From the UHGV virus genome UHGV-0371537: a stretch of 64,000 nucleotides of DNA, one strand, 5' to 3'. The position numbers and the translations under genes were made by a program. This document shows positions 1 to 64,000 of this stretch, one piece after another. The stretch comes from a virus. The notes below the pieces were generated by a model, which did no database searches, was not told the DNA's origin, and saw only the letters and a list, made by a program, of their open reading frames with translations. Position 1 is the stretch's first letter. The number at the start of each line of letters is the position of its first letter.

Positions 1-1
1 G

Positions 2-601
2 TCTGATCTTTCCTACTGTGCTGGGTTCTCCCAGGCAGTCGCCATCGACAAGTCTGGTTCCATAGAGAACTTTGCTGAACTCTGGAACACGGGCAACGTC
101 TCCACTGCTGTGGTCAATGCTGGGATTGAGTTCAACCGTTACAAACAGGGAGCCTATAACCTCAAGGGCTACCTCAATGACGATGAATTTAATCGAGGCG
201 GAATGGAGGCTGGCGATTTGATCATGACTGGCCGAATGGGCACCCAAGGCCGAATGACAGTCAGACAGTGCCGTTCGCTTCCTTCTCCGGCATTACAGAA
301 GGGTGTGCAGATAGGCCGCCGTCACCTGAACCTCATCAACGATGGCAACCAGTGCATCAAAGTATTCGAATACAGCGCTACACAGACCTCTGATCGCGTC
401 CTGAAGAAGGAATGGCGTACTCGCGCTCTTGGTCTCAGAGCCTGGCTGGTTGAGAACGATCATTATTTTGAGGATCGTGTTCAGAACGGTCTGAAAGACC
501 TGGCCACGAATCTGAGCGTGAACCTTGATGATCCTCGCATGTCGCGCGAACTTCAGCAGACTCGTGTTGACTGCGACAATATGATGAAGGAGAACGAGTG
601 A
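2..601 (+). CDS. hypothetical protein, 5'-partial (reading frame open to window start)
   Basis: Frame is open from position 2 with no stop; stop codon overlaps next start (ATGA at 598-601). No recognisable motif. Confidence 0.45.
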   Translation, partial: SDLSYCAGFSQAVAIDKSGSIENFAELWNTGNVSTAVVNAGIEFNRYKQGAYNLKGYLNDDEFNRGGMEAGDLIMTGRMGTQGRMTVRQCRSLPSPALQKGVQIGRRHLNLINDGNQCIKVFEYSATQTSDRVLKKEWRTRALGLRAWLVENDHYFEDRVQNGLKDLATNLSVNLDDPRMSRELQQTRVDCDNMMKENE

Positions 602-915
602 TGAAAGGTAAAATCCTACTCCTGCTGTTACTGATGACCGGGTGTGTAAACGCTACACCACCGTCTAAACTGAATACCTGCGCCGCCTGGATGGAGACGT
701 ATCAGCAGTTCCACCCAGATGACAAAGATACATCTATCCTCCTGTCTGACTTCGAGGGGGAGCTGAAGCGCCTTGATCTGTTCAGTGTTGATCAGATAGA
801 GAATGCGCTGGATCTTCCCATGATGCTGACTGCGGCTGATAACAGCCCACAGACGAAGAAAGATCTGATGTATTGCCGGGGGATTGCCCAAGACTTTGTT
901 GGCGTTTCAAAATAG
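598..915 (+). CDS. small lipoprotein (signal peptide with lipobox L-M-T-G-C)
   Basis: N-terminus MMKGKILLLLLLMTGCVNAT is a classic type II signal peptide/lipobox; start overlaps upstream stop. Confidence 0.5.
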   Translation: MMKGKILLLLLLMTGCVNATPPSKLNTCAAWMETYQQFHPDDKDTSILLSDFEGELKRLDLFSVDQIENALDLPMMLTAADNSPQTKKDLMYCRGIAQDFVGVSK

Positions 916-965
916 ATTTCAGGGTAAAATTTAACCCTCCATTGAAATTGAAGGAATACATTGTG

Positions 966-1913
966 ATGCTCCTGACGAAAACAATCGCTGCGGCGATCAT
1001 CGAAAAGAATAAATCATTCGCTCCAAACTCAGCGCGGGTGATGCTCGTACATGATGACGCCCGTGTCATCTTCGCCGAGAAGTTCGAGCAAGGCTCTACA
1101 TTCTGGTTCGCTGACACCATGCGTGAAAGCAAACTGCAGGGCATCATCCACAAACTGACTTTGGTTGCCAAGCGCAATGATCAGGGCGACTGGGTGGGTG
1201 TTTCCGACTTCAGTACGAAGATCACACCAAAGGCTCCGCTTTCTCGTCAAGAGCGCATTCTGGAAGCCCAGGAAAAGCTGCGTGCGGCTCGGAGCACACC
1301 GAAGGCGAAACCAGATGCAAGTCCGGTCATAACTCCTGCCACCAAACTGCCTCCCGTGAGCGAAAAGTCTGTTGAGCAATATGCGGAGAAGCGCAAGGGT
1401 GTGGTTGTGGAATCACAACGTCTGGTGAAAACAGAGAATGGTCACGCAGTTGTCAAGACCGAAAAGACTGTAGAACCCTTTAAGGATTCTTCAAAATCAG
1501 CTGTTGAAGTCGTGTCCGCAGTAACTGAAGTTGTCAGTAAAGTTCGCGAAGACATGATCGCCTTGGGTGCCTTGAGCGAACCCTCTGAATTCATTTCCCT
1601 GCGCGAACTTGAACCGCCTGCCCGCCGCCGGGTTGCCAATGAGATGTTTGTATCATTCAGGCCGGATGGAAAGATCATTCTGTGTAAAGCCCTGCGCGAT
1701 GCACTCCCTTGGACAACTCTGAACATGATGGTGACCCGCGACTTCAAACGTTTCGGTGTCTGTGCTGGAAAGGACTACAACGTCAACCAGAGCGGGACTT
1801 ATGTCAACCGCGCCATGTGCTCCAAGCTGACCTTCCCAGAAGATTCCGGAACTATCCGTGTCGTCGTAGAGTGGGATGACAAGCTGAACATGTATGTTGG
1901 CGATTTCCAATAA
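966..1913 (+). CDS. hypothetical protein
   Basis: Long ORF; ATG at 966 preceded by AAGGAA; track ORF begins earlier at an alternative start. Confidence 0.5.
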   Translation: MLLTKTIAAAIIEKNKSFAPNSARVMLVHDDARVIFAEKFEQGSTFWFADTMRESKLQGIIHKLTLVAKRNDQGDWVGVSDFSTKITPKAPLSRQERILEAQEKLRAARSTPKAKPDASPVITPATKLPPVSEKSVEQYAEKRKGVVVESQRLVKTENGHAVVKTEKTVEPFKDSSKSAVEVVSAVTEVVSKVREDMIALGALSEPSEFISLRELEPPARRRVANEMFVSFRPDGKIILCKALRDALPWTTLNMMVTRDFKRFGVCAGKDYNVNQSGTYVNRAMCSKLTFPEDSGTIRVVVEWDDKLNMYVGDFQ

Positions 1914-1969
1914 TCAATAACCTCGGGCGGCTTATCATAAAGTCGCCCTTTCATTTGAGAGACTATATC

Positions 1970-2632
1970 ATGGAAAAACTTTATTCTATTATCGTCGGTC
2001 CTGATCCCGACGGATTATTCTTCGCCCCGTTGTCCTATGTCGCCCACGCCCGTATCGGCAGTCATTACGCGTATTGCACACATGGTCACGACGGTTCCAA
2101 TGTGCTCCATTATAGTCGCCTGAACGATTTCCTGGCACTTCAACCAGAAGACGTTGTGCTGGCGCGTCGCGTGTTCATTGATTTCAACGCGATGCACAAC
2201 AACGAAATCGACGCTCGCTACCATGCCATGCGTTCTATGGAAGGGCGAGACTGCATTTATCGTATCGACCATTTTGGTGAGTTTACCCAATCGATCGATT
2301 GGTTCGTTTCGGACAAGACATTGGGCGAAAGAATTGTCACGACTCCGTGGGTGCATGCGGAACAACTTCGTGTGTCTACCGATGCGTACAAAGAAGTCGA
2401 CAATCTGTGCAACAAGTTCCGCATCTCGGTGACCTGTAATCAAGACCTGGGAGAAGAGATCCAATGGACAGCTGAGTCTCCTCATTTCAGTGACCTGGTG
2501 ATGACAGCAGAAACCCGTTCCCGCGCTGTCGTTCAGTTGGTTCTATGGGCGTTCTACCAGCGCACCCCGTTCTCCTACATGGGGCAGAAAGCGATTGACG
2601 AACTCCTGAAGTCTCACGCGGTGGAGGTATAA
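1970..2632 (+). CDS. hypothetical protein
   Basis: ORF with ATG at 1970 (track ORF begins at TTG 1955); no recognisable motif. Confidence 0.45.
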   Translation: MEKLYSIIVGPDPDGLFFAPLSYVAHARIGSHYAYCTHGHDGSNVLHYSRLNDFLALQPEDVVLARRVFIDFNAMHNNEIDARYHAMRSMEGRDCIYRIDHFGEFTQSIDWFVSDKTLGERIVTTPWVHAEQLRVSTDAYKEVDNLCNKFRISVTCNQDLGEEIQWTAESPHFSDLVMTAETRSRAVVQLVLWAFYQRTPFSYMGQKAIDELLKSHAVEV

Positions 2633-2633
2633 C

Positions 2634-2921
2634 ATGGCTGGCGTATGGTGTGATGTCTTGCTGGTTCGATACAGCGTAAATGGGTGCGCCCAAGTGCGTT
2701 CCACCTTCTATCCGGTTCCATTCTCTTCCGGCGGCCTGACAATTCAAAGAGTTCTCGACATAGAGTCAGAACTGAACAAACGATCTTGGGGTGTGCGTGG
2801 TGTACAAGTCCTGGGGTACGATCTTCTGAATGAAATGATGGTTGAAGAAGACAAAGTTGAGACTGTCATTGGTCGCCCGGAGATGGAATTGTTAATCTCC
2901 AAATCGGAGGTCAAATCATGA
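2634..2921 (+). CDS. hypothetical small protein
   Basis: Small ORF tightly packed between neighbours; no motif. Confidence 0.25.
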   Translation: MAGVWCDVLLVRYSVNGCAQVRSTFYPVPFSSGGLTIQRVLDIESELNKRSWGVRGVQVLGYDLLNEMMVEEDKVETVIGRPEMELLISKSEVKS

Positions 2922-3166
2922 GTCCCAACATGGCAATAATCTGGGTTGGTGAATCGTCAATACGTTGTCTTCACAAGACGATCACCTTCTTGGATGATGA
3001 GCGCCTGGCCGAACAACGGGTTGAAGTCCGCGAAATGCAGGTTTCTTCAAAGGCGGTGAACGTTCCTGTGTCTAATGTTCAGACTTTTAAGCCTTGCGTC
3101 AGAGTGATTTGTGAACGCTGTGGATGTTATGGCACGATGACGACTGAAGACGTGGCGAAAGGCTAA
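2918..3166 (+). CDS. hypothetical small protein
   Basis: Small ORF, start overlaps upstream stop; no motif. Confidence 0.25.
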   Translation: MSPNMAIIWVGESSIRCLHKTITFLDDERLAEQRVEVREMQVSSKAVNVPVSNVQTFKPCVRVICERCGCYGTMTTEDVAKG

Positions 3167-3259
3167 TAATTTCGCTTTATTCAATATGTTTTGTTAGGTA
3201 AGCTGTAGTCCTCTTGTAGTGAACATGAAAGTAAACATTAACCCAACGGAGAAATCCAG

Positions 3260-3538
3260 ATGAATCGTACTGAATTTGTTGCCCACATTGCTTCGACCCA
3301 GAACATCACCAAAGGCGAAGCGGAGAAAGTAGTGGCATCCTTTATCGACGGCGTTAAAACTGCAGTTGCTGCAGGTGCGTCTGTACAGCTGGTCGGCTTC
3401 GGCGCGTTCGAAGTTAAAGCGCAAGAAGCGCGTGAAGGTCGCAACCCTCTGAACGGCCAGACCATTCAGATCGCGGCGAAAAACGTTGTGAAATTCAAAG
3501 TGGGCGAAGGTCTGAAGAACGCTGCCAACGGCAAGTAA
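3260..3538 (+). CDS. HU/IHF-family DNA-binding protein
   Basis: 92 aa; ...GFGAFEVKAQEAREGRNPLNGQTIQIAAKNVVKFKVGEGLK matches the HU/IHF fold signature; SD GGAGAAA upstream; terminator follows. Confidence 0.85.
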   Translation: MNRTEFVAHIASTQNITKGEAEKVVASFIDGVKTAVAAGASVQLVGFGAFEVKAQEAREGRNPLNGQTIQIAAKNVVKFKVGEGLKNAANGK

Positions 3539-3589
3539 TTCTATCTGACGCGCGGCCTGGCTCTGCGACGCAGGGTATGGCAAAAGAGA

Positions 3590-3620
3590 AAGCCGGGGCA
3601 AACGCTCCGGCTTTTTCGTT
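3590..3620 (+). terminator. rho-independent terminator after HU gene
   Basis: Hairpin AGCCGGGG-caaacg-CTCCGGCT followed by TTTTCGTT. Confidence 0.6.
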
Positions 3621-3666
3621 CCTGGGAATCGGTTAAACTAAAGGCGAATCCCATAGGAGGAAGCAA

Positions 3667-5385
3667 GTGACAGCATTCAATCAATATACCAAGGCGCTTG
3701 ATGGCGTCGGACCAGTTAGCATAGACCGCATCAAGTCTCTTGCCACTGAGTTCTTCCCATACGACACCGCCAACCCCGGCCAGATGGAGTGCATCGTTGA
3801 AGCCGTTGATGCCCTTGTGAATAAGAAATTCAAACACGTGATCATCGAGGCTCCAACTGGTGTGGGCAAATCCCTCATTGGCACGACCATCCATAACGTG
3901 CTTCGCCATCTGGTTCTTGAGCGCAACCCATATGGTCAGTTCCGCACGTCTATCACGACGCCGACCAAAGGGCTACAGGATCAGTATGCGGCGGAGAAAG
4001 CCGTGGCGATAGACATCCTGAAGGGTAAGAAAAACTATCGTTGCCATATCAGTCCCGACCTGTACTACAACGCCATTCAGTGTCGTATGGCATGCCGTGA
4101 CGGCCACTGTAGTAAGAATCGTTGCCCATATGTTCAGGCTCGTCGTCTTTGGACGGATATCTCCTCCCTGCGCTGCACCAACGCCGCCATGATGGTGGAG
4201 ATGTGCACGACGATCTGTATGAAGCCCGAAAACCGCGCCGATATGCTGATCCTTGACGAGTGCCATAAGATGCCCTCTACGCTCCTAGAGCACACGATCA
4301 TGGAATACAGTATAAATGCTGTAAGAGGGTTGCTTACAATCCCCGAGGGAGTGCCTATCGTGGAGACCATCACGGATATCATCAGGCGCACAGAAAACTA
4401 TGAGCTGGGCAAGCTGTACTCACTAACAGGTGAGATGCATGCGATCTTTGACGACCTGCATGACAAGGTTGAAGCCCTCTTAGAAACCCTTGAGGAACTG
4501 GTAGAAGACGAGCGCCTGACGGAAGCTCAGGTGATGAAGCTGTCTGACATCATTGACACCCTTCACAACCTCAGCGACTACTGTGGCATCATGGGTCAGA
4601 CCAACGCCAGCACCTTCATCGTTCAGGAAAAAGACAAGGGTATGATCCAGTTCAAGCCTGTCATCGCATCTGATGTGTCTCAGTTCGGCCTGTTCCGCAA
4701 GGGCGATTACCATGTTCACATGTCAGCGACCATCTGCGGGATTGAGTCCTATGCTCGTTCTCTGGGTATCCGTGAGGGCGAATATCACAAGATTCAAATC
4801 GGCAACCCCATCCCGATTGAGAATCGTAAGGTCAACTACATGCCCGTCATGAAGATGTCGGCCAACATGGGCGACTACGAGATGAAGAAGCTGGCCGAGT
4901 ACGTGGATGAGATCATTGCATTCCATCCAGGACAGTCTGGCATCATTCACACAGTCAGTTATGACCGCGCTCTGGCTCTACAGAAGTTCAGCAAGTACCG
5001 GAATATGATTCACGTTCCTCGTACTCGTAAGGCTCTGATGGATATCATGGAGCAGGCGTTCAGGACGAAGACGCCTTGTGTCATCGCCAGTCCGGCTATG
5101 GAAGAGGGGTATGACTTCAAAGGCGATTACAGCCGCTTCCAGATCCTGATCAAGGTTCCATACGATTACCTTGGTGACCCGCTTGTGGCTCATGTAAACA
5201 GTGTAGACCCTTCGGCATACTTCAGGATGGCGGTACTGCGTATCGTGCAGATGTGCGGGCGCTCGGTCAGGGGTGTGAATGACTGGGCTGCGACATACAT
5301 CCTTGATTCTTCATTTGAATCATTAATGATGCGCAACCCAGAGTTCTTCCCCGCATGGTTCACCGATGCTGTGTTCGAGGTTTAG
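3667..5385 (+). CDS. SF2 helicase, DinG/Rad3(XPD)-like with Cys-rich putative Fe-S insert
   Basis: Walker A EAPTGVGKSL, DECH box (LILDECHK), Cys cluster between them (RCHISPDLYYNAIQCRMACRDGHCSKNRCPY); GTG start after TAGGAGGAAG. Confidence 0.7.
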   Translation: MTAFNQYTKALDGVGPVSIDRIKSLATEFFPYDTANPGQMECIVEAVDALVNKKFKHVIIEAPTGVGKSLIGTTIHNVLRHLVLERNPYGQFRTSITTPTKGLQDQYAAEKAVAIDILKGKKNYRCHISPDLYYNAIQCRMACRDGHCSKNRCPYVQARRLWTDISSLRCTNAAMMVEMCTTICMKPENRADMLILDECHKMPSTLLEHTIMEYSINAVRGLLTIPEGVPIVETITDIIRRTENYELGKLYSLTGEMHAIFDDLHDKVEALLETLEELVEDERLTEAQVMKLSDIIDTLHNLSDYCGIMGQTNASTFIVQEKDKGMIQFKPVIASDVSQFGLFRKGDYHVHMSATICGIESYARSLGIREGEYHKIQIGNPIPIENRKVNYMPVMKMSANMGDYEMKKLAEYVDEIIAFHPGQSGIIHTVSYDRALALQKFSKYRNMIHVPRTRKALMDIMEQAFRTKTPCVIASPAMEEGYDFKGDYSRFQILIKVPYDYLGDPLVAHVNSVDPSAYFRMAVLRIVQMCGRSVRGVNDWAATYILDSSFESLMMRNPEFFPAWFTDAVFEV

Positions 5386-6149
5386 TAACCCGCCACGAAG
5401 GACAGATGGCATTTGACATTAGGTTCCAATGATGTCACTGAAATTGTCATGCTGTCCGAATCTTGGCTGAAACTAATGTTGGCGAGAGGTTTGGTCTGTA
5501 TGTGATTGTAGATGCTGTAGAACAGATCCTCGCCACGATACCCGACCTTGCCATCGGTGTCCTGCCAATGCCCCAGGGTTTCATCGTATACATGCACACG
5601 AAACTCGATCATGTGGAAGAGTGCCTTGGGGATGTCTTTGAGTATACTGGTGCCAACCACCGGAATCTCAATAGCTGAATCATTAGAATTCCCTTCATAG
5701 ACCGAAGCCCATGCGAAGGTAGGATCACCGCCTGCAACAGGTGTACGCTTCCAGTATTGGAACTCAGGGTTGCCTGAAGTGTTCTTCTGAAGTAGAATGA
5801 CTTCGCCACCTGTGAAGTTCGTGGTGTCAATGTCATCTCTCTCAAGTACATCGGCCGGAGACCCAATAAATTTCCAGCCTTCGCGATCCAGAAGAGACTT
5901 ATAATAGTCGGTGAACACGTTGCTATCGCCAGCGGAGTTGATGGCGTCTTTGAGGCCTTGGCCTGTCACCATCTCATTCAGGCGAAGCCACATGTCCTTG
6001 ACGGCAGACGCAGCTGCGACCTGCCCGACAGTCCCACCTGCAGTGTAATCATAGATGATATCTTCGAACTTGATAGCATCATTGATGGACAAGAGCAGTT
6101 GCTCAATCTGCGGTGCGGTGAGACTGAAACGATATGCGCGGGGTGCCAT
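5382..6149 (-). CDS. hypothetical late protein (possible virion component)
   Basis: ATG at 6149 preceded by AGAGGAA SD and an exact TATAAATA about 35 nt upstream; track ORF extends further upstream. Confidence 0.5.
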   Translation of the reverse strand: MAPRAYRFSLTAPQIEQLLLSINDAIKFEDIIYDYTAGGTVGQVAAASAVKDMWLRLNEMVTGQGLKDAINSAGDSNVFTDYYKSLLDREGWKFIGSPADVLERDDIDTTNFTGGEVILLQKNTSGNPEFQYWKRTPVAGGDPTFAWASVYEGNSNDSAIEIPVVGTSILKDIPKALFHMIEFRVHVYDETLGHWQDTDGKVGYRGEDLFYSIYNHIQTKPLANISFSQDSDSMTISVTSLEPNVKCHLSFVAGY

Positions 6150-6184
6150 AGTTTCATTCCTCTTTCTATAAAACCAGTTTGGGA

Positions 6185-6192
6185 TATTTATA
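6185..6192 (-). promoter_or_regulatory. T4-type late promoter (TATAAATA) for gene 5382..6149
   Basis: Exact TATAAATA on minus strand about 35 nt upstream of the start codon. Confidence 0.55.
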
Positions 6193-6194
6193 TC

Positions 6195-6722
6195 ATGATA
6201 GAAATTTATTCTGACGGGGGTTCTAACCCGAAGACCAACCAGGCCGCAGGCTGGGCATTTGCCATTAAGCCGATGTCGGGTATGCAATGGAAAGTGTTCT
6301 TTGGGCACCTTCCGCCGCCATCGACGAATAATATCGCCGAGTTGTTGGGAGTCACGAACGCATTGAAATTACTGTGGGCATTCTCTAGAAAGGGTGAGCG
6401 CAGCATACCGGACGTCCGCATCTGGTCCGACAGCCAATACACCATCAATAGCGTACTGGAGTGGCGAGCGAAGTGGGAGTATCAGGGGTTCCCGGAAAAG
6501 AACGTTGAACTCATAAAAGATCTGTTCAGGATCTATGATCTCGTTAGTTCAATTTGTGAAGTTGAACTAAAATGGGTCAAAGGTCATGCGGGTGTTGAAG
6601 GTAACGAACTCGCAGACACGTGGGCTACTGCAGCCAAGAATGACAGCAACTTCCTGATTGAGAACGACAAGATCTCTGTGAAGAAAGTTGTTGGATCTTT
6701 TGATGAATTTATCGGTATCTGA
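6195..6722 (+). CDS. RNase H (RNase HI family)
   Basis: MIEIYSDGGS... aligns with the E. coli RNase HI N-terminus (catalytic D in SDGG), TNN.AEL, WSDSQY, KWVKGHAG..GNE.AD motifs. Confidence 0.75.
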   Translation: MIEIYSDGGSNPKTNQAAGWAFAIKPMSGMQWKVFFGHLPPPSTNNIAELLGVTNALKLLWAFSRKGERSIPDVRIWSDSQYTINSVLEWRAKWEYQGFPEKNVELIKDLFRIYDLVSSICEVELKWVKGHAGVEGNELADTWATAAKNDSNFLIENDKISVKKVVGSFDEFIGI

Positions 6723-6733
6723 GGGTTCCCACA

Positions 6734-7462
6734 ATGGGTATGAATTATGTTGATCGTGGCGAGAATGTCGTCAAATATTTTACGGACGAAGATAACGAGC
6801 GTGTCATCAGTATCCTTCGTGACTGGATCCCCGCCCGTAAGAAAGCACTGGCCGAAGGAACAAGACTTCCAAAGATCCCCAACTATGTTGCTGTCCAAGT
6901 CCAGCGCATCATCACCAAGATGAGCACCCGCTACAATTATCGTGACTATCCCTTCCGTGAGGACATGGTCTCTGAAGCCGTCGTGAACATCCTTCGTTAC
7001 CTCCACACGTTTGACGTCGGCCATGTGGGCAAGAAAGGCAAAATCAATTTCTTTTCCTGGGTGACCATGTGTGCTGATCGTTCCTTCGCTCGCAAACTGA
7101 ACATTGAAGAAGAACACACTTACATCAAGTTGCGCTCCTTTGAAGAGGCAGGCGGTTTCGCAGGGCTGGCTGATGACCCAGATTTCCAACAAGAGGTCTT
7201 CGTTGATGCTACTGGGATTGGTATGGACTTCCGCGAGCGCATCGGTAACTTCGAAAACAAGAAGGACGCCCAAAGACAGCGGGAACGCGAAAAGGTAGAG
7301 ACCGCCCGAGCCGCTGAATCGAACAAAAAGATAGCGAAAGGCATACTTCAATACATGTCTCAGGGTAAGAATACCCCAACAGCGCAGGCCGAAGACGATT
7401 CAGATCAGGACTTCGGTAATACCCAATTCGATCTGGAAGAAAACGAAGGAGAAACAGAATAA
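6734..7462 (+). CDS. late-transcription sigma factor, T4 gp55-like
   Basis: Region ...IITKMSTRYNYRDYPFREDMVSEAVVNILRYLHTFD resembles the gp55 core from memory; sits immediately before gp47/gp46 homologs. Confidence 0.65.
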   Translation: MGMNYVDRGENVVKYFTDEDNERVISILRDWIPARKKALAEGTRLPKIPNYVAVQVQRIITKMSTRYNYRDYPFREDMVSEAVVNILRYLHTFDVGHVGKKGKINFFSWVTMCADRSFARKLNIEEEHTYIKLRSFEEAGGFAGLADDPDFQQEVFVDATGIGMDFRERIGNFENKKDAQRQREREKVETARAAESNKKIAKGILQYMSQGKNTPTAQAEDDSDQDFGNTQFDLEENEGETE

Positions 7463-8577
7463 TGGCGATTGCTAAAATCGGCGATCTGCATATCGGGAGC
7501 CGTAATGGTTCCCGTTACGTTCGCGACTTCATTAAGAACTATCTCATCAATTATTTCATCCCCGAGCTGGTCGCCTCCGACATCTATGAGGTGTGGCAGT
7601 TCGGTGATACGTTTGATGTCCGTAAATTCATGTACGGGCGTGACAAAGACTGGATGAAGGATGAACTCACCCCTGCGTTGAAAGCGGCTGGTATCAAGTG
7701 GAATGGTATCGTGGGCAACCATGACATCACCCTGGAAGAGTCCAACCGCATCAACTGGCCATCCTACCTGAACGAACTCGACCCTGACGTCTACCACTAC
7801 TACAGTGAACCGACCGAAGTGATGATTGAGGGTGTTAAGACCCTGCTACTGCCGTGGATCAACAAGGAGAACTATGATGCGTCTATTAAGGCGATACAAA
7901 ATACAGACGCCAAGTACTGTTTTGCGCATTTGGAGTTGGCAGGGTTCAAAATGTACCAGTCCTCTACTTGTGATCACGGTCAGATCGACGTTACTCTCCT
8001 TTCCAAGTTTGACCGGGTCGATACGGGGCATTTCCATACCCGTTCGATGGAAGGTAACATTCAGTATATTGGGACTCCGTATCACCTGAACTGGGAAGAC
8101 TACAAAGACGGCACCAACCGTGGCTTCTATGTAGACGACATGCGTGGCGGTGAAGTCTTCATCCCTAATGCCGAGCACCAGACGCTGTTCCGCTACGTGG
8201 AATATGACTACACCAAATTGTCCTCCGATGACGAAGGCAATTGGATCGACCCGGAATGGCTGAACACAGGCTTGGGTATTGAAGGACAGATCGTTAAGGT
8301 AATCGTACAGAACCGCGACAACGCCAAGCATTATGAGAAGTTCTGTGATGCGATGAAGCGTTGCAAGTGTATTGACTACAACTTCATCGACCGGACGATT
8401 ACCGTGGCGGCCGAGAAGGTTGAGGTCACCGAAGAGATGGTGGCAACCGATGCGGTGGAAGTCCTGAAGAAGGATATCCGCGCCGGGAACAACATCCAGC
8501 GCCCAGAAAATGTCTGCAAGCTGGCTGAGTACTTCTACAACGCTGCCCAACAACGCCTGAACAAACTGGACGCATAA
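7462..8577 (+). CDS. recombination endonuclease subunit, gp47/SbcD/Mre11-like metallophosphatase
   Basis: Metallophosphoesterase motifs GDLHIG, GNHD, GHFH; followed directly by the Rad50-like gene. Confidence 0.8.
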   Translation: MAIAKIGDLHIGSRNGSRYVRDFIKNYLINYFIPELVASDIYEVWQFGDTFDVRKFMYGRDKDWMKDELTPALKAAGIKWNGIVGNHDITLEESNRINWPSYLNELDPDVYHYYSEPTEVMIEGVKTLLLPWINKENYDASIKAIQNTDAKYCFAHLELAGFKMYQSSTCDHGQIDVTLLSKFDRVDTGHFHTRSMEGNIQYIGTPYHLNWEDYKDGTNRGFYVDDMRGGEVFIPNAEHQTLFRYVEYDYTKLSSDDEGNWIDPEWLNTGLGIEGQIVKVIVQNRDNAKHYEKFCDAMKRCKCIDYNFIDRTITVAAEKVEVTEEMVATDAVEVLKKDIRAGNNIQRPENVCKLAEYFYNAAQQRLNKLDA

Positions 8578-8578
8578 C

Positions 8579-10915
8579 ATGACCCAAAGTACAGATATCC
8601 TGGCCAAATTTGGCAATCTTCTGAAGGAAGCTGACACCCCGGTAGAGGTGGAAGTCCCATTCGAAGTGCGTGATAACATTACGCACAAACTGACCTTCCG
8701 CAAAGGCCGCGCCAAGAACTTCCGCTCCATCGGCAATCAGTTCATGGAGATTGATTACCAGCGCAACCCGGCTACCCTCGTCACGTCCGATGACAACGGC
8801 GCGGGTAAATCCACGATGCTGGTGTGGCTGTTGTTCTTCGTATTGTACAACGACACGTACAGCAAGAAGGAGAAGAAGGCAGGTCTGGTGAACTCACAGA
8901 GCCGCAAGGAATGTGTGGGCGAGGTGGAGTTTGCCTGTCGCGGCAGCGAATGGAAGGTTCGCCGTGGCATTAAACCTGACTTTGTTGAAGTCTACCAGAT
9001 GGCGGACGGCAAATGGATGCAGATCGATAATGAAGCAGCCAAGGCCGACATGAACAAGTACATCGTGAACCTCATCGGCGTGGACCAGAAGATGTTTGAG
9101 AACTCTCTGGTTCTGGGTAAAGAGAAGTTCATTCCGTTTACGGAGATGTACACTGCCGACCGCCGCGCCATGGTGGAGACGATTTGGGACTTGGGCTTCT
9201 TCAGCCTGATGAACGAAGATGTCAAGGCCGCCATCAAGAAAGCAAACGAAAAGCTGGACACAATCGCAAATGAATGTGCTTTGAAGGTTGTTGACCACAC
9301 CAACAAGAAGACGCAGCTGCAGCAGATAGAGCAGTCCAATGCCCTTATCCAACAGCAGTCGGCTGATATTCTTGTGCAGCAACAGGAAGCACTGACTTCC
9401 CTGGACGCTGACATCGCCACCCAGAATGAAGAGCGCACCCGCCTCACAGCTGTGGAGTTTGAAGCCACCCAGGAAATGAAGACGGTGGAAAGCCGCCTGC
9501 ATGATGAATCCATGGTTGAGATCGAGGCTGTGAAGAAAGACTTTGAAGCCAAGATCCAAACCGTGAAGAATGCTGCTCAGGACAAGGCTGACGATTATGA
9601 ACGCATCGAAGTGTCTACCGCCGAGCATGATCTTCAGGTCTTGCGTGACCGCGCCTTTACAGTGGCCGAAAGCAAGAACACTCTACTCACCGAGCGCAAT
9701 GCAAACCTGGATGCCCTGAACGCTGCTATCCAACGCCGCCAGCAGGGTGAGAACTTCCGCATCAAGTTCCAGACCGAAATGGACGGACATCAGTCGGCCA
9801 TCAAGCGCTTCCACGACATGGGGACTTGCCCTACCTGTACCCAACTGGTCTCCGATGACACCAAGGCGCGGATTGAGAGTGAGTACAATCCTCAGATCCA
9901 GGAACTGCAGTCGAAGTTAGATCAACTGGACAAAGTTACCGCCGATATCAATGTCCTGATCGATGACCACAAGGCTCAGGACGATAAGTTGGTTGCCGAT
10001 ATTGCTGTGTTGGACGCTGAACTGGATGCAATGCGCAAGCAGGCCGACGAAATCGTTGACAACATCAAACAGCTGCGCCGTGACATTCAGGGGTTCCATG
10101 ACGCCGCCACGATCGAGTGTAACTCTCTGAACCGTGAATGTCAGCAGAAGATCCTTGACATCCGTAAGGCGTTGAACGTTCGTTTTGAAGACATCACTGC
10201 ATCGCTGCAACAGACGCGGGAGAACGCCGTTAGCGGGATTAAAGCCGTCGATGATAAGATCGCCGAGCTGAAAGCCCGTCGTGCTCCTCTCGTGGCGTCG
10301 ATTGCCGATCTGGAGCGTAAACTGTCTATACAGCCGACACCCACAGCCGACCTGGAGAATGCCATCTCCTCGATTGAGGGTGAACTGGAAGATCTATACC
10401 AGCGCCGCGAGGATGCTGACCAGGAACTTCAAGACTTACAGCACCTGTTGTTCTTCCTGAAGGATGACCAGACCAAGGCGCGCATCATCGCCCTGTACCT
10501 GCCATTCCTCAATAGCAAGATCAACGAGTATCTTGAAGCCCTTAACATGTTCCTGGACATCGTTGTTGACGATACCTTTGAGATCACCATGAGTGCAGCA
10601 GGTCGCAAGGGGCAGAGCATCTTTTCCTTGTCTACTGGCCAACGCAGTCGTCTGAACCTGGCTGTGACATTAGCCCTGCGTGATGTGGCTAACCTCAAGG
10701 CATCAGTGCAGTGCAACCTGTTCGTGCTGGATGAAATCCTTGAGAACATGAGCGAGCGCGGGGTGCAGGAATCGGTTGAGATGCTGAAGCATAAGTTCGG
10801 CGGGAACAACCTGTTTGTCATCAGTCAGCGTGAGCAGGAGTTCCAGGAATACTTCCAACACAACATCCGTTATGGCCTGCGAAACGGCCTGACCGAAGTT
10901 ATCAAGAAGGATTGA
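8579..10915 (+). CDS. recombination ATPase subunit, gp46/SbcC/Rad50-like
   Basis: Walker A DNGAGKST, long coiled-coil centre with CPTC zinc hook, Walker B LFVLDE at the C-terminus. Confidence 0.85.
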   Translation: MTQSTDILAKFGNLLKEADTPVEVEVPFEVRDNITHKLTFRKGRAKNFRSIGNQFMEIDYQRNPATLVTSDDNGAGKSTMLVWLLFFVLYNDTYSKKEKKAGLVNSQSRKECVGEVEFACRGSEWKVRRGIKPDFVEVYQMADGKWMQIDNEAAKADMNKYIVNLIGVDQKMFENSLVLGKEKFIPFTEMYTADRRAMVETIWDLGFFSLMNEDVKAAIKKANEKLDTIANECALKVVDHTNKKTQLQQIEQSNALIQQQSADILVQQQEALTSLDADIATQNEERTRLTAVEFEATQEMKTVESRLHDESMVEIEAVKKDFEAKIQTVKNAAQDKADDYERIEVSTAEHDLQVLRDRAFTVAESKNTLLTERNANLDALNAAIQRRQQGENFRIKFQTEMDGHQSAIKRFHDMGTCPTCTQLVSDDTKARIESEYNPQIQELQSKLDQLDKVTADINVLIDDHKAQDDKLVADIAVLDAELDAMRKQADEIVDNIKQLRRDIQGFHDAATIECNSLNRECQQKILDIRKALNVRFEDITASLQQTRENAVSGIKAVDDKIAELKARRAPLVASIADLERKLSIQPTPTADLENAISSIEGELEDLYQRREDADQELQDLQHLLFFLKDDQTKARIIALYLPFLNSKINEYLEALNMFLDIVVDDTFEITMSAAGRKGQSIFSLSTGQRSRLNLAVTLALRDVANLKASVQCNLFVLDEILENMSERGVQESVEMLKHKFGGNNLFVISQREQEFQEYFQHNIRYGLRNGLTEVIKKD

Positions 10916-10917
10916 TT

Positions 10918-11082
10918 ATGAACTACGAACAAATTAAACTGGCTATTCTGATCTTTGCATGCATCATTGACATCATTGCATTTTCTCGTGAAACCGAAAG
11001 GAAAAACTACCTGAAAGCACTGGGGTATCTCGGGTTCTCTGCCTGGTTCTGTTATCTACTTGCAGGTCAAATCCTGAAATGA
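10918..11082 (+). CDS. small hydrophobic protein (54 aa), not in ORF track
   Basis: ATG overlaps gp46 stop; MNYEQIKLAILIFACIIDIIAF...FSAWFCYLLAGQILK has two hydrophobic segments; stop overlaps next start. Confidence 0.3.
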   Translation: MNYEQIKLAILIFACIIDIIAFSRETERKNYLKALGYLGFSAWFCYLLAGQILK

Positions 11083-11408
11083 AAGTCGTCCACTTCAAGA
11101 AGGAGCCATATGACGTCTACATCGGGCGTCCCGGGAAATGGGGAAACCCGTTCGAGGTCAAAGACCACGGGCGGGGGAACTGCATCGAGTTGTTTGAAGA
11201 CTACTTGTATGTGCGCCTGATTGAAGGGGATATCACCGAGGATGAACTCCTTGAGCTTGATGGGAAGATCTTGGGGTGTTGGTGTAAGCCGCGCCCCTGT
11301 CACGGAGATGTTTACGTCAAAGTCATTGGTCGTATTAAACTATTCCGCAAGCTGGGTAAATCCTTTACTGAACACCTGAGACAAACATATGTCAGAATCA
11401 AAAGATGA
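11079..11408 (+). CDS. DUF4326-like protein
   Basis: GNPF ... CWCKPRPCHGDV pattern, as I recall it for DUF4326. Confidence 0.45.
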   Translation: MKVVHFKKEPYDVYIGRPGKWGNPFEVKDHGRGNCIELFEDYLYVRLIEGDITEDELLELDGKILGCWCKPRPCHGDVYVKVIGRIKLFRKLGKSFTEHLRQTYVRIKR

Positions 11409-11673
11409 AATCCAAGACTCCTGTGACATTGCGGTTGAAATCTGGAACCGTCGGAACCCGCATTACCAGGTGACCGTCACGCCAAATCGCTACCTTGAGC
11501 AGGGTGGTTTGATTGTTGTTGATGCTGTGGTTGCGTTCAACAAGTACGCCGACATGCAAATCCTGGACGGCAACTTCACTGTCGCGACCAAGACGGCTTG
11601 GGATGACCCGATGGAGTTTGTCTACGGCTGGCTGGAGTGTATCGAAGAATCCTACCACCTCATCTACGAATGA
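11389..11673 (+). CDS. hypothetical protein
   Basis: ORF overlapping the preceding gene end; terminator follows. Confidence 0.35.
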   Translation: MSESKDEIQDSCDIAVEIWNRRNPHYQVTVTPNRYLEQGGLIVVDAVVAFNKYADMQILDGNFTVATKTAWDDPMEFVYGWLECIEESYHLIYE

Positions 11674-11680
11674 GGCTGAA

Positions 11681-11713
11681 GGGCACTAAATATCACGTGC
11701 CCTTTATCTTTTA
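11681..11713 (+). terminator. rho-independent terminator
   Basis: GGGCAC-taaatatcac-GTGCCC hairpin followed by TTTATCTTTT. Confidence 0.6.
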
Positions 11714-11772
11714 ACCCCTGTCAGGAGGCTCAATCGAGCTGCAAGTCGACAAACCACATAAGGAACGCCATC

Positions 11773-12387
11773 ATGACGATGACAACGTTGAAGGCCATGG
11801 CCTTGTCCGTGACCTTTACCATTGCCAGCGGGAATGTGCACGCTTCCCAAAATACAAGTCAATGTGTTTATGATTTCTCTGAGCAACAACTTAATACGCT
11901 GGCAACTGCCTATCACATAGGCAAGACACAAGATCTTGGTTACACTCTGGCCGCCATATCTTGGCGAGAGAGCCGCGCTGGTGAAGATGTAGTGTCAATG
12001 CGCTATGGACTCAAGGCGGCCAACATGGGAGCCTTTCAGAACAAGGTGAAGACAGTTGGTGATCGCGAAGGTTGTAAGAATCGCAAGTGCTATGCCAATG
12101 TCGCCATAAAGTTGCTGACCGACCAAGAATATGCCGCGCAAGCCGCCCTCGAAGAGATGCAGTTCTGGCTGACCTATCACAAGCAGAATGTACGCAAATC
12201 CCTCTCCTCTTACAATGCTGGCTTCGCCCGTAATCCCGCATCGAACGCTTATGCCGCTGACGTCGTGAAGAAAGCTAAATATCTTCAGAAATGTGTGTCC
12301 TTCAAAGGCCGGACCATCTCCGAGGTAGATCCTCAGGTGATCGCCATGAACAAGCGCACGATAGAGAAACTGAAGAGGACAAGATAA
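11773..12387 (+). CDS. secreted protein with lytic-transglycosylase (SLT)-like motifs
   Basis: N-terminal signal peptide (MTMTTLKAMALSVTFTIASGNVHA); E-S (ISWRESRAGE), G-x-x-Q (MGAFQ) and YNAG (SSYNAGFARNP) in SLT-like order. Confidence 0.4.
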   Translation: MTMTTLKAMALSVTFTIASGNVHASQNTSQCVYDFSEQQLNTLATAYHIGKTQDLGYTLAAISWRESRAGEDVVSMRYGLKAANMGAFQNKVKTVGDREGCKNRKCYANVAIKLLTDQEYAAQAALEEMQFWLTYHKQNVRKSLSSYNAGFARNPASNAYAADVVKKAKYLQKCVSFKGRTISEVDPQVIAMNKRTIEKLKRTR

Positions 12388-13025
12388 TGAACATCACTCC
12401 ATCTCAGACCGGATATGAACATATCTTGGTCTTCATCGCTCTACAGGGCGCGAAGGAAGGCATCATCGTATCCGAGTACTCGGGGACTGTGCGCCTTGCC
12501 GATTACGTCGCACCCGAGGCGTTCATTAAGAAGTGTATTGATGCGTGGTGCCTCTATGCCCTCGGCACGTATCCTGCCCCTCCTGAGGGCGAGCTGTTGT
12601 TTACTGTACCGACTCCGGCTGCTGGCGATACGGACGCGATCTTTGCCGATATGCTGGCCAAGGGGTATCTGGTGTATGATATCACTCACGATGTCTACTC
12701 CTTCACCTCGCTGAACACCGTGTTTGGGTTCACCATCACGTCTGAAGCCAACATCCCTGACTGGGGCATCTTGGCGTGGGGCGTTGACGGCCTGGGCGCA
12801 ACCTATGCATCGTCCGATGTCGGTCCTGTGTTGATTGATGAGGGTGTAACCATGGAGCAGTACCTTGCTCAGTTCCCTCAGCACAATATCACAGGCAGCG
12901 ACATCATTTTAGTTCAGCCTGGTGCTATCGCTCTCCCCCGTTTGGTGGATGGATGGAAGCCTCAGCTGAAGGATATCATCGCCGGGATCAGATTCCATAT
13001 TCCTGTGGTGAACCCAACGCCGTAA
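12387..13025 (+). CDS. hypothetical protein
   Basis: ATG overlaps upstream stop (TAATGA); track ORF starts earlier in the same frame. Confidence 0.45.
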   Translation: MNITPSQTGYEHILVFIALQGAKEGIIVSEYSGTVRLADYVAPEAFIKKCIDAWCLYALGTYPAPPEGELLFTVPTPAAGDTDAIFADMLAKGYLVYDITHDVYSFTSLNTVFGFTITSEANIPDWGILAWGVDGLGATYASSDVGPVLIDEGVTMEQYLAQFPQHNITGSDIILVQPGAIALPRLVDGWKPQLKDIIAGIRFHIPVVNPTP

Positions 13026-13055
13026 AAATAATTCAATAAAAGGGGCTTTCGCCCC

Positions 13056-13084
13056 TTTACTTCTTCAATATCCTTCCCTATACT
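13056..13084 (+). promoter_or_regulatory. sigma70-like early promoter TTTACT-N17-TATACT
   Basis: -35 TTTACT (13056-13061), 17-bp spacer, -10 TATACT (13079-13084); directly after a hairpin. Confidence 0.55.
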
Positions 13085-13132
13085 TCATTCCATAAGCAGT
13101 ACGACACCAACTTGAAACGAAGGAACTATATT

Positions 13133-13492
13133 ATGGCTATCACCACAAAAACTGAATTGAACGCGATCCTGAAAGAAGCTGGCTTCGGTAGTATCAAACG
13201 CCAGGGCAAGGTTTTACGCGATGGCGGTAAAATCGTAAAGGGCATCATGTTGGGAAGTACTGGCCCGTTGAGCATCAGCTCCCCTCAGTATGACAATCTT
13301 CGTAAACTGGCGCGTGAACTTCTCCAAGAAGACCTCCATATCACGACGCAAGAAACCAATTATGTGGTTTTGGAATGCAACAAATTCATCGTCAGCCTTT
13401 ACATCTGCAGCACCCGCTCATATCCGGTGTCTGAAGGTTATGACCCAATGTATCTGACCCATTATGCTCAGGTTACTGTCAAAGCAAAATAA
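13133..13492 (+). CDS. hypothetical protein
   Basis: ATG at 13133 with GAAGGAA SD; conserved leader shared with genes at 19446 and 26876. Confidence 0.45.
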   Translation: MAITTKTELNAILKEAGFGSIKRQGKVLRDGGKIVKGIMLGSTGPLSISSPQYDNLRKLARELLQEDLHITTQETNYVVLECNKFIVSLYICSTRSYPVSEGYDPMYLTHYAQVTVKAK

Positions 13493-13503
13493 TCAAATTC
13501 AAC

Positions 13504-13530
13504 GGGGAGCTTCGGCTCCTCTTTTGTTTT
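13504..13530 (+). terminator. rho-independent terminator
   Basis: GGAGC-ttcg-GCTCC hairpin followed by TCTTTTGTTTT. Confidence 0.6.
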
Positions 13531-13576
13531 CGCTAATTAAGGAAAACCGCACCGATTTATTATCAGGAGAATTACA

Positions 13577-15565
13577 ATGGCCACCCCATCTTTCTTAAAT
13601 TTCCTTGAAGAGTCTAAACAATTAGACGAAGCGTTCAACTCCGCTCCGTATGAGCTGACCATGGGTAAGAAGAACGCAGGCGATGTGTTCTTCACCTTCA
13701 TCGACGAAGATGAAAAGGAATACCGTATTCAGTTCTATACCCCACAGGGGCTGGGCAAGAACGTTCGTCAGGTCTTCATCGGCCAGAAGCGCGGCTCCGT
13801 CTACCCTGATGCCATCGCTCGCTTCAAAAACCCAATGCGCGTCATCGCCTCCATGATCGAAGCGACCAAGCAGTTCCTGGCGACCCCTCTGGGCAAGACC
13901 ATCGATGGTTATGCTGTCAACTTCTCTAAGAAAGCGCTGGAACGCGGGATGACCCTGATTCCTAAGATCATCCGCCAGTCCGGCCTGAAGCAGAAACTGA
14001 ACGTCATGGACCTGACTTACGCGCCTGTCCCTGACCGTGGTTATGTGTGGTTGGTCCGCAAGGGCAAAGATCCGGCTCAGGTATTCGACGGTCCGAAGAT
14101 GCAGGGCATCACCTGGGATGATCCAGACAAGGTCGGTGACGTTCCGGTTCAGAACAATACCCCAGATGTGGGGACTTCATCTTCTGTTGATGATTCCAAC
14201 GGATGGAAATTAACTTCAAACGGGGATCAGCCTATGTTGATCTGGGTTGGCAAAGAGAGAGGCCGCATGAACACGGCAAATATCGCTCCCCACTACAATG
14301 AGCCAGGCGTGTATGTTGGCGCATACATGAATGAGAAATCTGTGCGTGGGCAAAGTGCTGATTTCATTGCTCGTCAGTTGAAATTACCGCAAGTCCCTAT
14401 CAGTATCCTGAATGATTTCACCACGGCGTCCACAAAATTTTGGAAAGGTTCTCAGCAGAAGTCTGCGCCAGCTGACTCCAACACCACTATTGGTGCTCGG
14501 GGTGTGGGAACTGGGTCTGGTTCTTCTGAAATCGAAATCAACCGCGACTGGTACAACAGCTCAGACACTGGTCTGGTGTTGAAGAGCGGGCGCGACCCGA
14601 TTCGCGGAAACTACACCCGCTTGATGAGCGGTTCGAGAGAAGTAGCCACATTCTATGGCTATGATTTTGACAAATACCCAGACGGAACTGAAGTATCTTG
14701 GAATATGAAGCGCGGCTTCACCAACCAAGACTTGGTCGGTGCGTCCATGACCAAACAGAAGAAAGGCATGTACGATCAGTACACTTTCAAGAAAGGTGCT
14801 CAGTTAATTCTGGTGGTGGACGTTGATACCAGCAACAATACCAACACCCTCAGTTCTAACGACCTAAAAATCCCGCGCAACGCCGAAGTATTCGGTGAAA
14901 CTGGTAGTGGTTTCTCCGTTCGGTGGGCTGTCAATTTCCCCGAAACGGGAAAATATGCCGGTACTTCTATGATAACCAACGTAACCTATTATCATGACAA
15001 AGGCAAAGTTGCATTCACCCCAATTGTCTCTCAGAAAGGGCGTACCCTGAACAATCCGAAGACATATGAACTTCCTTTGAACAAAGATTTGGTCCAGAGT
15101 GTGATTGATGAGATTTCATCAAAAATGGTATATCTTTCCAGAAACCTCCAACAGTTGAAAAGTCAGACATACAACCCAAACCAGGTTTTCTTGAATGATA
15201 TAACCATCACGGATAAAGGTGAAGTGATTTGGAACGATTACAACTTGTCTGACGGCAAAGTTACACAAATTATGCTGTCCATGATAAGCGCAGAAAATAA
15301 ACGCTTGGAGAAAGTGACAAACAGGCCGGATATCACATTACCAAAGAAACAAGCCGAAGTAGTAGAATTTATAAACCGGATGATTGATATTGATCTCGGA
15401 CCTTATTTGAGAGAACCCAAAAAACGTGATGTGGTATTATTCGACTCTTCTGAATTGTCGATAAACCAACTCAACAACATAGAACGCCTGGGAAGAGAAA
15501 CAGGAAAATGGTCTCTTCAGTCAAACGGCGGTATGGGTCATGCACTATTTCTGAATGTTTGGTGA
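13577..15565 (+). CDS. large hypothetical protein (662 aa)
   Basis: Long ORF with AGGAGAA SD; no motif recognised. Confidence 0.55.
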   Translation: MATPSFLNFLEESKQLDEAFNSAPYELTMGKKNAGDVFFTFIDEDEKEYRIQFYTPQGLGKNVRQVFIGQKRGSVYPDAIARFKNPMRVIASMIEATKQFLATPLGKTIDGYAVNFSKKALERGMTLIPKIIRQSGLKQKLNVMDLTYAPVPDRGYVWLVRKGKDPAQVFDGPKMQGITWDDPDKVGDVPVQNNTPDVGTSSSVDDSNGWKLTSNGDQPMLIWVGKERGRMNTANIAPHYNEPGVYVGAYMNEKSVRGQSADFIARQLKLPQVPISILNDFTTASTKFWKGSQQKSAPADSNTTIGARGVGTGSGSSEIEINRDWYNSSDTGLVLKSGRDPIRGNYTRLMSGSREVATFYGYDFDKYPDGTEVSWNMKRGFTNQDLVGASMTKQKKGMYDQYTFKKGAQLILVVDVDTSNNTNTLSSNDLKIPRNAEVFGETGSGFSVRWAVNFPETGKYAGTSMITNVTYYHDKGKVAFTPIVSQKGRTLNNPKTYELPLNKDLVQSVIDEISSKMVYLSRNLQQLKSQTYNPNQVFLNDITITDKGEVIWNDYNLSDGKVTQIMLSMISAENKRLEKVTNRPDITLPKKQAEVVEFINRMIDIDLGPYLREPKKRDVVLFDSSELSINQLNNIERLGRETGKWSLQSNGGMGHALFLNVW

Positions 15566-15637
15566 AACAAGCTGAACTTGAACAGAATAAAGCCCCTCCG
15601 GGGGCTAATTACATCTAAATCCCCGAGGAGAGATCCA

Positions 15638-16210
15638 ATGAAACCTTTTATCGAATATTTTAAAGAGCAAGCTGCACAGCCTCAGACCCATGCTGGTGTC
15701 CAGGGTAAGACCGTATCCATCACCAAGCAAGCTGACGGCACCCAGTGGTGTTCCGGCGCTACCGTGACCCAGATCACTCCTGACAATCAGGCGGATGTCT
15801 ACAACCTGGAGTTAACCAACGGCAACACCATCAAGGTGAAGCTGACCCCAGACCAGACTCACGGTATCTCCCAAGGTCAGGAAGTTGTTGCTGTCCACGA
15901 TGGCTTCGAATTCTTCTTCTTCGGCAAGTCCGCCGACAAAGGCCAGGTGACTGAAGCCTATGCCCAGGAACTGGCGAACATGGACAAGATGATCGGTAAA
16001 GCACTGGGTGTTGGCAAGTCCCGCAAGAGTGGTCGCACTGAGTTCGAATACTCTGGCATCCCTGGCATCGGCAAGGCGATCACCGTGAACTTCGGCGGCG
16101 AAGATGACCCATATGTGATCGTCACCTGCAACGGCAAAGAGCAGGACATCAGCAAGGGTAAAAACCTGGCTGCTGACATTGCCAAGTTCCTCGGTGTTAA
16201 GCCTGTGTAG
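15638..16210 (+). CDS. hypothetical protein
   Basis: ATG 15638 after GAGGAGAGA; followed by a bidirectional terminator. Confidence 0.5.
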   Translation: MKPFIEYFKEQAAQPQTHAGVQGKTVSITKQADGTQWCSGATVTQITPDNQADVYNLELTNGNTIKVKLTPDQTHGISQGQEVVAVHDGFEFFFFGKSADKGQVTEAYAQELANMDKMIGKALGVGKSRKSGRTEFEYSGIPGIGKAITVNFGGEDDPYVIVTCNGKEQDISKGKNLAADIAKFLGVKPV

Positions 16211-16244
16211 AAGGGTGAACTTTGCAACCGGGTGAGTCGTAAAA

Positions 16245-16272
16245 TAAACCCCGCTTTTCGCGGGGTTTTGTT
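16245..16272. terminator. bidirectional rho-independent terminator
   Basis: AAACCCCGC-ttttc-GCGGGGTTT hairpin flanked by A-run and T-run, between convergent genes. Confidence 0.65.
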
Positions 16273-16876
16273 ATTTCACATACATACTGACTTGTACTTT
16301 CTTACCTTTTTCGTTTTTGACGTCCATCAGCTTGGATGCACCATTCAGTTTCATGACGGTTCCGCGTTCTTTGCCGCCATTCGGTAACTCGTATTCAATA
16401 TCTTCCCCAGGAGATGGCATACCCGCATGAGGTCCCATAACCATGGCGATCTTATAACGAGCCAAGCCGGGGCGACCGCCTTTATACGCATACCAACCAC
16501 CTTCAGTCATTTCTTTCCATTGCTTGTTACCGTCAATGGAGATAAAGGAATTGCCCATACCTGATTTGACATCCAACAAGTCAATATATTTGCCTGATTT
16601 GTTGTACTTGACAGCGGTGTCAGTATCAACCTTGTCAATCATCTGGGCGCTGGCAAACTGTCCATCTTTCAATCCAGATGCTGAGATGATGTCTTTGGCA
16701 TTGGCCAGGATTATCTTGCGACCGTCAGGGGTTTCAAAGGTGGCTTTGTCGCCACTAACACTAACTCGCAAGAAAGTGCCGATATTGTCTTCGGTGGACT
16801 TGCCGATCTTGTCTGACTTGATATGAACAGACATCGGTGGCGCGGCTTCGGTCAAAAAGTCTTGAAAAGTTTTCAT
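16271..16876 (-). CDS. hypothetical protein
   Basis: Isolated minus-strand ORF between convergent terminator and divergent promoter region; GGAG SD. Confidence 0.5.
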   Translation of the reverse strand: MKTFQDFLTEAAPPMSVHIKSDKIGKSTEDNIGTFLRVSVSGDKATFETPDGRKIILANAKDIISASGLKDGQFASAQMIDKVDTDTAVKYNKSGKYIDLLDVKSGMGNSFISIDGNKQWKEMTEGGWYAYKGGRPGLARYKIAMVMGPHAGMPSPGEDIEYELPNGGKERGTVMKLNGASKLMDVKNEKGKKVQVSMYVK

Positions 16877-16965
16877 TTTCGTTCTCCAGTTATATTATTC
16901 TATATAGTACCTCATGGACCCATTAACACTAAATACTAGATGGTTCACAATACAGGAAACAAATC

Positions 16966-17319
16966 ATGGTTAACGCGAGTATTTTCATCAACCGTGGACT
17001 GCTTGCTATAGCCCACTCTCATGCCCTGCACTTCGTTACAACGTCCTATGCCAAGCACAAAGCTCTCGGGGAGTTCTACGGGGAACTGGAGGACTTGCTG
17101 GACACGTTTACCGAAGCATACATCGGTGCGGGTGGCCAGTACGTTCCGTCGTTTGAGAACATCAAGCTCTATAACCCAGACCCTATCTCCTATGTCAACA
17201 GCGTGGTGATAGACGTCGATGGCATCTACAGGCAGTGCGACTCCCACCTTCAGAACACGCTTGATGAAATCAAGACGCTGTGCTATCAGACGATCTACAA
17301 ACTGAAGCAGCTGTCGTAA
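16966..17319 (+). CDS. hypothetical protein
   Basis: ORF with TAAATA element about 31 nt upstream. Confidence 0.4.
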   Translation: MVNASIFINRGLLAIAHSHALHFVTTSYAKHKALGEFYGELEDLLDTFTEAYIGAGGQYVPSFENIKLYNPDPISYVNSVVIDVDGIYRQCDSHLQNTLDEIKTLCYQTIYKLKQLS

Positions 17320-17376
17320 GTCAATACGAAATAAAGGCATATAATTTTGCTCATTATTCACCGAAAGGAAAGGACA

Positions 17377-17988
17377 ATGAGCAAAATCTTTACCCCGACA
17401 CATCGTGAAGGATGTGAGATCGCGGCCAACTACCTGCGCGGTCGCATGAACTGCGGCGCAGTCTTCATCGAACCAAACTCCTTCGACAACAAAGAATCGC
17501 CAGATGCCATCGGGTTTCGTTCAGGCGGGTGCTCTGTCCTGATGGAAGTGAAGGTGTCCCGCGCCGACTTCCTCACCGACAAGAAGAAGCCCCATCGGAT
17601 GGACCCCACAACAGGGATGGGCGCATACCGCTTTTATGTCTGCCCTCAGGATGTGATCAGGGTTGAAGACCTGCCACCAAAGTGGGGGTTGTTCTACTTC
17701 ACACCTCGCAAGTCCCTGATGCCCGTTCATGTGCCGGACATGCAATACTCCTCGTTGTCATCACCAGAGCATTATCAGAAGTATCTTGATGAACAGATCA
17801 AGAGAGGAAGAACCGTCACCCGGCATATGCGCAGCTACATGGAACTTCTCGACGGCTTCGCCCACTTTGAGCGCAACACGGCTGGAGAACAGAATATCCT
17901 GTATGGGGCTTGGCGGCAACTGTGTATAGCTCAAAGTCGTGGTGTAGACTATACTGTGACCGAAGTGTTCCAGAGGCCGAAGATCTAA
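17377..17988 (+). CDS. PD-(D/E)XK nuclease-like protein
   Basis: Core ...PDAIGF...SVLMEVKVSRADF... fits a PD-(D/E)xK pattern; AAAGGAAAGGA SD. Confidence 0.4.
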   Translation: MSKIFTPTHREGCEIAANYLRGRMNCGAVFIEPNSFDNKESPDAIGFRSGGCSVLMEVKVSRADFLTDKKKPHRMDPTTGMGAYRFYVCPQDVIRVEDLPPKWGLFYFTPRKSLMPVHVPDMQYSSLSSPEHYQKYLDEQIKRGRTVTRHMRSYMELLDGFAHFERNTAGEQNILYGAWRQLCIAQSRGVDYTVTEVFQRPKI

Positions 17989-19046
17989 TGAAATTTCTTG
18001 ACGAGCAATTTATCAACAACGTGTCGCCCCGCCTTGACAAGTTCAAGTGGGAGCGCGTTGGTACTGTCGCAAACTTCCGTTGTCCCCTGTGTGGTGACTC
18101 CACGAAGTCTGCCAACAAGCGCCGTGGATACTTCTTCTATGATCGGGATCATGACTGCTTCCGGTTCAAGTGCCACAACTGCAACCAGATGAATGGCTGG
18201 TCATTTGAGTTCTGGCTGAAGAAGTTCGATGAGCGCCTCTCAACCGAATACAACATGGAGAAGTTCCGTCTGCTGGGCGATACATCAGGCAGACCGCTTC
18301 CTTCCCTGAAGCCGTTACCAAAGCTGACACAGACCGCCCGTATTGGATCAGTGGCGGCGAAACGCGACGAGAGCCTCCTCGGCAATATGCTGCGCCTTGA
18401 TCTGCTACCGCCTGACCATAAGGCTCGACAGTACGTACAGTGGCGAGGACTACCGGAGAGCACGTGGTCTTTGCTGTATTACACGCAGCACTTCCGACAG
18501 GATCTAAAACAGTTCGAAACAGATCCTGAAAAGCAGCTGAAGATCCCTGATGATGAACGGCTGGTGATTCCATTCTGGACGCAAGACGGGCGCATGAAGA
18601 TCGTCCAGGGGCGCGCATTCGACGAAACAGCCACATTGCGTTATGCAACAGTCAAACCCAAGGACGAAGACACGAAGGTGTACGGTGAAGACCGGGTTAA
18701 CTTTCACAAGACCAAGCTGGTCGTGGAAGGTCCGATTGACAGCCTCTTCCTACCCAATTGCATGGCATCAGCTGATGCGGATTTGCTGAGTGTGAAGGGT
18801 GACATCTATATCCCTGATAACCAGTACCGGAACCCGCAGGTGTGTGACGGCATTCAGAAGATGATAGATAAAGGTGTCAAGGTCGTGTTGTTCCCGCCGA
18901 GTATGCCATGGAAAGATATCAACGACATGGTCATGCCATCGAAGGGTAACATGGCCATACGAGACCTCCTGAAGCTGATTGCCCAGAACGTCTACCAGGG
19001 GATGGCCGCATCACTGCAATTTGCCGAACTGAGGAAAGTGAAATGA
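17988..19046 (+). CDS. DNA primase, T4 gp61-like (zinc ribbon)
   Basis: N-terminal zinc ribbon CPLCGDS...CHNC; ATG overlaps upstream stop; replication-gene context. Confidence 0.6.
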   Translation: MKFLDEQFINNVSPRLDKFKWERVGTVANFRCPLCGDSTKSANKRRGYFFYDRDHDCFRFKCHNCNQMNGWSFEFWLKKFDERLSTEYNMEKFRLLGDTSGRPLPSLKPLPKLTQTARIGSVAAKRDESLLGNMLRLDLLPPDHKARQYVQWRGLPESTWSLLYYTQHFRQDLKQFETDPEKQLKIPDDERLVIPFWTQDGRMKIVQGRAFDETATLRYATVKPKDEDTKVYGEDRVNFHKTKLVVEGPIDSLFLPNCMASADADLLSVKGDIYIPDNQYRNPQVCDGIQKMIDKGVKVVLFPPSMPWKDINDMVMPSKGNMAIRDLLKLIAQNVYQGMAASLQFAELRKVK

Positions 19047-19249
19047 CGTTAGAAGAACTGAACAAGCTGGACGACGGGGAGATCGTGCGGGGGTACTTGA
19101 AATCCCGTGAGGGTTATGTCCTATCTGGGGAAGAGTCTCCGAGTTTCATCCACGGCTGGAAGAATGGTCAGGTGGACTTCCATGGTGTTCCCATCAGTCC
19201 TGAGCAGGCCGAATTGGCTCGCGAGTTTGTAAGATTTCGCCCGAGCTAA
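19043..19249 (+). CDS. hypothetical small protein
   Basis: Start overlaps primase stop; terminator follows. Confidence 0.35.
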   Translation: MTLEELNKLDDGEIVRGYLKSREGYVLSGEESPSFIHGWKNGQVDFHGVPISPEQAELAREFVRFRPS

Positions 19250-19278
19250 AACTTTTTACTTCACATCACCCTCCCTCC

Positions 19279-19306
19279 AGGCCTCGTCGAATGAGGCCTT
19301 TTAAAA
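19279..19306 (+). terminator. rho-independent terminator
   Basis: GGCCTC-gtcgaat-GAGGCC hairpin followed by TTTTAAAA. Confidence 0.6.
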
Positions 19307-19343
19307 TACTTCAAAAATATTTTAAAAATTTATTGAAAAAGAC

Positions 19344-19372
19344 TTTACTCTTCAATAATGATGCACTATTAT
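19344..19372 (+). promoter_or_regulatory. sigma70-like early promoter TTTACT-N17-TATTAT with AT-rich upstream region
   Basis: -35 TTTACT (19344-19349), 17-bp spacer, -10 TATTAT (19367-19372); preceded by TTTTAAAA repeats (UP-element-like). Confidence 0.55.
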
Positions 19373-19445
19373 AGTTCACATAGGGCGGTAACACACCGCC
19401 GAATGAAAAGTGAAACGAACCAACTACATTATGAGGAATTACATC

Positions 19446-19934
19446 ATGGCTACTACCAAAACTCTGATCACCAACGGCACCATCTCTTTCGAACTGAACA
19501 CCGAAGTTGCTAAAGTTGAAATGTTCCGCATCGCTCAGGCAGCTGGCTTCACTGGTGGCAAAACTTCCTTCATGAACCTGCTGAACGGCAAAGTGGAAGC
19601 GACTAACGGCTTCACCCTGGTAGAGCAGACTGTGGTTGACAAAGCCGTGGTTGCTAAGGCTGCTGACAAAGTTGGCATGCTGAAAGACCTGGGTCACGAC
19701 ATCCACGTTGTCGAAGCGAATACCGAAACTTACGGCACCATCGTAGTCGGTAAAGGTCGCATCCAGCTGAACCCACTGAACAACGGTTCCTTCTCTGTGA
19801 TGGTCTTCCCTAAGAAGGGCTATGACAACACAGACATCGTGAAAGCTGCTGGCGGCGAAGCGAAAGCTCAGTATGTCAAAATGGGTAAACTGAGCGCCAA
19901 AGACGTTCAGACCCTGGTGAGCAAACTGGCTTAA
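19446..19934 (+). CDS. hypothetical protein (promoter-gene-terminator unit)
   Basis: ATG 19446 with GAGGAA SD; strong promoter upstream and hairpin downstream. Confidence 0.5.
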   Translation: MATTKTLITNGTISFELNTEVAKVEMFRIAQAAGFTGGKTSFMNLLNGKVEATNGFTLVEQTVVDKAVVAKAADKVGMLKDLGHDIHVVEANTETYGTIVVGKGRIQLNPLNNGSFSVMVFPKKGYDNTDIVKAAGGEAKAQYVKMGKLSAKDVQTLVSKLA

Positions 19935-19988
19935 TCGAAAGGGGGAGGAAACTCCCCTCCTTATTCAGATTTTTGGTAGGAGACCATC

Positions 19989-20177
19989 ATGTCCCGCGCT
20001 GTCATTCAAGCCTCTCCAGGCGCTCTCTGGGTTGTCAACCGCATTCCGAACAAAGTCTTTCCTCAGTTTCAAGAGGAACTCGAGCAGGCGATGTTAGCAG
20101 TCCTGGAAAAATACGGGTACGACACTGAAGTTCGTACGTCCTTCAACGAAGTCATGCCAGTGGTGGTAGCAAGATGA
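19989..20177 (+). CDS. hypothetical small protein
   Basis: Small ORF with GGAGA SD. Confidence 0.3.
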   Translation: MSRAVIQASPGALWVVNRIPNKVFPQFQEELEQAMLAVLEKYGYDTEVRTSFNEVMPVVVAR

Positions 20178-20473
20178 AACTGAGCAGCTCAGAAGCGACC
20201 AAGATTGCGGAAGAATCAGCACAACTGCTGGCTTCACATACTTCAAAACCCTGGGTAATAGACACATGTTCTTTCTCCCAAGTTATCCTTTCTTGCGGGG
20301 ATGTTTACGTTCAGCATCTACTAACCACGGGATCTTGGTTTGCTGGTTTTAAAGAATATGATGATAGTATTACCAGTCGTTATGTTGGTTCTGCAATAAT
20401 GGCATATGAAGGTTTAAAGTCCGCTGTCGAAGATTACATTACCCAGTTGAAAGAAATCCACGATAATATGTGA
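20174..20473 (+). CDS. hypothetical protein
   Basis: Start overlaps upstream stop. Confidence 0.35.
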   Translation: MKLSSSEATKIAEESAQLLASHTSKPWVIDTCSFSQVILSCGDVYVQHLLTTGSWFAGFKEYDDSITSRYVGSAIMAYEGLKSAVEDYITQLKEIHDNM

Positions 20474-20504
20474 CACGGCAGTTCCTCAAGTAGTTCACTT
20501 TCAC

Positions 20505-20512
20505 TTTAAATA
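20505..20512 (+). promoter_or_regulatory. T4-type late promoter variant (TTTAAATA) upstream of endolysin
   Basis: TAAATA core about 30 nt upstream of ATG 20543. Confidence 0.45.
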
Positions 20513-20542
20513 CCTTCGCATTCATTGCGGAGGTATTTTCTT

Positions 20543-21337
20543 ATGGCCATTCTAAAACTTGGCAACCGTGGCACTGAAGTGAAGGCACTTCAGGATAGCC
20601 TCAACAAAATCGGCTTCACCCTCGTCGCCGACGGCATCTTTGGTAAGGCAACAGAGAACGCTGTCAAGACTGTTCAGGCGGGTGCGGGGCTTGTCATCGA
20701 CGGTATCGTGGGTCCAAAGACCTCCTATGCTATTCGCAACGCTGGAGACGCCCATCAAGATCACCTGACCGAGGCTGACCTTATCGATGCGGCTAATCAG
20801 CTTGGAGTTGATCTCGCCTCTGTAAAGGCGGTCAACCAGGTGGAATCCCGTGGCACTGGCTTCACCAAGTCAGGTAAGATCAAGACATTGTTCGAACGCC
20901 ACATCATGTACAAGAAGCTCATGGCGAAGTTCGGCCAGGCTCGGGCGAATGCTATAGGGCAGATGTACCCGACGTTGGTCAGTCCTTCTGCAGGTGGGTA
21001 CACGGGCGGCGATGCAGAACTGGATCGACTTCATGCGGCCATCAACATCGACGAGGATTGTGCGTACGAGAGTGCCTCATACGGTCTCTTCCAGATCATG
21101 GGCTTCAACTGCCAGGTCTGTGGGTATGCCAATGCCAAGGAGATGTTCAATGACTTCCTGACAGGCGAACGTGCTCATCTGATGGCATTCGTGAAGTTCA
21201 TCAAGGCCGATGCCAAGCTCTGGCAGGCTCTGAAGGACAAGAACTGGGCTGAGTTTGCGCGGCGCTATAATGGTCCGGCGTATGCCAAGAACCAGTACGA
21301 CACGAAGCTCGCTGCTGCATACAAGAGTTTCAGTTAA
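20543..21337 (+). CDS. endolysin: N-terminal peptidoglycan-binding domain + C-terminal muramidase-like domain
   Basis: N-terminus LKLGNRGTEVKALQDSLNKIGF...DGIFGKATENAV (PG_binding_1-like); C-terminus ...YGLFQIMGFN...FARRYNGPAYAKNQYDTKLAAAY (DUF3380-like). Confidence 0.7.
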   Translation: MAILKLGNRGTEVKALQDSLNKIGFTLVADGIFGKATENAVKTVQAGAGLVIDGIVGPKTSYAIRNAGDAHQDHLTEADLIDAANQLGVDLASVKAVNQVESRGTGFTKSGKIKTLFERHIMYKKLMAKFGQARANAIGQMYPTLVSPSAGGYTGGDAELDRLHAAINIDEDCAYESASYGLFQIMGFNCQVCGYANAKEMFNDFLTGERAHLMAFVKFIKADAKLWQALKDKNWAEFARRYNGPAYAKNQYDTKLAAAYKSFS

Positions 21338-21340
21338 CTC

Positions 21341-21368
21341 AAAGGCCGGAAACGGCCTTTTTCTTTAT
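21341..21368 (+). terminator. rho-independent terminator
   Basis: AGGCCG-gaaa-CGGCCT hairpin followed by TTTTCTTTAT. Confidence 0.6.
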
Positions 21369-21441
21369 CCGCCCCTCGGGTATGCTGGGTGTGTCGCCTT
21401 AATTAAGGTTGATGACACCCCTGAGATATAGGAAGGTTCCC

Positions 21442-22284
21442 ATGCAATCTGCCACCAAAGTTGTAAGTATGAAGCCAGCGGGCAAGACCAAGTCAGCACG
21501 TAAGAAGGAGACTGTTCAGAAAGAAGATGACTGGATGAAGTTCTCCAAAGGCGACTTTAGAATCGCTCCGTTCAATGGCCTCTCAGAGAATCAGAACCTC
21601 GCATATCAATCTGCTCTTGAAGAAAACCTCACCATCGCGATTGGTCCGGCAGGCACGGGTAAATCGTACTGCGGTGCCTCAGCCGCCGCCAAGCTCCTGA
21701 TCGATAAAGTTGTCAGTAAGATCGTCATCACACGCTCTCCGCTGCCAACAGGCCAGACAGCAGGCTTCCGTCCTGGCGACACTTACGAAAAGCTCATGCC
21801 ATACCTGATGCCCCTGATTCAGACGCTGAAAAAGGTGCTGAAGACCGATACTGGCAGCGACGGGTTCTTCAACTATCTGTGGGAGAAACGGATCATCGAG
21901 ATCCAGGATCTGGAGACCATCAAGGGGATGACCTTTGACGACACCTTCCTGATTATCGAAGAAGCGCAGGAATGCGATATGGAGCAGCTGAAGAACCTGC
22001 TGACCCGCGCATCCGACTCGACTTACATCTTTGTCAACGGTGACATCAAGCAATCCAACAAGCGCCTGCGCGACAGCGCTCTGGAAAAGTACGTCGGTTC
22101 CTTCCGCGACTTCAACGCCAAGCTGGAGGCCGGAACTCTGAAGATCGATGGTGTTGGAGTCGGTGATGAATACCCTGAATGGGTACAACCGTTCAGTATC
22201 ATCGAATTCAACAAGACCGACCGCAACGGGCGCGGCGACTTCACTCGCCTGATGCTGGAAGTCAACGATCTGTACGACATTTAA
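21442..22284 (+). CDS. phoH: PhoH-like ATPase
   Basis: Walker A GPAGTGKSY and PhoH-like downstream region; ATG 21442 after AGGAAGG. Confidence 0.8.
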   Translation: MQSATKVVSMKPAGKTKSARKKETVQKEDDWMKFSKGDFRIAPFNGLSENQNLAYQSALEENLTIAIGPAGTGKSYCGASAAAKLLIDKVVSKIVITRSPLPTGQTAGFRPGDTYEKLMPYLMPLIQTLKKVLKTDTGSDGFFNYLWEKRIIEIQDLETIKGMTFDDTFLIIEEAQECDMEQLKNLLTRASDSTYIFVNGDIKQSNKRLRDSALEKYVGSFRDFNAKLEAGTLKIDGVGVGDEYPEWVQPFSIIEFNKTDRNGRGDFTRLMLEVNDLYDI

Positions 22285-22353
22285 GTAACTCACCAACACT
22301 CCCCGCCGCCTTCAATCTACGAGGGCGGCGTATAATATGTTCCGAGACTAATC

Positions 22354-23013
22354 ATGAATTATCAAAATATCTATGACTCTCTGATACAAAGAGCCAAGAC
22401 CCGTTCATTGGTTGGTTATTCTGAAACCCACCATATTATCCCTAGATGTATGGGAGGGAAAGATGACAAACATAATCTGGTGGAGTTGACACCAGAAGAA
22501 CATTATTTAGCACATCAATTGTTAGTCAAAATATATCCCAAAAATTTCAAATTAGCATTTGCAGCTAATGCTATGTGCGTAAACAATGAATTCTCCGGTA
22601 GATCTTGTAACAAATTATTCGGTTGGTTGCGGAGAAAACTTTCTCATTCCAATAAACAGATGTACAAAGACAACCCTAATTTGAGGAAAATTCGTTCCGA
22701 TCAAATGAAACAGACACATGTAAAGTATTCTCATTTGCGGGAAATACAGTCTAAACGTTTGAAGGAAAACAATATATGCGTGATAAAACAACCTTGGGAA
22801 AGTAACCATGCCACCAAAGAGTCTTTGGATATATGGAAACGCGCCGACGAATATTATGATTGGTGGTTGTGCAACCAAAAAGGTTGCACGTTCATGGCGA
22901 AAGCGTTTGGGTTCAAAAACAAGACGACTCCGCATTTCACAATGATTAATAAATTTAAATCTGGGTGGAATCCCAAAGCCGACCCAGAGTGGTTAGAGTT
23001 TGTAAGTCAATAA
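22354..23013 (+). CDS. free-standing HNH homing endonuclease
   Basis: HNH core ETHHIIPRCMGGKDDKHNLVELTPEEHYLAH; inserted between phoH and nrdA. Confidence 0.75.
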   Translation: MNYQNIYDSLIQRAKTRSLVGYSETHHIIPRCMGGKDDKHNLVELTPEEHYLAHQLLVKIYPKNFKLAFAANAMCVNNEFSGRSCNKLFGWLRRKLSHSNKQMYKDNPNLRKIRSDQMKQTHVKYSHLREIQSKRLKENNICVIKQPWESNHATKESLDIWKRADEYYDWWLCNQKGCTFMAKAFGFKNKTTPHFTMINKFKSGWNPKADPEWLEFVSQ

Positions 23014-23072
23014 GCCCCGAAGAGTTTATTATTGGGGTGGAGTTCATTCACCAATAAATCCAGGAAATATAA

Positions 23073-25361
23073 ATGAGCGAAATTAACGTCATTAAGCGGG
23101 ACGGATCTTCTGTCCCCTTTGATATTGAGAAACTACACGCAGTCGTAGACCGCGCATGTGACGGCCTGCCTGGTGTATCAATGTCAGAGGTGATCGCTGC
23201 ATCGAAGATTCAGTTCACCGACAACATGAGAACAGATCGCATTCAGGATATCCTCATCCAGGCTGCGGCTTCGCTGATCTCTGTAGACAAACCCAATTAC
23301 CAGTATGTGGCTGCTCGCCTGAAGTCATATGATCTGCGCAAGGCTGTCTATGGCCAGTACAAGCCGCCTCACCTGCTGGATATCTTCGTCAAGAACATCA
23401 AACAGCGTGTGTATGATCGTGAGTTCCTTGATCTCTACACGACCGAAGAGTTCAACGAGCTGAACGATGTTATCAACCACAAACGTGACAAGAACTTCAC
23501 CTGGGCGGCCATGGGTCAGCTGACAGAGAAGTATCTGCTGCGTGACCGTTCCAAGAAGGACAGCAAGATCTTCTATGAAACCCCACAGGTCATGTACATG
23601 GGCATCGCCATGGCGTTGTTCTCCAACTGGGACAAAGACAGCCGCCTGGATATGGTGAAGAAGTTCTATGAATATGCCAGCACAGGCAAGTTCAGTCTTC
23701 CAACCCCGATTATGGCAGGCGTTCGTACTCCTACCCGTCAGTTCAGTTCCTGCGTGTTGATCAAAACTGGTGACACCCTGGACTCTATCAACGCAACAGC
23801 CAAGACCATCGTTGACTATGTGTCCAAACGTGCGGGTATCGGCTTCGACATCGGGGCGATACGTGGGATTGGTAGTCCTATTCGCGGCGGAGAGATGGTT
23901 CACACAGGCCTGATCCCATTCATCAAGTATCTCACTGGGGCGCTCAAGTCTTGCTCCCAGGGCGGCATTCGTGGTGGTGCAGCAACAGCTTATATCCCTC
24001 TGTGGCATTACCAGTTCGATGACGTCGTTGTACTGAAGAATAACCGTGGCACTGAAGAAAACCGCGAACGCCGTATCGACTACGGTATTCAGATCAACCG
24101 CGTGATGTTTGAGCGCCTGGTTGCCAAGCAGCCTCTGTATCTGTTCGACCCGAAAGACAACCGCGAAATGTACGAAGCATACTTCTCCGACGTCGACAAG
24201 TTCCGTACTCTGTATGAGAACATGATCAAGGCCGCCGATGCTGGTCTGGTACGTTCTAAGAAGCTGCAGGCTGAAGAAGTGTTCCAGATGCTGTTAGACC
24301 AGCGTTCAGACACAGGCCGCATCTACATCGCATTTGTCGATCACATGAATGAATACAGCCCATTCAACCTCGACACGATCTACAGCTCCAACCTGTGTCT
24401 TGAAATCGCCCTGCCGACCCGTGAGTTTGAGCAGTACAACGATGAAAACGGGCGCGTGGCTCTGTGCACCCTGGCTTCCTTTAACCTGACGGCGTTCGAA
24501 GACCCGACTGAGATGGAAGACGTGGCGTTTGTGTTGGTGTCTGCGCTGGACATGCTGTTGGAATATCAGGACTATCCGGCAATCCAGGCTCGTAAGGCTG
24601 TTGAGGATTATCGCCCTCTGGGTGTTGGTATCGTGAACGTGGCTCACTTCTTGGCCAAGAACTTCACAGGCTATGGTTCTCCGGCTGGTCTTGAGATGTT
24701 GGATGCGTGGATGGCACACCTGCACTACTATCTGGTCAAGGCATCCAACCGTCTGGCGATGAAGTTCGGTGCATGCAAACGTGGAACCATCCACAATAAT
24801 GGGCAGGTCACTGCCGATCTTCAGCCGCTTCCACTTGATATCCTGCCGAATGGTAAGAAACCGGAAGGCATGGCATACGGCCTGGATTGGGAAGAACTGA
24901 AGGATGATCTGAAGACCTATGGTATCCGCAATGCCACCCTGCTGGCAGTAGCCCCTACCGAAAGCTCCTCACAAGTCCTCAACGCAACGAACGGCATTGA
25001 GCCACCGAAGGGCTTGGTAAGCATTAAGGGCAGCAAGGACGGCACGTACAAGCAGGTCGTTCCGGATGTAGAGACCCTTGGACCGCTGTATGACCTGAAG
25101 TGGGACCTGGAATGCATCGAGTACCTGAAGACCGCTGCTGTCATCCAGCGCTGGGTTGACCAGTCCATCAGTACCAACACATGGTATGACCCAGAGAAGT
25201 ACCCTGACGGCAAGATCCCTCGTGCTAAGATGATGCAGGATATCCTGTCGTTCTATATGTGGGGTGGTAAGACTCTGTATTACAACACGAACAAGGACGC
25301 CAAGGAAGACGAAGAGCTGAAACAGGCTGATGCCGTGGAATGTGAAAGTTGTATCGTGTAG
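23073..25361 (+). CDS. nrdA: ribonucleotide reductase large subunit (class Ia NrdA)
   Basis: N-terminal ATP cone (VIKRDGSSVPFDIEKL), active-site region NLCLEI ... CTLAS, 762 aa. Confidence 0.9.
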   Translation: MSEINVIKRDGSSVPFDIEKLHAVVDRACDGLPGVSMSEVIAASKIQFTDNMRTDRIQDILIQAAASLISVDKPNYQYVAARLKSYDLRKAVYGQYKPPHLLDIFVKNIKQRVYDREFLDLYTTEEFNELNDVINHKRDKNFTWAAMGQLTEKYLLRDRSKKDSKIFYETPQVMYMGIAMALFSNWDKDSRLDMVKKFYEYASTGKFSLPTPIMAGVRTPTRQFSSCVLIKTGDTLDSINATAKTIVDYVSKRAGIGFDIGAIRGIGSPIRGGEMVHTGLIPFIKYLTGALKSCSQGGIRGGAATAYIPLWHYQFDDVVVLKNNRGTEENRERRIDYGIQINRVMFERLVAKQPLYLFDPKDNREMYEAYFSDVDKFRTLYENMIKAADAGLVRSKKLQAEEVFQMLLDQRSDTGRIYIAFVDHMNEYSPFNLDTIYSSNLCLEIALPTREFEQYNDENGRVALCTLASFNLTAFEDPTEMEDVAFVLVSALDMLLEYQDYPAIQARKAVEDYRPLGVGIVNVAHFLAKNFTGYGSPAGLEMLDAWMAHLHYYLVKASNRLAMKFGACKRGTIHNNGQVTADLQPLPLDILPNGKKPEGMAYGLDWEELKDDLKTYGIRNATLLAVAPTESSSQVLNATNGIEPPKGLVSIKGSKDGTYKQVVPDVETLGPLYDLKWDLECIEYLKTAAVIQRWVDQSISTNTWYDPEKYPDGKIPRAKMMQDILSFYMWGGKTLYYNTNKDAKEDEELKQADAVECESCIV

Positions 25362-25432
25362 GTTAGGTCTAAACCTGCTACCGTTATATCATCAGGGGTG
25401 AGAGATCACCCCTTATTCATCAGGAAAGAAAC

Positions 25433-26536
25433 ATGAGCGAACAGAAACAATTTTCCGTATTCGACCCAAGCTCGGACAACACTGGCCTGCCGTTCTTCGG
25501 CGACCCAGTGAGCATCCAGCGCTATGACATCGTGGCTTGGCCATTCGTACAGAAGTGGTATGAGAAAGGCCTCAGCCAGTTCTGGCGTCCGGAAGAAGTA
25601 GACATCACCAAGGACAAGGCCGACTATGCCACCCTCACACCTGCTGAAAAGCGCATCTATGAGAGCAACCTGAAGCGCCAGACCATGCTGGATTCTATCC
25701 AGGGCGCGGCTCCGTTCGAGGCGTTTGGTCCATGGGCGTCTACCCCTGAAATGCAGTTCGCCGTCCTTGAGTGGACGCGCCAGGAAGCCATTCACTCCCT
25801 GTCGTACACCCACATCCTGCGAAACACTGTGAACGATCCTGGTATCGTGTTTGACCACGTGTTGGACGTTGCAGAGATCGTGGATTGTGCTCATCAGATT
25901 AGTACTCACTATGACGATATGGTTCGTTACAGTGGCATGCGTATGGCTGGTCGCGCCTTTACCCGTGAAGACATGATGAATGCCAAACGTGCATTCTGGC
26001 GTGCTCTGTTTGCTGCCAACACACTGGAAGGCATCCGCTTCTACGTGTCCTTTGCATGCTCTTGGGCGTTCACGCAGTTCCAGAAGAAGATGGAAGGTAA
26101 TGCTAAAATCATTCGCCAGATCGCCCGTGATGAGCAAGATCACCTGATCCTGACTCAGACGCTGCTGAACCGTCTGCCTGGCATGGACCCTGACTTCGAA
26201 ATCATCCGTGAGGAACTGCGTGGTGAGATGACCCAGATGTTCTTGGACGTGGGTAATCAGGAGAAGCAATGGGCTGACTATCTGTTCCAGGACGGCTCCA
26301 TGCTTGGCCTGAACGCGAAGATCCTACACCATATGGTAGACTGGTTGCTCACCCACCGCATGGGCGCTATCGGACACCCATATCCTGGGGAACCACGTAA
26401 GGAATGCCCAGTGCCATGGATCAACGAGTGGCTAAATAATAAGACAATGCAGTACGCGTTGCAGGAAGCTGAAGCTCCTGATTATCTTATGGGTGTACTG
26501 ACTGGTTCAGTATCCGACGGCCTCAAATTCGCTTAA
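25433..26536 (+). CDS. nrdB: ribonucleotide reductase small subunit (NrdB)
   Basis: Ferritin-like diiron protein (EAIHS..., DEQDH); immediately downstream of nrdA. Confidence 0.9.
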   Translation: MSEQKQFSVFDPSSDNTGLPFFGDPVSIQRYDIVAWPFVQKWYEKGLSQFWRPEEVDITKDKADYATLTPAEKRIYESNLKRQTMLDSIQGAAPFEAFGPWASTPEMQFAVLEWTRQEAIHSLSYTHILRNTVNDPGIVFDHVLDVAEIVDCAHQISTHYDDMVRYSGMRMAGRAFTREDMMNAKRAFWRALFAANTLEGIRFYVSFACSWAFTQFQKKMEGNAKIIRQIARDEQDHLILTQTLLNRLPGMDPDFEIIREELRGEMTQMFLDVGNQEKQWADYLFQDGSMLGLNAKILHHMVDWLLTHRMGAIGHPYPGEPRKECPVPWINEWLNNKTMQYALQEAEAPDYLMGVLTGSVSDGLKFA

Positions 26537-26545
26537 AGGTGAGAA

Positions 26546-26770
26546 ATGATTACGATCTATTCCAAACAAGGTTGCGCTCAGTGTGTTACAGCTGAAAATC
26601 TGTGTAAGATGAAAGGGCTGGAACACAAGATCCTCAAGCTGGACAAAGACTACCAGCTGGAAGAACTTCAGAAGTTGACGGGTAAGCAGCGCATGTCTAT
26701 GCCTGTAATCGTCCTCGCTGACCAGACCGTGACCGACGTTACTGGACTCGCCGCCAGCCTCAAGCGCTGA
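26546..26770 (+). CDS. glutaredoxin/NrdC-like thiol-disulfide protein
   Basis: 74 aa with CxxC (GCAQC) near N-terminus, downstream of nrdAB. Confidence 0.75.
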   Translation: MITIYSKQGCAQCVTAENLCKMKGLEHKILKLDKDYQLEELQKLTGKQRMSMPVIVLADQTVTDVTGLAASLKR

Positions 26771-26777
26771 TCTGTCA

Positions 26778-26804
26778 AAGCCCCTCAATGAGGGGCTTTA
26801 CTTT
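26778..26804 (+). terminator. rho-independent terminator
   Basis: GCCCCTC-aat-GAGGGGC hairpin followed by TTTACTTTTG. Confidence 0.6.
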
Positions 26805-26825
26805 TGAAACACCCTCCCCTATACT
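26797..26825 (+). promoter_or_regulatory. sigma70-like early promoter TTTACT-N17-TATACT
   Basis: -35 TTTACT (26797-26802), 17-bp spacer, -10 TATACT (26820-26825); same architecture as 13056..13084. Confidence 0.55.
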
Positions 26826-26875
26826 TCCCAATAATTCATTGGCATTCGCCACAAATTGAAAGCGGGAACTATATC

Positions 26876-27337
26876 ATGACAAACAAAGTGCTCACCAACC
26901 CACTGCACAACTTCGGTTACATTCAGCTTCCTCTGGTGATTGATACCCTATACGCTGATGACAAAGAGGAGATCTGTTGGTCTCCAACCGCTCTGATTGA
27001 ACGCGAAATCTTCAAGTCTGTTGTTGATGTTATGTTCCGTATCGGTCGCAATGCACCTCTGGTCTACCTCGGCAAAGCAACTGAACTGAAGACAAGCCAC
27101 AACGAACGCTTCCTGCGCATTGATACTACCGGGTGCTCCCAGCAAGACTTCAACACACTGCGCAATTATGTTCTGGTCAACCGCCCGGTATCCCAGCATC
27201 GTCCTTACCTGACGTCAATGCACATAGACAGTTTCATCACTGACGTACACCTGCAGGCTGAAACCCTCCATGAAGAGGAAACAGGCCGAGCTATCGACAC
27301 TGTCTTAAATATGGTTGTGATCACCCTCGCGGAGTAG
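26876..27337 (+). CDS. hypothetical protein
   Basis: ATG 26876 preceded by the conserved TTGAAA..GGAACTATAT leader; track ORF starts earlier. Confidence 0.45.
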   Translation: MTNKVLTNPLHNFGYIQLPLVIDTLYADDKEEICWSPTALIEREIFKSVVDVMFRIGRNAPLVYLGKATELKTSHNERFLRIDTTGCSQQDFNTLRNYVLVNRPVSQHRPYLTSMHIDSFITDVHLQAETLHEEETGRAIDTVLNMVVITLAE

Positions 27338-27342
27338 CCATC

Positions 27343-27732
27343 ATGAACTATCCTCTTGACGCGAAATTTATTCTTCCAAGGAAGGAACTAGACACCTTCC
27401 GGGTTCTGCATCAACTTTTGGCCGCCGGGGAAACAATCCCGCTATACGAAGGTGGAAAGAAGGTAGGAAAAGGAATTTCGTGTGCGATCGATGACAGTGA
27501 ATACTGGGCATTTGATTTCAATCGCACCGAGAATTTCAAGCCAAGGGATTCATCAATGATGATGAGGTTCATGATTGACAAACCAATTGACCTACAGAAG
27601 TATGATCTGTTCTTGGACGCGATCCCATACGAATTCAGGGAGGAGGGTCTGAAGTACAGATTTGCGTTGTTGGTGTGCTTCAAAATGACTATCGTCCTGA
27701 AGCCTATGTTCACACCGCCCAACGCAAGTTAA
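27343..27732 (+). CDS. hypothetical protein
   Basis: ORF immediately downstream of the previous gene. Confidence 0.45.
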   Translation: MNYPLDAKFILPRKELDTFRVLHQLLAAGETIPLYEGGKKVGKGISCAIDDSEYWAFDFNRTENFKPRDSSMMMRFMIDKPIDLQKYDLFLDAIPYEFREEGLKYRFALLVCFKMTIVLKPMFTPPNAS

Positions 27733-28113
27733 TCAGTTCGTCCTTTTCAACCACACGGTGTCTGTTATTGGATCTGGGTTGTTGACCACATAGAAAGTGA
27801 TGGTCACGCCCAGAGAGTGGTAATCTTCCGACAGACTGACCGTGACTTCCTCCACCTCGGCTCGTGGTTCATACAGAGCAATAGCATCTTCAACTTTGTT
27901 CTTCACATCTACCTGAATCGTCGGGTTCGTGTTCTCCCCGAGTAGATTGTAAAGCCCCGCTCCGATCCCAGGGTATGTCGGCCAATCTCCAACCGACGAC
28001 ATGACGATATTCCTCACAGATTGTAGGACAGCGTAAATCCCAGATTTCATGGTGACATCTTTGGTCACAGGGTGCATGCCGAACTTCAGATCGACATCTT
28101 TGTATTCTTTCAT
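27733..28113 (-). CDS. baseplate wedge protein, gp25/GPW-like
   Basis: 126 aa, gp25/GPW-like size and pattern; directly downstream of the spike gene on the same strand. Confidence 0.65.
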   Translation of the reverse strand: MKEYKDVDLKFGMHPVTKDVTMKSGIYAVLQSVRNIVMSSVGDWPTYPGIGAGLYNLLGENTNPTIQVDVKNKVEDAIALYEPRAEVEEVTVSLSEDYHSLGVTITFYVVNNPDPITDTVWLKRTN

Positions 28114-28187
28114 TACAACACTCCTCTCAGGGTGCCTAGAAGGAGCAGAGAGGAGCGTTGCCCCTCTGCCACTAAACTTATACCAAC

Positions 28188-29798
28188 TTACTCTTCGGTG
28201 CCGAAATTACCACCATTGTCTTTTAATTCTGCCTTGATATCAATCTCACCTGGACCCGTAGGGGATGCAGGGGTTGCACCTGACAGAGAAGAGGCGCGAC
28301 CAGCACCTTCCGCATATTTGATGTTGCCATTAATCGTCTGGGCCACAGTCAGTTTGTCGGCGATGATCTCTGTTGCCAGAATCTTAGGAACCTTCAACGT
28401 CCCGCCGACCTCCAGAGTCTCACAGATAATACGCAAAATATTCTGCGCCTGCAACTCAGCCAGGTTGCTGAATTTCATCAACGCTGTGCCAGCAACAACA
28501 TTAGAATAGTTGTTGGAATGCAAATGATAGACTTCACCAGTCTTGCGCTGCACTTCCGTTCCTTTGATCGTCAGGTTGTGATCGCCGCCAACATAATAAC
28601 GTTTGTTGAACATCGTCAGATCATAATGATCTTTCACAGACTTGTTCACAACGTCACCGTCTGGCAGCATTTGTTTGTACGACCCGGACATGTGCATCCA
28701 GTGAAGACGTTCGCCCCCCGGTGTGTCATCCACTTCCATGATGTGGCCAGCCCGAGAAGCCATGACGTTGTTGTACGGATACTTGGACCCACCCGCAGCC
28801 GGAACCATAGTTTCGCCAGTGTTGTCAATGTCCTGAACACGGCCTGTTGGTGCTGGCGTTGCCTGCTCTTTCGGAGTCCGATCTGGAATTGGTTCTGACC
28901 ATTTACCGTTCTGTTGGGCGGGGGCAGCCGCAGCTGTGTTTGCAGGTCCAGGCCAGCGATAGCCCAAGACCGAAGAACGGCTGAAACGACTGACCTTCAC
29001 TGAATCGGATTGGTTGCCCCCGATACACCAGACATAGTTGGCATCGAACTTCTGCACGAACGCCACATGGCCGAATGTCGGGTTGTTACCGCGCCGGAAG
29101 ACCACGATAGCGCCATACTGAGGTGCCGACAATGGACTACCCCACGTCAGGTAAGATCGGGCAAGAGCGGAGCGTGTGGAAGTGTATCCGGCCTTTAACA
29201 TAACCCAACCAACAAACGCAGCGCACCAGGATACTTCATCTTCAGATGCACCAAGCGAGGTTGTCTTGTGATACTCAACGATGCGGGGGTTGTTGTTGAA
29301 CTTGCCAGCATATTCTTTGACGCCAAGTTCACCACGGGCGATAGTCATCCATTTTTCAGGATCATACCCACCCACAGGAGGCTGAGGGTCTGGCTGAGGT
29401 TCGTCTTCTTGCTTTACAGGTACATCAGTGACAGCATTGTACGCCTGACGTTCAACAGACATGACGACCTGCCCCAGAGCCAGGGGGTTTGTGTCCGCCC
29501 CATCAGTCGGGGTCGCACCCGGCCAGGTCCATGCGATTCTGAGATTCTGGTATGCGTCATCCAGCGCGAACCCCATGACTTCCGTGCCGACAATGATACC
29601 CGTAGGGGACCAACCTAAACCTGCCGAGGAGGCATTCGACGCAGGCATCATCACTTTTGCCCATGGGAGTTTATCCGTAGGCAAGAGGACGGGATCATCT
29701 GTATGTATGCCGTGTATGCGAACGGCCACGCGCCCGTTTTCATCAGGATCATTGACGTCTTCAACGGTGCCATAAAACCATCTCATTTTGTCTAACAT
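28188..29798 (-). CDS. baseplate central spike (gp5-like) with internal cell-wall hydrolase-like domain
   Basis: N-terminal gp5/VgrG-like OB segment (GTVEDVNDPDENGRVAVRIHGIHTDD...LPWA); middle CHAP/NlpC-like region (WCAAFVGW ... GHVAFV); C-terminal repetitive beta-rich tail. Confidence 0.6.
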   Translation of the reverse strand: MLDKMRWFYGTVEDVNDPDENGRVAVRIHGIHTDDPVLLPTDKLPWAKVMMPASNASSAGLGWSPTGIIVGTEVMGFALDDAYQNLRIAWTWPGATPTDGADTNPLALGQVVMSVERQAYNAVTDVPVKQEDEPQPDPQPPVGGYDPEKWMTIARGELGVKEYAGKFNNNPRIVEYHKTTSLGASEDEVSWCAAFVGWVMLKAGYTSTRSALARSYLTWGSPLSAPQYGAIVVFRRGNNPTFGHVAFVQKFDANYVWCIGGNQSDSVKVSRFSRSSVLGYRWPGPANTAAAAPAQQNGKWSEPIPDRTPKEQATPAPTGRVQDIDNTGETMVPAAGGSKYPYNNVMASRAGHIMEVDDTPGGERLHWMHMSGSYKQMLPDGDVVNKSVKDHYDLTMFNKRYYVGGDHNLTIKGTEVQRKTGEVYHLHSNNYSNVVAGTALMKFSNLAELQAQNILRIICETLEVGGTLKVPKILATEIIADKLTVAQTINGNIKYAEGAGRASSLSGATPASPTGPGEIDIKAELKDNGGNFGTEE

Positions 29799-29832
29799 AT
29801 TGAGTTCCGGTTGTCAAACAAGGATTTGAAGG

Positions 29833-29840
29833 TATTTATG
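29833..29840 (-). promoter_or_regulatory. possible late promoter variant (CATAAATA) for spike gene
   Basis: TAAATA core about 34 nt upstream of ATG at 29798. Confidence 0.3.
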
Positions 29841-30136
29841 CGCAGCGGATTTTGCCTTATATACTATAGGAAGCTCTGCTTCCGTTCAGTTATTGTCTTA
29901 TTCGATCTTATTCGCTTCGCTCATCACACCGCCTTATGCAGGCAGCACCATTCCAATGCCATGGAGGCATAAGGGCGAGGCAATAACTGTACACCTCAGA
30001 ACATCCCTTGAAAAATGGTTTTTAATTGACAATCTGATTCAAAATAGACGATCCCCAACAATGACTCAGGAACAAGCCCATTATAACAATTTCAGGTAAA
30101 GAGAGCGCGTGTTAACCTGTTTTGCAGTTAAGCCAA

Positions 30137-30165
30137 TAAAAATCCCGCCGAAGCGGGATTATGGT
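30137..30165 (-). terminator. rho-independent terminator (minus strand)
   Basis: On minus strand AATCCCGC-TTCG-GCGGGATT followed by TTTTATT, downstream of gene 30308..31114. Confidence 0.65.
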
Positions 30166-30307
30166 TTCTTAGACAACCTGACCTTGAGGGCTTCAGTTAA
30201 CAAGTCAAGGTGCCATGGCATCGATTCATTGATTTCAAATATGTTATAGCCGTGTAACTTCAATTCATCACACATCACGAAATAGGATAATAAATCAGTT
30301 TCAAACA

Positions 30308-31114
30308 TTAAATGAAAATTTCATTAATGCTATTGAACTCAATAGGATGCTCTTTACCACATTTAGGGCATTTGATTTTGTTCTTGTAGTGGATGCGAGG
30401 AATTTTATGGAAGAAGTTCTTCGTAATATCCTCGATAACATCCGATTCAAGATTGTCTTTTACCCATTCAATGAAAGCGTCTTTGACACGACGACGCTCA
30501 ATAGATTCTTCGGGCGTGATGCCCGGTTCATCCGGGTTCTCTACACGCCATACTTGTCCATCGTCATCATACAGACAATCAATGAAAGTCGCCAGCATTT
30601 CTTCAATGCTAGATGATTCAGACAGAGCCGTGGCATCGGCAAAGGAGGGCTGGCGCATCTTCAGATGATAACCACCCGGCAGGTCAAAGATTTCTTTAAA
30701 CCCTTCCTTCGCTACACACTTGACATTCAGTAGAGGGATAGGCAGCACCAGTTCCTGCTTACAAGGAACCATGGTTTTCTTCTCGATTCCTTCCCCGACG
30801 TCTGTCGTTTCTTCGATTTGGTTGTTGCATTCATAGCGGATTTTCATCAATTCGCCAATAGCGATGCTACGCATGCGGATGAACACTTCTTCAACAACAC
30901 CGATCGGCAGTTTGTTAAACGGTGCCCCGGCTTCAACACAATCTGCAAACAGGCTTTCCATAATCGCAGCACGCTCTTCAACCGGAGTCTGAGGATCCGC
31001 GACCTGTAGCATGAGAGTTTGTTGCCCGGCAGTGAAAGCGCGATATCTGATGACACTCGGCCAAAAATCGCTTTTGAATGTCTTTTCTGTTCTGGGCAAT
31101 GAAGGTAATTTCAT
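30308..31114 (-). CDS. late protein, possible baseplate hub component (C-terminal zinc ribbon)
   Basis: Start MKLPSLPRTEK after SD; exact TATAAATA about 28 nt upstream; C-terminal CPKCGKEH. Confidence 0.5.
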   Translation of the reverse strand: MKLPSLPRTEKTFKSDFWPSVIRYRAFTAGQQTLMLQVADPQTPVEERAAIMESLFADCVEAGAPFNKLPIGVVEEVFIRMRSIAIGELMKIRYECNNQIEETTDVGEGIEKKTMVPCKQELVLPIPLLNVKCVAKEGFKEIFDLPGGYHLKMRQPSFADATALSESSSIEEMLATFIDCLYDDDGQVWRVENPDEPGITPEESIERRRVKDAFIEWVKDNLESDVIEDITKNFFHKIPRIHYKNKIKCPKCGKEHPIEFNSINEIFI

Positions 31115-31142
31115 AATGTATCTCCATGGTATATTGTAAGGA

Positions 31143-31150
31143 TATTTATA
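31143..31150 (-). promoter_or_regulatory. T4-type late promoter TATAAATA
   Basis: Exact TATAAATA on minus strand upstream of start at 31114. Confidence 0.6.
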
Positions 31151-31163
31151 ACGAGGAATGAAA

Positions 31164-31688
31164 ATGCGCGGATTCTGTTTTAGCGAAATTGGCAAAGAAC
31201 TGTCGATACAATATCCAGACCCCAATACAGACTTCTTTATTTTCTTGTCTGACTATGCCCAGAAAGAGAATATTAGTCACATTGCGATGAAGTACGAAGA
31301 TTATAAATTTTGTCGATTGGGTGTTAAGGATCTCTTGCGCTTCGGACTGTGTGTCATTATCGTAGATCAAACCTATAGCCCCATTGATGATGAAGAAGTC
31401 CTTCCTGTTTTCGTACATCGCAATATCAACACTCTGGATACACATTTTCCTGGGTGTGTGGTCGTTGGTGAGCTGGTTCCTTATTTCCACCGTTTGCGGA
31501 AGTTGGAACAAATTAAAAGTTATTTTCAAGATGGCGTGGGTCAATATAAGATGAACGTCCTCGGTAGTGGATGGAAAGTGTTGTCAACAGCTGGTGGCAC
31601 CGACTATATCAAAATGCGGGTCTATGGTTATGACGTGGACCGCGATTATGAACTGGAGAAAAGTAATGCAAAAAGAAAACGCCGTTGA
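31164..31688 (+). CDS. hypothetical protein
   Basis: ATG 31164 with GAGGAA SD (alternative ATG at 31158). Confidence 0.4.
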   Translation: MRGFCFSEIGKELSIQYPDPNTDFFIFLSDYAQKENISHIAMKYEDYKFCRLGVKDLLRFGLCVIIVDQTYSPIDDEEVLPVFVHRNINTLDTHFPGCVVVGELVPYFHRLRKLEQIKSYFQDGVGQYKMNVLGSGWKVLSTAGGTDYIKMRVYGYDVDRDYELEKSNAKRKRR

Positions 31689-32157
31689 ACGTACTCCTAT
31701 TGAGGAAGTACAACAATATGTGTTGGATCTGTTGAAACACACCGTATCCGACGCCGACGGTAAAGTACCGGATGAGTTTGTCGGTGCATTCGAAGAAGTC
31801 GCTCACGATACCGAAGGTGTTCCTCTGATCCAGACGATTGGTGGCCTGTTAATGTTTGATGAAAAAGCACTGGCTGATGGCGCTGTGCTGTACTCTGCAA
31901 ACATTGGGGTTGATGGTGAGTCATTGTCTATCGAAGTGTGTAACCTCGCCAAGTACCTGCTGCAATGCGGCTATGATCTGCGTGTCGTTACAGCTCATTA
32001 CATCGATCCTCAGGGGCAGATCTCATATGGCGATGAAGGTCGCAAAGTAAAACGTCATATCGAAACGTCGTTCATTTTGCAGAACATTCAGCAAATGCAG
32101 AAGAATTTGGACCACCCGGCGTTGATCCTGCCTGAAGGCAAAATCATCACCCGTTAA
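31666..32157 (+). CDS. hypothetical protein
   Basis: ATG 31666 after GGAGAAAAG, overlapping upstream gene end. Confidence 0.4.
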   Translation: MQKENAVERTPIEEVQQYVLDLLKHTVSDADGKVPDEFVGAFEEVAHDTEGVPLIQTIGGLLMFDEKALADGAVLYSANIGVDGESLSIEVCNLAKYLLQCGYDLRVVTAHYIDPQGQISYGDEGRKVKRHIETSFILQNIQQMQKNLDHPALILPEGKIITR

Positions 32158-32208
32158 TCCGGCGTAAATAGCCCATACACCAATGAAACTTCGTTATGGG
32201 CTATTTAC

Positions 32209-32799
32209 ATGAAATATTGCGGAATCGACTACTCATATGGTTGTCCATCCCTGTGCTTCTGGGATGACAAAGACCCTCTTGATTTTGACCACCTGCGCTT
32301 CTACGCATATTACACTGTGGAGAAGTACTGCTCTCAAATCCGTCAGAACATCCTTATCATGAAACAGCCGAAGTGGGAGACTCCAGAAGAGCGCTTCTAC
32401 AACATCTGTAAATGGGCTGAGGCTGTCCTGTTGACCGAGAAACCGGATGTGATCACTCTTGAGGGGTATGCTATGGGCAACTCCAAGAACTCCAACAACA
32501 TCTGCCAGACAGCAGAGAACACTTCTCTATTGAAGCAAGTTCTGCGTCGCCATAACCTGGAGTTTCAGATTGTGACACCTTCTCATGTTAAGAAGATGTT
32601 TACAGACAAAGGCAACGCCGATAAGATCGCCATGATCGCCCACTTCGAAACCCTGTTCAATGTTAATATGCGCGGTATAATGGATATGTTGGAAGTTAAG
32701 GATCCCAAGCCTATCGATGACCTCGTGGATTCGTTTGCAATCATGTCTTGCGGTTCTTACTTCATTGAGAATAATCCAGACTTCAACAGAGGTGTATGA
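32209..32799 (+). CDS. putative RuvC-like (RNase H-fold) Holliday junction resolvase
   Basis: Acidic residues in RuvC-like order: CGIDYS near N-terminus, ITLEGYAMG, DDLVDSFAIM near C-terminus. Confidence 0.35.
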   Translation: MKYCGIDYSYGCPSLCFWDDKDPLDFDHLRFYAYYTVEKYCSQIRQNILIMKQPKWETPEERFYNICKWAEAVLLTEKPDVITLEGYAMGNSKNSNNICQTAENTSLLKQVLRRHNLEFQIVTPSHVKKMFTDKGNADKIAMIAHFETLFNVNMRGIMDMLEVKDPKPIDDLVDSFAIMSCGSYFIENNPDFNRGV

Positions 32800-33110
32800 T
32801 GGTCGATTACTGGTTGTTGGCGAATTTCTTCACATTCGCTTTGTTGTTGGTGTTTGTACTGATATGGGTGAAGTCATTGTTGACTCTCGTCCATGCGTAC
32901 ATGTATCAGATCAACTTCTATACGTTGTCTCCCCACCGGGACACAAACGTCCGTGCGGATCAACAGGCCGAAGCCATCATTTCATACCAGTTCATTCACA
33001 TTCGCGATAAAATGATCAAGCGAGTTGTGTTTTCTACAGCAGTGTTACTGGCTATCATTATGGTTCGTTTTGTGCTGACAACTGTGGGGGTGTTCCATGC
33101 CGCTGTATGA
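32796..33110 (+). CDS. small membrane protein (two predicted TM segments)
   Basis: Hydrophobic N- and C-terminal segments. Confidence 0.4.
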   Translation: MMVDYWLLANFFTFALLLVFVLIWVKSLLTLVHAYMYQINFYTLSPHRDTNVRADQQAEAIISYQFIHIRDKMIKRVVFSTAVLLAIIMVRFVLTTVGVFHAAV

Positions 33111-33342
33111 TTATCAGTGCGGGGAATGCGGGAATGCGATGACGCTGCGGAAATCAATTGCAGACCGCCATGAACCAGAATCTAACCCTTGCGCTGAGTG
33201 CGGAGGGGAGATTAAAATGGTGGTGGGCGCTCCTAAGATCGTGTCTGGGGTTAAGGGACCACAATCTGCACCGGATGGTTTCAAGGACGTTCTGCGCACG
33301 ATTAAGAAAGGCTCTGGTAAGGGGAACACAATCGATGTCTGA
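33097..33342 (+). CDS. FmdB-family zinc-ribbon protein
   Basis: MPLYDYQCGECG ... CAECGG pattern (CxxC...CxxC). Confidence 0.5.
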   Translation: MPLYDYQCGECGNAMTLRKSIADRHEPESNPCAECGGEIKMVVGAPKIVSGVKGPQSAPDGFKDVLRTIKKGSGKGNTIDV

Positions 33343-33580
33343 TGATAAATCACCCACACAGGTGCTGACTGCAGACTCCTTCTCAGAAGCCGTTCTGCTC
33401 CGCGCCGCCCGTACCAGAGAAACTATCCTTGAGACACTCGTGGCTGTCTGTGAAGAAAACGACATAGATGAAACGAAGGTCAGAAAAATGATCACAGCAC
33501 CTCTACTGTCCCGACTAACAGCAGAGTGCTCCGATGCGCGTCTTATCAAAGACGTTCTGAAGTCGAAGAAATTAGTGTAG
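33335..33580 (+). CDS. hypothetical small protein
   Basis: ATG 33335 overlapping upstream stop. Confidence 0.35.
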   Translation: MSDDKSPTQVLTADSFSEAVLLRAARTRETILETLVAVCEENDIDETKVRKMITAPLLSRLTAECSDARLIKDVLKSKKLV

Positions 33581-33587
33581 GTCTATT

Positions 33588-33827
33588 ATGAGCAAAGAAT
33601 CAATTTACAGTGCAATGAAAGCCCAAGAGTTTCTGCCAGGCTCAATGCGCTGGCGTGTGGGTAGTCTGAACGAACATGCCGATCAGACGGATCGTATTCG
33701 TTATGTCACCCCTGATGGTCGCTCATATGTTGTTGAGTACCACACCCACGTAGAGAGCAAGAAGACGTTCTCCGACGTGTACGATATTATTGAAATTGAC
33801 CCAGCATTACAAATGCTTAAAGGTTAA
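33588..33827 (+). CDS. hypothetical small protein
   Basis: Small ORF; palindrome/terminator follows. Confidence 0.35.
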   Translation: MSKESIYSAMKAQEFLPGSMRWRVGSLNEHADQTDRIRYVTPDGRSYVVEYHTHVESKKTFSDVYDIIEIDPALQMLKG

Positions 33828-33840
33828 TTCAGTGCAGTAA

Positions 33841-33858
33841 CGGGGTATAATTACCCCG
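33841..33858 (+). repeat. TATAAT-containing palindrome (CGGGGTA-taat-TACCCCG) upstream of gp32
   Basis: Perfect 7-bp inverted repeat around TAAT, followed by CTTTAAAG; member of a recurring class. Confidence 0.5.
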
Positions 33859-33924
33859 CTTTAAAGTAAATCGATAATACATGCAACAGAATAGCCCTGA
33901 GGGGCGGAAACAGAGGAATTAGAA

Positions 33925-34962
33925 ATGGGTAATTTATTTGATCGTCTGAAGCAGTCCCGTGGTCAACAGGCCGACGCAATGCAGGCGCGTCTGGCACAGC
34001 AAGGCCAGAAGTCCGGCTTCCAGAAGGATCCTCGCATCTGGAAATGGACTTGGAATAAGGAAGGTATTTCTCAGAACACCATCCGCTTCCTGCCAGTTCC
34101 GCTGGTAGACGTCAAGGCACAAGAAGAAGGAACGATCGATAAAGATCAGATCCTGACTCCTTGCGCCATGATCATGAAGCATCAGTTCCAGGGACCTGGT
34201 GGTTGGTACATCGAAAACTCACCTCAGACGTTCGGCAACGACGACCCGGTGCGTGACCATGACCGTCCGCTGTGGGCGCAACAGAAAGAAACGAACGACG
34301 AAAAGCTGAAGGACGTGCTGAAGAAACGTCTGCCAGACACCAAATACTACGCCAACATCCTGGTGATCGAAGATGTCAACGTACCGGAAAACAACGGCAA
34401 GGTCTTCCTGCTGGAGTTTGGTAACGCCATCAAGAAAATCTTGGACCAGGCGCAGAATCCTAAGTTCCCGACCGACCCTAAATTCGACCCGTTCGATCTG
34501 TGGGAAGGTGCCAACCTGAACCTCAAGCTCTTCGGTGAGCAGAAGAAGTTCGGCAACTGGGAAGGTCTGGTGGCTAACTTCTCCAACGTCAGCTGGGCGG
34601 CTCCGGCTCCGCTGAGCGAAGACGAAGCCTACATGGAAGACGTGTGGTCTCGTGAACATAGCCTGTTTGAATTCTTCAACCCGGCGAATTTCAAGAGCTA
34701 CGATGACCTGGAGAAACGCCTGCGCAAAGTGCTGGCGATTCCTGATGGTCAGCCTCTGGTTGAAGGTGGTGCGGCTACTATGGCGCATGCCCCTACGAAC
34801 CAGGCTCCAGCACAACAGCCTGTTAAACAACAGCCAACTGCTCAAGACAGCCTGAACCAACAGCAATCACAACCTTCGCAGTCTGCTGTTAATCATCAGA
34901 CGCCGGATCCTAAAGCAACAGGGTCTATCGAAGACTTTGAGCAGTTCCTCAAAGATAACTGA
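33925..34962 (+). CDS. single-stranded DNA-binding protein, T4 gp32-like
   Basis: IRFLPVP, YYANILVIEDVNVPENNGKVFLLEFG, DLWEGANLNLKLFG resemble gp32 core; acidic C-terminus. Confidence 0.8.
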   Translation: MGNLFDRLKQSRGQQADAMQARLAQQGQKSGFQKDPRIWKWTWNKEGISQNTIRFLPVPLVDVKAQEEGTIDKDQILTPCAMIMKHQFQGPGGWYIENSPQTFGNDDPVRDHDRPLWAQQKETNDEKLKDVLKKRLPDTKYYANILVIEDVNVPENNGKVFLLEFGNAIKKILDQAQNPKFPTDPKFDPFDLWEGANLNLKLFGEQKKFGNWEGLVANFSNVSWAAPAPLSEDEAYMEDVWSREHSLFEFFNPANFKSYDDLEKRLRKVLAIPDGQPLVEGGAATMAHAPTNQAPAQQPVKQQPTAQDSLNQQQSQPSQSAVNHQTPDPKATGSIEDFEQFLKDN

Positions 34963-34965
34963 TTC

Positions 34966-34992
34966 AAAAGCCCTCTTCGGAGGGCTTTTTAT
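34966..34992. terminator. bidirectional rho-independent terminator
   Basis: GCCCTC-ttcg-GAGGGC hairpin flanked by AAAA and TTTTT between convergent genes. Confidence 0.65.
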
Positions 34993-35933
34993 TTCCCCAT
35001 CACGTCGCGCAAAATGCCGAGCAGATTTGTCTTTTCGGCTGCTGTCAAATTGTCATTTCCCATGATGTCTCGTGAGATACCAACTGAGATGCGCTCGAAG
35101 TCCTGGAGACTGATTCCAGCAAGGTTGTTCACCAATTGGTCCAGTTGTTTGTAAGCCAGGAGAGCCTCTCCTGTGAAGTTCCCTTCCTTCACCTTGCGAT
35201 AAAGCTGTCCGGCTTTGGAGGCCGCAGTTTCCCAGTCACCACTGGCAAGAGCATCAGCAATCCCAAGAGGAAGAAAATCGCTGGCAAGGCTGCGTGTTTC
35301 ATATTCTGTCTCCGATAAGACTTTGTTGTAAGAGAATGTGATGTTGTATTGGTTGAACTGGTCTGTGGCTCCCTTGTCCAGTTCGATTGTACTGAAGTTG
35401 ATCGGATGCGCTTCAACGATGTAGACGCGATGGACAACCTGATCTTCCGTATCCATCTGCTCGATACAGATATCGGTTACGAAATCTTCGTAATAACCCA
35501 TCTTGGTCGTGTACGGATCAAAGATCAGATTCTTCCACTTGTCCATCACAGACTTTTCATAATAATCGTTTGCCAAGAGGAATGTCAGATCCAAGTCCAC
35601 GTTGGACTTGTTGTTCGGCATCTTGATGTGGTTGCCGTTGTTGGTCATTGGAGTCGTGTCGATACCAACCCCTGGCATTCCAGCAACCATACACATCATT
35701 TGCAAGGAACGGGACGTTTGGTTTGTCCCTCCAAAGAAAGCGTTTACAATACGGGCTGTCTGTTTGAACAAATCACCAAACGAAGATCCGGTTGCATATG
35801 CCTTCCCGTCGTTGGCGAGAGTGGCATTGCTGTCGAATATGCCTGGTGGCAGGGGGATGGTGACCCGGAATCGGTTCTTCCGTGATATCCCGCGCTGTAA
35901 TAATTCGGTGATGAAATTGCGATAGTCTTCCAC
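34989..35933 (-). CDS. late structural protein, possibly tail-tube/baseplate associated (gp48/gp54-like)
   Basis: GTG start with AAGTGGAGT SD; minus-strand late orientation; weak resemblance only. Confidence 0.35.
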   Translation of the reverse strand: MEDYRNFITELLQRGISRKNRFRVTIPLPPGIFDSNATLANDGKAYATGSSFGDLFKQTARIVNAFFGGTNQTSRSLQMMCMVAGMPGVGIDTTPMTNNGNHIKMPNNKSNVDLDLTFLLANDYYEKSVMDKWKNLIFDPYTTKMGYYEDFVTDICIEQMDTEDQVVHRVYIVEAHPINFSTIELDKGATDQFNQYNITFSYNKVLSETEYETRSLASDFLPLGIADALASGDWETAASKAGQLYRKVKEGNFTGEALLAYKQLDQLVNNLAGISLQDFERISVGISRDIMGNDNLTAAEKTNLLGILRDVMGK

Positions 35934-35947
35934 GATGAGGACTCCAC

Positions 35948-35955
35948 TTAAATAT
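35948..35955 (+). promoter_or_regulatory. T4-type late promoter variant (TTAAATAT)
   Basis: TAAATA core about 32 nt upstream of ATG 35988. Confidence 0.45.
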
Positions 35956-35987
35956 GATATCTGTTGTTACTTATAAGGAGTTGACAA

Positions 35988-36689
35988 ATGGCAAAGAACA
36001 CAGCTGGTGAAGAAGATCCGTTGCTGTTCCCGGCCGAGATGGACGCCCCCGAGCTGGTCAAGCGTTACATCCGCAAGTACCGTCAACACTTCGGTCCAGA
36101 GGCGAAGCGTAACATTCGTCGTTCCCATACGTGGTTCATGGAGCGTGTGTCCAAAGACGCCAACTTGTCTCCGAACCATATGAAGCAGGCGTTTGCCGAC
36201 CATAAACGCCCGGTACAGGGTGTGAGATATGTGGTGGGGCGTATGTTCTATTTCAAATATGACGCCCTGACCAAGAATGAACTTCCGTACTGGGATATGT
36301 ACCCTCTTGTGTTCTTCTTCAACTTTGCCAAGGGTGATGGTATTACATTCGGGGAGAAGGGTGTAACTTATCTGTGGGGATTGAACATGCATTACTTGCC
36401 ACCGAAGCTCAGGCTGCTGGTGTTCGAAGATCTGATTAAGTTACGTAACGAAAGAGCGTATCGTTCAAAGACGCGCCTGAAACTCACTTGGGCTGCTCTG
36501 AAGCGTTTCGCCAACCACCCATTGTACAATCACTGCGTGAAGTTGTACCGTGCTGACCAGTTCCGTTCACAGTTGTATGAGATCGAACCACAGTACTGGG
36601 AAATCGTTCTCTTCATGCGCACTGCCCGCTTCCAGAAACAGAGTCAGATGTCTGTCTGGAAAGATGCCCGCCGAGTACACAAGAAATAG
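35988..36689 (+). CDS. hypothetical late protein
   Basis: ORF with AAGGAG SD downstream of late-promoter-like element. Confidence 0.45.
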   Translation: MAKNTAGEEDPLLFPAEMDAPELVKRYIRKYRQHFGPEAKRNIRRSHTWFMERVSKDANLSPNHMKQAFADHKRPVQGVRYVVGRMFYFKYDALTKNELPYWDMYPLVFFFNFAKGDGITFGEKGVTYLWGLNMHYLPPKLRLLVFEDLIKLRNERAYRSKTRLKLTWAALKRFANHPLYNHCVKLYRADQFRSQLYEIEPQYWEIVLFMRTARFQKQSQMSVWKDARRVHKK

Positions 36690-36697
36690 TTCTATAA

Positions 36698-36726
36698 CCC
36701 GTTCCGGGTGATAATTCGCGAACGGG
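36698..36726 (+). repeat. palindrome CCCGTTC-N15-GAACGGG containing GATAAT
   Basis: 7-bp inverted repeat with 15-nt loop upstream of gene 36754. Confidence 0.4.
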
Positions 36727-36753
36727 TAATTCCTTCAACAATGAGGCTATATC

Positions 36754-37497
36754 ATGTCACAAATCTATCGTCTGTTTGGGCTGGATTTCACACCAGCTCG
36801 TCTTGATGTGAAACTGACCACCTTCGAACCAACCGGATTTGAAGTGGGGTGCGCTCTGGGGTTTAATCGCCAGGGTAAATCTGTCCGTGAACAAAACATC
36901 TTGGATGTCTTGGGCGTTGAGTGGGATAGCCCTACCGCCTTGGATTTAGAAGATCAGGTCAAGTATGGGAATCAAGAAATCGCAGACTTCTTGCGTGATG
37001 TCTTGGCTGGCTACGAACACGCAAAATCCCATGTGAAAATGGCACAAGAAGCGTGTCTCAGACTATCACATTGCCTGTATTACCTTGGCCGCCACCGCAG
37101 TGATATGCAAATCGATTTCCCTGTCAATGTTCTGGAGCAATTCTCCAAGACTGAGTTTTACCTGGCGCAGGCTGATGGTGTGGTCATGAAAGCGAGTGAT
37201 GTGTTCAAGCACACCGCGAACGTGTCCAACGGGCATTTGCTGGTTGGGTGTGATCAGGTTGAACTGAAGATTGACCCAGACATGGAATATGACCAGAACA
37301 CCTGTCGGGCGATTCACAATTACATCAGCGTGATTGTTGAAACTCTGTACAGTGCGATTGAAGAAGTCATGGCCACTGAACAAAGGGAAGAAGTGATTCG
37401 CAGAGTTCGGGAAAACGTCGAAGCCAGAGTGAAACTGCAGTTCACACCATCTGAATATTCAGAAGACATCCCCAACTTCTACTTGCTGGATAAGTGA
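36754..37497 (+). CDS. hypothetical protein
   Basis: ATG 36754 after TGAGG SD. Confidence 0.45.
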   Translation: MSQIYRLFGLDFTPARLDVKLTTFEPTGFEVGCALGFNRQGKSVREQNILDVLGVEWDSPTALDLEDQVKYGNQEIADFLRDVLAGYEHAKSHVKMAQEACLRLSHCLYYLGRHRSDMQIDFPVNVLEQFSKTEFYLAQADGVVMKASDVFKHTANVSNGHLLVGCDQVELKIDPDMEYDQNTCRAIHNYISVIVETLYSAIEEVMATEQREEVIRRVRENVEARVKLQFTPSEYSEDIPNFYLLDK

Positions 37498-37547
37498 ATA
37501 AAACTTGTTTTCAATACTGACGTTGAAAGTTAATATTCACGCAAGTT

Positions 37548-37575
37548 CGCGCTCCGCTTGGCGGGGCGCTGTTTA
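37548..37575 (+). terminator. rho-independent terminator
   Basis: CGCGCTCCGC-ttg-GCGGGGCGC hairpin (one G-U) followed by TGTTT. Confidence 0.5.
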
Positions 37576-37611
37576 ACATGAAGGTGTTAACTTCTTTTCA
37601 ATAAAAAGTGG

Positions 37612-37639
37612 TTTACATCTATGAAAAATGCAGTATATT
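37612..37639 (+). promoter_or_regulatory. sigma70-like promoter TTTACA-N16-TATATT
   Basis: -35 TTTACA (37612-37617), 16-bp spacer, -10 TATATT (37634-37639), AT-rich upstream. Confidence 0.5.
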
Positions 37640-37709
37640 ATGTTCTCACTACACAGTCAGAACAGCAATATGCCGCGAAGACGGTCTTAATAACGAAAGG
37701 GTTTTTATT

Positions 37710-38606
37710 ATGTCATATATTCTTCATGTAGAATCTGGTTCTAAATTTGATATTGAAGGCAAAGACGTTGCGGCTATCCAGGCCGAGATCAAGGCCGCAG
37801 GCCTGCTGATTGGCAACGTTACCCTGCGCCGTATGGTTGAAGGTGCTCTTGAATCTGCTAACGGCTTCGAACTCATCGAAGGTCTGAGCGAAGAAGAGCG
37901 ACAGGAAACTCAGGAAGCTCTGGCGCAAGCACAAGAGCAGGCTGAAGCCGTGGAAGCACTGAACGTAGCCGACACCGTAGCCGATGAAGCGCCGATTTCT
38001 GCTGACGCCACTTCTGGTATCGTTGTCGATTCTCAGGACGTGAAACCTGCCGAAGGTGATCAGGCGGCTGACACTGGCGCAACCACCGCATCCTCCGATG
38101 CTATCAAAGATGCCGTTGCCGAAGCCCTGAAAGAAGGCGATCAACCGTCCGACGCGAAAGTGAGTTCCCTGGCGTCTTCTATGCTGAAAGAAGCGGCGAA
38201 GGGTAAAACCCTGACACCTATGGCATCACAGGAAGAGCGTAAGCGCCGTCACACCAAACGCGAAGAAATGGTAGAAGCCGCTCGTGCGTCCAACCACGGT
38301 CCAATCCTGGCTGCCATTGAAGCAGGCGTCGTGCCGGGTGTGTTCCTCAGCTATGTTAACCCTGATATGCGCTGGTTCCAATTCCCAGTCACAGAACTGG
38401 CAGACCCAGAGAACCTGCATGCCCGCACTAACACATACGTTGACGTCGCGCCTATCGTTTCCGGCGGCTGGGGCTTCAGTCTGTACGTGAACGGCAAATC
38501 CTTCACTAAGCGTCAGAAAATCAAAGAGGCCGATGCCGAGTCTCTGGTGAACGCAATCAATGCCTGGTTGCCTCAGGCGCTGGCCGAAGCGAAAGCTGCT
38601 GCTTAA
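37710..38606 (+). CDS. acidic Ala/Glu-rich protein of unknown function
   Basis: ATG 37710 (MSYILHVESG...); long low-complexity A/E/D-rich centre. Confidence 0.45.
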   Translation: MSYILHVESGSKFDIEGKDVAAIQAEIKAAGLLIGNVTLRRMVEGALESANGFELIEGLSEEERQETQEALAQAQEQAEAVEALNVADTVADEAPISADATSGIVVDSQDVKPAEGDQAADTGATTASSDAIKDAVAEALKEGDQPSDAKVSSLASSMLKEAAKGKTLTPMASQEERKRRHTKREEMVEAARASNHGPILAAIEAGVVPGVFLSYVNPDMRWFQFPVTELADPENLHARTNTYVDVAPIVSGGWGFSLYVNGKSFTKRQKIKEADAESLVNAINAWLPQALAEAKAAA

Positions 38607-38636
38607 TTTAAGTTCAGAATCTGTTCAATAGATGAA

Positions 38637-38668
38637 GGGGCTGCTATAATAGCAGCTCCTTTTGTTTA
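38637..38668 (+). terminator. rho-independent terminator with TATAAT in the hairpin
   Basis: GGGCTGCTAT-A-ATAGCAGCTCC hairpin followed by TTTTGTTTATT; TGcTATAAT (extended -10-like) inside the stem. Confidence 0.6.
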
Positions 38669-38680
38669 TTGGAGCAGTCT

Positions 38681-39346
38681 ATGTCCTACTCCCTCAAGGG
38701 GTTGCTCAAGCGCCCCGTCCACACATTCATTAAACCGCCTGTCGTAAAGGGGATATACCCGGCACGAGGGCAAATCTATTACGTCAAAGGCTCGAATGGT
38801 AGCGGTAAATCTACCGTGCCTTCCCAGCTGGCGGAGAGGGATCCTCAGGCGTATGTCGTGACGCATGATAGCAAGATCATGCTGACGGTCTGTCCGTCAT
38901 TCAACGTGGTCTGCATTGGCAAATATGATAAGTCAAAGTCCAAGGGGGTTGATTCTCTGAAGGATACTGAACAAATGCTATTCGCCCTGAGCATCGCCGA
39001 TCTACCTGAATATCAGGTATACGATGTGATCTTTGAAGGCATCATCCCGTCAACACTGCTGAGTTCCTGGATTCCCCGCCTGACGCGCCCACCGCGCGAA
39101 CTGGTTGTCCTCTTCATGGACACCCCTCTTGAAACCTGCATCGCCCGTGTTAAATCACGTAACGGCGGTGCGGACTTCAATGAGAGCCTCGTGGTAGAGA
39201 AGTGGGGGCGCGTTCAAGACCACCGCCAGCGCCATAAGGGCTTGTTCCCTACGGTGGCCGCAGGTATGATGAAGTCTCACGGTCTAACAGTAGACCAGGC
39301 TGTAATGGCATTCCTCTGTCGTGATTTTGGGGATATTGATGACTAA
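38681..39346 (+). CDS. P-loop kinase (candidate nucleotide/nucleic-acid kinase of the base-modification module)
   Basis: Walker A GSNGSGKST near N-terminus; ATG 38681 with GGAG SD; adjacent to TS-family and dNMP kinase genes. Confidence 0.55.
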   Translation: MSYSLKGLLKRPVHTFIKPPVVKGIYPARGQIYYVKGSNGSGKSTVPSQLAERDPQAYVVTHDSKIMLTVCPSFNVVCIGKYDKSKSKGVDSLKDTEQMLFALSIADLPEYQVYDVIFEGIIPSTLLSSWIPRLTRPPRELVVLFMDTPLETCIARVKSRNGGADFNESLVVEKWGRVQDHRQRHKGLFPTVAAGMMKSHGLTVDQAVMAFLCRDFGDIDD

Positions 39347-39911
39347 GAAATTGGTCTATGGGGTTGGTCACAACGACATGCCCTATGGCACAGCTACGGT
39401 AAATGGAAAGGCAACCGACGAATATTCTGCTTGGTCGGGGTTGTTACAAAGGGCGTATGATCCAAAATACCATGCCAGAAATCCGACTTATGTTGGTTGC
39501 TCTGTCGTGGAAGAGTGGCATTTTCGATCGAAATTCGTTAAGTGGTTTGGTGTGAACTACGTTAAAGGATGGTGTCTAGACAAGGATATTTTGAATCCTG
39601 GAAACAAAGTTTATGGCCCAGACACATGCATCTATGTGCCCGTTTGGATCAATACATTTGCCAATGATAGCGGCGCAATAAGGGGTGGTCTCCCAATAGG
39701 AGTTTCATTAAACAAGACAACCGGAAAATATCTTTCTCAGTGTAAATCCGGTGGTAAAGTGATAAATCTGGGTTATTACGACGACCCCAAAGAAGCGCAC
39801 GAGGTTTGGTTGAGATTTAAGCTAAACCTGGTTTTGGAAAGGAAGAAAGACATGGATAGTATAGACCATCGTATTTATCCAAATCTGGTTCATATTTTGC
39901 AAAGTAAATGA
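39339..39911 (+). CDS. homing-endonuclease-like protein with AP2-type DNA-binding domain
   Basis: AP2-like segment TGKYLSQCKSGGKVINLGYYDDPKEAHEVW; N-terminal region resembles the HNH-associated module of phage homing endonucleases. Confidence 0.45.
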   Translation: MTKKLVYGVGHNDMPYGTATVNGKATDEYSAWSGLLQRAYDPKYHARNPTYVGCSVVEEWHFRSKFVKWFGVNYVKGWCLDKDILNPGNKVYGPDTCIYVPVWINTFANDSGAIRGGLPIGVSLNKTTGKYLSQCKSGGKVINLGYYDDPKEAHEVWLRFKLNLVLERKKDMDSIDHRIYPNLVHILQSK

Positions 39912-39927
39912 TTATTGGAGACCAATT

Positions 39928-40974
39928 ATGGAAATCAAAGCAATTAACAACAATGACATGCTGAAAAAGGCTGTCTTGGCTATCCGCGAATACGGGATTG
40001 AGTCAGACCCTGGCAACGCGGAGATTAACACGGACGGCACCCGCTTCCTTGATGGTGTGACGATTACCGTGGATGATATCCGTGACCGCTGGCTGTCTGT
40101 TGAAGGTCGTAACTCATCGGCTATCGCTGCCATCGGCGAGACCTTCTGGGTTCTGTCCGGGCGCGATGACGTTCGCTTCCTGTCCCGTGTGTTGCCCCGC
40201 GCCGCCAACTTTTCCGACAACGGCCACACATGGCGAGCCGCTTATGGTCCGCGTCTGTACGCCCATGGCCAGCTGGATAGCGTCATCAACCGCCTGCGTA
40301 AGAACCCAAACACTCGCCAGGCGTACCTCACCATCTATGACCCGGCTCTGGATTCAGATGCTGGCCTGGCGAAGTTCAGCGAGAGTGGCGAAGCGAAGAC
40401 TAAAGACATGGTGTGTAACCTGGCTCTGTTGTTCGCCATCGTTGAAGGTCGTCTGAACCTGACGGTCATCAACCGCTCGCAAGATGTTCTGTGGGGTATG
40501 AGTTCAATCAATTTCATTGAGTTCTCTATCCTTCAGGAAGTGATTGCTCAGGTGCTGGATGTTGATGTCGGTCAGTACAAGCTCTTCTCCAACAATCTTC
40601 ATTACTACAACAATGAAGTCAGCCAGAAGCAGCTGGGCAAGATCACGAAGGACACCAAAGTAGAAGCTGGGTTCATCAACTCCATGATTCACTTCAAGAA
40701 CGTGACCAACCAGAACCATATCCGGAATCTGTTCACTGGTGTGCTTCATCATTGTGATATCGGTAGCCCTTGGGAAACTGTGGTCGCCCACCTGAAGGAA
40801 TATGATGCTGATCGCGGCCTGATTGTACAGATGGCATACTGCCTGTATTGTAAGCTGAACGACAAGCTCATCAACATGAACCTGATTCAGGATCATGGTC
40901 TGAACATCGCGCTCACCCATTCCCCGGTTGACCGCAAGATCGTTGATCCTAAGTTCCTGGAAGGTGCAGCATGA
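39928..40974 (+). CDS. thymidylate synthase-family enzyme (candidate pyrimidine hydroxymethylase; non-canonical motifs)
   Basis: TS-fold motifs: TFWVLSGRDDVRFL (cf. ELLWFLQGDTNIAYL), catalytic Cys in MVCN (PCH in ThyA), GRLNLTVINRSQDV (cf. GKLSCQLYQRSCDV); about 100-aa C-terminal extension. Confidence 0.7.
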   Translation: MEIKAINNNDMLKKAVLAIREYGIESDPGNAEINTDGTRFLDGVTITVDDIRDRWLSVEGRNSSAIAAIGETFWVLSGRDDVRFLSRVLPRAANFSDNGHTWRAAYGPRLYAHGQLDSVINRLRKNPNTRQAYLTIYDPALDSDAGLAKFSESGEAKTKDMVCNLALLFAIVEGRLNLTVINRSQDVLWGMSSINFIEFSILQEVIAQVLDVDVGQYKLFSNNLHYYNNEVSQKQLGKITKDTKVEAGFINSMIHFKNVTNQNHIRNLFTGVLHHCDIGSPWETVVAHLKEYDADRGLIVQMAYCLYCKLNDKLINMNLIQDHGLNIALTHSPVDRKIVDPKFLEGAA

Positions 40975-41540
40975 TGTACCCAAACCTTGAATTCTTTACG
41001 GGGCGCAAGCGCTCTGGTAAGGACTTCTGTTTGGAGTCCCTCATCAGCTATCACCATCTACAGGGCGATATGGATATCCAACGCCTTTCGTTCTCGGACG
41101 AACTGCGCCGGGTTGCCAACTACATCTACCCATGGCTGCCAGCGGAGGTAGAGGATGCCGTGAAGGACGTTCCTTACGTCCACCCTGATAACCCCAAGGG
41201 CTTAACCCCAAGGCAGATCTGGCTCCATCTCGGCAGCGATACGGGCTTGCGTTACGTACAGCCTGATCTGTTCCTGGCGTTCTTCAAGCGCTTCCAGCTT
41301 CCTCTGGTAGAGCAGAACCCTCACGTCCATTATATCGTGAGTGATCTGCGCACCCCTCAGGAATATGAATGGGCGCTGAGTACGAAATGTCCTATCACCC
41401 GCATTTCAAAGGCCGACCGCGCTGGTATCATAGAGGACGATATAGAGGCTTTCATTGACAAGATGGAAGTCGACTACGAATTCCTCAATCCATTTGATGG
41501 TTGGGCACCGTTCGTTAAATTCTACGGAGAACGTAAATGA
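40971..41540 (+). CDS. deoxynucleoside monophosphate kinase, T4 gp1-like
   Basis: P-loop GRKRSGKD near N-terminus as in gp1 (GxKRSGKD); overlaps upstream stop (ATGA). Confidence 0.6.
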   Translation: MMYPNLEFFTGRKRSGKDFCLESLISYHHLQGDMDIQRLSFSDELRRVANYIYPWLPAEVEDAVKDVPYVHPDNPKGLTPRQIWLHLGSDTGLRYVQPDLFLAFFKRFQLPLVEQNPHVHYIVSDLRTPQEYEWALSTKCPITRISKADRAGIIEDDIEAFIDKMEVDYEFLNPFDGWAPFVKFYGERK

Positions 41541-42076
41541 TCACAGCAGGGCATATCAAAAGCCTGCTCGAACTCCAAAAGGCCACTAATGTGGCCTACT
41601 TTGGCGACGAGTGGCGAAACCACTGGACTGAAGTCGCGGTGGTGAACTCTGTATACCGCGAGTGGGCTGAGTTCCTTGACGAAGTATCCAGCAGCTGGAA
41701 GATATATGGCAGCGACCAGAAATGGCACCAGGTGAACGCGATTTACGAATTGGTGGACGTTGTTCACTTCATGCTGTCGCGTTTGCTACTGTCCAATCAG
41801 GCCATAGAAATTGAAATGCGTGACGAATACTTTGGTGTGGAAATTACTAAAGTCAATAACTTCAATGTCGTCACCACTATGTTCACAACGTTCATGACAG
41901 CACCGACCTGTCAGAATCTGGCGTACTTTATTGCGTATGCTTGTCCCTATTTGGGTATCGACTTTGAAACCTACATGCTGGCACACAAGCGCAAGAACGA
42001 TCGCAATCGTCTGCGTGCTGCTGGCGGTGCGGATTACGATAAGTCCGCCGAAACCCCTCTGACCCTGGAGTTCTAA
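41537..42076 (+). CDS. all-alpha NTP pyrophosphohydrolase (gp56 dCTPase/MazG-like)
   Basis: ELVDVVHFML motif and acidic EWAEFLDEV region resemble gp56/MazG-type pyrophosphatases. Confidence 0.5.
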   Translation: MITAGHIKSLLELQKATNVAYFGDEWRNHWTEVAVVNSVYREWAEFLDEVSSSWKIYGSDQKWHQVNAIYELVDVVHFMLSRLLLSNQAIEIEMRDEYFGVEITKVNNFNVVTTMFTTFMTAPTCQNLAYFIAYACPYLGIDFETYMLAHKRKNDRNRLRAAGGADYDKSAETPLTLEF

Positions 42077-42618
42077 TGTTTACAGTCGTCGTTTCATATC
42101 ATGCAGACAACGCGGCGAACGCATCCGCTAATTTCACCGAGCACATCATCGGCGGCGGCCATAATGTATTCCTCACCGAATACACCAGGCCTGTTAAACC
42201 GGGCGACGGTCTTTCGGCGACTGTTACACACAAGATCGCCAGCGAAGAACCTGAATCTCTGTTCCGGATGATCGAAGAGTATGCAGGCGGCGGGGTAGAA
42301 ATACCCGAAGCGCTGCTGGACGTGTACTTCGAAGGAGCGATCTATTACATCCACGCCATACCGAAGGATGTATCTACGGAGCAGTTGATGTATATCCTGA
42401 ACATTGCGCTGAATTGTGCCTGCATCAACCGCACGAACTACAACAATCTGCGCAATATGTACCTAACCGACCGACATAATGAAGCGGCTTCGCCTGTTGA
42501 GATGATGTCTCTGAAGAGCATCCAAGAGGCGGTCAACATTTTGTCCCAGAAGGTTATGGGTGTAGAATTATTAACGACGATCAACAATAAAGAGGAAGTG
42601 AAATGGCCAGTTCATTAA
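42076..42618 (+). CDS. hypothetical protein
   Basis: ORF in operon-like array. Confidence 0.4.
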   Translation: MFTVVVSYHADNAANASANFTEHIIGGGHNVFLTEYTRPVKPGDGLSATVTHKIASEEPESLFRMIEEYAGGGVEIPEALLDVYFEGAIYYIHAIPKDVSTEQLMYILNIALNCACINRTNYNNLRNMYLTDRHNEAASPVEMMSLKSIQEAVNILSQKVMGVELLTTINNKEEVKWPVH

Positions 42619-43688
42619 TGGACCGCATGCTGAAGGTTGCCAAGAAACATGACGACCAGGCTTCAGTGCTGTCTCAATCCGAAGCCCTGGAACCAAAGAT
42701 CATTTGTTCAACTGGTATTCCCCTGATTGACATCGCCTGGTCTGGACGCGTCGATGGTGGGCTGATCTCCGGCATCAAGATGATGGTGGGCGACTCCCGT
42801 ACATTTAAAACGATGTTTGGTCTGGTAGACGTCAAGGCGTATATGGACAAGTTCTCTGATGCCCTGTGTATCTTCGCGGACTCCGAGAAGGGTGCCAACG
42901 CCGACTACTGGACGTCCATGGGGATCGATATGGACCGCGTACTGTACGTGCCGATTGACAACGTTGAGCAGACCAAGATCCGCCTGCTGCAAATCCTTCA
43001 AGAAGTTAAGAAGGGTGACCATGTCATCATCTTTATTGACTCTATCAGTCAGCTTCCCTCCACCAAGGAAGTTGAAGATGCGATCAAAGGCAATGACACC
43101 CAAGACATGACCCGCGCCCGTGCCCTCAACAGCTTCTGGCGCGTTATGACTCCTGAAATCAACAGCAAAGAACTCGTGTGTGTTTGGATCAACTCATATT
43201 ACGACGAGATCGGAAACCAGTATGCCGAGCCTAACATCAAAGGCGGCAAGCAGGGCTTCTTATCCTCCAACCTGATCTGGTTCATCACCCGTTCGCAGGT
43301 GAAGGAAGACAAAGATCTGCTAGGTTGGAACTTCAACATCGGCATCATGAAAGGCCGCCATGTGAAAGAGAAAGCCAAGCTCCCTGTGACAGTGCTGTAC
43401 GACGGTGGTATCGACCGTTGGAGTGGCTTGCTTGAGATCGCTCGTGCTCTGGGTTACGTTGATATGCCGTCTTCCGGCTGGTATGTGCGTACAGCCAAGG
43501 GTGGCTTCGATCCTGAGAAGGAAAAGAAATACCAGAAGCGTCAGATGGATGATGATTTCTGGTATCCACTTCTGGAGAATGCCGACTTCGCCGATGACGT
43601 GAAGAAGATGTTTGGTGTTTCTAACGGTACTGTTATGCCTGCAAACATGCTGGAGCAGATGGACCATGTTATCAACACATCCGAGTGA
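42603..43688 (+). CDS. uvsX: recombinase UvsX (RecA-like)
   Basis: RecA-fold layout with P-loop region GLISGIKMMVGDSRTFKT; 361 aa; adjacent to helicase and ssDNA-binding genes. Confidence 0.8.
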   Translation: MASSLMDRMLKVAKKHDDQASVLSQSEALEPKIICSTGIPLIDIAWSGRVDGGLISGIKMMVGDSRTFKTMFGLVDVKAYMDKFSDALCIFADSEKGANADYWTSMGIDMDRVLYVPIDNVEQTKIRLLQILQEVKKGDHVIIFIDSISQLPSTKEVEDAIKGNDTQDMTRARALNSFWRVMTPEINSKELVCVWINSYYDEIGNQYAEPNIKGGKQGFLSSNLIWFITRSQVKEDKDLLGWNFNIGIMKGRHVKEKAKLPVTVLYDGGIDRWSGLLEIARALGYVDMPSSGWYVRTAKGGFDPEKEKKYQKRQMDDDFWYPLLENADFADDVKKMFGVSNGTVMPANMLEQMDHVINTSE

Positions 43689-43995
43689 CAATGGAGGGGG
43701 AGGCAACTCCCCCAATAACTACACACTCATCGACCTTGGTCCTGATCAGCTGGCGATCGTCAAGATCACTTCTGGCAAATTCCGTGGTGTTCAATTCCGG
43801 TTCGGCAAGGTTGCCATCAACGAAGTGGACGGTGAACCCCGTTTGTCTTTCGTGACTGATATATTGAAGAAACCATTGCGTCTGATGTTTGTGAATTTGA
43901 AAGAAAATGACTTGTTCACTGAGGTGTCAGGGGATATCCTTGTAGACCTTATGCAGCGTAATGCTCAGGAATACAATAAATTTTTGGTGGGGTAG
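43666..43995 (+). CDS. hypothetical protein (start inside 3' end of uvsX in another frame)
   Basis: Protein-like frame with ATG 43666 preceded by GGAG at 9-nt spacing; ends at helicase start. Confidence 0.35.
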   Translation: MLSTHPSDNGGGGNSPNNYTLIDLGPDQLAIVKITSGKFRGVQFRFGKVAINEVDGEPRLSFVTDILKKPLRLMFVNLKENDLFTEVSGDILVDLMQRNAQEYNKFLVG

Positions 43996-45425
43996 TGCCA
44001 ATGTTACTCGAATCTGTCGTGCTTTCACAGTTGATTTACAATGAAGATTACCAAAGAAAGATCCTGCCGTATCTGAAAGCCGATTATTTTGACAACGAAG
44101 GCGAAAAGGTCATATTTGGCCTGATTGACAGTTATGCCGCAGAGTACAATGCCCGCCCGTCTATCGAAGCGCTGTCTATCATTCTTGAACGGACAAAGCT
44201 GAACGAATATGTGTTTGACCAGGCAGTATCTGCCCTGGAGAACATCAACGACAACACCTTCAATGAAGAGTGGCTGGCGAAGGAAACGGAGACCTGGGCG
44301 CGGCAAAAGGCCGTACACAATGCTATCAAGACCGCCGTCAACATCTATGGGGACGAAAAGCGCAAGGATGAGATGAACAACATCCCGACCTTGTTGCAGG
44401 AAGCCCTGGCTATCCGGTTCGATTCATACCTCGGACACATCTATTGGGAGATGGCGGCTGAGCAGTATGACCATATGAACTCCAACGAGGCCAAGATCCC
44501 GTTTGCTGTTGAGATATTCAACAAGGCGACCCGTGGTGGTGTTGGCAAGAAGACCCTGAACATCGTGACAGGTGCGATCAACGCAGGTAAGACAACAACT
44601 CTGATCGACCTGACTGCAGGATATGCTGAGCAGGGTTTAAACGTCTTTGTATTCACGCTCGAAGTGGCCGAGAACGTCTGGCGTCATCGCCTTGATGCCC
44701 GTATCATGCGCAGAGACTTTGAGTCCTTGGAGAAGCTCCCAAGGCACGAGTACATCGCCACGATAGAGAAGCTCCGACACAAACAGGACGGCTCTCCCAA
44801 GGGTGATATCGTCATCAAGGAATATCCGTCTGGCGCAGGCCATACAGGTTTGTTCCGCCGCGACATCCTTGAGTACATTCAGGCAACCGGGCGCTCCCCA
44901 GATGTTATCGTTATCGACTATCTTGGTGAAGCTGCTTCCTCGCGCTTGCCTGCTCACCTGATGCAGAACACGAACGTCTATTACACGTCTGTGGCTCGTG
45001 AGTTTCGCGCTCTGGGTTTCGAATTTGACGTTCCTGTTTGGACTGGTATGCAGTTCAATCGCGAGAACCAGAACACAACAGATGGTAGTATCAGTGACCT
45101 GGCAGATGCTATCGGTATCCCAAAGGTCGCAGATTTCATCATGGCATTTTATGCTCCTGATGAATTGGCGGCGGTCAAGAAAGCCCGAGCCTCAATCCTC
45201 AAGAACCGTTATGCCAACAAGCAGAAGCTCAAGTCATTCCTGTTTGGTATGGACCAAGACAAGCAGATCCTGTTTGATCTTGACTGGAACGAAGTGAAGA
45301 AGGACCTGACTGAAACCGAGGCGAAGTATGTTGAGAATGTCCATATCAAACATGACCTCAACAAGTCCGGGTCCACTGTCAGTGATGAGCAGAAAGCCCA
45401 AACAGTTAATAACTGGAAATTCTAA
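43995..45425 (+). CDS. replicative DNA helicase, gp41/DnaB family
   Basis: Walker A GAINAGKTT, DnaB-like C-terminal domain, 476 aa. Confidence 0.8.
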   Translation: MPMLLESVVLSQLIYNEDYQRKILPYLKADYFDNEGEKVIFGLIDSYAAEYNARPSIEALSIILERTKLNEYVFDQAVSALENINDNTFNEEWLAKETETWARQKAVHNAIKTAVNIYGDEKRKDEMNNIPTLLQEALAIRFDSYLGHIYWEMAAEQYDHMNSNEAKIPFAVEIFNKATRGGVGKKTLNIVTGAINAGKTTTLIDLTAGYAEQGLNVFVFTLEVAENVWRHRLDARIMRRDFESLEKLPRHEYIATIEKLRHKQDGSPKGDIVIKEYPSGAGHTGLFRRDILEYIQATGRSPDVIVIDYLGEAASSRLPAHLMQNTNVYYTSVAREFRALGFEFDVPVWTGMQFNRENQNTTDGSISDLADAIGIPKVADFIMAFYAPDELAAVKKARASILKNRYANKQKLKSFLFGMDQDKQILFDLDWNEVKKDLTETEAKYVENVHIKHDLNKSGSTVSDEQKAQTVNNWKF

Positions 45426-45429
45426 GTAA

Positions 45430-45458
45430 TTCAATAAAGCAGATCATAGGGTATAATT
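45430..45458 (+). promoter_or_regulatory. sigma70-like promoter TTCAAT-N17-TATAAT inside a palindrome
   Basis: -10 TATAAT (45453-45458) lies in the loop of palindrome AGATCATAG/CTATGATCT (45441-45467). Confidence 0.45.
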
Positions 45459-45490
45459 CTATGATCTGAATGTTAAACCAGGAGCACATC

Positions 45491-45826
45491 ATGTTACACA
45501 ATGATTTTATGGCTGGCCTGGTGCAGGCCGCCAAACAGGTGTGCCACACCAAACAAGCGATTGAGCTGAGTCCGGAGCAGACTCTGGAGTTCTTTGACAA
45601 TCGTAAAATCTGGGAGGAATATGGCATCGGCATGATCTGCCAAGAGGGTGAACTCGTACAGCTGGATCTGCCGTCATTCCCCCTTCCAGTGCGCACCAAC
45701 ACAGTGGAATGGTATACGACGGAAGACGGTGTTGAGATCATCCCGAAGTTCCAGTATCACTCCATCGTAAACTTCTTTTTACGCCGTCGTGGGGCTAATC
45801 TGATCCCACAAGGCATGAGATCTTAA
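45491..45826 (+). CDS. hypothetical protein
   Basis: ATG 45491 with AGGAG SD. Confidence 0.4.
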   Translation: MLHNDFMAGLVQAAKQVCHTKQAIELSPEQTLEFFDNRKIWEEYGIGMICQEGELVQLDLPSFPLPVRTNTVEWYTTEDGVEIIPKFQYHSIVNFFLRRRGANLIPQGMRS

Positions 45827-45841
45827 CAAGAGGAACAACAA

Positions 45842-46162
45842 ATGTCTGTAGAACAAATCGGCTTTTATGCACTACCGTCTGATCCTGAGTCTCGCCGCAA
45901 GCTGATGGGCGCGATTGAAAACTGCCGCGCCGCCCAGGTCCGCATCAAATCGGAACAGACCTTCATTACAGAAACCCTGGCCGAACTGGCGAAAGATACT
46001 GGCATCAAAGCCTCCGACCTGCGCAAGGTTGTGTCTGACCGTGCCAATGGCACCTACCAGAAAACGATCGAAACGAGCGAGAAGTATCAGGATCTTTACG
46101 AATCCCTGTTCCCGAACGCCAAGCCTGATCGTGATCCAAACGTTACAACGTCTGACGAATAA
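45842..46162 (+). CDS. hypothetical protein
   Basis: ORF with GAGGAA SD; terminator follows. Confidence 0.4.
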   Translation: MSVEQIGFYALPSDPESRRKLMGAIENCRAAQVRIKSEQTFITETLAELAKDTGIKASDLRKVVSDRANGTYQKTIETSEKYQDLYESLFPNAKPDRDPNVTTSDE

Positions 46163-46179
46163 GTTGACCAAACACCAAG

Positions 46180-46208
46180 AAGCCCAGTCAAGTACTGGGC
46201 TTTTTAAT
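46180..46208 (+). terminator. rho-independent terminator
   Basis: GCCCAGT-caagt-ACTGGGC hairpin followed by TTTTT. Confidence 0.65.
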
Positions 46209-46217
46209 TTCAATAAC

Positions 46218-46246
46218 TTTACTTTCAAGAATAAAGCGCCTATTAT
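46218..46246 (+). promoter_or_regulatory. sigma70-like early promoter TTTACT-N17-TATTAT
   Basis: -35 TTTACT (46218-46223), 17-bp spacer, -10 TATTAT (46241-46246). Confidence 0.55.
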
Positions 46247-46289
46247 TTAATCTCTATTGAAGAGTTGTTACTAAATCATGAGGCTGGAA

Positions 46290-47483
46290 ATGAACGCCAA
46301 AACATTCAACATTCCGATCGACAATGAAGGGCTAGTGGTTGAGCGACTGAAAAAGCTCGAGCGCACTGCTGTCCGTCTGGGTGTACCATTCCCGACTGTG
46401 ACTTATGGTGAACCCTTCAAGACCCACACCCGTGACTTCACTGGTGAGATCCTCACTCACTGGTGGAAGCCCGTCACCCTCGAAGGTGAAGGCATTGACC
46501 GCCCGGTGTCATACGGTGGTTGGAAAATCATTGGTCAGTTCAATCACGAATACCCAAAGGTCATTCTGAACCGACTGTCCGACAATATCAATGCTGACTT
46601 CATCCGTCGCTTCGAGACAGAGAATGTCTCTTGGTGCCAGCATTGCAACCTGCTCATCAATCGCAAGAACACATATGTGATTGAAAACGAGGAAACGCAC
46701 ACTCAGATGCTGATCGGCAGCACCTGCATGCATCATTATGTGCCTCATCAGAAGTCCCTTGACGCGATCATGTCTTACTATCTGGGAATCCAGGAGTTCT
46801 TCATGCCGGATGAAGATGATCCAGAGGGCATCTATCGCGTTCGTAACGAACAATTCACAGATACCCACAATTACCTGCGTGCGTGCTTCCAGGTGATGCT
46901 GTCTGGCGTAGACATCAAGTCTGAACTATTTGACAAAGTCCTGGGCTATGTCCGGTCTTATCAGAAACCAAAAGCAGGTTCCGATGAAGAGCATTTCGTA
47001 TACAAGGCACACGAGTACCGTGAAGACGCCGAGTCAGAAATGTACCACATGAAGCTCTTCATCAGTGCGCTGTCTGAATCCAATGAATTCAACGTTCGCC
47101 TGAAACGCATGTGTGAACCGGGCTACCACCTGATCAAGGACGATAACACAGTCCGCTGGGGTGCCAAGAAGTATTACGATTACATCCATCGCCCTCGCGC
47201 CGACCGCAAGACAGAGAACAAATGGGTGGGCGAAGTCGGGGAGATGCTGGAAGTACAAGTCAGGTTCGACAAGCGCGTCTTCCTCTTCTCCAATGAATAC
47301 GGTGACAGCTACCTGTTTACTTTCAAAACAGTAGAAGGCAATACAATTACCTGGAAGACCTCTTGTATGGATACAGAGTTCTTGCAGGGCGATATGATCA
47401 TCCGTGGTCGTGTCAAAGAACTGACTGAGTACAACGGTGTTAAACAAACTCAGGTCACCCGAGCCAAATTGAGGAAATTATGA
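46290..47483 (+). CDS. hypothetical protein (Cys/His-rich centre)
   Basis: ATG 46290 (MNAKTF...); no confident family. Confidence 0.5.
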   Translation: MNAKTFNIPIDNEGLVVERLKKLERTAVRLGVPFPTVTYGEPFKTHTRDFTGEILTHWWKPVTLEGEGIDRPVSYGGWKIIGQFNHEYPKVILNRLSDNINADFIRRFETENVSWCQHCNLLINRKNTYVIENEETHTQMLIGSTCMHHYVPHQKSLDAIMSYYLGIQEFFMPDEDDPEGIYRVRNEQFTDTHNYLRACFQVMLSGVDIKSELFDKVLGYVRSYQKPKAGSDEEHFVYKAHEYREDAESEMYHMKLFISALSESNEFNVRLKRMCEPGYHLIKDDNTVRWGAKKYYDYIHRPRADRKTENKWVGEVGEMLEVQVRFDKRVFLFSNEYGDSYLFTFKTVEGNTITWKTSCMDTEFLQGDMIIRGRVKELTEYNGVKQTQVTRAKLRKL

Positions 47484-47593
47484 ATTTGATTGAGTTTGTT
47501 CTGAAGTCGTTCGCCTTTGGTCTGATAGCATGCGGAGTGATTACAGCTATGCTTGTCATCATAGCTCTGATCATCCCCTTTAAGAGGAAATAG
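47480..47593 (+). CDS. small hydrophobic peptide (37 aa), not in ORF track
   Basis: ATGA overlap with upstream stop; MNLIEFVLKSFAFGLIACGVITAMLVIIALIIPFKRK is a single TM helix. Confidence 0.3.
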   Translation: MNLIEFVLKSFAFGLIACGVITAMLVIIALIIPFKRK

Positions 47594-47595
47594 AG

Positions 47596-47757
47596 ATGAA
47601 ACGTGAAATCATGGATGTGTATGATCCAGGGTCTTGTTGTCCCGGTCATGACAAGTATCCATCCGATACTTACAAGAATCGACGTTCCAAAGCGCAACGC
47701 TCCAAGAGTATTAAGAAGGAGCATCGCCACGCTCGTCGTGTAAGCGTCTGGGGCTGA
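47596..47757 (+). CDS. small basic protein (53 aa), not in ORF track
   Basis: AAGAGGAAA SD; MKREIMDVYDPGSCCPGHDKY... with Arg/Lys-rich tail. Confidence 0.3.
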   Translation: MKREIMDVYDPGSCCPGHDKYPSDTYKNRRSKAQRSKSIKKEHRHARRVSVWG

Positions 47758-47794
47758 AAGCTGGCCTGAATACCATTACGTGGGAGGACTTTTG

Positions 47795-48007
47795 ATGGAA
47801 TGTTCATGCGGAGGGCAGGGCACAAGTGCTTACCTGCCATTTACCACCGTGAAGGAAGCCGAAGCCGCCGGGTTTGCCGTGGACAAGGCTCCCTGTGTAA
47901 TCGCCACGAAGGATTGCCCGTGCTGTAAGAGGCACTCTCAGGACGTCTTCTACGCCCCTGACGCGCGCCCAGCTACGGTCAACCTGCTTTCACTGATGAG
48001 GAAGTGA
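47795..48007 (+). CDS. small Cys-rich protein
   Basis: GGGAGGA SD; MECSCGG...CVIATKDCPCCKRH (putative metal-binding). Confidence 0.3.
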   Translation: MECSCGGQGTSAYLPFTTVKEAEAAGFAVDKAPCVIATKDCPCCKRHSQDVFYAPDARPATVNLLSLMRK

Positions 48008-48069
48008 AATGCGCAAGTATTTCAACTGGTTGTTGGCAAGATCCCGCAGCCAATAATCTATTGAAGTCC

Positions 48070-48102
48070 CCAGGGTTATAATAGCAACACATATAACCCT
48101 GG
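48070..48102 (+). repeat. palindrome CCAGGGTTATA-N11-TATAACCCTGG overlapping ligase SD
   Basis: 11-bp perfect inverted repeat; left arm contains TATAAT (48077-48082), right arm abuts SD GGAG (48101-48104). Confidence 0.5.
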
Positions 48103-48111
48103 AGACATTAC

Positions 48112-49536
48112 ATGATCCCTATCCTTGCAACAGTTCACCGACTTCGAGAAGCCAAAGGCAGCAATGCGAAGAAATCTGTGTTGACCGAAGCGTTCAAGAA
48201 TTGTCCAGACATGGCAGACTTCCTGCAATACGTCTATGACCCAATGACGTCGTTCTATCGGACCGAGTTGAAGCTCAGCGCGTATCCTCGCATGCTCGTC
48301 CGTGAGAAGACTGATGACATCAGCGAAGTCTATGACGTCCTCGATCAGATGGCGCAGCGTCTTGTCGGTGGTCAAAAGGCTGATGCCCTGCTGGCCTCTG
48401 TTGCTCTGAAGATGGACCCACAGTACCACGAACTCATTCAGATGATCCTGGACCGTGATATCAAGGCGGGTATTGCTGAGAAGGGCATCAACGCTGCATT
48501 CAACGCTGCTGGGGGTACAGGTCGCCTGATCAACATTCTTCCGTATCATCGTTATGACAACATGACGATTGACCTGCTGAAGAAGATGGACTTCAAGCGC
48601 GGTGTCTACAGCCAGCTGAAGTCAGACGGTATGTTCGCCAACATCATCTGTCGGTACAACAAAGAGCCTGAGATTCGCTCACGCTCCGGTTCCCTTATCG
48701 CAGGCGGTTCGGTCGACAATCTGTCACTGGTGTTCAAGGACATCATCTATGATACGGGGATTGGTGAGAGTGTATTCCATGGTGAACTGCTCGTTGTTGA
48801 CCTCAAGTCGAATTCTATCCTACCTCGCGCTGTCGGCAACGGTAAACTCAATAGCGTGATTCAGACTGGCGAACCCCTGGAAGATCGTTATCAGGTGATC
48901 TACCGGGTGTGGGATGTCGTACCTTATGAGAAGTGGTTCAACGCCGAGCGCGTGGGCACCCCGTATGAGCGCCGCTTCGATATCATCCAGCAACTGTTTT
49001 ACGAAGACGATGGTCTGGTGCAGGTGCAGGAAACTCGTGTTGTTCACTCATTTGCCGAAGCCGTCGACCACTTCAAAGACGCGCTGGCTCGTAAAGAAGA
49101 AGGCACGATCTGTAAGGCTGCTGACATGCCGTGGGAAGACGGGACTTCCTCGGAAGGTCTGAAGCTGAAGATGGAAGTGGAGTGCGACCTTGAAATTGTT
49201 GGTTTCAACGAGGCCGACAAGAAAGGCAAACACGCCAAGACCTTTGGCTCACTGCTTTGTAAGACTTCCGATGGCTTGCTTGTTGTTGGCGTCTCAGGGA
49301 TCTCAGATGAGCTGAGACTCCGTATGTGGGAGAACCAAGGCGACTACATTGGCAAGATCGCCGCAGTGCTCTCCAATGGCGTGCAGGATAAGACAGACGA
49401 TGCACTGAAGTCGCTGTTCCTGCCTCGCCTTGCTGAAATTCGTATTGACAAGAAAGTGGCCAACACGCTGGATGAAGTCTATGCGATTCAGAAAGCATAC
49501 ATCGAAAACATCGTATTCCTGTTGGAGTCTGCATAA
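48112..49536 (+). CDS. ATP-dependent DNA ligase (T4 gp30-like)
   Basis: Adenylation motif KSDG (QLKSDGMF), 474 aa. Confidence 0.8.
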   Translation: MIPILATVHRLREAKGSNAKKSVLTEAFKNCPDMADFLQYVYDPMTSFYRTELKLSAYPRMLVREKTDDISEVYDVLDQMAQRLVGGQKADALLASVALKMDPQYHELIQMILDRDIKAGIAEKGINAAFNAAGGTGRLINILPYHRYDNMTIDLLKKMDFKRGVYSQLKSDGMFANIICRYNKEPEIRSRSGSLIAGGSVDNLSLVFKDIIYDTGIGESVFHGELLVVDLKSNSILPRAVGNGKLNSVIQTGEPLEDRYQVIYRVWDVVPYEKWFNAERVGTPYERRFDIIQQLFYEDDGLVQVQETRVVHSFAEAVDHFKDALARKEEGTICKAADMPWEDGTSSEGLKLKMEVECDLEIVGFNEADKKGKHAKTFGSLLCKTSDGLLVVGVSGISDELRLRMWENQGDYIGKIAAVLSNGVQDKTDDALKSLFLPRLAEIRIDKKVANTLDEVYAIQKAYIENIVFLLESA

Positions 49537-49751
49537 TGAAAGTGTATTTGCTGCAGTATCATGATGGGTGTGACGGTCTACAGGTTCAATCCGTGTCCGG
49601 GACGCCAGAGGCCGCCCAAAACTCCTTTCTTGAGAAAGCAGAGGCCTGGGGATTTACCCCAAAAGTGGCGACCCAGCATTTCAGTATTGAGATCTGGGAC
49701 ACAGAGACGGGTTGTTATGTTGATGACCTGAAAATCGAACTGAAGGGGTGA
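49536..49751 (+). CDS. hypothetical small protein
   Basis: Start overlaps ligase stop. Confidence 0.35.
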   Translation: MKVYLLQYHDGCDGLQVQSVSGTPEAAQNSFLEKAEAWGFTPKVATQHFSIEIWDTETGCYVDDLKIELKG

Positions 49752-49755
49752 TCTG

Positions 49756-50013
49756 ATGGACGAGCTATTCGCATTGGTGTGGTCATTAACGTTCTTGCTG
49801 TCCCTGGTTGTCAGCTCGCTTGTGATGGTGCTGGTGTGGATAGCTATTCCCGACATTAAGAACCACAGGGTGCTCATTGCCGTGATGATCCTCGGCCTGA
49901 GCACTTCCCTTACTCTTCACTATTCCAAACAGGAGTATAATCCTGACAAACATTACAAGACATTAGCGGAACGATATCATGATTTCAAAACTTCGAGAAG
50001 TCAAGGAAAATAA
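49756..50013 (+). CDS. small membrane protein
   Basis: Two hydrophobic segments. Confidence 0.35.
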   Translation: MDELFALVWSLTFLLSLVVSSLVMVLVWIAIPDIKNHRVLIAVMILGLSTSLTLHYSKQEYNPDKHYKTLAERYHDFKTSRSQGK

Positions 50014-50320
50014 TGACTCTCTGTTCCTATTGAAATTCTTGAAGATGATGGGGATGAACCAGAGCGCATTGACCAGGGCGTTGTCGTGCTCTAACGTGGT
50101 GAACCATTGGGCGATGGGTTATCGCCAGATTCCTGTTTCCTTCAAGCGGTTCATGCTGGTGTTGCGGTTTATTCACGAACTGGACCTCATGCCAGAGTTG
50201 ATGAAATACATCAAACACCATGAATCCGAGGGCTGGGGGTCTTCTGATATCAAGGAGACCAACTGGCTGAAACTAAACGATGTAGACACTGGGCGAAATA
50301 AGAGGAAGCGCGAATGCTGA
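49979..50320 (+). CDS. hypothetical protein
   Basis: ORF overlapping neighbours. Confidence 0.35.
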   Translation: MISKLREVKENNDSLFLLKFLKMMGMNQSALTRALSCSNVVNHWAMGYRQIPVSFKRFMLVLRFIHELDLMPELMKYIKHHESEGWGSSDIKETNWLKLNDVDTGRNKRKREC

Positions 50321-50973
50321 CAGAGTGGCAGAAGATGGAATATGAACGGGCATTCAACGTTTACTGCGTCTTCATGGCGATCAAGCTACACTTCACCACC
50401 AAGGACTTCGACTACAGCTTGTATGGACCGATGAACTACAAGTTCGAGACGTTCTTGGCGAAGGAAGCCGTGTGCAAACAGTTTGCTCGCCTTGCCCGTC
50501 GGTTCGAGTCATCACAGGGTGAGGTGGTGGAGAACTACATCATTGCCAACTTCATCAAATCACCCAAGACCTGGGTCACGACATTGCTTACCCGCCAGGC
50601 GCAATCGAATTATGATGAATACCGCAAGTTGTATGAAAACTTCACGTATAACTTCCTTGAGGAGTTCGAGCGGGAGATGATCCCGGCTATCAAAGAGCGC
50701 AACCTGACGTTCATTGATTATGTAAAGGGTACAGGCCAGGGGCACCCGGCGCTGCTAACAGACATCATCACCAAGCGATTCCCGATGTGGTTCCTGGTAG
50801 GGCTGAATAAGATCGTGGGGTTCATCCATCTGTATGACACAAATCTGCGGGAGGATATCTACTGGAACTCTAAGGCATTCCTGCTCAGGAAGACTAATGC
50901 TGTGGTTCCTGATGATGACACAACATACTCGAAAGTGAAACTCCGTGAGCTAATCCAAGCCCACGGAATCTAA
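50314..50973 (+). CDS. hypothetical protein, possibly gp59-like helicase loader
   Basis: 219 aa, similar in size to gp59 (217 aa) with weak N-terminal resemblance; tentative. Confidence 0.3.
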   Translation: MLTEWQKMEYERAFNVYCVFMAIKLHFTTKDFDYSLYGPMNYKFETFLAKEAVCKQFARLARRFESSQGEVVENYIIANFIKSPKTWVTTLLTRQAQSNYDEYRKLYENFTYNFLEEFEREMIPAIKERNLTFIDYVKGTGQGHPALLTDIITKRFPMWFLVGLNKIVGFIHLYDTNLREDIYWNSKAFLLRKTNAVVPDDDTTYSKVKLRELIQAHGI

Positions 50974-52926
50974 TCACCATTCCCAGAGGATTCGACCAGT
51001 GTCTGTCTTATTGGTCGGCTCCAGGCTGTTGCTGTTGAAGTTGTTTGTCGTGCTGACCTTCTTGGATGCATCGACGTTCTGTTGCACAGGCATGACAACG
51101 CTTGCCGGAGGCGGAGCGTATCCACCCTGAACCTGCTCAATGTTGGATAGCGCTCTGCCTTGTGTTGGCATGGCCGCCCCCAGGGAACCCCCGCCGATGG
51201 ACCCATACGCTTCTTTCAACTGCGAGGTGCGATCATCAGTCACATTCTTGTAATCTGAGGACACAACAGATGGCATCGGGGTCAGCGTTTGTGGATCGAT
51301 GTTTGGCTGAGGCGGAATTTGCGGCTGGCTCTCAGCAGGTGTGTTCGGTGAAGGATTTTCATCCACACCAATCTGCATCGACTTGCGCGCTTCATCCATC
51401 TTCTGCTTCGCCGCCTGGCCGCCGAGAGCGTCTGGAATAATACCGACAAACTTGTCCACTATGTCAAACATGGCGTTTGTGATAGCATTCAGCATATTGA
51501 AGAACGGTTTCTTCACGTTCTCGGCGAATCCTTTTTTGATATCATCAATCACTTTGTTGGCGACACCGATACCTTCGTCAACAAAAGAACTGATACCTCC
51601 AGATATCCAATCCACGAGTTTCATCAGTTCTGATTGAAGATTGTCCGCCAGTTTACCAGGAATATCCGTGAGCGACGTATTCCTGGTAATACCCGCAAAG
51701 AGATCGTTACTAATCCAGTCTACAATACCATTCAGCCAGCGAGCGGGAGCCTCAGTAAGCATGAGAGTGTATTTCCGCAGGGTTTCTCCAGCCTCTGTGT
51801 CGAAGCCAAAGATCTTGGACACCCAATCAAATAGGTCACCAAATCCGCCCACCAGTTCTGATATCCCAGCCCGGACGCGGTCAACTATGGTCACAGCACC
51901 CTTACCCAAGATCTCTTTAGCATTGATGAACCCTTTGCCGAAGTCCCAGATCATAGAGAGTAGAGCTAATGGACCAACTTTCAGGAATTTGAACACCTTC
52001 CCAAATGGACCCAGCAGTTTGGTGATACCTTCTCCCAGCTTGCCAAACATGCCGAAGAACACTCCGAGAACTTTGCCGATAGCCGAGAATGGCTTTAGCA
52101 GAAATCCTTTCAGAGCGTTCAGGCCGAGCATTGCGGCCACTGCCGCGCCAATCCCGGAAGAATCATCTTTCTGGTCATCATCTTTCGGGATGACGGATCC
52201 AGCCTGTGGATGCCCGCCAATCTCTTTATCTGTTTCACCCCGGCGCATTTCTTCTTTTTCTCGTGACTTCTCATCACCTTCAAAAATGCGAGTCAGAGCG
52301 CTAACGATGTGACCGCCGACGCGACCGATTTTACTCTCAATGCTGGATAAGCGGACGAGACTCTCTTCAGAATTCTTCTTGACATCGGCAGTGTCATCTC
52401 GTATCTCTATGAGTACGCCGTCCATCATATTCAAGAATGAACCCACACGTACCAAAGACAACCCCTGTTCATCCATACGCTTCAAAGAATCGTCATTCGC
52501 CGACTTGAGCTGGTCTGAAATCAGGTTCAGGTATTCCAGAGACGTGTCATCCGTAGGCATGCGTGTGATATCACCCAGGCGATCAATCTTGCCTGCAATG
52601 TTCTCCAGTTCGCGATTACCTTCGGCACTGAGGTCTGTGGTGTCTTTCATCCACACACCGAAGTCCCTGGTGAAGATAGGAGACATGCGCGAGAAACCCG
52701 ACACAATCTCAGCGACAGTCGGGATACGGATCTCAAACGGTTTTTCAGCCGCTTTCTTATCCTGTTTGGAGGCCGACTCCAGCTTGGAGAGATTCTTGTT
52801 CATCCTCTCCAGTTGTTTGTTGGTCTCGTTCTGAGCACGGAGTTGCTTGCGCTGCATCATCTCCGTTTTGATTTTGTCCAGAACTTTGACCACATCGGCC
52901 TGTGAGTTCTCTGCCGGATCTGCCAT
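50974..52926 (-). CDS. tail tape-measure/baseplate hub protein (gp29-like)
   Basis: 650 aa, coiled-coil-rich with Gly-rich hydrophobic segment (GIGAAVAAMLGLNALKG...FGMFGKLGEG); in baseplate operon. Confidence 0.5.
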   Translation of the reverse strand: MADPAENSQADVVKVLDKIKTEMMQRKQLRAQNETNKQLERMNKNLSKLESASKQDKKAAEKPFEIRIPTVAEIVSGFSRMSPIFTRDFGVWMKDTTDLSAEGNRELENIAGKIDRLGDITRMPTDDTSLEYLNLISDQLKSANDDSLKRMDEQGLSLVRVGSFLNMMDGVLIEIRDDTADVKKNSEESLVRLSSIESKIGRVGGHIVSALTRIFEGDEKSREKEEMRRGETDKEIGGHPQAGSVIPKDDDQKDDSSGIGAAVAAMLGLNALKGFLLKPFSAIGKVLGVFFGMFGKLGEGITKLLGPFGKVFKFLKVGPLALLSMIWDFGKGFINAKEILGKGAVTIVDRVRAGISELVGGFGDLFDWVSKIFGFDTEAGETLRKYTLMLTEAPARWLNGIVDWISNDLFAGITRNTSLTDIPGKLADNLQSELMKLVDWISGGISSFVDEGIGVANKVIDDIKKGFAENVKKPFFNMLNAITNAMFDIVDKFVGIIPDALGGQAAKQKMDEARKSMQIGVDENPSPNTPAESQPQIPPQPNIDPQTLTPMPSVVSSDYKNVTDDRTSQLKEAYGSIGGGSLGAAMPTQGRALSNIEQVQGGYAPPPASVVMPVQQNVDASKKVSTTNNFNSNSLEPTNKTDTGRILWEW

Positions 52927-52939
52927 GATTCACCTCATA

Positions 52940-54328
52940 TTAAACTTTCTGAGACTGCCCTTTTTCAATCGGCTTGGGAGTCGTTGTTGAAGCGGTGGTC
53001 TGATTTGTTTGTGGTGGTAGCACCTGCTCCAACATACTGTCTTTGGCGATTTCAGCGATGCACTGATAATCTTTGGTCAGTCTAGATATCTTGTGACGAA
53101 CCTTGGTCACGATATAATGACCTGTCGATAGCTTACTTAACTCTGCCAGGTTTTCATTCTTCTTGGGGCGATTAGACTGGTCTTCGATATAGAATACACG
53201 ACCAACATTCAGGCGGTTGTCTCCCACTAACAACAGACGCATCGCAGTACTGCCAAGGCTGAAGTTTATCACCCGGCGCGCATAATCAATCTGCTCTGCG
53301 CCGTCCGGTTGGGCTTCAATATAACGAACGTTTTGGCGATCAAATTCGTCAGAGAACATTGGATATGGGTCCAGGTGGGCTGTCTCTGCAAACCACTCAG
53401 TGTAGATGCGCTGTGTCGGCGTTACTGTCTTGGTCTCAAAATCATAGACGCGTTCGTTTACCGCCAAGATGTCGCGGTAGTTGGCCATGTACTGGTCACG
53501 CGCCAGCTTCTTCTCTGCCTTGATGATCGTGCGCATGAAGCGCTCAGAGTTGAAGTTGTTATCCTGCATGAGTGGGGCGTCTTGAGGATCACGGAATAAT
53601 TTGTTCTGTTGAGCCAGCTCTTGCTTCTCTTCGGCCGTCAATGACTGGCTGCCCTGATTGAACAGAGTGGTCAGGCTCTTGAAGTGGTAGCCGTTGAAGT
53701 CTTCATAGAACACAAATGGCATGAACAACTCATCATAGGAACGGCTGGCCATGTAGTCGATAGAACGTAGCACAGGCCAGAGAGGGGTTGCGAATCTCTC
53801 TTGAATACCATATGTTGGGTCTATGTCTTCGAACTTCGTGCGCGACTCCAGCTGATTGAAGATGGTGAGCGCCATCTCGGAGTAGGAACCACTCAGCCCA
53901 ATAGAACAACGGATCATGCTGTCCTTGTAGGCATCAGTTGTCACGAGGTGAAGCCAGAATGCCTTCTTGGACGAACTGTTGGATTCATCGGCCACGCGCC
54001 CTACCCGGCTGACTCGCAGGGAGAGAGTAGTGTACTCGGAAGCTGCTGGGCTCTTGAACGACACCACAACTTCTTCCCCACCCAGGATAGGCATTGTGTC
54101 CAGGATATCCCAACCTTCTTTGATCAGAATGTTGGCTGTCAGAGAAGGAGAGGCCTGACCCTCAAGACCCAGATCCTGGAAGACGTTGAATTCTTCAAAC
54201 AGCGCCGTCAGGTCATACGGCGTGGGTGTGCCGCCCTGTGGGGTGTGAGGAAGGATCGCCATGTACTTCAGGTCAAATGTTGTCGACGGTGTTACGATAC
54301 CGTCTTGGGTCTCTCTGTTTTCGATCAT
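52940..54328 (-). CDS. baseplate hub protein (gp27-like), putative
   Basis: 462 aa late-strand gene between gp28-like and gp29-like ORFs; weak resemblance. Confidence 0.4.
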   Translation of the reverse strand: MIENRETQDGIVTPSTTFDLKYMAILPHTPQGGTPTPYDLTALFEEFNVFQDLGLEGQASPSLTANILIKEGWDILDTMPILGGEEVVVSFKSPAASEYTTLSLRVSRVGRVADESNSSSKKAFWLHLVTTDAYKDSMIRCSIGLSGSYSEMALTIFNQLESRTKFEDIDPTYGIQERFATPLWPVLRSIDYMASRSYDELFMPFVFYEDFNGYHFKSLTTLFNQGSQSLTAEEKQELAQQNKLFRDPQDAPLMQDNNFNSERFMRTIIKAEKKLARDQYMANYRDILAVNERVYDFETKTVTPTQRIYTEWFAETAHLDPYPMFSDEFDRQNVRYIEAQPDGAEQIDYARRVINFSLGSTAMRLLLVGDNRLNVGRVFYIEDQSNRPKKNENLAELSKLSTGHYIVTKVRHKISRLTKDYQCIAEIAKDSMLEQVLPPQTNQTTASTTTPKPIEKGQSQKV

Positions 54329-54879
54329 TTCGCCAACTCCTGCTCAAGCTGATTCACGAAGCTGGATACATAATCCGGATCCAGAACTTTGATGGATCTC
54401 TTGGCTTCGTTCTTGCTGATTGCGTCATCATGATATGAAACTGCCGTCAGACCATAGTTAGCAATGATGGACGGCTCATCCAGATCAAGTCCATATGCGA
54501 ATTTGATCGCTCGAGCGTCAGTTACGTTGTTGAACTGGTCTACATAATAGGCAGTATCCCACATTCCATCAATGCCATAATCTGCCATCAATTCTTCAAC
54601 GATGCGCTGTTCTGGTTTTGGCCAATCCTTGTTGATATCCATAATGCCATTGATCAGGCATGGTATCCAAAACAGCTCGAAGGAACCGTAGACACGCTCT
54701 GCAAATGACCTTGGGGTTTCCCCCTCTTGGACAGTATAAGGCAGGAGAAGTCCTTCGATGTCCTTAATTTTCTGTATGATCATGACCCGCCGAGTTAAGT
54801 TCTGCAGCAGTATAGTGTCTTGTTTCTGTGCATCCACCAACTGATGCCATACGAGCGGGAATTTCTCAAAATATTTCAT
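54325..54879 (-). CDS. baseplate component (gp28-like), putative
   Basis: 184 aa, translationally coupled within the baseplate operon. Confidence 0.3.
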   Translation of the reverse strand: MKYFEKFPLVWHQLVDAQKQDTILLQNLTRRVMIIQKIKDIEGLLLPYTVQEGETPRSFAERVYGSFELFWIPCLINGIMDINKDWPKPEQRIVEELMADYGIDGMWDTAYYVDQFNNVTDARAIKFAYGLDLDEPSIIANYGLTAVSYHDDAISKNEAKRSIKVLDPDYVSSFVNQLEQELAK

Positions 54880-54890
54880 GGCATCCTCTC

Positions 54891-55859
54891 TTAGAAGCTA
54901 TCACCTTCGGTGTCAAAGCGCCCTTTGTGCAGAGGCTCCAGTTCGATGAACGTCATGTCAACCTGTGTGGACACGATTCCATCGTCCTTGTGAACGGCGT
55001 ATGAACTGTCTGGTGTTTCGTTCACAAACATGTTCGACAGAACGCAGGTAGAAATGCGATGCAGCCATTGGTTACGTTCGCCATTGACCATGAAGGTGAT
55101 GTCAAATGTCGATGGGTGCAGATAGAACGCGCTGGAGTTCTTGTTGTACTTGTACTCTGGGTACATGTGCATCTTGAACAACCGGATGATCTCACGGACC
55201 ATCTTGGCTTCCTTTTGAGAGCGCGGTGTGAATTTAAACGTGAATGGGATCTCACGGTTGCGAACCCCCTGGAAGATCATCTCAACATAGGGGTTGGTCA
55301 TCGTGCCCGTGAACAACTCAAGGGTGTCATGGGCGTTAATGGTCGGTAGGAACGGGATAGACTCCGAAGCGGACTGGATTGCCTTGGTTGCCGCGAATCG
55401 ACCCATCTCCTTTCCGACGTTCAGAGCATCACCCAGCTTGAACTGAGTCATGTCCTGGGCGGCACGTGAAAGGAATTGTGCTCCCATACCAGCCAGTCCC
55501 AGCTCGCTGCCGTTCCAGCCAACACCATAGTTGGTTGTAATAGACTCTGGCATACACAGGACTATGGATTCGTTTGAACGAACGTGACGCGCCCAGGCAT
55601 ACTTGGTGATAGAACCGGACTTGGCTCCATAGACCACAGGAGTGTTCCCAATCGGGTTCTTGATCGGGTTCTCAACAGTCTGGGTAGCCGTGTCACCGTA
55701 AGATGAACCGGAGATGCGGTTGATGTTGAATAGGACATAGTGTCCGAGCGTTTTACCGCCCGTGACGTCCAGGGGATAAGCCAATTGCTTCTGAGCCTGG
55801 GACAATCCCTTCGTGTTCAGAACTTTGATCTTATCGATTGTCTTCTTGAAGTCGGCCAT
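54891..55859 (-). CDS. baseplate/tail-tube associated protein (gp48/gp54-like), putative
   Basis: 322 aa first gene of minus-strand late operon; late-promoter-like element upstream. Confidence 0.4.
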   Translation of the reverse strand: MADFKKTIDKIKVLNTKGLSQAQKQLAYPLDVTGGKTLGHYVLFNINRISGSSYGDTATQTVENPIKNPIGNTPVVYGAKSGSITKYAWARHVRSNESIVLCMPESITTNYGVGWNGSELGLAGMGAQFLSRAAQDMTQFKLGDALNVGKEMGRFAATKAIQSASESIPFLPTINAHDTLELFTGTMTNPYVEMIFQGVRNREIPFTFKFTPRSQKEAKMVREIIRLFKMHMYPEYKYNKNSSAFYLHPSTFDITFMVNGERNQWLHRISTCVLSNMFVNETPDSSYAVHKDDGIVSTQVDMTFIELEPLHKGRFDTEGDSF

Positions 55860-55870
55860 GGTCTCAGCCC

Positions 55871-55878
55871 TTAAATAG
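55871..55878 (+). promoter_or_regulatory. late promoter variant (TTAAATAG), plus strand
   Basis: TAAATA core about 31 nt upstream of ATG 55910. Confidence 0.45.
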
Positions 55879-55892
55879 ATAGAGTGTTATGG

Positions 55893-55900
55893 CTATTTAG
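55893..55900 (-). promoter_or_regulatory. late promoter variant (CTAAATAG), minus strand
   Basis: Reverse complement of CTATTTAG; about 33 nt upstream of start 55859; inverted-repeat partner of the plus-strand element. Confidence 0.45.
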
Positions 55901-55909
55901 GACTAAATT

Positions 55910-56524
55910 ATGAGCAACTATCTTCAGGGGAAATACACCCCGGTTAATCCCAAGAAGTACCAGGGGAATGTGAACAACATCATCTTCCGCTCTTCGCTGG
56001 AGTTGGTGGCTTTCAAGTTCTGTGATATGAACTCCGCGATAGTGAAGTGGTCGTCTGAAGAGACTGTAATCCCTTACGTGTCTCCGGTTGACGGTCGGAC
56101 CCATCGTTACTTCATGGACCTCAAGGTGTGGACACACCGTGAAGGACAGGAAGAACTCCAGGTCACCCTCATTGAGATCAAGCCCAAAGACCAGATTAAG
56201 CAGCCGAAGAAGACTCCGTCTATGAAGGAATCAACCTTCAACAATGCGATGCGAACCTGGCTGGTCAACTCCGCCAAATGGGAAGCCACCCGCGAACTGT
56301 GTGCCAAGAAGAACTGGAAGTTCATTATCTGGACTGAAGAGCATCTTGTCCCAGGCGAAGATCCCGATGTTCGCAAACAGTTCGAACTGAAGTCGAAGAA
56401 GAAACGGGATATGGAGATGGAAGACCGCCGTCGTGCCGAACGCGTCAGATTCTTGAAAGAACAGATGCGGAAGGAGATTCATCCCGCCCCAACGGAACGG
56501 GATGATGGGCTGTTGCTTCCCTAA
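55910..56524 (+). CDS. late protein, possibly head-completion (gp4-like)
   Basis: FRSSLELVAF ... DLKVW ... IEIKPK pattern; recalled resemblance only. Confidence 0.3.
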   Translation: MSNYLQGKYTPVNPKKYQGNVNNIIFRSSLELVAFKFCDMNSAIVKWSSEETVIPYVSPVDGRTHRYFMDLKVWTHREGQEELQVTLIEIKPKDQIKQPKKTPSMKESTFNNAMRTWLVNSAKWEATRELCAKKNWKFIIWTEEHLVPGEDPDVRKQFELKSKKKRDMEMEDRRRAERVRFLKEQMRKEIHPAPTERDDGLLLP

Positions 56525-56733
56525 CTTCTTTTGTGCCCAGGGGCGTAACAGGTATGTCTGTCGCGCCCAATTTGCCAACCATCAGCCCGAGCCAATCTGA
56601 CACACTCACCCCAAGTCTCACCAGTGTACTGTTTGAATCCACATTTGGGGTGATGCTCTTCCCAAGCCCAACTGCATGATTTACAGTCAGAGCATTCACA
56701 ATACAGGTCGATGGTGTAGCCTGAAGTAATCAT
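56521..56733 (-). CDS. small Cys-rich (zinc-ribbon-like) protein
   Basis: 70 aa with CECSDCKSC ... HHPKCG ... C...C. Confidence 0.35.
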   Translation of the reverse strand: MITSGYTIDLYCECSDCKSCSWAWEEHHPKCGFKQYTGETWGECVRLARADGWQIGRDRHTCYAPGHKRS

Positions 56734-56735
56734 GA

Positions 56736-57095
56736 TCAGTCACCAACCAAATGAAGGTCCGGGGGTAATTTCTTCAACATGGACTCCACATCTTCCACTT
56801 TAAAGAAATCCGTTTTCTCTCCATCTTGAATTCTTATCATTTCCCCTCTGATGTTGGGCACATTGATATAAACATCAGATCCTTCTATTTTGAAAGCCAC
56901 GGTGTAGAATATAGCATCTGCATCGAATCTGGCTCCGGTGATGATGCCCTTCAACCACACGTCTTCTTCAGAATCGGAGGTTGGGTCACCCAATTTCAGT
57001 TTGATGGCGTCACCAGGGTTAAATTGGGTGCTTGGGACTTCGTTCCGGCGTCTGGCTTCCATTTCCGTGAGGAATGTTCTATTTTGCCAGCTCAT
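56736..57095 (-). CDS. hypothetical protein
   Basis: ORF in early minus-strand cluster. Confidence 0.4.
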   Translation of the reverse strand: MSWQNRTFLTEMEARRRNEVPSTQFNPGDAIKLKLGDPTSDSEEDVWLKGIITGARFDADAIFYTVAFKIEGSDVYINVPNIRGEMIRIQDGEKTDFFKVEDVESMLKKLPPDLHLVGD

Positions 57096-57097
57096 GA

Positions 57098-57505
57098 TCA
57101 GTCGTCCAGGTGGTCGTAGATCTTCTGACGGAATGCATTACCGCCAGCACAGCCCGTGGCCAGCAGGCGAGTGCCGCCTGTACCGATGACACTGATGGTA
57201 GAGAAGCCCAGGATGCGGCCTGTGATGGACTGGTCGACCTTCACTGTTTCCACCTTGCCGATGCGCAACTCATCAGCATCACGACGGATGAATCCGCGCT
57301 TGACGATGACACGTTTGTTGGTCACAGCGAATTCAGTGGTCAACACGTTCAGCACAGTCGGGATCAGGAACAACAGACTGACACCGAAGGTCGGAACAAA
57401 CAGCAGTACAACCAGCACATACATCCAGAAACCACTCCACCAGGTCGGGCGGGTGAAGGCAATAACGTGCTCGTCTTTGCCGAGCATACGATCTACATAA
57501 CGCAT
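57098..57505 (-). CDS. membrane-anchored bacterial PH-domain (DUF304-like) protein
   Basis: Two N-terminal TM helices then EFAVTNKRVIVKRGFIRRDADELRIGKVETVKVDQSITGRILGFSTISV. Confidence 0.5.
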   Translation of the reverse strand: MRYVDRMLGKDEHVIAFTRPTWWSGFWMYVLVVLLFVPTFGVSLLFLIPTVLNVLTTEFAVTNKRVIVKRGFIRRDADELRIGKVETVKVDQSITGRILGFSTISVIGTGGTRLLATGCAGGNAFRQKIYDHLDD

Positions 57506-57515
57506 GATAAATTCC

Positions 57516-58025
57516 TTACTTGTCAGGGTTCACTAAAACAGGGTTAGATACCAGTTCGCCGTTCTTCACAGAATGCTGAACCACAGCAAACTGATCGACC
57601 ATGCGATACACTTCAATCCCAGCAGCCAACATTTCAATAATACCGTCTGTGATCCGGTACGGTACATTGTATATGACCTTACCAATCTTGCCACTGTCGA
57701 TAATACGACGGGTGCATTCCGGACACGGACTGTGGGTGACAAACATCACCAGACCACACCAGTCTTCAGCCCACTGGGGGAGTTTGTTTAAGGCATTCTC
57801 CTCAGCGTGGATAACGCCCACCGATACCAGTTGACCGTCCACTTCTTTCTCGCAAACATTTGGAGCGCCGGGGGCTGTCCCGTTCCAGCCGATAGATAGG
57901 GGCTGGTCAACACGTGGGTCAACGATAACACAGCCGACCTTCAGGCGCTGGGCATAGCTGGACAGAGCGTATGCATGAGCAGAGCGCATATGCGCAAACA
58001 TCATACGGGGTTTGATAGCCATCAC
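57516..58025 (-). CDS. dCMP deaminase
   Basis: Zinc-binding motifs HAEENAL and PCPEC (cytidine/dCMP deaminase signature). Confidence 0.8.
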   Translation of the reverse strand: MMAIKPRMMFAHMRSAHAYALSSYAQRLKVGCVIVDPRVDQPLSIGWNGTAPGAPNVCEKEVDGQLVSVGVIHAEENALNKLPQWAEDWCGLVMFVTHSPCPECTRRIIDSGKIGKVIYNVPYRITDGIIEMLAAGIEVYRMVDQFAVVQHSVKNGELVSNPVLVNPDK

Positions 58026-58336
58026 ATCACCAGTTTCTTTTCAAGGAGGAAGATCATGTCGTCCTGGTCTGCGCGACCGAAGATCTGACCCATGGCGACC
58101 ATCTGGTGAACTTCTCTGGTAATGATTTCTTTGCCAGGAGTAACTTCATCCAGGTCCATGATAGTGCTGACGCGGTCTACCATGCGCGGCGGGTGATTAA
58201 TGTAGCGCTGCAGGTACTTCTCACGAGTGGCAATCAGGTTGTTCAGCTCGGCGATTTCAGACTCTTCTTCTGAGAAGCGCTTTTCCTTCGCCTGTAGTTC
58301 AGCCAGACGCTCATACATTTCTTTTAATGGGGTCAT
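58022..58336 (-). CDS. hypothetical coiled-coil protein
   Basis: ORF with AAGAGGAA SD, overlapping deaminase start. Confidence 0.4.
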   Translation of the reverse strand: MTPLKEMYERLAELQAKEKRFSEEESEIAELNNLIATREKYLQRYINHPPRMVDRVSTIMDLDEVTPGKEIITREVHQMVAMGQIFGRADQDDMIFLLEKKLVM

Positions 58337-58406
58337 TTCCGGTTCCTCTTAATAAACTAAGGGGAAGTATATACTCCCCCTTCTTCAATAACCGCTGAAT
58401 CTTTAT

Positions 58407-58745
58407 TCAGAGATAAGATTTACCGAGTTCGGTCAGGCGATAGAACGTCACCTCAGTGTTCGGCCAGTTCACGTAAGAACCGTCATGAACCATTGAGCCA
58501 GCTGGTTCGATCAACCCCTTGGCGAGCAGGGAAGCCCCTGTGCGGGTGTCCCATGGGTCGCCTTTGACGGAGGTGAAACCACCAGCGTTCGGGCATACCT
58601 GGAACGTCCAGACGGTGTTGCCCTTGTCATTTGTCCAGGATTTGGGTTGCAAGTACCGTTCACCATAACGGCAATGACCTTTCTCAAAGTTCTCTATCCC
58701 GTAGAGAACTAAGAGTTGGTGTCCTGTAATACGCGGCTTTTTCAT
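58407..58745 (-). CDS. hypothetical protein
   Basis: ATG at 58745 with AAAGGAGT SD (track ORF extends to an alternative upstream start). Confidence 0.4.
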   Translation of the reverse strand: MKKPRITGHQLLVLYGIENFEKGHCRYGERYLQPKSWTNDKGNTVWTFQVCPNAGGFTSVKGDPWDTRTGASLLAKGLIEPAGSMVHDGSYVNWPNTEVTFYRLTELGKSYL

Positions 58746-59059
58746 GACAATACTCCTTTCAGAGCTAAAACGGAAAGCACACCAATAATCAACCATGTCG
58801 GGATAATCGGCTTGCAGTTCATGTGGGTTTCTCCACCTTCGATGTTTGGACTTCCTTGTATAAGAACGTGTTCACAGGAAGCTCTGAACGTCATTACACA
58901 GCCCATCAACACAATCGGCCTGATATAATAACCCGTTTTAGTTTGCTTCACGATACATGGAGAGGAGAAGCGCAGATATGGATCCCCTTTCCGGTAGCCT
59001 GTGATTGTGACCTTCTGCACTTCAGAAGGCACCTTTTGGCCAGGAAAATAAATTTTCAT
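58742..59059 (-). CDS. hypothetical protein with C-terminal hydrophobic segment
   Basis: ORF overlapping neighbours. Confidence 0.35.
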
Positions 59060-59634
59060 ATTTCAATCCCCAGATTGGTGTATAACAACTCAGACAGGGT
59101 TACAGGACGCTTGAATTGTTCCCAACTACAGTTCAGGTATTCACGTTCTTCACGCATTTCACTGTGAAGATGACCATGGATATTATACGCCCAGCGGTCC
59201 AATTGATAAGGAACGTGAGTGGTCAGCACACGACCAACCGGAGTATCACGCTCATACATCGCACCAAAGGAGCTAATCCATCCCTCTTGATACAGCTGCA
59301 TCAACATCTTGAATCTGTCATGGTTGCCTTGCGCCACCCTGATGATAAAGTTCGGTCGCCAGTCATCGGGAACCGGGCGGCGCTTGAACTCATCAATATT
59401 CCTCTTGGCACCCTCGCGCATCAGGCGAATGAACCCCTCAGCCCCGATGAAGCAGATGTCCCCAGCCAGTTCAAGGACGTCTCGGGACTTCAGCCCCTGA
59501 AAGATACTGTCGATAACTGCAGCATCATGCGCCTCTTGGGTATCGAACCCACGGGGCTTGAAGACCTTCTTGTGTCCGAGGTGGGTGTCGCCCAGATATT
59601 TTACAATTCCTGCCATTATGGTCTCCTCAACCAT
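59056..59634 (-). CDS. calcineurin-like metallophosphoesterase
   Basis: Motifs GDTHLG, GNHD, GHLH in canonical order. Confidence 0.65.
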
Positions 59635-60044
59635 TCTAAAATCGATACGTTCACAAACCCCTTATGCCAGCGATGGGGTTTATGGCCTCTGTTGTGTTCG
59701 AGCAAACACGTGTCCGGTGGGACACTGAAGTGGATGCCGTCGATGTCGTAGTAATGCCCATCAATCAGAGTATACACATGACCTTCGGTCTGACTGTAAT
59801 GGATCTCTGCTTGAGGGTACACGTGCTTCAACAACAGAGCGACCTGGTAACACTTCCCGTTCTTCCCCACGTACTCGACATCCACCTGTTGTGGAAACAC
59901 ATCTTTGACAAGGTTTATCAATCTCGTGATGTCATTTACAACAACCGAACGTTTCATATCGCCTCTCCCGAGGATTCGTTGGTGAACCAATGATACTCTA
60001 TCCCGGATATAGAAAAGCCCCTCACGGGGCTTGATCATCTTCAT
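59616..60044 (-). CDS. hypothetical protein
   Basis: ORF overlapping neighbours; start uncertain. Confidence 0.3.
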
Positions 60045-60324
60045 CAGGGAATATACGCCATCGACCTATTCCATACCACTCACCGATAGAGTTCCATGTC
60101 CTTTCCCCAGGCCAGCCACCGACCGAGTAGTAATGCGCCACCAGCCGCCAGTAAGGAAGAGAGGCCGTGTTCACGCCGCCGTCGGCCTTTAGGCAGGCCA
60201 AGTACCAATTCGTGAGACTGAACGCCTGAAATAACGGATGAAGGAACATGAAGTACAGGTAGCCCAATATGGCTGTGAACACCCCAGCTGTTACGATCAC
60301 ACCGATGACAGTGAATACAATCAT
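60022..60324 (-). CDS. small membrane protein
   Basis: Hydrophobic N-terminal TM segment. Confidence 0.35.
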   Translation of the reverse strand: MIVFTVIGVIVTAGVFTAILGYLYFMFLHPLFQAFSLTNWYLACLKADGGVNTASLPYWRLVAHYYSVGGWPGERTWNSIGEWYGIGRWRIFPDEDDQAP

Positions 60325-60953
60325 CCCACAACCTCCAGCCCCATCAGATCTTCCATGGTCTTCTGAATACGCAGCCAGTCAAGCGCAGCGTCATAACGAG
60401 GGTCATGATAGACCATACCTTCCAGTTCCCACGCCTTGATACCAGCATACCGATCCTGCTGTCCAACACCCTTCAGCCAACTCACGATGTCGAAGGTGTG
60501 GTGGTAATCCCAAGGCTCGTTGGAATCCTGCTTACACGTCACCTCAATGATGTGCTGAGCCTTGCGCAGATCGAACAGGTTGCGATCACACCAGTCAACC
60601 GAGCGCGGGTCTACCCCAAGACGATGACAACCCTTGCGGATTTCATCGGCCAGCTGGAAGATAGAGATGTCATCTTCCTTGGGGTACAGACTGACTGCGC
60701 GAGCCGCATCACACGGGTTACGTTTACCCGCCCCCAACCACCATTCTACCGTCCCAGCGTCCTTCACGCGACCAAGTTCGAGCTGCTCTTTGACATTCAG
60801 CTTAATGAACGTCGTGTGCTCCTCAACCAGCTGCTGAAGAGTATAACGCTTGGTCAGGTCGGCGATGGTGTGCGCCCAAGACAGCATGACTGCATCATCC
60901 CAGCGCCCCAAGGTTTCACTGTCGGCCACAGCCAAAAAATTTGATTTATACAT
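60321..60953 (-). CDS. DEDD-family 3'-5' exonuclease (DexA/DnaQ-like)
   Basis: Exo motifs AVADSETLG (DxE), H..D region, YHDPRYDAALD. Confidence 0.5.
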   Translation of the reverse strand: MYKSNFLAVADSETLGRWDDAVMLSWAHTIADLTKRYTLQQLVEEHTTFIKLNVKEQLELGRVKDAGTVEWWLGAGKRNPCDAARAVSLYPKEDDISIFQLADEIRKGCHRLGVDPRSVDWCDRNLFDLRKAQHIIEVTCKQDSNEPWDYHHTFDIVSWLKGVGQQDRYAGIKAWELEGMVYHDPRYDAALDWLRIQKTMEDLMGLEVVG

Positions 60954-61197
60954 GCTTATTCTCCCAACACTTTATTTTGGCTTTTACTGTATAATAATTT
61001 TCATCAATGAACTTTTTGTTGACGCGCTTAATTTCTATCTCTGGGCAAAGTAACCCTATAGTTTCCCTCAAAATCTGGCTCACCCTGGCCTGTGAAATAC
61101 AATAAATTTCTGATACTTCTTTCGAACTAGTTCCAGACATGACAAGTTTTAGAATATTGACCTTTTTATAAAATTCTTGATCAAACGCGCATATCAT
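60946..61197 (-). CDS. small helix-turn-helix protein (sigma region-4-like HTH)
   Basis: SSKEVSEIYCISQARVSQILRE resembles a region 4.2/LuxR-type HTH. Confidence 0.45.
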   Translation of the reverse strand: MICAFDQEFYKKVNILKLVMSGTSSKEVSEIYCISQARVSQILRETIGLLCPEIEIKRVNKKFIDENYYTVKAKIKCWENKHV

Positions 61198-61200
61198 TAT

Positions 61201-61815
61201 TCACCCCTCCTCGTCGATGATTTCTTGCTCATCTTCGACAATCATGATACCTTCTGTGTCCAGATGAGAAAGTTCCATCAGATCATCATCGAATCCGTCT
61301 CCTTCCCTGATATAGAAGACTGGGACGACACGACGGCGGGTCTCTTCATACACGCTTTCAGAGATTCGATTGATATGGCGCACTACACTGTAGAGGTTCA
61401 GGCCACCAATACCACAGCCGATAGCAGGCAGGCCGACATAGACAGTTTCGTCTTTAGTTGCTTCCACAATTTCATGCACCTGCTCAAACAGGGTCTGAAC
61501 AGAACTGATGACTGACGGCATGCGAGCGTTCGGACCTGGATAAAACTGAGTGTAGAGATTCGCACCCCAAACGCCCTTGCTGTGGTCAAATGCATAGGAC
61601 ATACCACCCAGGCGTTGCTCTGGACCACGAGGGTCGTTCGCATCGACTTCGCGCAGCGCTGGGAAGTTGTTGCCGATGTGCAGGGCAATACCCGCGCCCA
61701 TGGTGGACCAGCAGTTGGCACCGTGGGCAAAGATGTTTATCAGATTGAAGCTGCAGGCGGCTTTCAGTAAATCACCGCCATTGATTACATAAGTGGTCAT
61801 GCGTACTGTCTCCAT
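61201..61815 (-). CDS. macro domain (ADP-ribose-binding/hydrolase) protein
   Basis: LINIFAHGANCWSTMGAGIALHIG (cf. macro VVNAAN..GGGV) and LPAIGCGIGGLN glycine-rich loop. Confidence 0.55.
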   Translation of the reverse strand: METVRMTTYVINGGDLLKAACSFNLINIFAHGANCWSTMGAGIALHIGNNFPALREVDANDPRGPEQRLGGMSYAFDHSKGVWGANLYTQFYPGPNARMPSVISSVQTLFEQVHEIVEATKDETVYVGLPAIGCGIGGLNLYSVVRHINRISESVYEETRRRVVPVFYIREGDGFDDDLMELSHLDTEGIMIVEDEQEIIDEEG

Positions 61816-62039
61816 TCAATAATGCTGTTGTCAACACACAACACCTGAAAGATGCCCGTGCGGTGGCGATAATCGGTTATCTGCAGGATAAAGTTGTTCC
61901 CATTGCGGATAATGGTGTTGACAACGATACCCTTGGCAGCAAGGCGTGTTACTATCTCAGTGCAAAGGCGGTCCATATAACCGGACACAGAACCTGGTTC
62001 AAAGCAGCGCTCGAACAGATTTTCAAATTCTGGATTCAT
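61797..62039 (-). CDS. hypothetical small protein
   Basis: ORF overlapping macro gene start. Confidence 0.3.
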   Translation of the reverse strand: MNPEFENLFERCFEPGSVSGYMDRLCTEIVTRLAAKGIVVNTIIRNGNNFILQITDYRHRTGIFQVLCVDNSIIEWRQYA

Positions 62040-62089
62040 TTGTTGTTACCAAACAAGGGGTCGAGGCGGTAATAATACCGCCTTTTTCT

Positions 62090-62473
62090 TCAATAGAGGT
62101 CTTCGGAAAAGAGTTCACGGAAAGGATTGGTTTTGAGGCGGACCTGGTTGATCTGTCCGGCTTCACGGGCTACGACGCAAGCCTCTTCACGAGTGAGGAA
62201 GTTCCCCTGATTGTCGATGAAGCCCTGCTCACGAGTATGAGTAGATTTAATGACGCCAGCCTCCTTCAGAATCTTGAGCTGGCTGTTCATGAATCGGCTA
62301 TGGTGTCGGTCAGCAACAACGATTACATCACCATATTTGTTTGCAGCAGCGACCACACGGCGCTCCCAAGCCCCTTCCGCAGGGAGGTCACGGGTGTACA
62401 GGGGAATCACAGTATCACCGATGGAGTCGCCATTCACCTGGGAGAATAATTTACCATCAGTGCCTGTTGGCAT
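62090..62473 (-). CDS. hypothetical protein
   Basis: ORF; hairpin GGCGGTA-ataa-TACCGCC just downstream. Confidence 0.4.
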   Translation of the reverse strand: MPTGTDGKLFSQVNGDSIGDTVIPLYTRDLPAEGAWERRVVAAANKYGDVIVVADRHHSRFMNSQLKILKEAGVIKSTHTREQGFIDNQGNFLTREEACVVAREAGQINQVRLKTNPFRELFSEDLY

Positions 62474-62502
62474 TCACGAAAATAACCAAGTAATTTCATA
62501 AT

Positions 62503-62823
62503 CTAGTCAATCCATATTTCAGGTTCAGGAATGTCGACCATATCCACTGTCTGGTTCTTCAGATCATGGAAACAGTCGCCGAGGAATTGTATTTTGCCGT
62601 CGGTCAGGAACAGATGGCAACGTGACGCTGGGTCAGATGCATTCACAAGCAGGCTCGGCGTGAACGTAGGCTCAACAACATTGTTGTTCCACGTCCACAC
62701 TGGACCTTGTTCTGGAGATCCCTTCACGCGGTATGGGTGAAGCATATCACACCCAGGACAATGAAAATACAGGGAATCACCCATGGACAGAAGTTTAGGA
62801 CTCAGAAGATGCGACATGATCAA
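62503..62823 (-). CDS. hypothetical protein with HCPGC...H motif
   Basis: Possible small metal-binding protein. Confidence 0.35.
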   Translation of the reverse strand: MIMSHLLSPKLLSMGDSLYFHCPGCDMLHPYRVKGSPEQGPVWTWNNNVVEPTFTPSLLVNASDPASRCHLFLTDGKIQFLGDCFHDLKNQTVDMVDIPEPEIWID

Positions 62824-63107
62824 CCCTCCACGCTTGCTTCAGGATCGTATGGGCGCAGTTCACCAATCAGTTTCGGGAAAAGAGCGAACCCAAACAAGTT
62901 GAAAGAACGCATGGTGCCGACCATTGCAACATCTTCCCCTTCCTCGATATCTTTCAGGGCGCACATTGGGTAATATTCATCGACCTCCGGGTCTTCGGTT
63001 TCACCATAGAGGCCAAACGCCACCTCTTCTTTGATAAAGCGAGGAACCAGGAAATCAAATAGGAAAATGATGAATACCACAGGCGCTGCAGAACGGAGAT
63101 AGAACAT
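62820..63107 (-). CDS. hypothetical small protein with N-terminal hydrophobic segment
   Basis: Overlaps upstream gene by 4 nt. Confidence 0.3.
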   Translation of the reverse strand: MFYLRSAAPVVFIIFLFDFLVPRFIKEEVAFGLYGETEDPEVDEYYPMCALKDIEEGEDVAMVGTMRSFNLFGFALFPKLIGELRPYDPEASVEG

Positions 63108-63149
63108 AGCACAATCCTCGCAGGTGAGGAGGGGCGAACCCCTCCGATG

Positions 63150-64000
63150 TTATAGGCCAAGAGCCTTTTCAAGGTCATCAAGATCTTCAGCGTACAGATC
63201 AATGTCCTCTTTCTTACTTAATTCCTTGTGTTGTGCTTCAAGGTTCTCAATCTGCTTGAGTAGGCGCTCACGGGCATCCAAGGTGATGGATGATAGAGGC
63301 ATCTTGAACAATTCGTCAAGGTCACCATCAAAGTCTGGGTAGTCTGTCTGGAACAATGCCTTCAGCTCATCAAGACTGCGTCGTAGGTCAGTCACCACAG
63401 CCCATGCAATAAACAGGGCACGATTGTTCAGCTTACGAATTCTGTCGGCCATATCCTTCAACAGATACTGGCGACGGTCTTCATACCGTGACAGGCGATA
63501 GTTGAAGAACGGCAACAACATATCCTGCCAACCAGCATAACGATGGATTACCCCGTCTTCATCCCATGCTGTCCAAACAGGCTTGTTGGCAGAGTACAAC
63601 TTGAACATCTGCTCAACCTGTTCATCACTCAGCTTAGAGAGTTCACCCCGCTTGAATACAACCGTGATATCCCAGCCGTCTTCGGTCGTGTCGTTGGCGT
63701 ACTCGGTCAGGATACCAGCCTTGTACAGAGGCAGCAACACCTTGGTCTCATAGGTCTTGGCAAACCAACCCACTGGGACTTCGGTGATATGCAGGGTGGT
63801 GGCATTGACGCGACGGAAGATGCCGCGACTGTATGCCCTTCCTTCCTCAGTATAGCCTGTCTCCCCTTTGTAGCCGTTCCAGTACGGTTTTAAGTCTTTC
63901 GGGTCTTCGCCACGGAGAAGCGCTCTCAGGGCACTGAGCACGGACTTAACGCAATGACAAGGGGTGTCGGTGGAATATCCGGTGCCGATACCATTGATCC
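63150..64000 (-). CDS. type II DNA topoisomerase subunit, 5'-partial (continues beyond window end)
   Basis: Frame open from window end; translation upstream of the track start contains GIGTGYST, resembling the topo II GIGTGW motif; C-terminal coiled-coil. Confidence 0.5.
   Translation of the reverse strand, partial: INGIGTGYSTDTPCHCVKSVLSALRALLRGEDPKDLKPYWNGYKGETGYTEEGRAYSRGIFRRVNATTLHITEVPVGWFAKTYETKVLLPLYKAGILTEYANDTTEDGWDITVVFKRGELSKLSDEQVEQMFKLYSANKPVWTAWDEDGVIHRYAGWQDMLLPFFNYRLSRYEDRRQYLLKDMADRIRKLNNRALFIAWAVVTDLRRSLDELKALFQTDYPDFDGDLDELFKMPLSSITLDARERLLKQIENLEAQHKELSKKEDIDLYAEDLDDLEKALGL

Follow-up and report, generated by a model that had tools for sequence, protein, structure and literature searches.

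A small gene on the minus strand of a phage genome encodes a calcineurin-like metallophosphoesterase, and the question that it raises is which substrate such an enzyme would act on and whether the protein-phosphatase name given to most of its close relatives is appropriate. The window analysed here is a stretch of 64,000 nt from the viral genome UHGV-0371537. Judging by its sequence, it comes from an Agtrevirus-like Ackermannviridae phage; over the 5 kb around the gene, it shares 94-95% identity with Escherichia phages PC3, PH4 and YX22 and with Salmonella phage vB_CECAV_050. Proteins 100% identical to the gene product are annotated as "phosphoesterase" in vB_CECAV_050 and as "hypothetical proteins" in PC3 and PH4, and most of the remaining proteins in the 90% cluster go under the name "putative serine/threonine protein phosphatase". 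The gene is already public: database entries for several Agtrevirus phages contain the identical protein, and the family is covered by a PHROG of its own.

Gene structure and predicted transcription unit

The ORF list contains an uninterrupted minus-strand frame at 59056..59634 (192 aa), which the first-pass annotation had taken as the gene. The frame and the strand stand, but that start lies 18 nt too far upstream: translation most likely, indeed almost certainly, begins at the second ATG (59616), which is codon 7 of the listed ORF. We moved the start because this ATG is preceded at a suitable distance by a Shine-Dalgarno sequence, overlaps by one base the TAA stop codon (59616-59618) of the upstream gene, yields a product of the same length as the identical GenBank proteins (186 aa), and opens the protein with Met-Ala-Gly, an N-terminus common to 15-17 of the 43 family members in alignment A2 and thus not to all of them. 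The gene and its surroundings are as follows.

60015..60032, minus strand, terminator-like hairpin upstream of the four-gene string; its loop holds the TGA stop codon of the ORF 60022..60324
59616..59957, minus strand, YunG-like upstream neighbour (PF24591 / PHROG 4814), 113 aa from M30 of a long ORF
59619..59628, minus strand, Shine-Dalgarno sequence GAGGAG, 6 nt before the ATG at 59616, read from the sequence
59056..59616, minus strand, metallophosphoesterase gene, 186 aa, PHROG 547, AQ_1665-type
58742..59059, minus strand, DUF7618 downstream neighbour, 105 aa; its ATG overlaps the TGA of the metallophosphoesterase gene (ATGA)
58407..58745, minus strand, last of the four coupled genes (PHROG 4677), with a probable start at M18 of a long ORF
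58359..58382, minus strand, terminator-like hairpin downstream of the four-gene string, with a 10-bp stem

The metallophosphoesterase gene is real and under purifying selection, with dN/dS values of 0.03-0.16 against eight orthologs and of 0.03-0.06 wherever dS exceeds 0.4. Its 186-aa product has a pI of 6.7 and carries neither a capping nor a DNA-binding domain.

Stop and start codons overlap throughout the string formed by the YunG-like gene, the metallophosphoesterase, DUF7618 and the next ORF, and the YunG-like gene appears to be translationally coupled to the metallophosphoesterase. The first and last genes of the string are annotated in PQ306799, as a 342-nt CDS for the YunG-like gene and a 339-nt CDS for the PHROG 4677 gene. 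A hairpin consensus scan returned 11 terminator-like sites versus 7.6 expected, an excess so small that the two hairpins are no more than candidate terminators; the four genes between 60032..60015 and 58382..58359 are predicted to form one transcription unit. In a promoter scan, counts were not above the shuffled expectation. The description of the cluster as "early" would follow from the analogy of the surrounding genes with those of T4.

Active-site motifs and conserved residues

In the translation, the motifs GDTHLG, AGDICF, GNHD, THVP and HGHLH follow each other in the order canonical for calcineurin-like metallophosphoesterases. The first-pass annotation had named GDTHLG, GNHD and GHLH, all of which are present in this order, and AGDICF and THVP extend its list. 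The roles given below are predicted by analogy, from established knowledge of the superfamily.

59575..59592, minus strand, motif I, GDTHLG (G9-G14); D10 and H12 predicted metal ligands
59449..59466, minus strand, motif II, AGDICF (A51-F56); D53 predicted metal-bridging Asp
59317..59328, minus strand, motif III, GNHD (G97-D100); N98 predicted metal ligand, H99 predicted general acid
59215..59217, minus strand, motif IV, His134 (in TTHVP); predicted metal ligand
59164..59178, minus strand, motif V, HGHLH (H147-H151); H149 and H151 predicted metal ligands

All seven canonical metal ligands and the catalytic His of the superfamily are present. Among 43 homologs with 25-72% identity to the query, D10, H12, G52, D53, G97, N98, H99, H134, P136, R141, H149 and H151 are invariant, and a second set of residues, H15, R22, F24, H30, D31, N145, H147, Y160 and E166, is kept in 36-42 of the 43. 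Several of these are specific to the family: H15 directly follows motif I (40/43), whereas R141 (43/43) and N145 (40/43) lie just upstream of motif V and accompany H147 (42/43). This pattern of invariance and conservation suggests an active enzyme with a specific, conserved substrate site that extends beyond the metal centre, and the metallophosphoesterase is very probably catalytically active.

A large family of the metallophosphoesterase fold

The protein matches PHROG 547, "phosphoesterase", with an E-value of 6.2e-44. Searched as a single sequence against Pfam, it matched neither PF00149 nor PF12850 and gave only a spurious Peptidase_S37 hit of 15 bits, and NCBIfam and PDB sequence searches with the single protein gave no usable match; among its relatives, 21 of 43 match PF00149 and 20 of 43 match PF12850. 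The link to the superfamily is transitive, as Pfam is silent on the protein directly, and runs via PHROG 547, the relatives and the structure model. The best AF2 model (pLDDT 90.2, pTM 0.88), which was the only confident one of five (the other four reached pLDDT 67-70, with an input alignment of 11 sequences), predicts the two-sheet sandwich of the metallophosphoesterases. In BFVD, the same fold recurs in many phage proteins with TM-scores up to 0.88, one of which is labelled COG4186. Homology to the AQ_1665-type / PHROG 547 profile and to PDB entry 1xm7 extends over the full length: a profile of the 43 sequences aligned with 1xm7 from end to end (E 6.8e-23), followed in the PDB by GpdQ (1e-5), SbcD/Mre11 (3e-5), ApaH (5e-3), MPE (0.017) and lambda PPase (0.71). 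There were also weak matches to the cyclic-nucleotide phosphodiesterases Rv0805, Lmo2642 and CpdA. When the 43 members were compared with curated NCBIfam models, PdeM was matched, weakly, by 27 (best E 5.7e-10), and protein phosphatase and YfcE models by two each.

The first-pass annotation had also set this protein apart from the Mre11-like gp47 of the same phage, and both its assignment to the calcineurin-like metallophosphoesterases and this distinction agree with our results. The window encodes an SbcD/SbcC pair elsewhere, at 7462..8577 (plus strand) and 8579..10915 (PHROG 100 and PHROG 77), and pairwise BLASTP between the metallophosphoesterase and the SbcD/Mre11-like gp47 detected no significant similarity. 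We rejected the Mre11/SbcD type for a further difference, namely that the protein has 186 aa, versus ~330-400 aa for a nuclease with a capping domain and a Rad50/SbcC partner.

The family is widespread in phages. Among 1.8 billion proteins, 1,644 representatives, each standing for a cluster at 50% identity, match a family profile built from 11 close homologs at E ≤ 1e-3, and most of these are 155-230 aa long. By tblastn, 546 phage records contain a match: 199 records from Ackermannviridae at ≥90% identity, a group of Klebsiella and Escherichia phages at 52-54%, gene g187 of Yersinia phage phiR1-37 at 36%, and Brevundimonas, Caulobacter and T5-like phages at ~27%. Bacillus phage AR9 and Delftia phage PhiW-14 have further homologs, recognised by structure or sequence. 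Overall, the family is found in Ackermannviridae, T5-like, jumbo and many marine phages. A scan of genome contigs returned only four weak cellular loci, by a search pattern so narrow that it says little on the wider family. No informative extra domain was found fused to the longer homologs, and a literature search (aq_1665, COG4186, T5.034, phrog_547) found no functional characterisation of the AQ_1665 / PHROG 547 clade.

The structural reference of the clade, Aquifex aeolicus AQ_1665 (1xm7), is a structural-genomics protein whose structure was solved in 2004 and which, like the phage clade, has no assigned substrate. It is a cellular protein from a thermophile, and the phage clade differs from it by a helical insertion of ~25-30 residues (about positions 58-90) that separates motifs II and III, because of which distant relatives align in two pieces. 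Besides phiR1-37 g187, PHROG 547 includes a metallophosphatase of Serratia phage 2050H1 and T5.034, the T5 copy, which matches the profile at E 1.3e-55 although T5-like identity to our protein is only ~27%. The company that PHROG 547 genes keep differs between groups: a NinI-like phosphatase in T5, a PHROG 221 MPE in marine phages and YunG-like or QueC-like genes in Ackermannviridae.

The family is distinct from PPP-type protein phosphatases

The commonest annotation of identical and near-identical proteins implies a Ser/Thr (or Tyr) phosphatase that would act on proteins of the host or the phage at an early stage of infection, in the manner of lambda PPase/NinI (PHROG 246; PDB 1g5b). The latter shares the superfamily fold and the binuclear metal centre, and the name common in GenBank derives from it. 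However, we rejected a PPP-type Ser/Thr phosphatase, since the PPP signature is missing: the protein has GDICF rather than GDxVDRG and GNHD rather than GNHE, and its last motif, GHxH, is not of the PPP type. The profile comparison points the same way, with lambda PPase at E 0.71 versus 7e-23 for 1xm7, as does the small share of members (2/43) that touch protein-phosphatase NCBIfam models. In T5, moreover, T5.034 (PHROG 547) directly adjoins the true NinI-like T5.035 (PHROG 246), and since T5 encodes both side by side, the two families probably have distinct functions. We thus consider a protein phosphatase very unlikely, and "serine/threonine protein phosphatase", the label most often attached to the family in databases, is very probably a misnomer.

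The minimal phosphodiesterases MJ0936 and YfcE (Metallophos_2) carry GNCD where the present protein has GNHD, and their signature is devoid of the H15, R22, H30, R141, H147 and Y160 that mark the PHROG 547 clade.

Genomic context and natural loss

Here and in related phages, the metallophosphoesterase is preceded by genes for topoisomerase II, small ORFs, the Tk.4 macro-domain protein, DexA, a small membrane ORF and the YunG-like protein, in this order, and is followed by DUF7618, two genes without known function, dCMP deaminase (~1 kb downstream), a bPH membrane protein, and head and baseplate genes. In all 19 Ackermannviridae loci compared, it lies between DexA and dCMP deaminase, with varying immediate neighbours; in most Ackermannviridae genera, a QueC-like PP-loop ATPase takes the place of the YunG-like protein. 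In distant phages, the family is found among genes for DNA polymerase A, primase-helicase, ribonucleotide reductase, FEN exonuclease and SSB. ORF clustering across 80 viral loci revealed no partner gene conserved across the whole family, and the gene context of phiR1-37 g187 was uninformative. In Brevundimonas phage Kabachok, a gene for the RtcB RNA ligase lies 2.6 kb from the homolog, in a context that is otherwise uninformative.

Dickeya phage RC-2014 (Limestonevirus) carries a clean deletion equivalent to positions 62337..59130 of the window, which takes Tk.4, DexA, the YunG-like gene and the metallophosphoesterase except for its last 75 nt. Because RC-2014 has deleted the block and keeps the 75-nt remnant, the gene appears to be ancestral in Ackermannviridae but dispensable. 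Judged from this comparison of genomes, the metallophosphoesterase has an accessory rather than an essential function.

The context bears on two further possibilities. The first is a helper in thymidylate exclusion or base modification, i.e., a phosphohydrolase of dTMP/dTTP or of an hmdUMP-related compound that would serve the non-canonical thymidine chemistry of Ackermannviridae. Non-canonical thymidine is present in the DNA of AR9, PhiW-14 and Ackermannviridae. Both AR9 and PhiW-14 encode homologs, as does phiR1-37 (g187), and the nearby dCMP deaminase gene would suit such a role. For phiR1-37, dU-containing DNA has been documented (PMC12697855). Nevertheless, experiments have traced the removal of dTMP/dTTP in PBS1, DSS3_VP1 and phiR1-37 to HAD-like, HD and NTP-pyrophosphatase proteins, so that this activity is assigned to those folds and not to PHROG 547 (PMC12697855). 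The loss of the gene from RC-2014, itself a member of Ackermannviridae, also speaks against this role. In addition, the family is carried by T5-like phages, which have canonical DNA. Taken together, a thymidylate-related role seems highly improbable.

The second possibility is a counter-defence enzyme that hydrolyses nucleotide immune signals (cyclic di- or trinucleotides, cyclic mononucleotides, cyclic oligoadenylates or ADPR-derived molecules) and so blunts CBASS, Pycsar, Thoeris or type III CRISPR, as a third class beside Acb1 and Apyc1. The fold is compatible with such an activity, considering that the superfamily includes the weakly matched cyclic-nucleotide phosphodiesterases, and the gene has the accessory character one might expect: it is lost together with the macro-domain gene and DexA in the Dickeya relative, and the genes of its block are small and variable, so that its immediate neighbours change. 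Known enzymes of this kind have other folds, 2H for Acb1 and metallo-beta-lactamase (MBL) for Apyc1 (cf. PMC9117128), and an anti-signalling nuclease of either type was rejected since the predicted fold is that of a metallophosphoesterase. Neither similarity in sequence or fold to known anti-signalling enzymes nor supporting literature was found, which bears out the caution of the first-pass annotation that a role in degrading second messengers had no support beyond the fold. The search with PADLOC defence models also gave no match. The dN/dS of ~0.04 and the fixed synteny across several Ackermannviridae genera fit a housekeeping-type function better than an arms race, and elsewhere the family resides in replication modules and not in anti-defence islands. 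We therefore regard a counter-defence enzyme as distinctly unlikely. A bolder form of this idea, which we find quite improbable, holds that PHROG 547 / AQ_1665-type proteins constitute a third class of phage enzymes, built on the metallophosphoesterase fold, which degrade nucleotide-derived immune signals or alarmones, and that Tk.4, DexA and the metallophosphoesterase form a dispensable counter-defence island; if true, this would explain the clean loss of the block in Dickeya-infecting relatives.

Comparison with metallophosphoesterase nucleases

A further alternative is a small Mn-dependent endonuclease of ssDNA or RNA, or an enzyme that heals ends, as a 3'-phosphatase or a 2',3'-cyclic phosphodiesterase. 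It would be modelled on MPE/PdeM and gp48, and its substrate would be host DNA, intermediates of replication or recombination, or damaged tRNA. Of the curated families, PdeM attracts the most matches from the 43 members, motif I is of the nuclease-like form D-x-H-L-G, and the replication-module setting of the family (FEN, SSB, DNA polymerase), with DexA nearby in the present phage, would be in keeping with such a role, as would the RtcB gene near the Kabachok homolog. Nonetheless, PdeM/MPE (TIGR04123) was rejected as an assignment, given that the protein scores 19.7-19.8 bits, far under the curated cut-off of 150 bits. The MPE of P. putida is an Mn-dependent ssDNA endonuclease with a strongly positive surface, and its His81 is essential for DNA cleavage (PMC7826289). 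The equivalent of His81 (motif II Asp+3), matched by motif position and not by structural superposition, is Phe56 in our protein, and among the 43 homologs this position is occupied by F, W, M or L, never by His. The two also differ in setting and charge: PdeM/MPE belongs to a Lig-Lhr repair operon, whereas there is no ligase/Lhr helicase operon context here, and the near-neutral pI of the present protein contrasts with the positive surface of MPE.

A phage-encoded MPE with DNase activity does exist: gp48 of mycobacteriophage A10ZJ24 has been shown experimentally to be a phosphodiesterase/DNase that degrades host DNA and confers a counter-defence phenotype (PMC12287305). Like the protein studied here, gp48/Bxb1 gp47 is a small MPE encoded near replication genes, but it is longer (255 aa). 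Bxb1 gp47 matches PHROG 221 (E 4.5e-116) and not PHROG 547, and transfer of function from this family was rejected in view of a probability of only 1.4% in the hhalign comparison of PHROG 221 with PHROG 547. Although unrelated at the profile level, the two families co-occur, with a PHROG 221 gene directly beside a PHROG 547 gene in at least nine metagenomic phage loci; since they stand side by side in the same loci, they are probably neither interchangeable nor redundant. A nuclease or end-healing enzyme is further disfavoured by the lack of capping and DNA-binding domains and by the fact that the phage already encodes gp46/47 and DexA. On balance, we judge this alternative unlikely, although it deserves serious consideration.

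Proposed function

The reading that we favour, tentatively, is that of a metal-dependent phosphodiesterase or pyrophosphatase that acts on a nucleotide, dinucleotide or short oligonucleotide, as an accessory enzyme within a block of nucleotide and DNA metabolism. Diesterase chemistry is preferred because the closest relatives with a characterised activity hydrolyse diesters, nucleic acids or dinucleotides, and a small substrate is preferred to DNA because the protein is a bare catalytic domain of 186 aa with a pI of 6.7 that lacks the nuclease His of MPE. The many conserved His, Arg and aromatic residues beside the motifs argue for the same reading. Against it weighs that the closest curated HMM, PdeM, describes an ssDNA endonuclease, which leaves room for a nucleic-acid substrate, and that the genomic context amounts to guilt by association, with no partner gene kept throughout the family.

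In mechanistic terms, a member of the clade would be a binuclear metallophosphoesterase, with Mn2+ or another divalent transition metal as the probable cofactor. Metal 1 would be held by D10, H12, D53 and H151, and metal 2 by D53, N98, H134 and H149; a water molecule bridging the metals would attack the phosphorus, and H99 of GNHD would protonate the leaving group. H15, R22, F24, H30, D31, R141, N145, H147, Y160 and E166 may form the pocket for a small, phosphate-rich substrate, these additional residues being placed around the active site by their proximity in sequence to the motifs. The enzyme would work in the nucleotide and DNA-metabolism block in which its gene is flanked by those for DexA, an oligonucleotide exonuclease, and dCMP deaminase. 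The analysis establishes the gene, its family and fold, the conserved active site, purifying selection, the genomic position and the natural loss in one lineage, whereas metal identity, diesterase chemistry, substrate class and timing are what we infer.

The gene is an ordinary member of a known but functionally orphan family, and its value lies in the size of that family and in its likely misannotation. With 1,644 representative clusters, the family is large and has no assigned substrate. Were the substrate identified, thousands of phage genes could be annotated in one step, and the family could be placed in nucleotide housekeeping, nucleic-acid processing or counter-defence.

Neighbours of the phosphoesterase gene

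In viral contigs and in phage T5, a larger second metallophosphoesterase gene often adjoins or overlaps the small phosphoesterase gene of PHROG 547. The partner in metagenomic phages belongs to PHROG 221 and resembles Bxb1 gp47, and the gene of PHROG 547 together with its larger neighbour may represent a recurring two-phosphoesterase pair. The pairs are found in the following compared loci (L-numbers).

L035, L052, L055, L061, L063, L066, L070, L071, L073: viral contigs, neighbouring genes of PHROG 547 and PHROG 221
L084:2917-4301: T5, T5.034 (PHROG 547) adjoining the NinI-like phosphatase T5.035

The flanking genes were also compared among Ackermannviridae. In most loci from outside Agtrevirus, a PP-loop ATPase resembling QueC (PHROG 1550, E = 3e-68) is encoded beside the phosphoesterase gene, as in two loci of other genera.

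L016:2888-3553: QueC-like gene
L019:4561-5352: QueC-like gene

This ATPase is missing from the window, where the position is held by the YunG-like gene (PF24591). Just upstream of the gene string comprising the YunG-like and phosphoesterase genes lies a terminator-like hairpin, the loop of which contains the TGA stop codon of the ORF at 60022..60324. Opposite the phosphoesterase gene, there is an antisense ORF of 211 codons that displays no sign of being a real gene; the minus-strand frame is under strong constraint, and this ORF is in all likelihood its shadow.

60015..60032, minus strand: terminator-like hairpin, AGCCCC GTGA GGGGCT followed by TTTTCT
59116..59751, plus strand: antisense ORF, 211 aa

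A dispensable block

In the Limestonevirus relative Dickeya phage RC-2014 (L089), a clean deletion of 3.2 kb, equivalent to window positions 59130..62337, has removed the genes for the Tk.4 macro-domain protein, DexA, a small membrane ORF product and the YunG-like protein along with most of the phosphoesterase gene, of which a 75-nt remnant is left; unrelated sequence occupies the place of the DUF7618 segment. The Tk.4-like gene and the phosphoesterase gene belong to one dispensable block.

61201..61815, minus strand: Tk.4-like protein, PHROG 335 "phosphatase" (E = 2.4e-63)

The match of this protein to the Pfam Macro domain is weak (E = 0.009), and it may be an ADP-ribose-processing enzyme.

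Amino terminus and distant relationships of the family

The N-terminal tripeptide Met-Ala-Gly of the phosphoesterase (59608..59616, minus strand) is found again in homologs that share as little as about 30-35% identity (alignments A1 and A3). Such recurrence is unusual for an N-terminus, and the tripeptide may be the sign of one that is processed or important for function.

In Brevundimonas phage Kabachok, a gene for an RtcB-type RNA ligase (L092:178-1416) is located 2.6 kb upstream of the phosphoesterase homolog, a single observation in one phage that is too weak to argue for a role in RNA repair. Six of the 43 family members in alignment A2 yielded weak matches to NCBIfam NF053862, "DS9_1 anti-phage phosphoesterase" (best E = 0.0019), so that the phage PHROG 547 family has a distant relative in a phosphoesterase of bacterial defence.

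What the first reader, a model, noticed from the sequence alone, without database searches (positions are those of the whole stretch)
60946..61815. Macro-domain protein with adjacent small HTH protein in the early block: candidate anti-defense function
ORF 61201..61815 has macro-domain signatures (HGANCWSTMGAGIA; LPAIGCGIGGLN). Macro domains bind or hydrolyse ADP-ribose. In an early-gene block of a lytic phage this could reverse host ADP-ribosylation (DarT-type DNA modification) or degrade ADP-ribose-derived immune signals. A sigma region-4-like HTH protein (60946..61197) and a DEDD exonuclease (60321..60953) are adjacent and likely co-transcribed.
Basis: inference. Interest (0 to 1): 0.6.

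Follow-up and report, generated by a model that had tools for sequence, protein, structure and literature searches.

The report
Phage DarG-like macrodomain, AdfM/Tk.4 homologue

Summary
All genes lie on the minus strand of an Ackermannviridae (Aglimvirinae) genome that is 95% identical to Escherichia phage AV101. ORF 61201-61815 (true start probably 61800) folds as a macrodomain (AlphaFold pLDDT 95.8). Its best structural matches are TARG1, Poa1p, DarG and SCO6735. A family profile hits the DarG macrodomains at E 1e-16, and DarG is the only NCBIfam and PADLOC hit. The protein is 33% identical to T4 Tk.4 and falls in the same PHROG (335) as T4 Tk.4 and PhiKZ gp104. Both of those were named AdfM in 2025-2026 and shown to counter DarTG2. 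The likeliest function is therefore removal of DarT2-made ADP-ribose from thymidine in phage DNA.

Two details differ from the known proteins. The catalytic Lys of DarG/TARG1 is an invariant Gln, as in SCO6735, where that Gln is essential. A structured acidic 35-residue C-terminal extension is present that T4 Tk.4 lacks.

The 83-aa HTH gene is a sigma region-4-type orphan on a 247-bp, 34% GC cassette. It sits exactly between tk.4 and dexA in only 5 known phages, so it is not a conserved partner of the macrodomain. The exonuclease is a DexA homologue.

Verdict: new member of a known kind; modest interest.

The parts
61201..61815 (-). Macrodomain gene, a homologue of T4 tk.4/adfM. This is the maximal ORF of 204 aa; the probable true start is Met6 at 61800, giving 199 aa. 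The macro core spans about residues 7-169. Family-invariant residues are H31, G32, N34, C35, G42, N86, Q90, G94 and P130. A structured acidic C-terminal extension covers residues 170-204 (15 acidic, 1 basic).
60946..61197 (-). 83-aa orphan gene with a sigma-70 region-4 / LuxR-type helix-turn-helix (core about residues 11-50) followed by two further predicted helices.
60954..61200 (.). 247-bp inserted cassette with 33.6% GC against 49.6% for the window. It carries the HTH ORF and a new Shine-Dalgarno sequence (GGGAGAA) for dexA. In most relatives the tk.4 stop is directly followed by the dexA ATG (TAAATG).
60321..60953 (-). DexA-type DEDDh 3'-5' exonuclease gene. Its start overlaps the HTH stop by 8 nt.
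61797..62039 (-). Upstream gene of unknown function (DUF7234, 80 aa). Its stop overlaps the probable macro start (ATGA).
60022..60324 (-). Small hydrophobic protein gene (phrog_2531). It is the last gene of the tightly packed run and overlaps dexA by 4 nt.
60015..60032 (-). Terminator-like hairpin (AAGCCCC-GTGA-GGGGCTT followed by a T-run) at the end of the gene run. It is the likely 3' end of the transcription unit.
62063..62084 (.). 9-bp GC-rich hairpin in the 50-nt gap upstream of DUF7234. It scores as a terminator only on the + strand, and its role is unknown.

Best explanation
The 61201-61815 gene encodes a free-standing DarG-like ('ALC1-like'/TARG1 class) macrodomain, the Ackermannviridae counterpart of T4 Tk.4 (AdfM). 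It most likely acts as an orphan antitoxin. When a host DarT2 toxin ADP-ribosylates thymidines in single-stranded phage DNA and stalls replication, the enzyme binds the ADP-ribose through its two glycine-rich loops (MGAGIA and GCGIGG) and hydrolyses the ribose-thymine bond, restoring replicable DNA. Catalysis probably follows the SCO6735 type: an invariant Gln (Q90) sits where DarG and TARG1 have the catalytic Lys and positions the distal ribose for attack by an activated water, helped by the invariant Asn34.

Shown here: the fold, the homology, the conserved residues and the gene context. Inferred: the substrate, the activity and the anti-DarTG2 role of this particular protein.

The gene is probably transcribed with DUF7234, the HTH cassette gene, dexA and a small membrane-protein gene as one tightly coupled run. 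The HTH gene is a later, laterally exchanged insertion with a separate, unknown function. It is most plausibly a DNA-binding or RNA-polymerase-directed regulator.
For: Fold:
- AlphaFold pLDDT 95.8.
- Foldseek top hits are TARG1, Poa1p, Mtb and Taq DarG, T. africanus DarTG and SCO6735.

Sequence:
- Family profile against DarG macrodomains at E 9e-17 and 3e-16.
- The only NCBIfam hit is antitoxin_DarG (2e-8).
- The only PADLOC hit is DarG (7e-8).

Homology to proven anti-DarTG2 factors:
- BLASTP against T4 Tk.4 gives 33% identity over 115 aa, E 1e-15.
- The window protein, T4 Tk.4 and PhiKZ gp104 all match phrog_335 best, at 2e-63, 1e-65 and 8e-43.
- hhalign of the family against PhiKZ gp104 gives probability 97.9%.

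Function of those homologues:
- T4 tk.4 was the single hit in a transposon screen on a DarTG2 host, and its clean deletion sensitises T4 (10.1101/2025.11.20.689424).
- PhiKZ AdfM removes DarT2-made ADP-ribose from DNA in vitro and rescues DarT2 toxicity; mutating a conserved Asn (construct 'gp104 N23A') reduces activity (PMC13309987).

Active site:
- N34 is invariant and aligns with that Asn.
- Q90 is invariant in 65 of 65 family members and is also present in T4 Tk.4. It aligns with the Lys of the T-K motif in DarG, TARG1 and PhiKZ AdfM in three independent alignments.
- SCO6735 has Gln85 at that position, needs it for activity, and cleaves thymidine-linked ADP-ribose (PMC9411070).

The family is widespread in lytic phages: 2688 phage records carry it.
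Against: - No assay exists for this protein or for any Ackermannviridae member; the literature search found none.
- Identity to T4 Tk.4 is only 33%, and macrodomain substrate specificity can shift within a class. The same structural neighbours include Poa1p, an ADP-ribose-1''-phosphate phosphatase, and TARG1, a protein glutamate-ADP-ribose hydrolase.
- The T4 evidence is genetic and comes from a preprint. Hydrolysis by a Gln-type phage macrodomain has not been shown biochemically; PhiKZ AdfM is Lys-type.
- The scores against the curated DarG models are far below their cut-offs (33.9 against 250 bits). These models cover full-length DarG, and the DarT-binding C-terminal domain is absent here.
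- From my own knowledge, not tested here: Ackermannviridae replace part of their thymidine with a hypermodified base. This could change how much DarT2 matters for them.
Confidence: 0.65

Rival explanations
1. The macrodomain is a housekeeping-type hydrolase of another ADP-ribose derivative rather than a DNA de-ADP-ribosylase. Candidates are ADP-ribose-1''-phosphate (the old 'A1pp phosphatase' annotation of Tk.4), O-acetyl-ADP-ribose, or mono-ADP-ribosylated proteins or RNA. In that case it would reverse protein- or RNA-directed ADP-ribosyltransferases of host or phage.
For: - GenBank and PHROG label the family 'phosphatase' (A1pp motif).
- Poa1p and TARG1 are among the best structural matches.
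- Metagenome annotations call short homologues 'O-acetyl-ADP-ribose deacetylase'.
- SCO6735 also acts on protein substrates.
Against: - The only experimental data for members of this phage family point to DarT2-modified DNA.
- Sequence profiles rank the DarG macrodomains above TARG1 and Poa1p.
- The catalytic Lys/Asp dyad of TARG1 is absent: Q90, and GIGG where TARG1 has GLDR.
- The 'phosphatase' names are automatic annotation, not tests.
Confidence: 0.2
2. The protein is a non-catalytic binder. It would sequester ADP-ribose-derived immune signals (Thoeris-type) or bind and block DarT directly, using the acidic C-terminal extension, without hydrolysis.
For: - The canonical catalytic Lys is missing.
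- Catalytically dead SCO6735, DarG and TARG1 still inhibit DarT by interaction.
- ICP1 AdfB is thought to act by direct interaction.
- The window protein has a conserved extra C-terminal module with 15 acidic residues out of 35.
Against: - The Gln that replaces the Lys is invariant, and the equivalent Gln is essential for catalysis in SCO6735.
- T4 Tk.4 works without the extension.
- No similarity was found to known signal sponges.
- The extension is predicted to be folded (pLDDT 93-98), not a disordered DNA-mimic tail.
Confidence: 0.08
3. The macrodomain and the HTH protein form a functional two-gene module, for example a regulator plus an enzyme, or a toxin-antitoxin-like pair.
For: The two genes are adjacent, 3 nt apart, on the same strand, with translational-coupling-type overlaps to the neighbouring genes.
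Against: - The HTH cassette is found in only 4 of 50,697 phage records plus the window, whereas about 200 related genomes have tk.4 directly abutting dexA.
- It has a foreign base composition: 33.6% GC against 51.5% for the macro gene.
- It is 98-100% identical across genera whose macro genes are only about 80% identical.
- It has a single 90%-identity cluster among 5.8 billion clusters, and no close relatives among 1.8 billion cluster representatives.
Confidence: 0.05

Closest known systems
T4 Tk.4 = AdfM (anti-DarT factor macrodomain; bioRxiv 10.1101/2025.11.20.689424)
   Same: Both are free-standing phage macrodomains in the same PHROG (335). Identity is 33% with E 1e-15. They share the signature motifs AHG(A/C)NC, MG(A/S)G(I/V)A, NLYTQF-PGPN and P-IG-GIG, including Gln in place of the DarG Lys. 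Both lie in a T4-like early/middle DNA-metabolism gene block, and GenBank annotators already label the Ackermannviridae gene 'Tk.4'.
   Different: The window protein is 199-204 aa against 155 aa. It carries a structured, strongly acidic C-terminal extension of about 35 residues that is conserved in Ackermannviridae-type homologues and absent from T4. Its neighbours also differ: here DUF7234 and dexA, in T4 tk.3 and vs. Its function is untested.
PhiKZ gp104 = AdfM (Cell Rep 2026, PMC13309987)
   Same: It is in the same PHROG, hhalign probability is 97.9%, and the conserved Asn (N23 there, N34 here) and both glycine loops are shared. It is a biochemically shown DarT2-ADP-ribosyl-DNA hydrolase and DarT2 neutraliser.
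   Different: PhiKZ AdfM keeps the DarG-type FPTK Lys where the window protein has NLYTQ. It is imported into a phage nucleus, which Ackermannviridae are not known to build (my own knowledge). It has no acidic C-terminal module.
DarG antitoxin macrodomain (M. tuberculosis 5m3i, T. aquaticus 5m31/5m3e)
   Same: DarG is the best sequence-profile hit (E about 1e-16) and a top structural hit. It has the same ALC1-like macro class and the same loop motifs.
   Different: The catalytic Lys80 is replaced by Gln. The C-terminal DarT-binding domain is missing, no darT partner gene is present, and the protein is phage-encoded. It scores far below the NCBIfam DarG cut-off (33.9 against 250 bits).
Streptomyces coelicolor SCO6735 (5e3b)
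   Same: It is an ALC1-like macrodomain with Gln, not Lys, at the catalytic position. It is free-standing, hydrolyses thymidine-linked ADP-ribose on DNA, and protects against DarT. It has the highest sequence identity (23%) among the PDB structural hits.
   Different: It is a bacterial DNA-damage-regulated gene with a longer mobile loop carrying Lys89/Lys94. The direct residue-level alignment to SCO6735 was not displayed by the tools; equivalence of Q90 and Gln85 is transitive, through the DarG/TARG1 Lys.
Sigma-70 family region 4 / LuxR-GerE helix-turn-helix (for the 83-aa protein)
   Same: Residues 11-47 are 59% identical to region 4 of a bacterial sigma factor (P0084). There are weak Pfam and NCBIfam hits to Sigma70_r4, GerE and ECF sigma. 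The predicted three-helix core superposes on LuxR-type and sigma r4 domains at 1-2 A over about 40 residues.
   Different: There are no regions 2 or 3, so it cannot be a sigma factor. It has an extra two-helix C-terminal half with no match. No Foldseek hit reaches E 0.001. It is an orphan with one protein cluster known.

Membership tests
Macrodomain superfamily (Pfam PF01661 clan) | Three-layer alpha/beta/alpha macro fold | tested here: met
   The AlphaFold model has pLDDT 95.8. 214 PDB chains match at E<=0.001, and all of the best are macrodomains or designs built on that fold.
Macrodomain superfamily (Pfam PF01661 clan) | Pfam Macro model at gathering score | tested here: not met
   The score is 16.4 bits against a cut-off of 22, with only the C-terminal third aligned. 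More distant family members do pass (the PF01661 column), so the failure reflects divergence rather than absence of the domain.
Macrodomain superfamily (Pfam PF01661 clan) | Glycine-rich ADP-ribose (pyrophosphate) binding loops | tested here: met
   MGAGIA (39-44) and GCGIGG (133-138) are conserved in at least 85% of 65 homologues (57-65 of 65 per position) and align with the DarG and TARG1 loops.
ALC1-like / TARG1-DarG class of macrodomains | Closest sequence and structural neighbours are TARG1, DarG, Poa1p and SCO6735 rather than MacroD/Af1521 or PARG types | tested here: met
   In the profile search, DarG, TARG1 and SCO6735 score 1e-12 to 1e-16 while Af1521 scores 0.02. The Foldseek ranking agrees.
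ALC1-like / TARG1-DarG class of macrodomains | Catalytic Lys (TARG1 K84, DarG K80) | tested here: not met
   An invariant Gln90 occupies that column in three independent alignments. This matches the SCO6735 Gln85 variant, which is catalytically active.
Phage AdfM (T4 Tk.4 type) | Sequence homology to T4 Tk.4 with shared family signature | tested here: met
   BLASTP E 1e-15. Both have phrog_335 as best hit. All invariant residues are shared.
Phage AdfM (T4 Tk.4 type) | Confers resistance to DarTG2 / removes ADP-ribose from thymidine in DNA | not testable with these tools
   This needs plaque assays on DarTG2 hosts and an in vitro de-ADP-ribosylation assay.
DarG antitoxin (NCBIfam NF048014, PADLOC DarG) | Full-length architecture of macrodomain plus C-terminal DarT-binding domain, encoded next to darT | tested here: not met
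   Only model positions 6-135 of 338 match, at 33.9 bits against a cut-off of 250. No darT-like neighbour is present. The C-terminal 35 residues are unrelated and acidic.
Sigma-70 family sigma factor (for the 83-aa protein) | Region 2 (core binding, -10 recognition) plus region 4 | tested here: not met
   Only a region-4-like HTH is present, the protein is 83 aa, and the Pfam Sigma70_r4 score of 16.6 is below the 24.1 cut-off.
DexA / DEDDh 3'-5' exonuclease (for 60321-60953) | Homology to DexA-type exonucleases and the DEDDh motifs | tested here: met
   phrog_255 at 1.8e-52. PDB 8kel at E 6e-4 over the full length. D-S-E at residues 11-13 and H-x4-D near residue 183 are visible in the translation.

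The most novel reading that the evidence does not exclude
The Ackermannviridae-type AdfM may be a two-mode inhibitor. In this reading, the structured, highly acidic C-terminal module (residues 170-204, absent from T4 Tk.4 and PhiKZ AdfM) would be a phage-invented functional analogue of DarG's DarT-binding domain, or would retarget the enzyme to another partner such as the replisome or SSB. This would add stoichiometric toxin blocking to Gln-type catalysis. Separately, the 247-bp low-GC cassette could encode a new free-standing sigma-region-4 mimic that acts on host RNA polymerase or on a defence regulator and spreads between Ackermannviridae genera by recombination.
Probability: 0.15. Interest if true: 0.55.

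Novelty: new member of a known kind. Interest (0 to 1): 0.3.

Why it matters
Phage-encoded orphan antitoxins against DarTG are a current topic: AdfA, AdfB and AdfN, and AdfM since 2025-2026. This analysis places the Ackermannviridae 'Tk.4-like hypothetical protein / phosphatase', present in some 280 deposited genomes in its long form, in the AdfM family. That gives a testable annotation to a gene found in many therapeutic-candidate Salmonella, E. coli and Klebsiella phages.

It also points out that the T4 and Ackermannviridae branch is a Gln-type enzyme like SCO6735, not a Lys-type enzyme like DarG and PhiKZ AdfM. This matters for mechanism and for inhibitor or engineering work.

The sharp mosaicism inside the gene and the cassette inserted next to it mark this spot as an actively exchanged region. 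However, the main functional idea is already published for homologues, so the finding confirms rather than discovers.

Tried and rejected
- Pfam alone does not establish the macrodomain (sub-threshold), and a single-sequence PDB search was marginal (E 0.018). Profiles and structure were needed.
- I looked for transposon-like or homing-element features around the HTH cassette. Only short chance-level repeats appeared, with no flanking direct or inverted repeats at the insertion boundaries. A self-mobile element was therefore rejected in favour of gain by homologous recombination.
- I searched for relatives of the HTH protein. The word-indexed search of 5.8 billion clusters found only itself. 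The exhaustive HMMER search of 1.8 billion representatives found four weak HTH-only matches. The Foldseek PDB search gave no hit at E<=0.001. No functional assignment was possible.
- I looked for structured RNAs in 58000-64000 and found no Rfam family.
- The promoter scan gave no more sites than shuffled sequence (7 against 6.5 +/- 2.5), so no promoter claim is made.
- The Arn.3-like neighbour, annotated 'tRNA processing enzyme' in some records, was checked as a possible link to an ADP-ribose-1''-phosphate pathway. It has no Pfam, NCBIfam or PDB match, so that link has no support.
- A direct residue-level alignment to SCO6735 could not be displayed, because the tool prints only the five best alignments. 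The Gln equivalence is therefore transitive.
Full report
**Where we are.** The window region 59600-62500 is 95.3% identical to Escherichia phage AV101 (Ackermannviridae, Aglimvirinae). It matches 204 phage records, almost all of them Ackermannviridae of Salmonella, Escherichia, Shigella and relatives. All genes in this stretch lie on the minus strand. The surrounding genes are T4-like DNA-metabolism functions: split topoisomerase II, Arn.3-like, DexA, a phosphoesterase, dCMP deaminase, and rIIA/B a little further away. This is why 'early/middle block' is a fair analogy, but it is no more than an analogy.

**The observation.** ORF 61201-61815 (204 aa) contains the two quoted motifs.
- Pfam Macro is below threshold: 16.4 against 22 bits.
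- The PHROG match is decisive: phrog_335, E 2.4e-63.
- A profile of 65 homologues hits the macrodomains of M. tuberculosis and T. aquaticus DarG (E 9e-17 and 3e-16), TARG1 (4e-14) and SCO6735 (1e-12).
- The AlphaFold model built on that alignment is very confident (pLDDT 95.8, pTM 0.92).
- Its best PDB matches are TARG1, Poa1p, DarG, the Thermosipho DarTG fusion and SCO6735.
- The only NCBIfam hit is 'antitoxin_DarG' and the only PADLOC hit is DarG. Both cover just the macro part and fall far below the full-length cut-off.

The macrodomain is therefore real and belongs to the ALC1-like (TARG1/DarG) class. The start codon is probably Met6 at 61800. It forms an ATGA overlap with the DUF7234 stop and has GGAGA 9 nt upstream. 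Close homologues (P0001-P0008, all 199 aa) and the AV101 annotation begin at this Met.

**What it is.**
- GenBank annotators already call the Ackermannviridae gene 'Tk.4 protein'.
- I tested this directly. BLASTP against T4 Tk.4 gives 33% identity over 115 residues, E 1e-15.
- T4 Tk.4 shares every family-invariant residue.
- T4 Tk.4, PhiKZ gp104 and the window protein all have phrog_335 as their best family.
- hhalign of the family against PhiKZ gp104 gives 97.9% probability.

Both comparison proteins were recently characterised. In a T4 transposon library, tk.4 was the single gene depleted on a DarTG2 host. A clean knockout sensitised T4, and the gene was renamed adfM (bioRxiv 10.1101/2025.11.20.689424). 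PhiKZ gp104, also named AdfM, removes DarT2-made ADP-ribose from a TNTC oligonucleotide and rescues DarT2 toxicity. Mutating a conserved Asn (construct 'gp104 N23A') reduces its activity (PMC13309987). Earlier work had predicted that T4 must hold such a factor (PMC11825919).

The most likely function of the window protein is therefore an orphan DarG-like antitoxin that de-ADP-ribosylates phage DNA. This is inference by homology. No paper in the library deals with the Ackermannviridae protein.

**Mechanistic detail.**
- The family-invariant residues are H31, G32, N34, C35, G42, N86, Q90, G94 and P130.
- N34 aligns with the Asn mutated in PhiKZ AdfM.
- Q90 lies in the invariant NLYTQ strand. It aligns with the Lys of the 'T-K' motif of DarG (K80), TARG1 (K84) and PhiKZ AdfM (FPTK) in three independent alignments: profile against PDB, the bridging homologue P0079 against DarG at E 2e-18, and hhalign. 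The canonical catalytic Lys is thus absent.
- This is not a sign of inactivity. SCO6735 has Gln85 at the equivalent position, loses all activity when it is mutated, and cleaves thymidine-linked ADP-ribose by a proposed water-activated mechanism (PMC9411070).
- T4 Tk.4 is also Gln-type (NLYTQF) and works genetically.

I therefore propose that the T4 and Ackermannviridae branch uses SCO6735-like chemistry, whereas PhiKZ AdfM is DarG-like. The equivalence of Q90 and SCO6735 Gln85 is transitive, because the tool did not print that alignment.

**What differs from T4 AdfM.** The window protein has about 35 extra C-terminal residues (170-204), of which 15 are acidic and 1 is basic. The extension is conserved in length and charge among the roughly 30 closest homologues (30-46 residues). 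It is shorter (18-29 residues) and less acidic in the next tier of homologues. It is absent from T4 Tk.4 and from the 145-160-aa homologues, several of which carry Lys-rich tails instead. The model predicts it to be folded as helix-strand-helix with pLDDT 93-98. Its role is unknown. A second, binding-type mode of DarT inhibition is possible, since dead SCO6735, DarG and TARG1 still inhibit DarT, but this is speculative.

**The HTH gene.**
- ORF 60946-61197 (83 aa) sits on a 247-bp segment that is simply missing in most relatives. In A221 and ChubbyThor the tk.4 stop is followed at once by the dexA ATG (TAAATG).
- The segment has 33.6% GC, against 49.6% for the window and 51-54% for the flanking genes.
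- It occurs in only four of 50,697 phage records: AV101, 4HA11, and the Kuttervirus phages SilasIsHot and KE31.
- It is 97.6-100% identical among them, although the macro gene of the two Kuttervirus phages is only 80-81% identical to the window's.
- Identity profiles show breakpoints inside the macro gene, so the cassette moves by homologous recombination between co-infecting phages. No flanking repeats suggest a self-mobile element.
- The cassette is neatly integrated. The HTH gene uses the old dexA Shine-Dalgarno sequence (GGAGG within the macro gene's last codons), and the cassette supplies a new one (GGGAGAA) for dexA.
- The protein is an orphan: one 90%-identity cluster among 5.8 billion clusters. 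The exhaustive search added only HTH-repeat proteins and P0084, which is 59% identical over 37 residues.
- P0084 passes Pfam Sigma70_r4 and is the region-4 half of a split bacterial sigma-factor gene.
- The model (pLDDT 88.6 for the best of five, but the five range from 46.2 to 88.6) shows a three-helix HTH plus two extra helices. Structural matches are weak and limited to LuxR-type and sigma r4 cores.

However, the protein cannot be a sigma factor, and it is not a conserved partner of the macrodomain. Its function is open: a DNA-binding regulator or an RNA-polymerase-directed factor are the plausible guesses.

**The exonuclease and the operon.**
- ORF 60321-60953 is a DexA homologue: phrog_255 at 1.8e-52, PDB 8kel at E 6e-4 over its full length, and visible D-x-E and H-x4-D motifs.
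- Gene spacing is tight. DUF7234 and macro overlap by 4 nt from the probable start. Macro and HTH are separated by a 3-nt gap. HTH and dexA overlap by 8 nt. dexA and the small membrane-protein gene overlap by 4 nt.
- No promoter-like or terminator-like site lies inside the run.
- A good terminator-like hairpin at 60032-60015 lies just after the last gene.
- Co-transcription is likely but not shown. The promoter scan is no better than chance.

**Rivals.**
1. A hydrolase of another ADP-ribose derivative (ADP-ribose-1''-phosphate, O-acetyl-ADP-ribose, protein or RNA ADP-ribose). This is consistent with the old 'phosphatase' label and with Poa1p and TARG1 among the structural neighbours. It is not favoured by the experimental data on family members or by the profile ranking (confidence about 0.2).
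2. A non-catalytic binder or sponge. This is disfavoured by the invariant, SCO6735-like Gln and Asn (about 0.08).
3. A macro-HTH functional pair. This is rejected by the distribution and composition of the cassette (about 0.05).

**Verdict.** This is a new member of a known kind: the Ackermannviridae branch of AdfM, which is Gln-type and carries an acidic C-terminal module. A laterally exchanged orphan HTH cassette lies next to it. Interest is modest at 0.3.

Noticed in passing
window 60821-61800: The macro gene is sharply mosaic. Against Kuttervirus SilasIsHot, identity is 96-99% over 60821-61420 (the 5' end of dexA, the HTH cassette and the 3' third of the macro gene) but 56-76% over 61421-61800. 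Against KE31 the pattern is reversed: 63-68% over 61221-61420 and 94-98% over 61421-61620. Recombination breakpoints therefore lie inside the gene. The macro gene (80-81% identity) is also more diverged than its neighbour DUF7234 (95-96%).
   Followed up: partly
window 60015-60032 (minus strand) and 62063-62084: A clean terminator-like hairpin follows the small membrane-protein gene. A second GC-rich hairpin sits in the 50-nt gap between the Arn.3-like gene and DUF7234. The second one has a T-run only on the + strand, where no gene runs.
   Followed up: no
window 59616-60044 (minus strand): The maximal ORF for the YunG-like protein (142 aa) probably starts at an internal Met. The PHROG match begins at residue 30, AV101 annotates 113 aa, and the terminator-like hairpin lies inside the apparent 5' extension.
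   Followed up: no
homologues P0066, P0069, P0070, P0071, P0074 (alignment A2): Several short members of the macro family end in Lys-rich tails (for example KATKVKNKK and VAPKVDLGKKKK), whereas Ackermannviridae-type members end in an acidic folded module. The C-terminus is thus a variable add-on in this family.
   Followed up: no
L007 4565-5195: The closest relative of the phage HTH, P0084, is the region-4 ORF of a sigma-factor gene that appears split into separate region-2 and region-4 ORFs on a bacterial metagenome contig.
   Followed up: no
window 62090-62473 (minus strand): The Arn.3-like protein (phrog_839) is labelled 'tRNA processing enzyme' in some GenBank records, but it has no Pfam, NCBIfam or PDB sequence match here. 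That label is unsupported.
   Followed up: partly
L003 1355-2041 and L005 755-1417, corresponding to the gap near window 60044: Other Ackermannviridae carry extra genes a few hundred bases downstream of dexA, between the YunG-like and membrane-protein genes. Annotations include 'alpha hydrolase', and QueC-like or C-N hydrolase in other records. The whole stretch is therefore a hotspot for accessory gene insertion.
   Followed up: no
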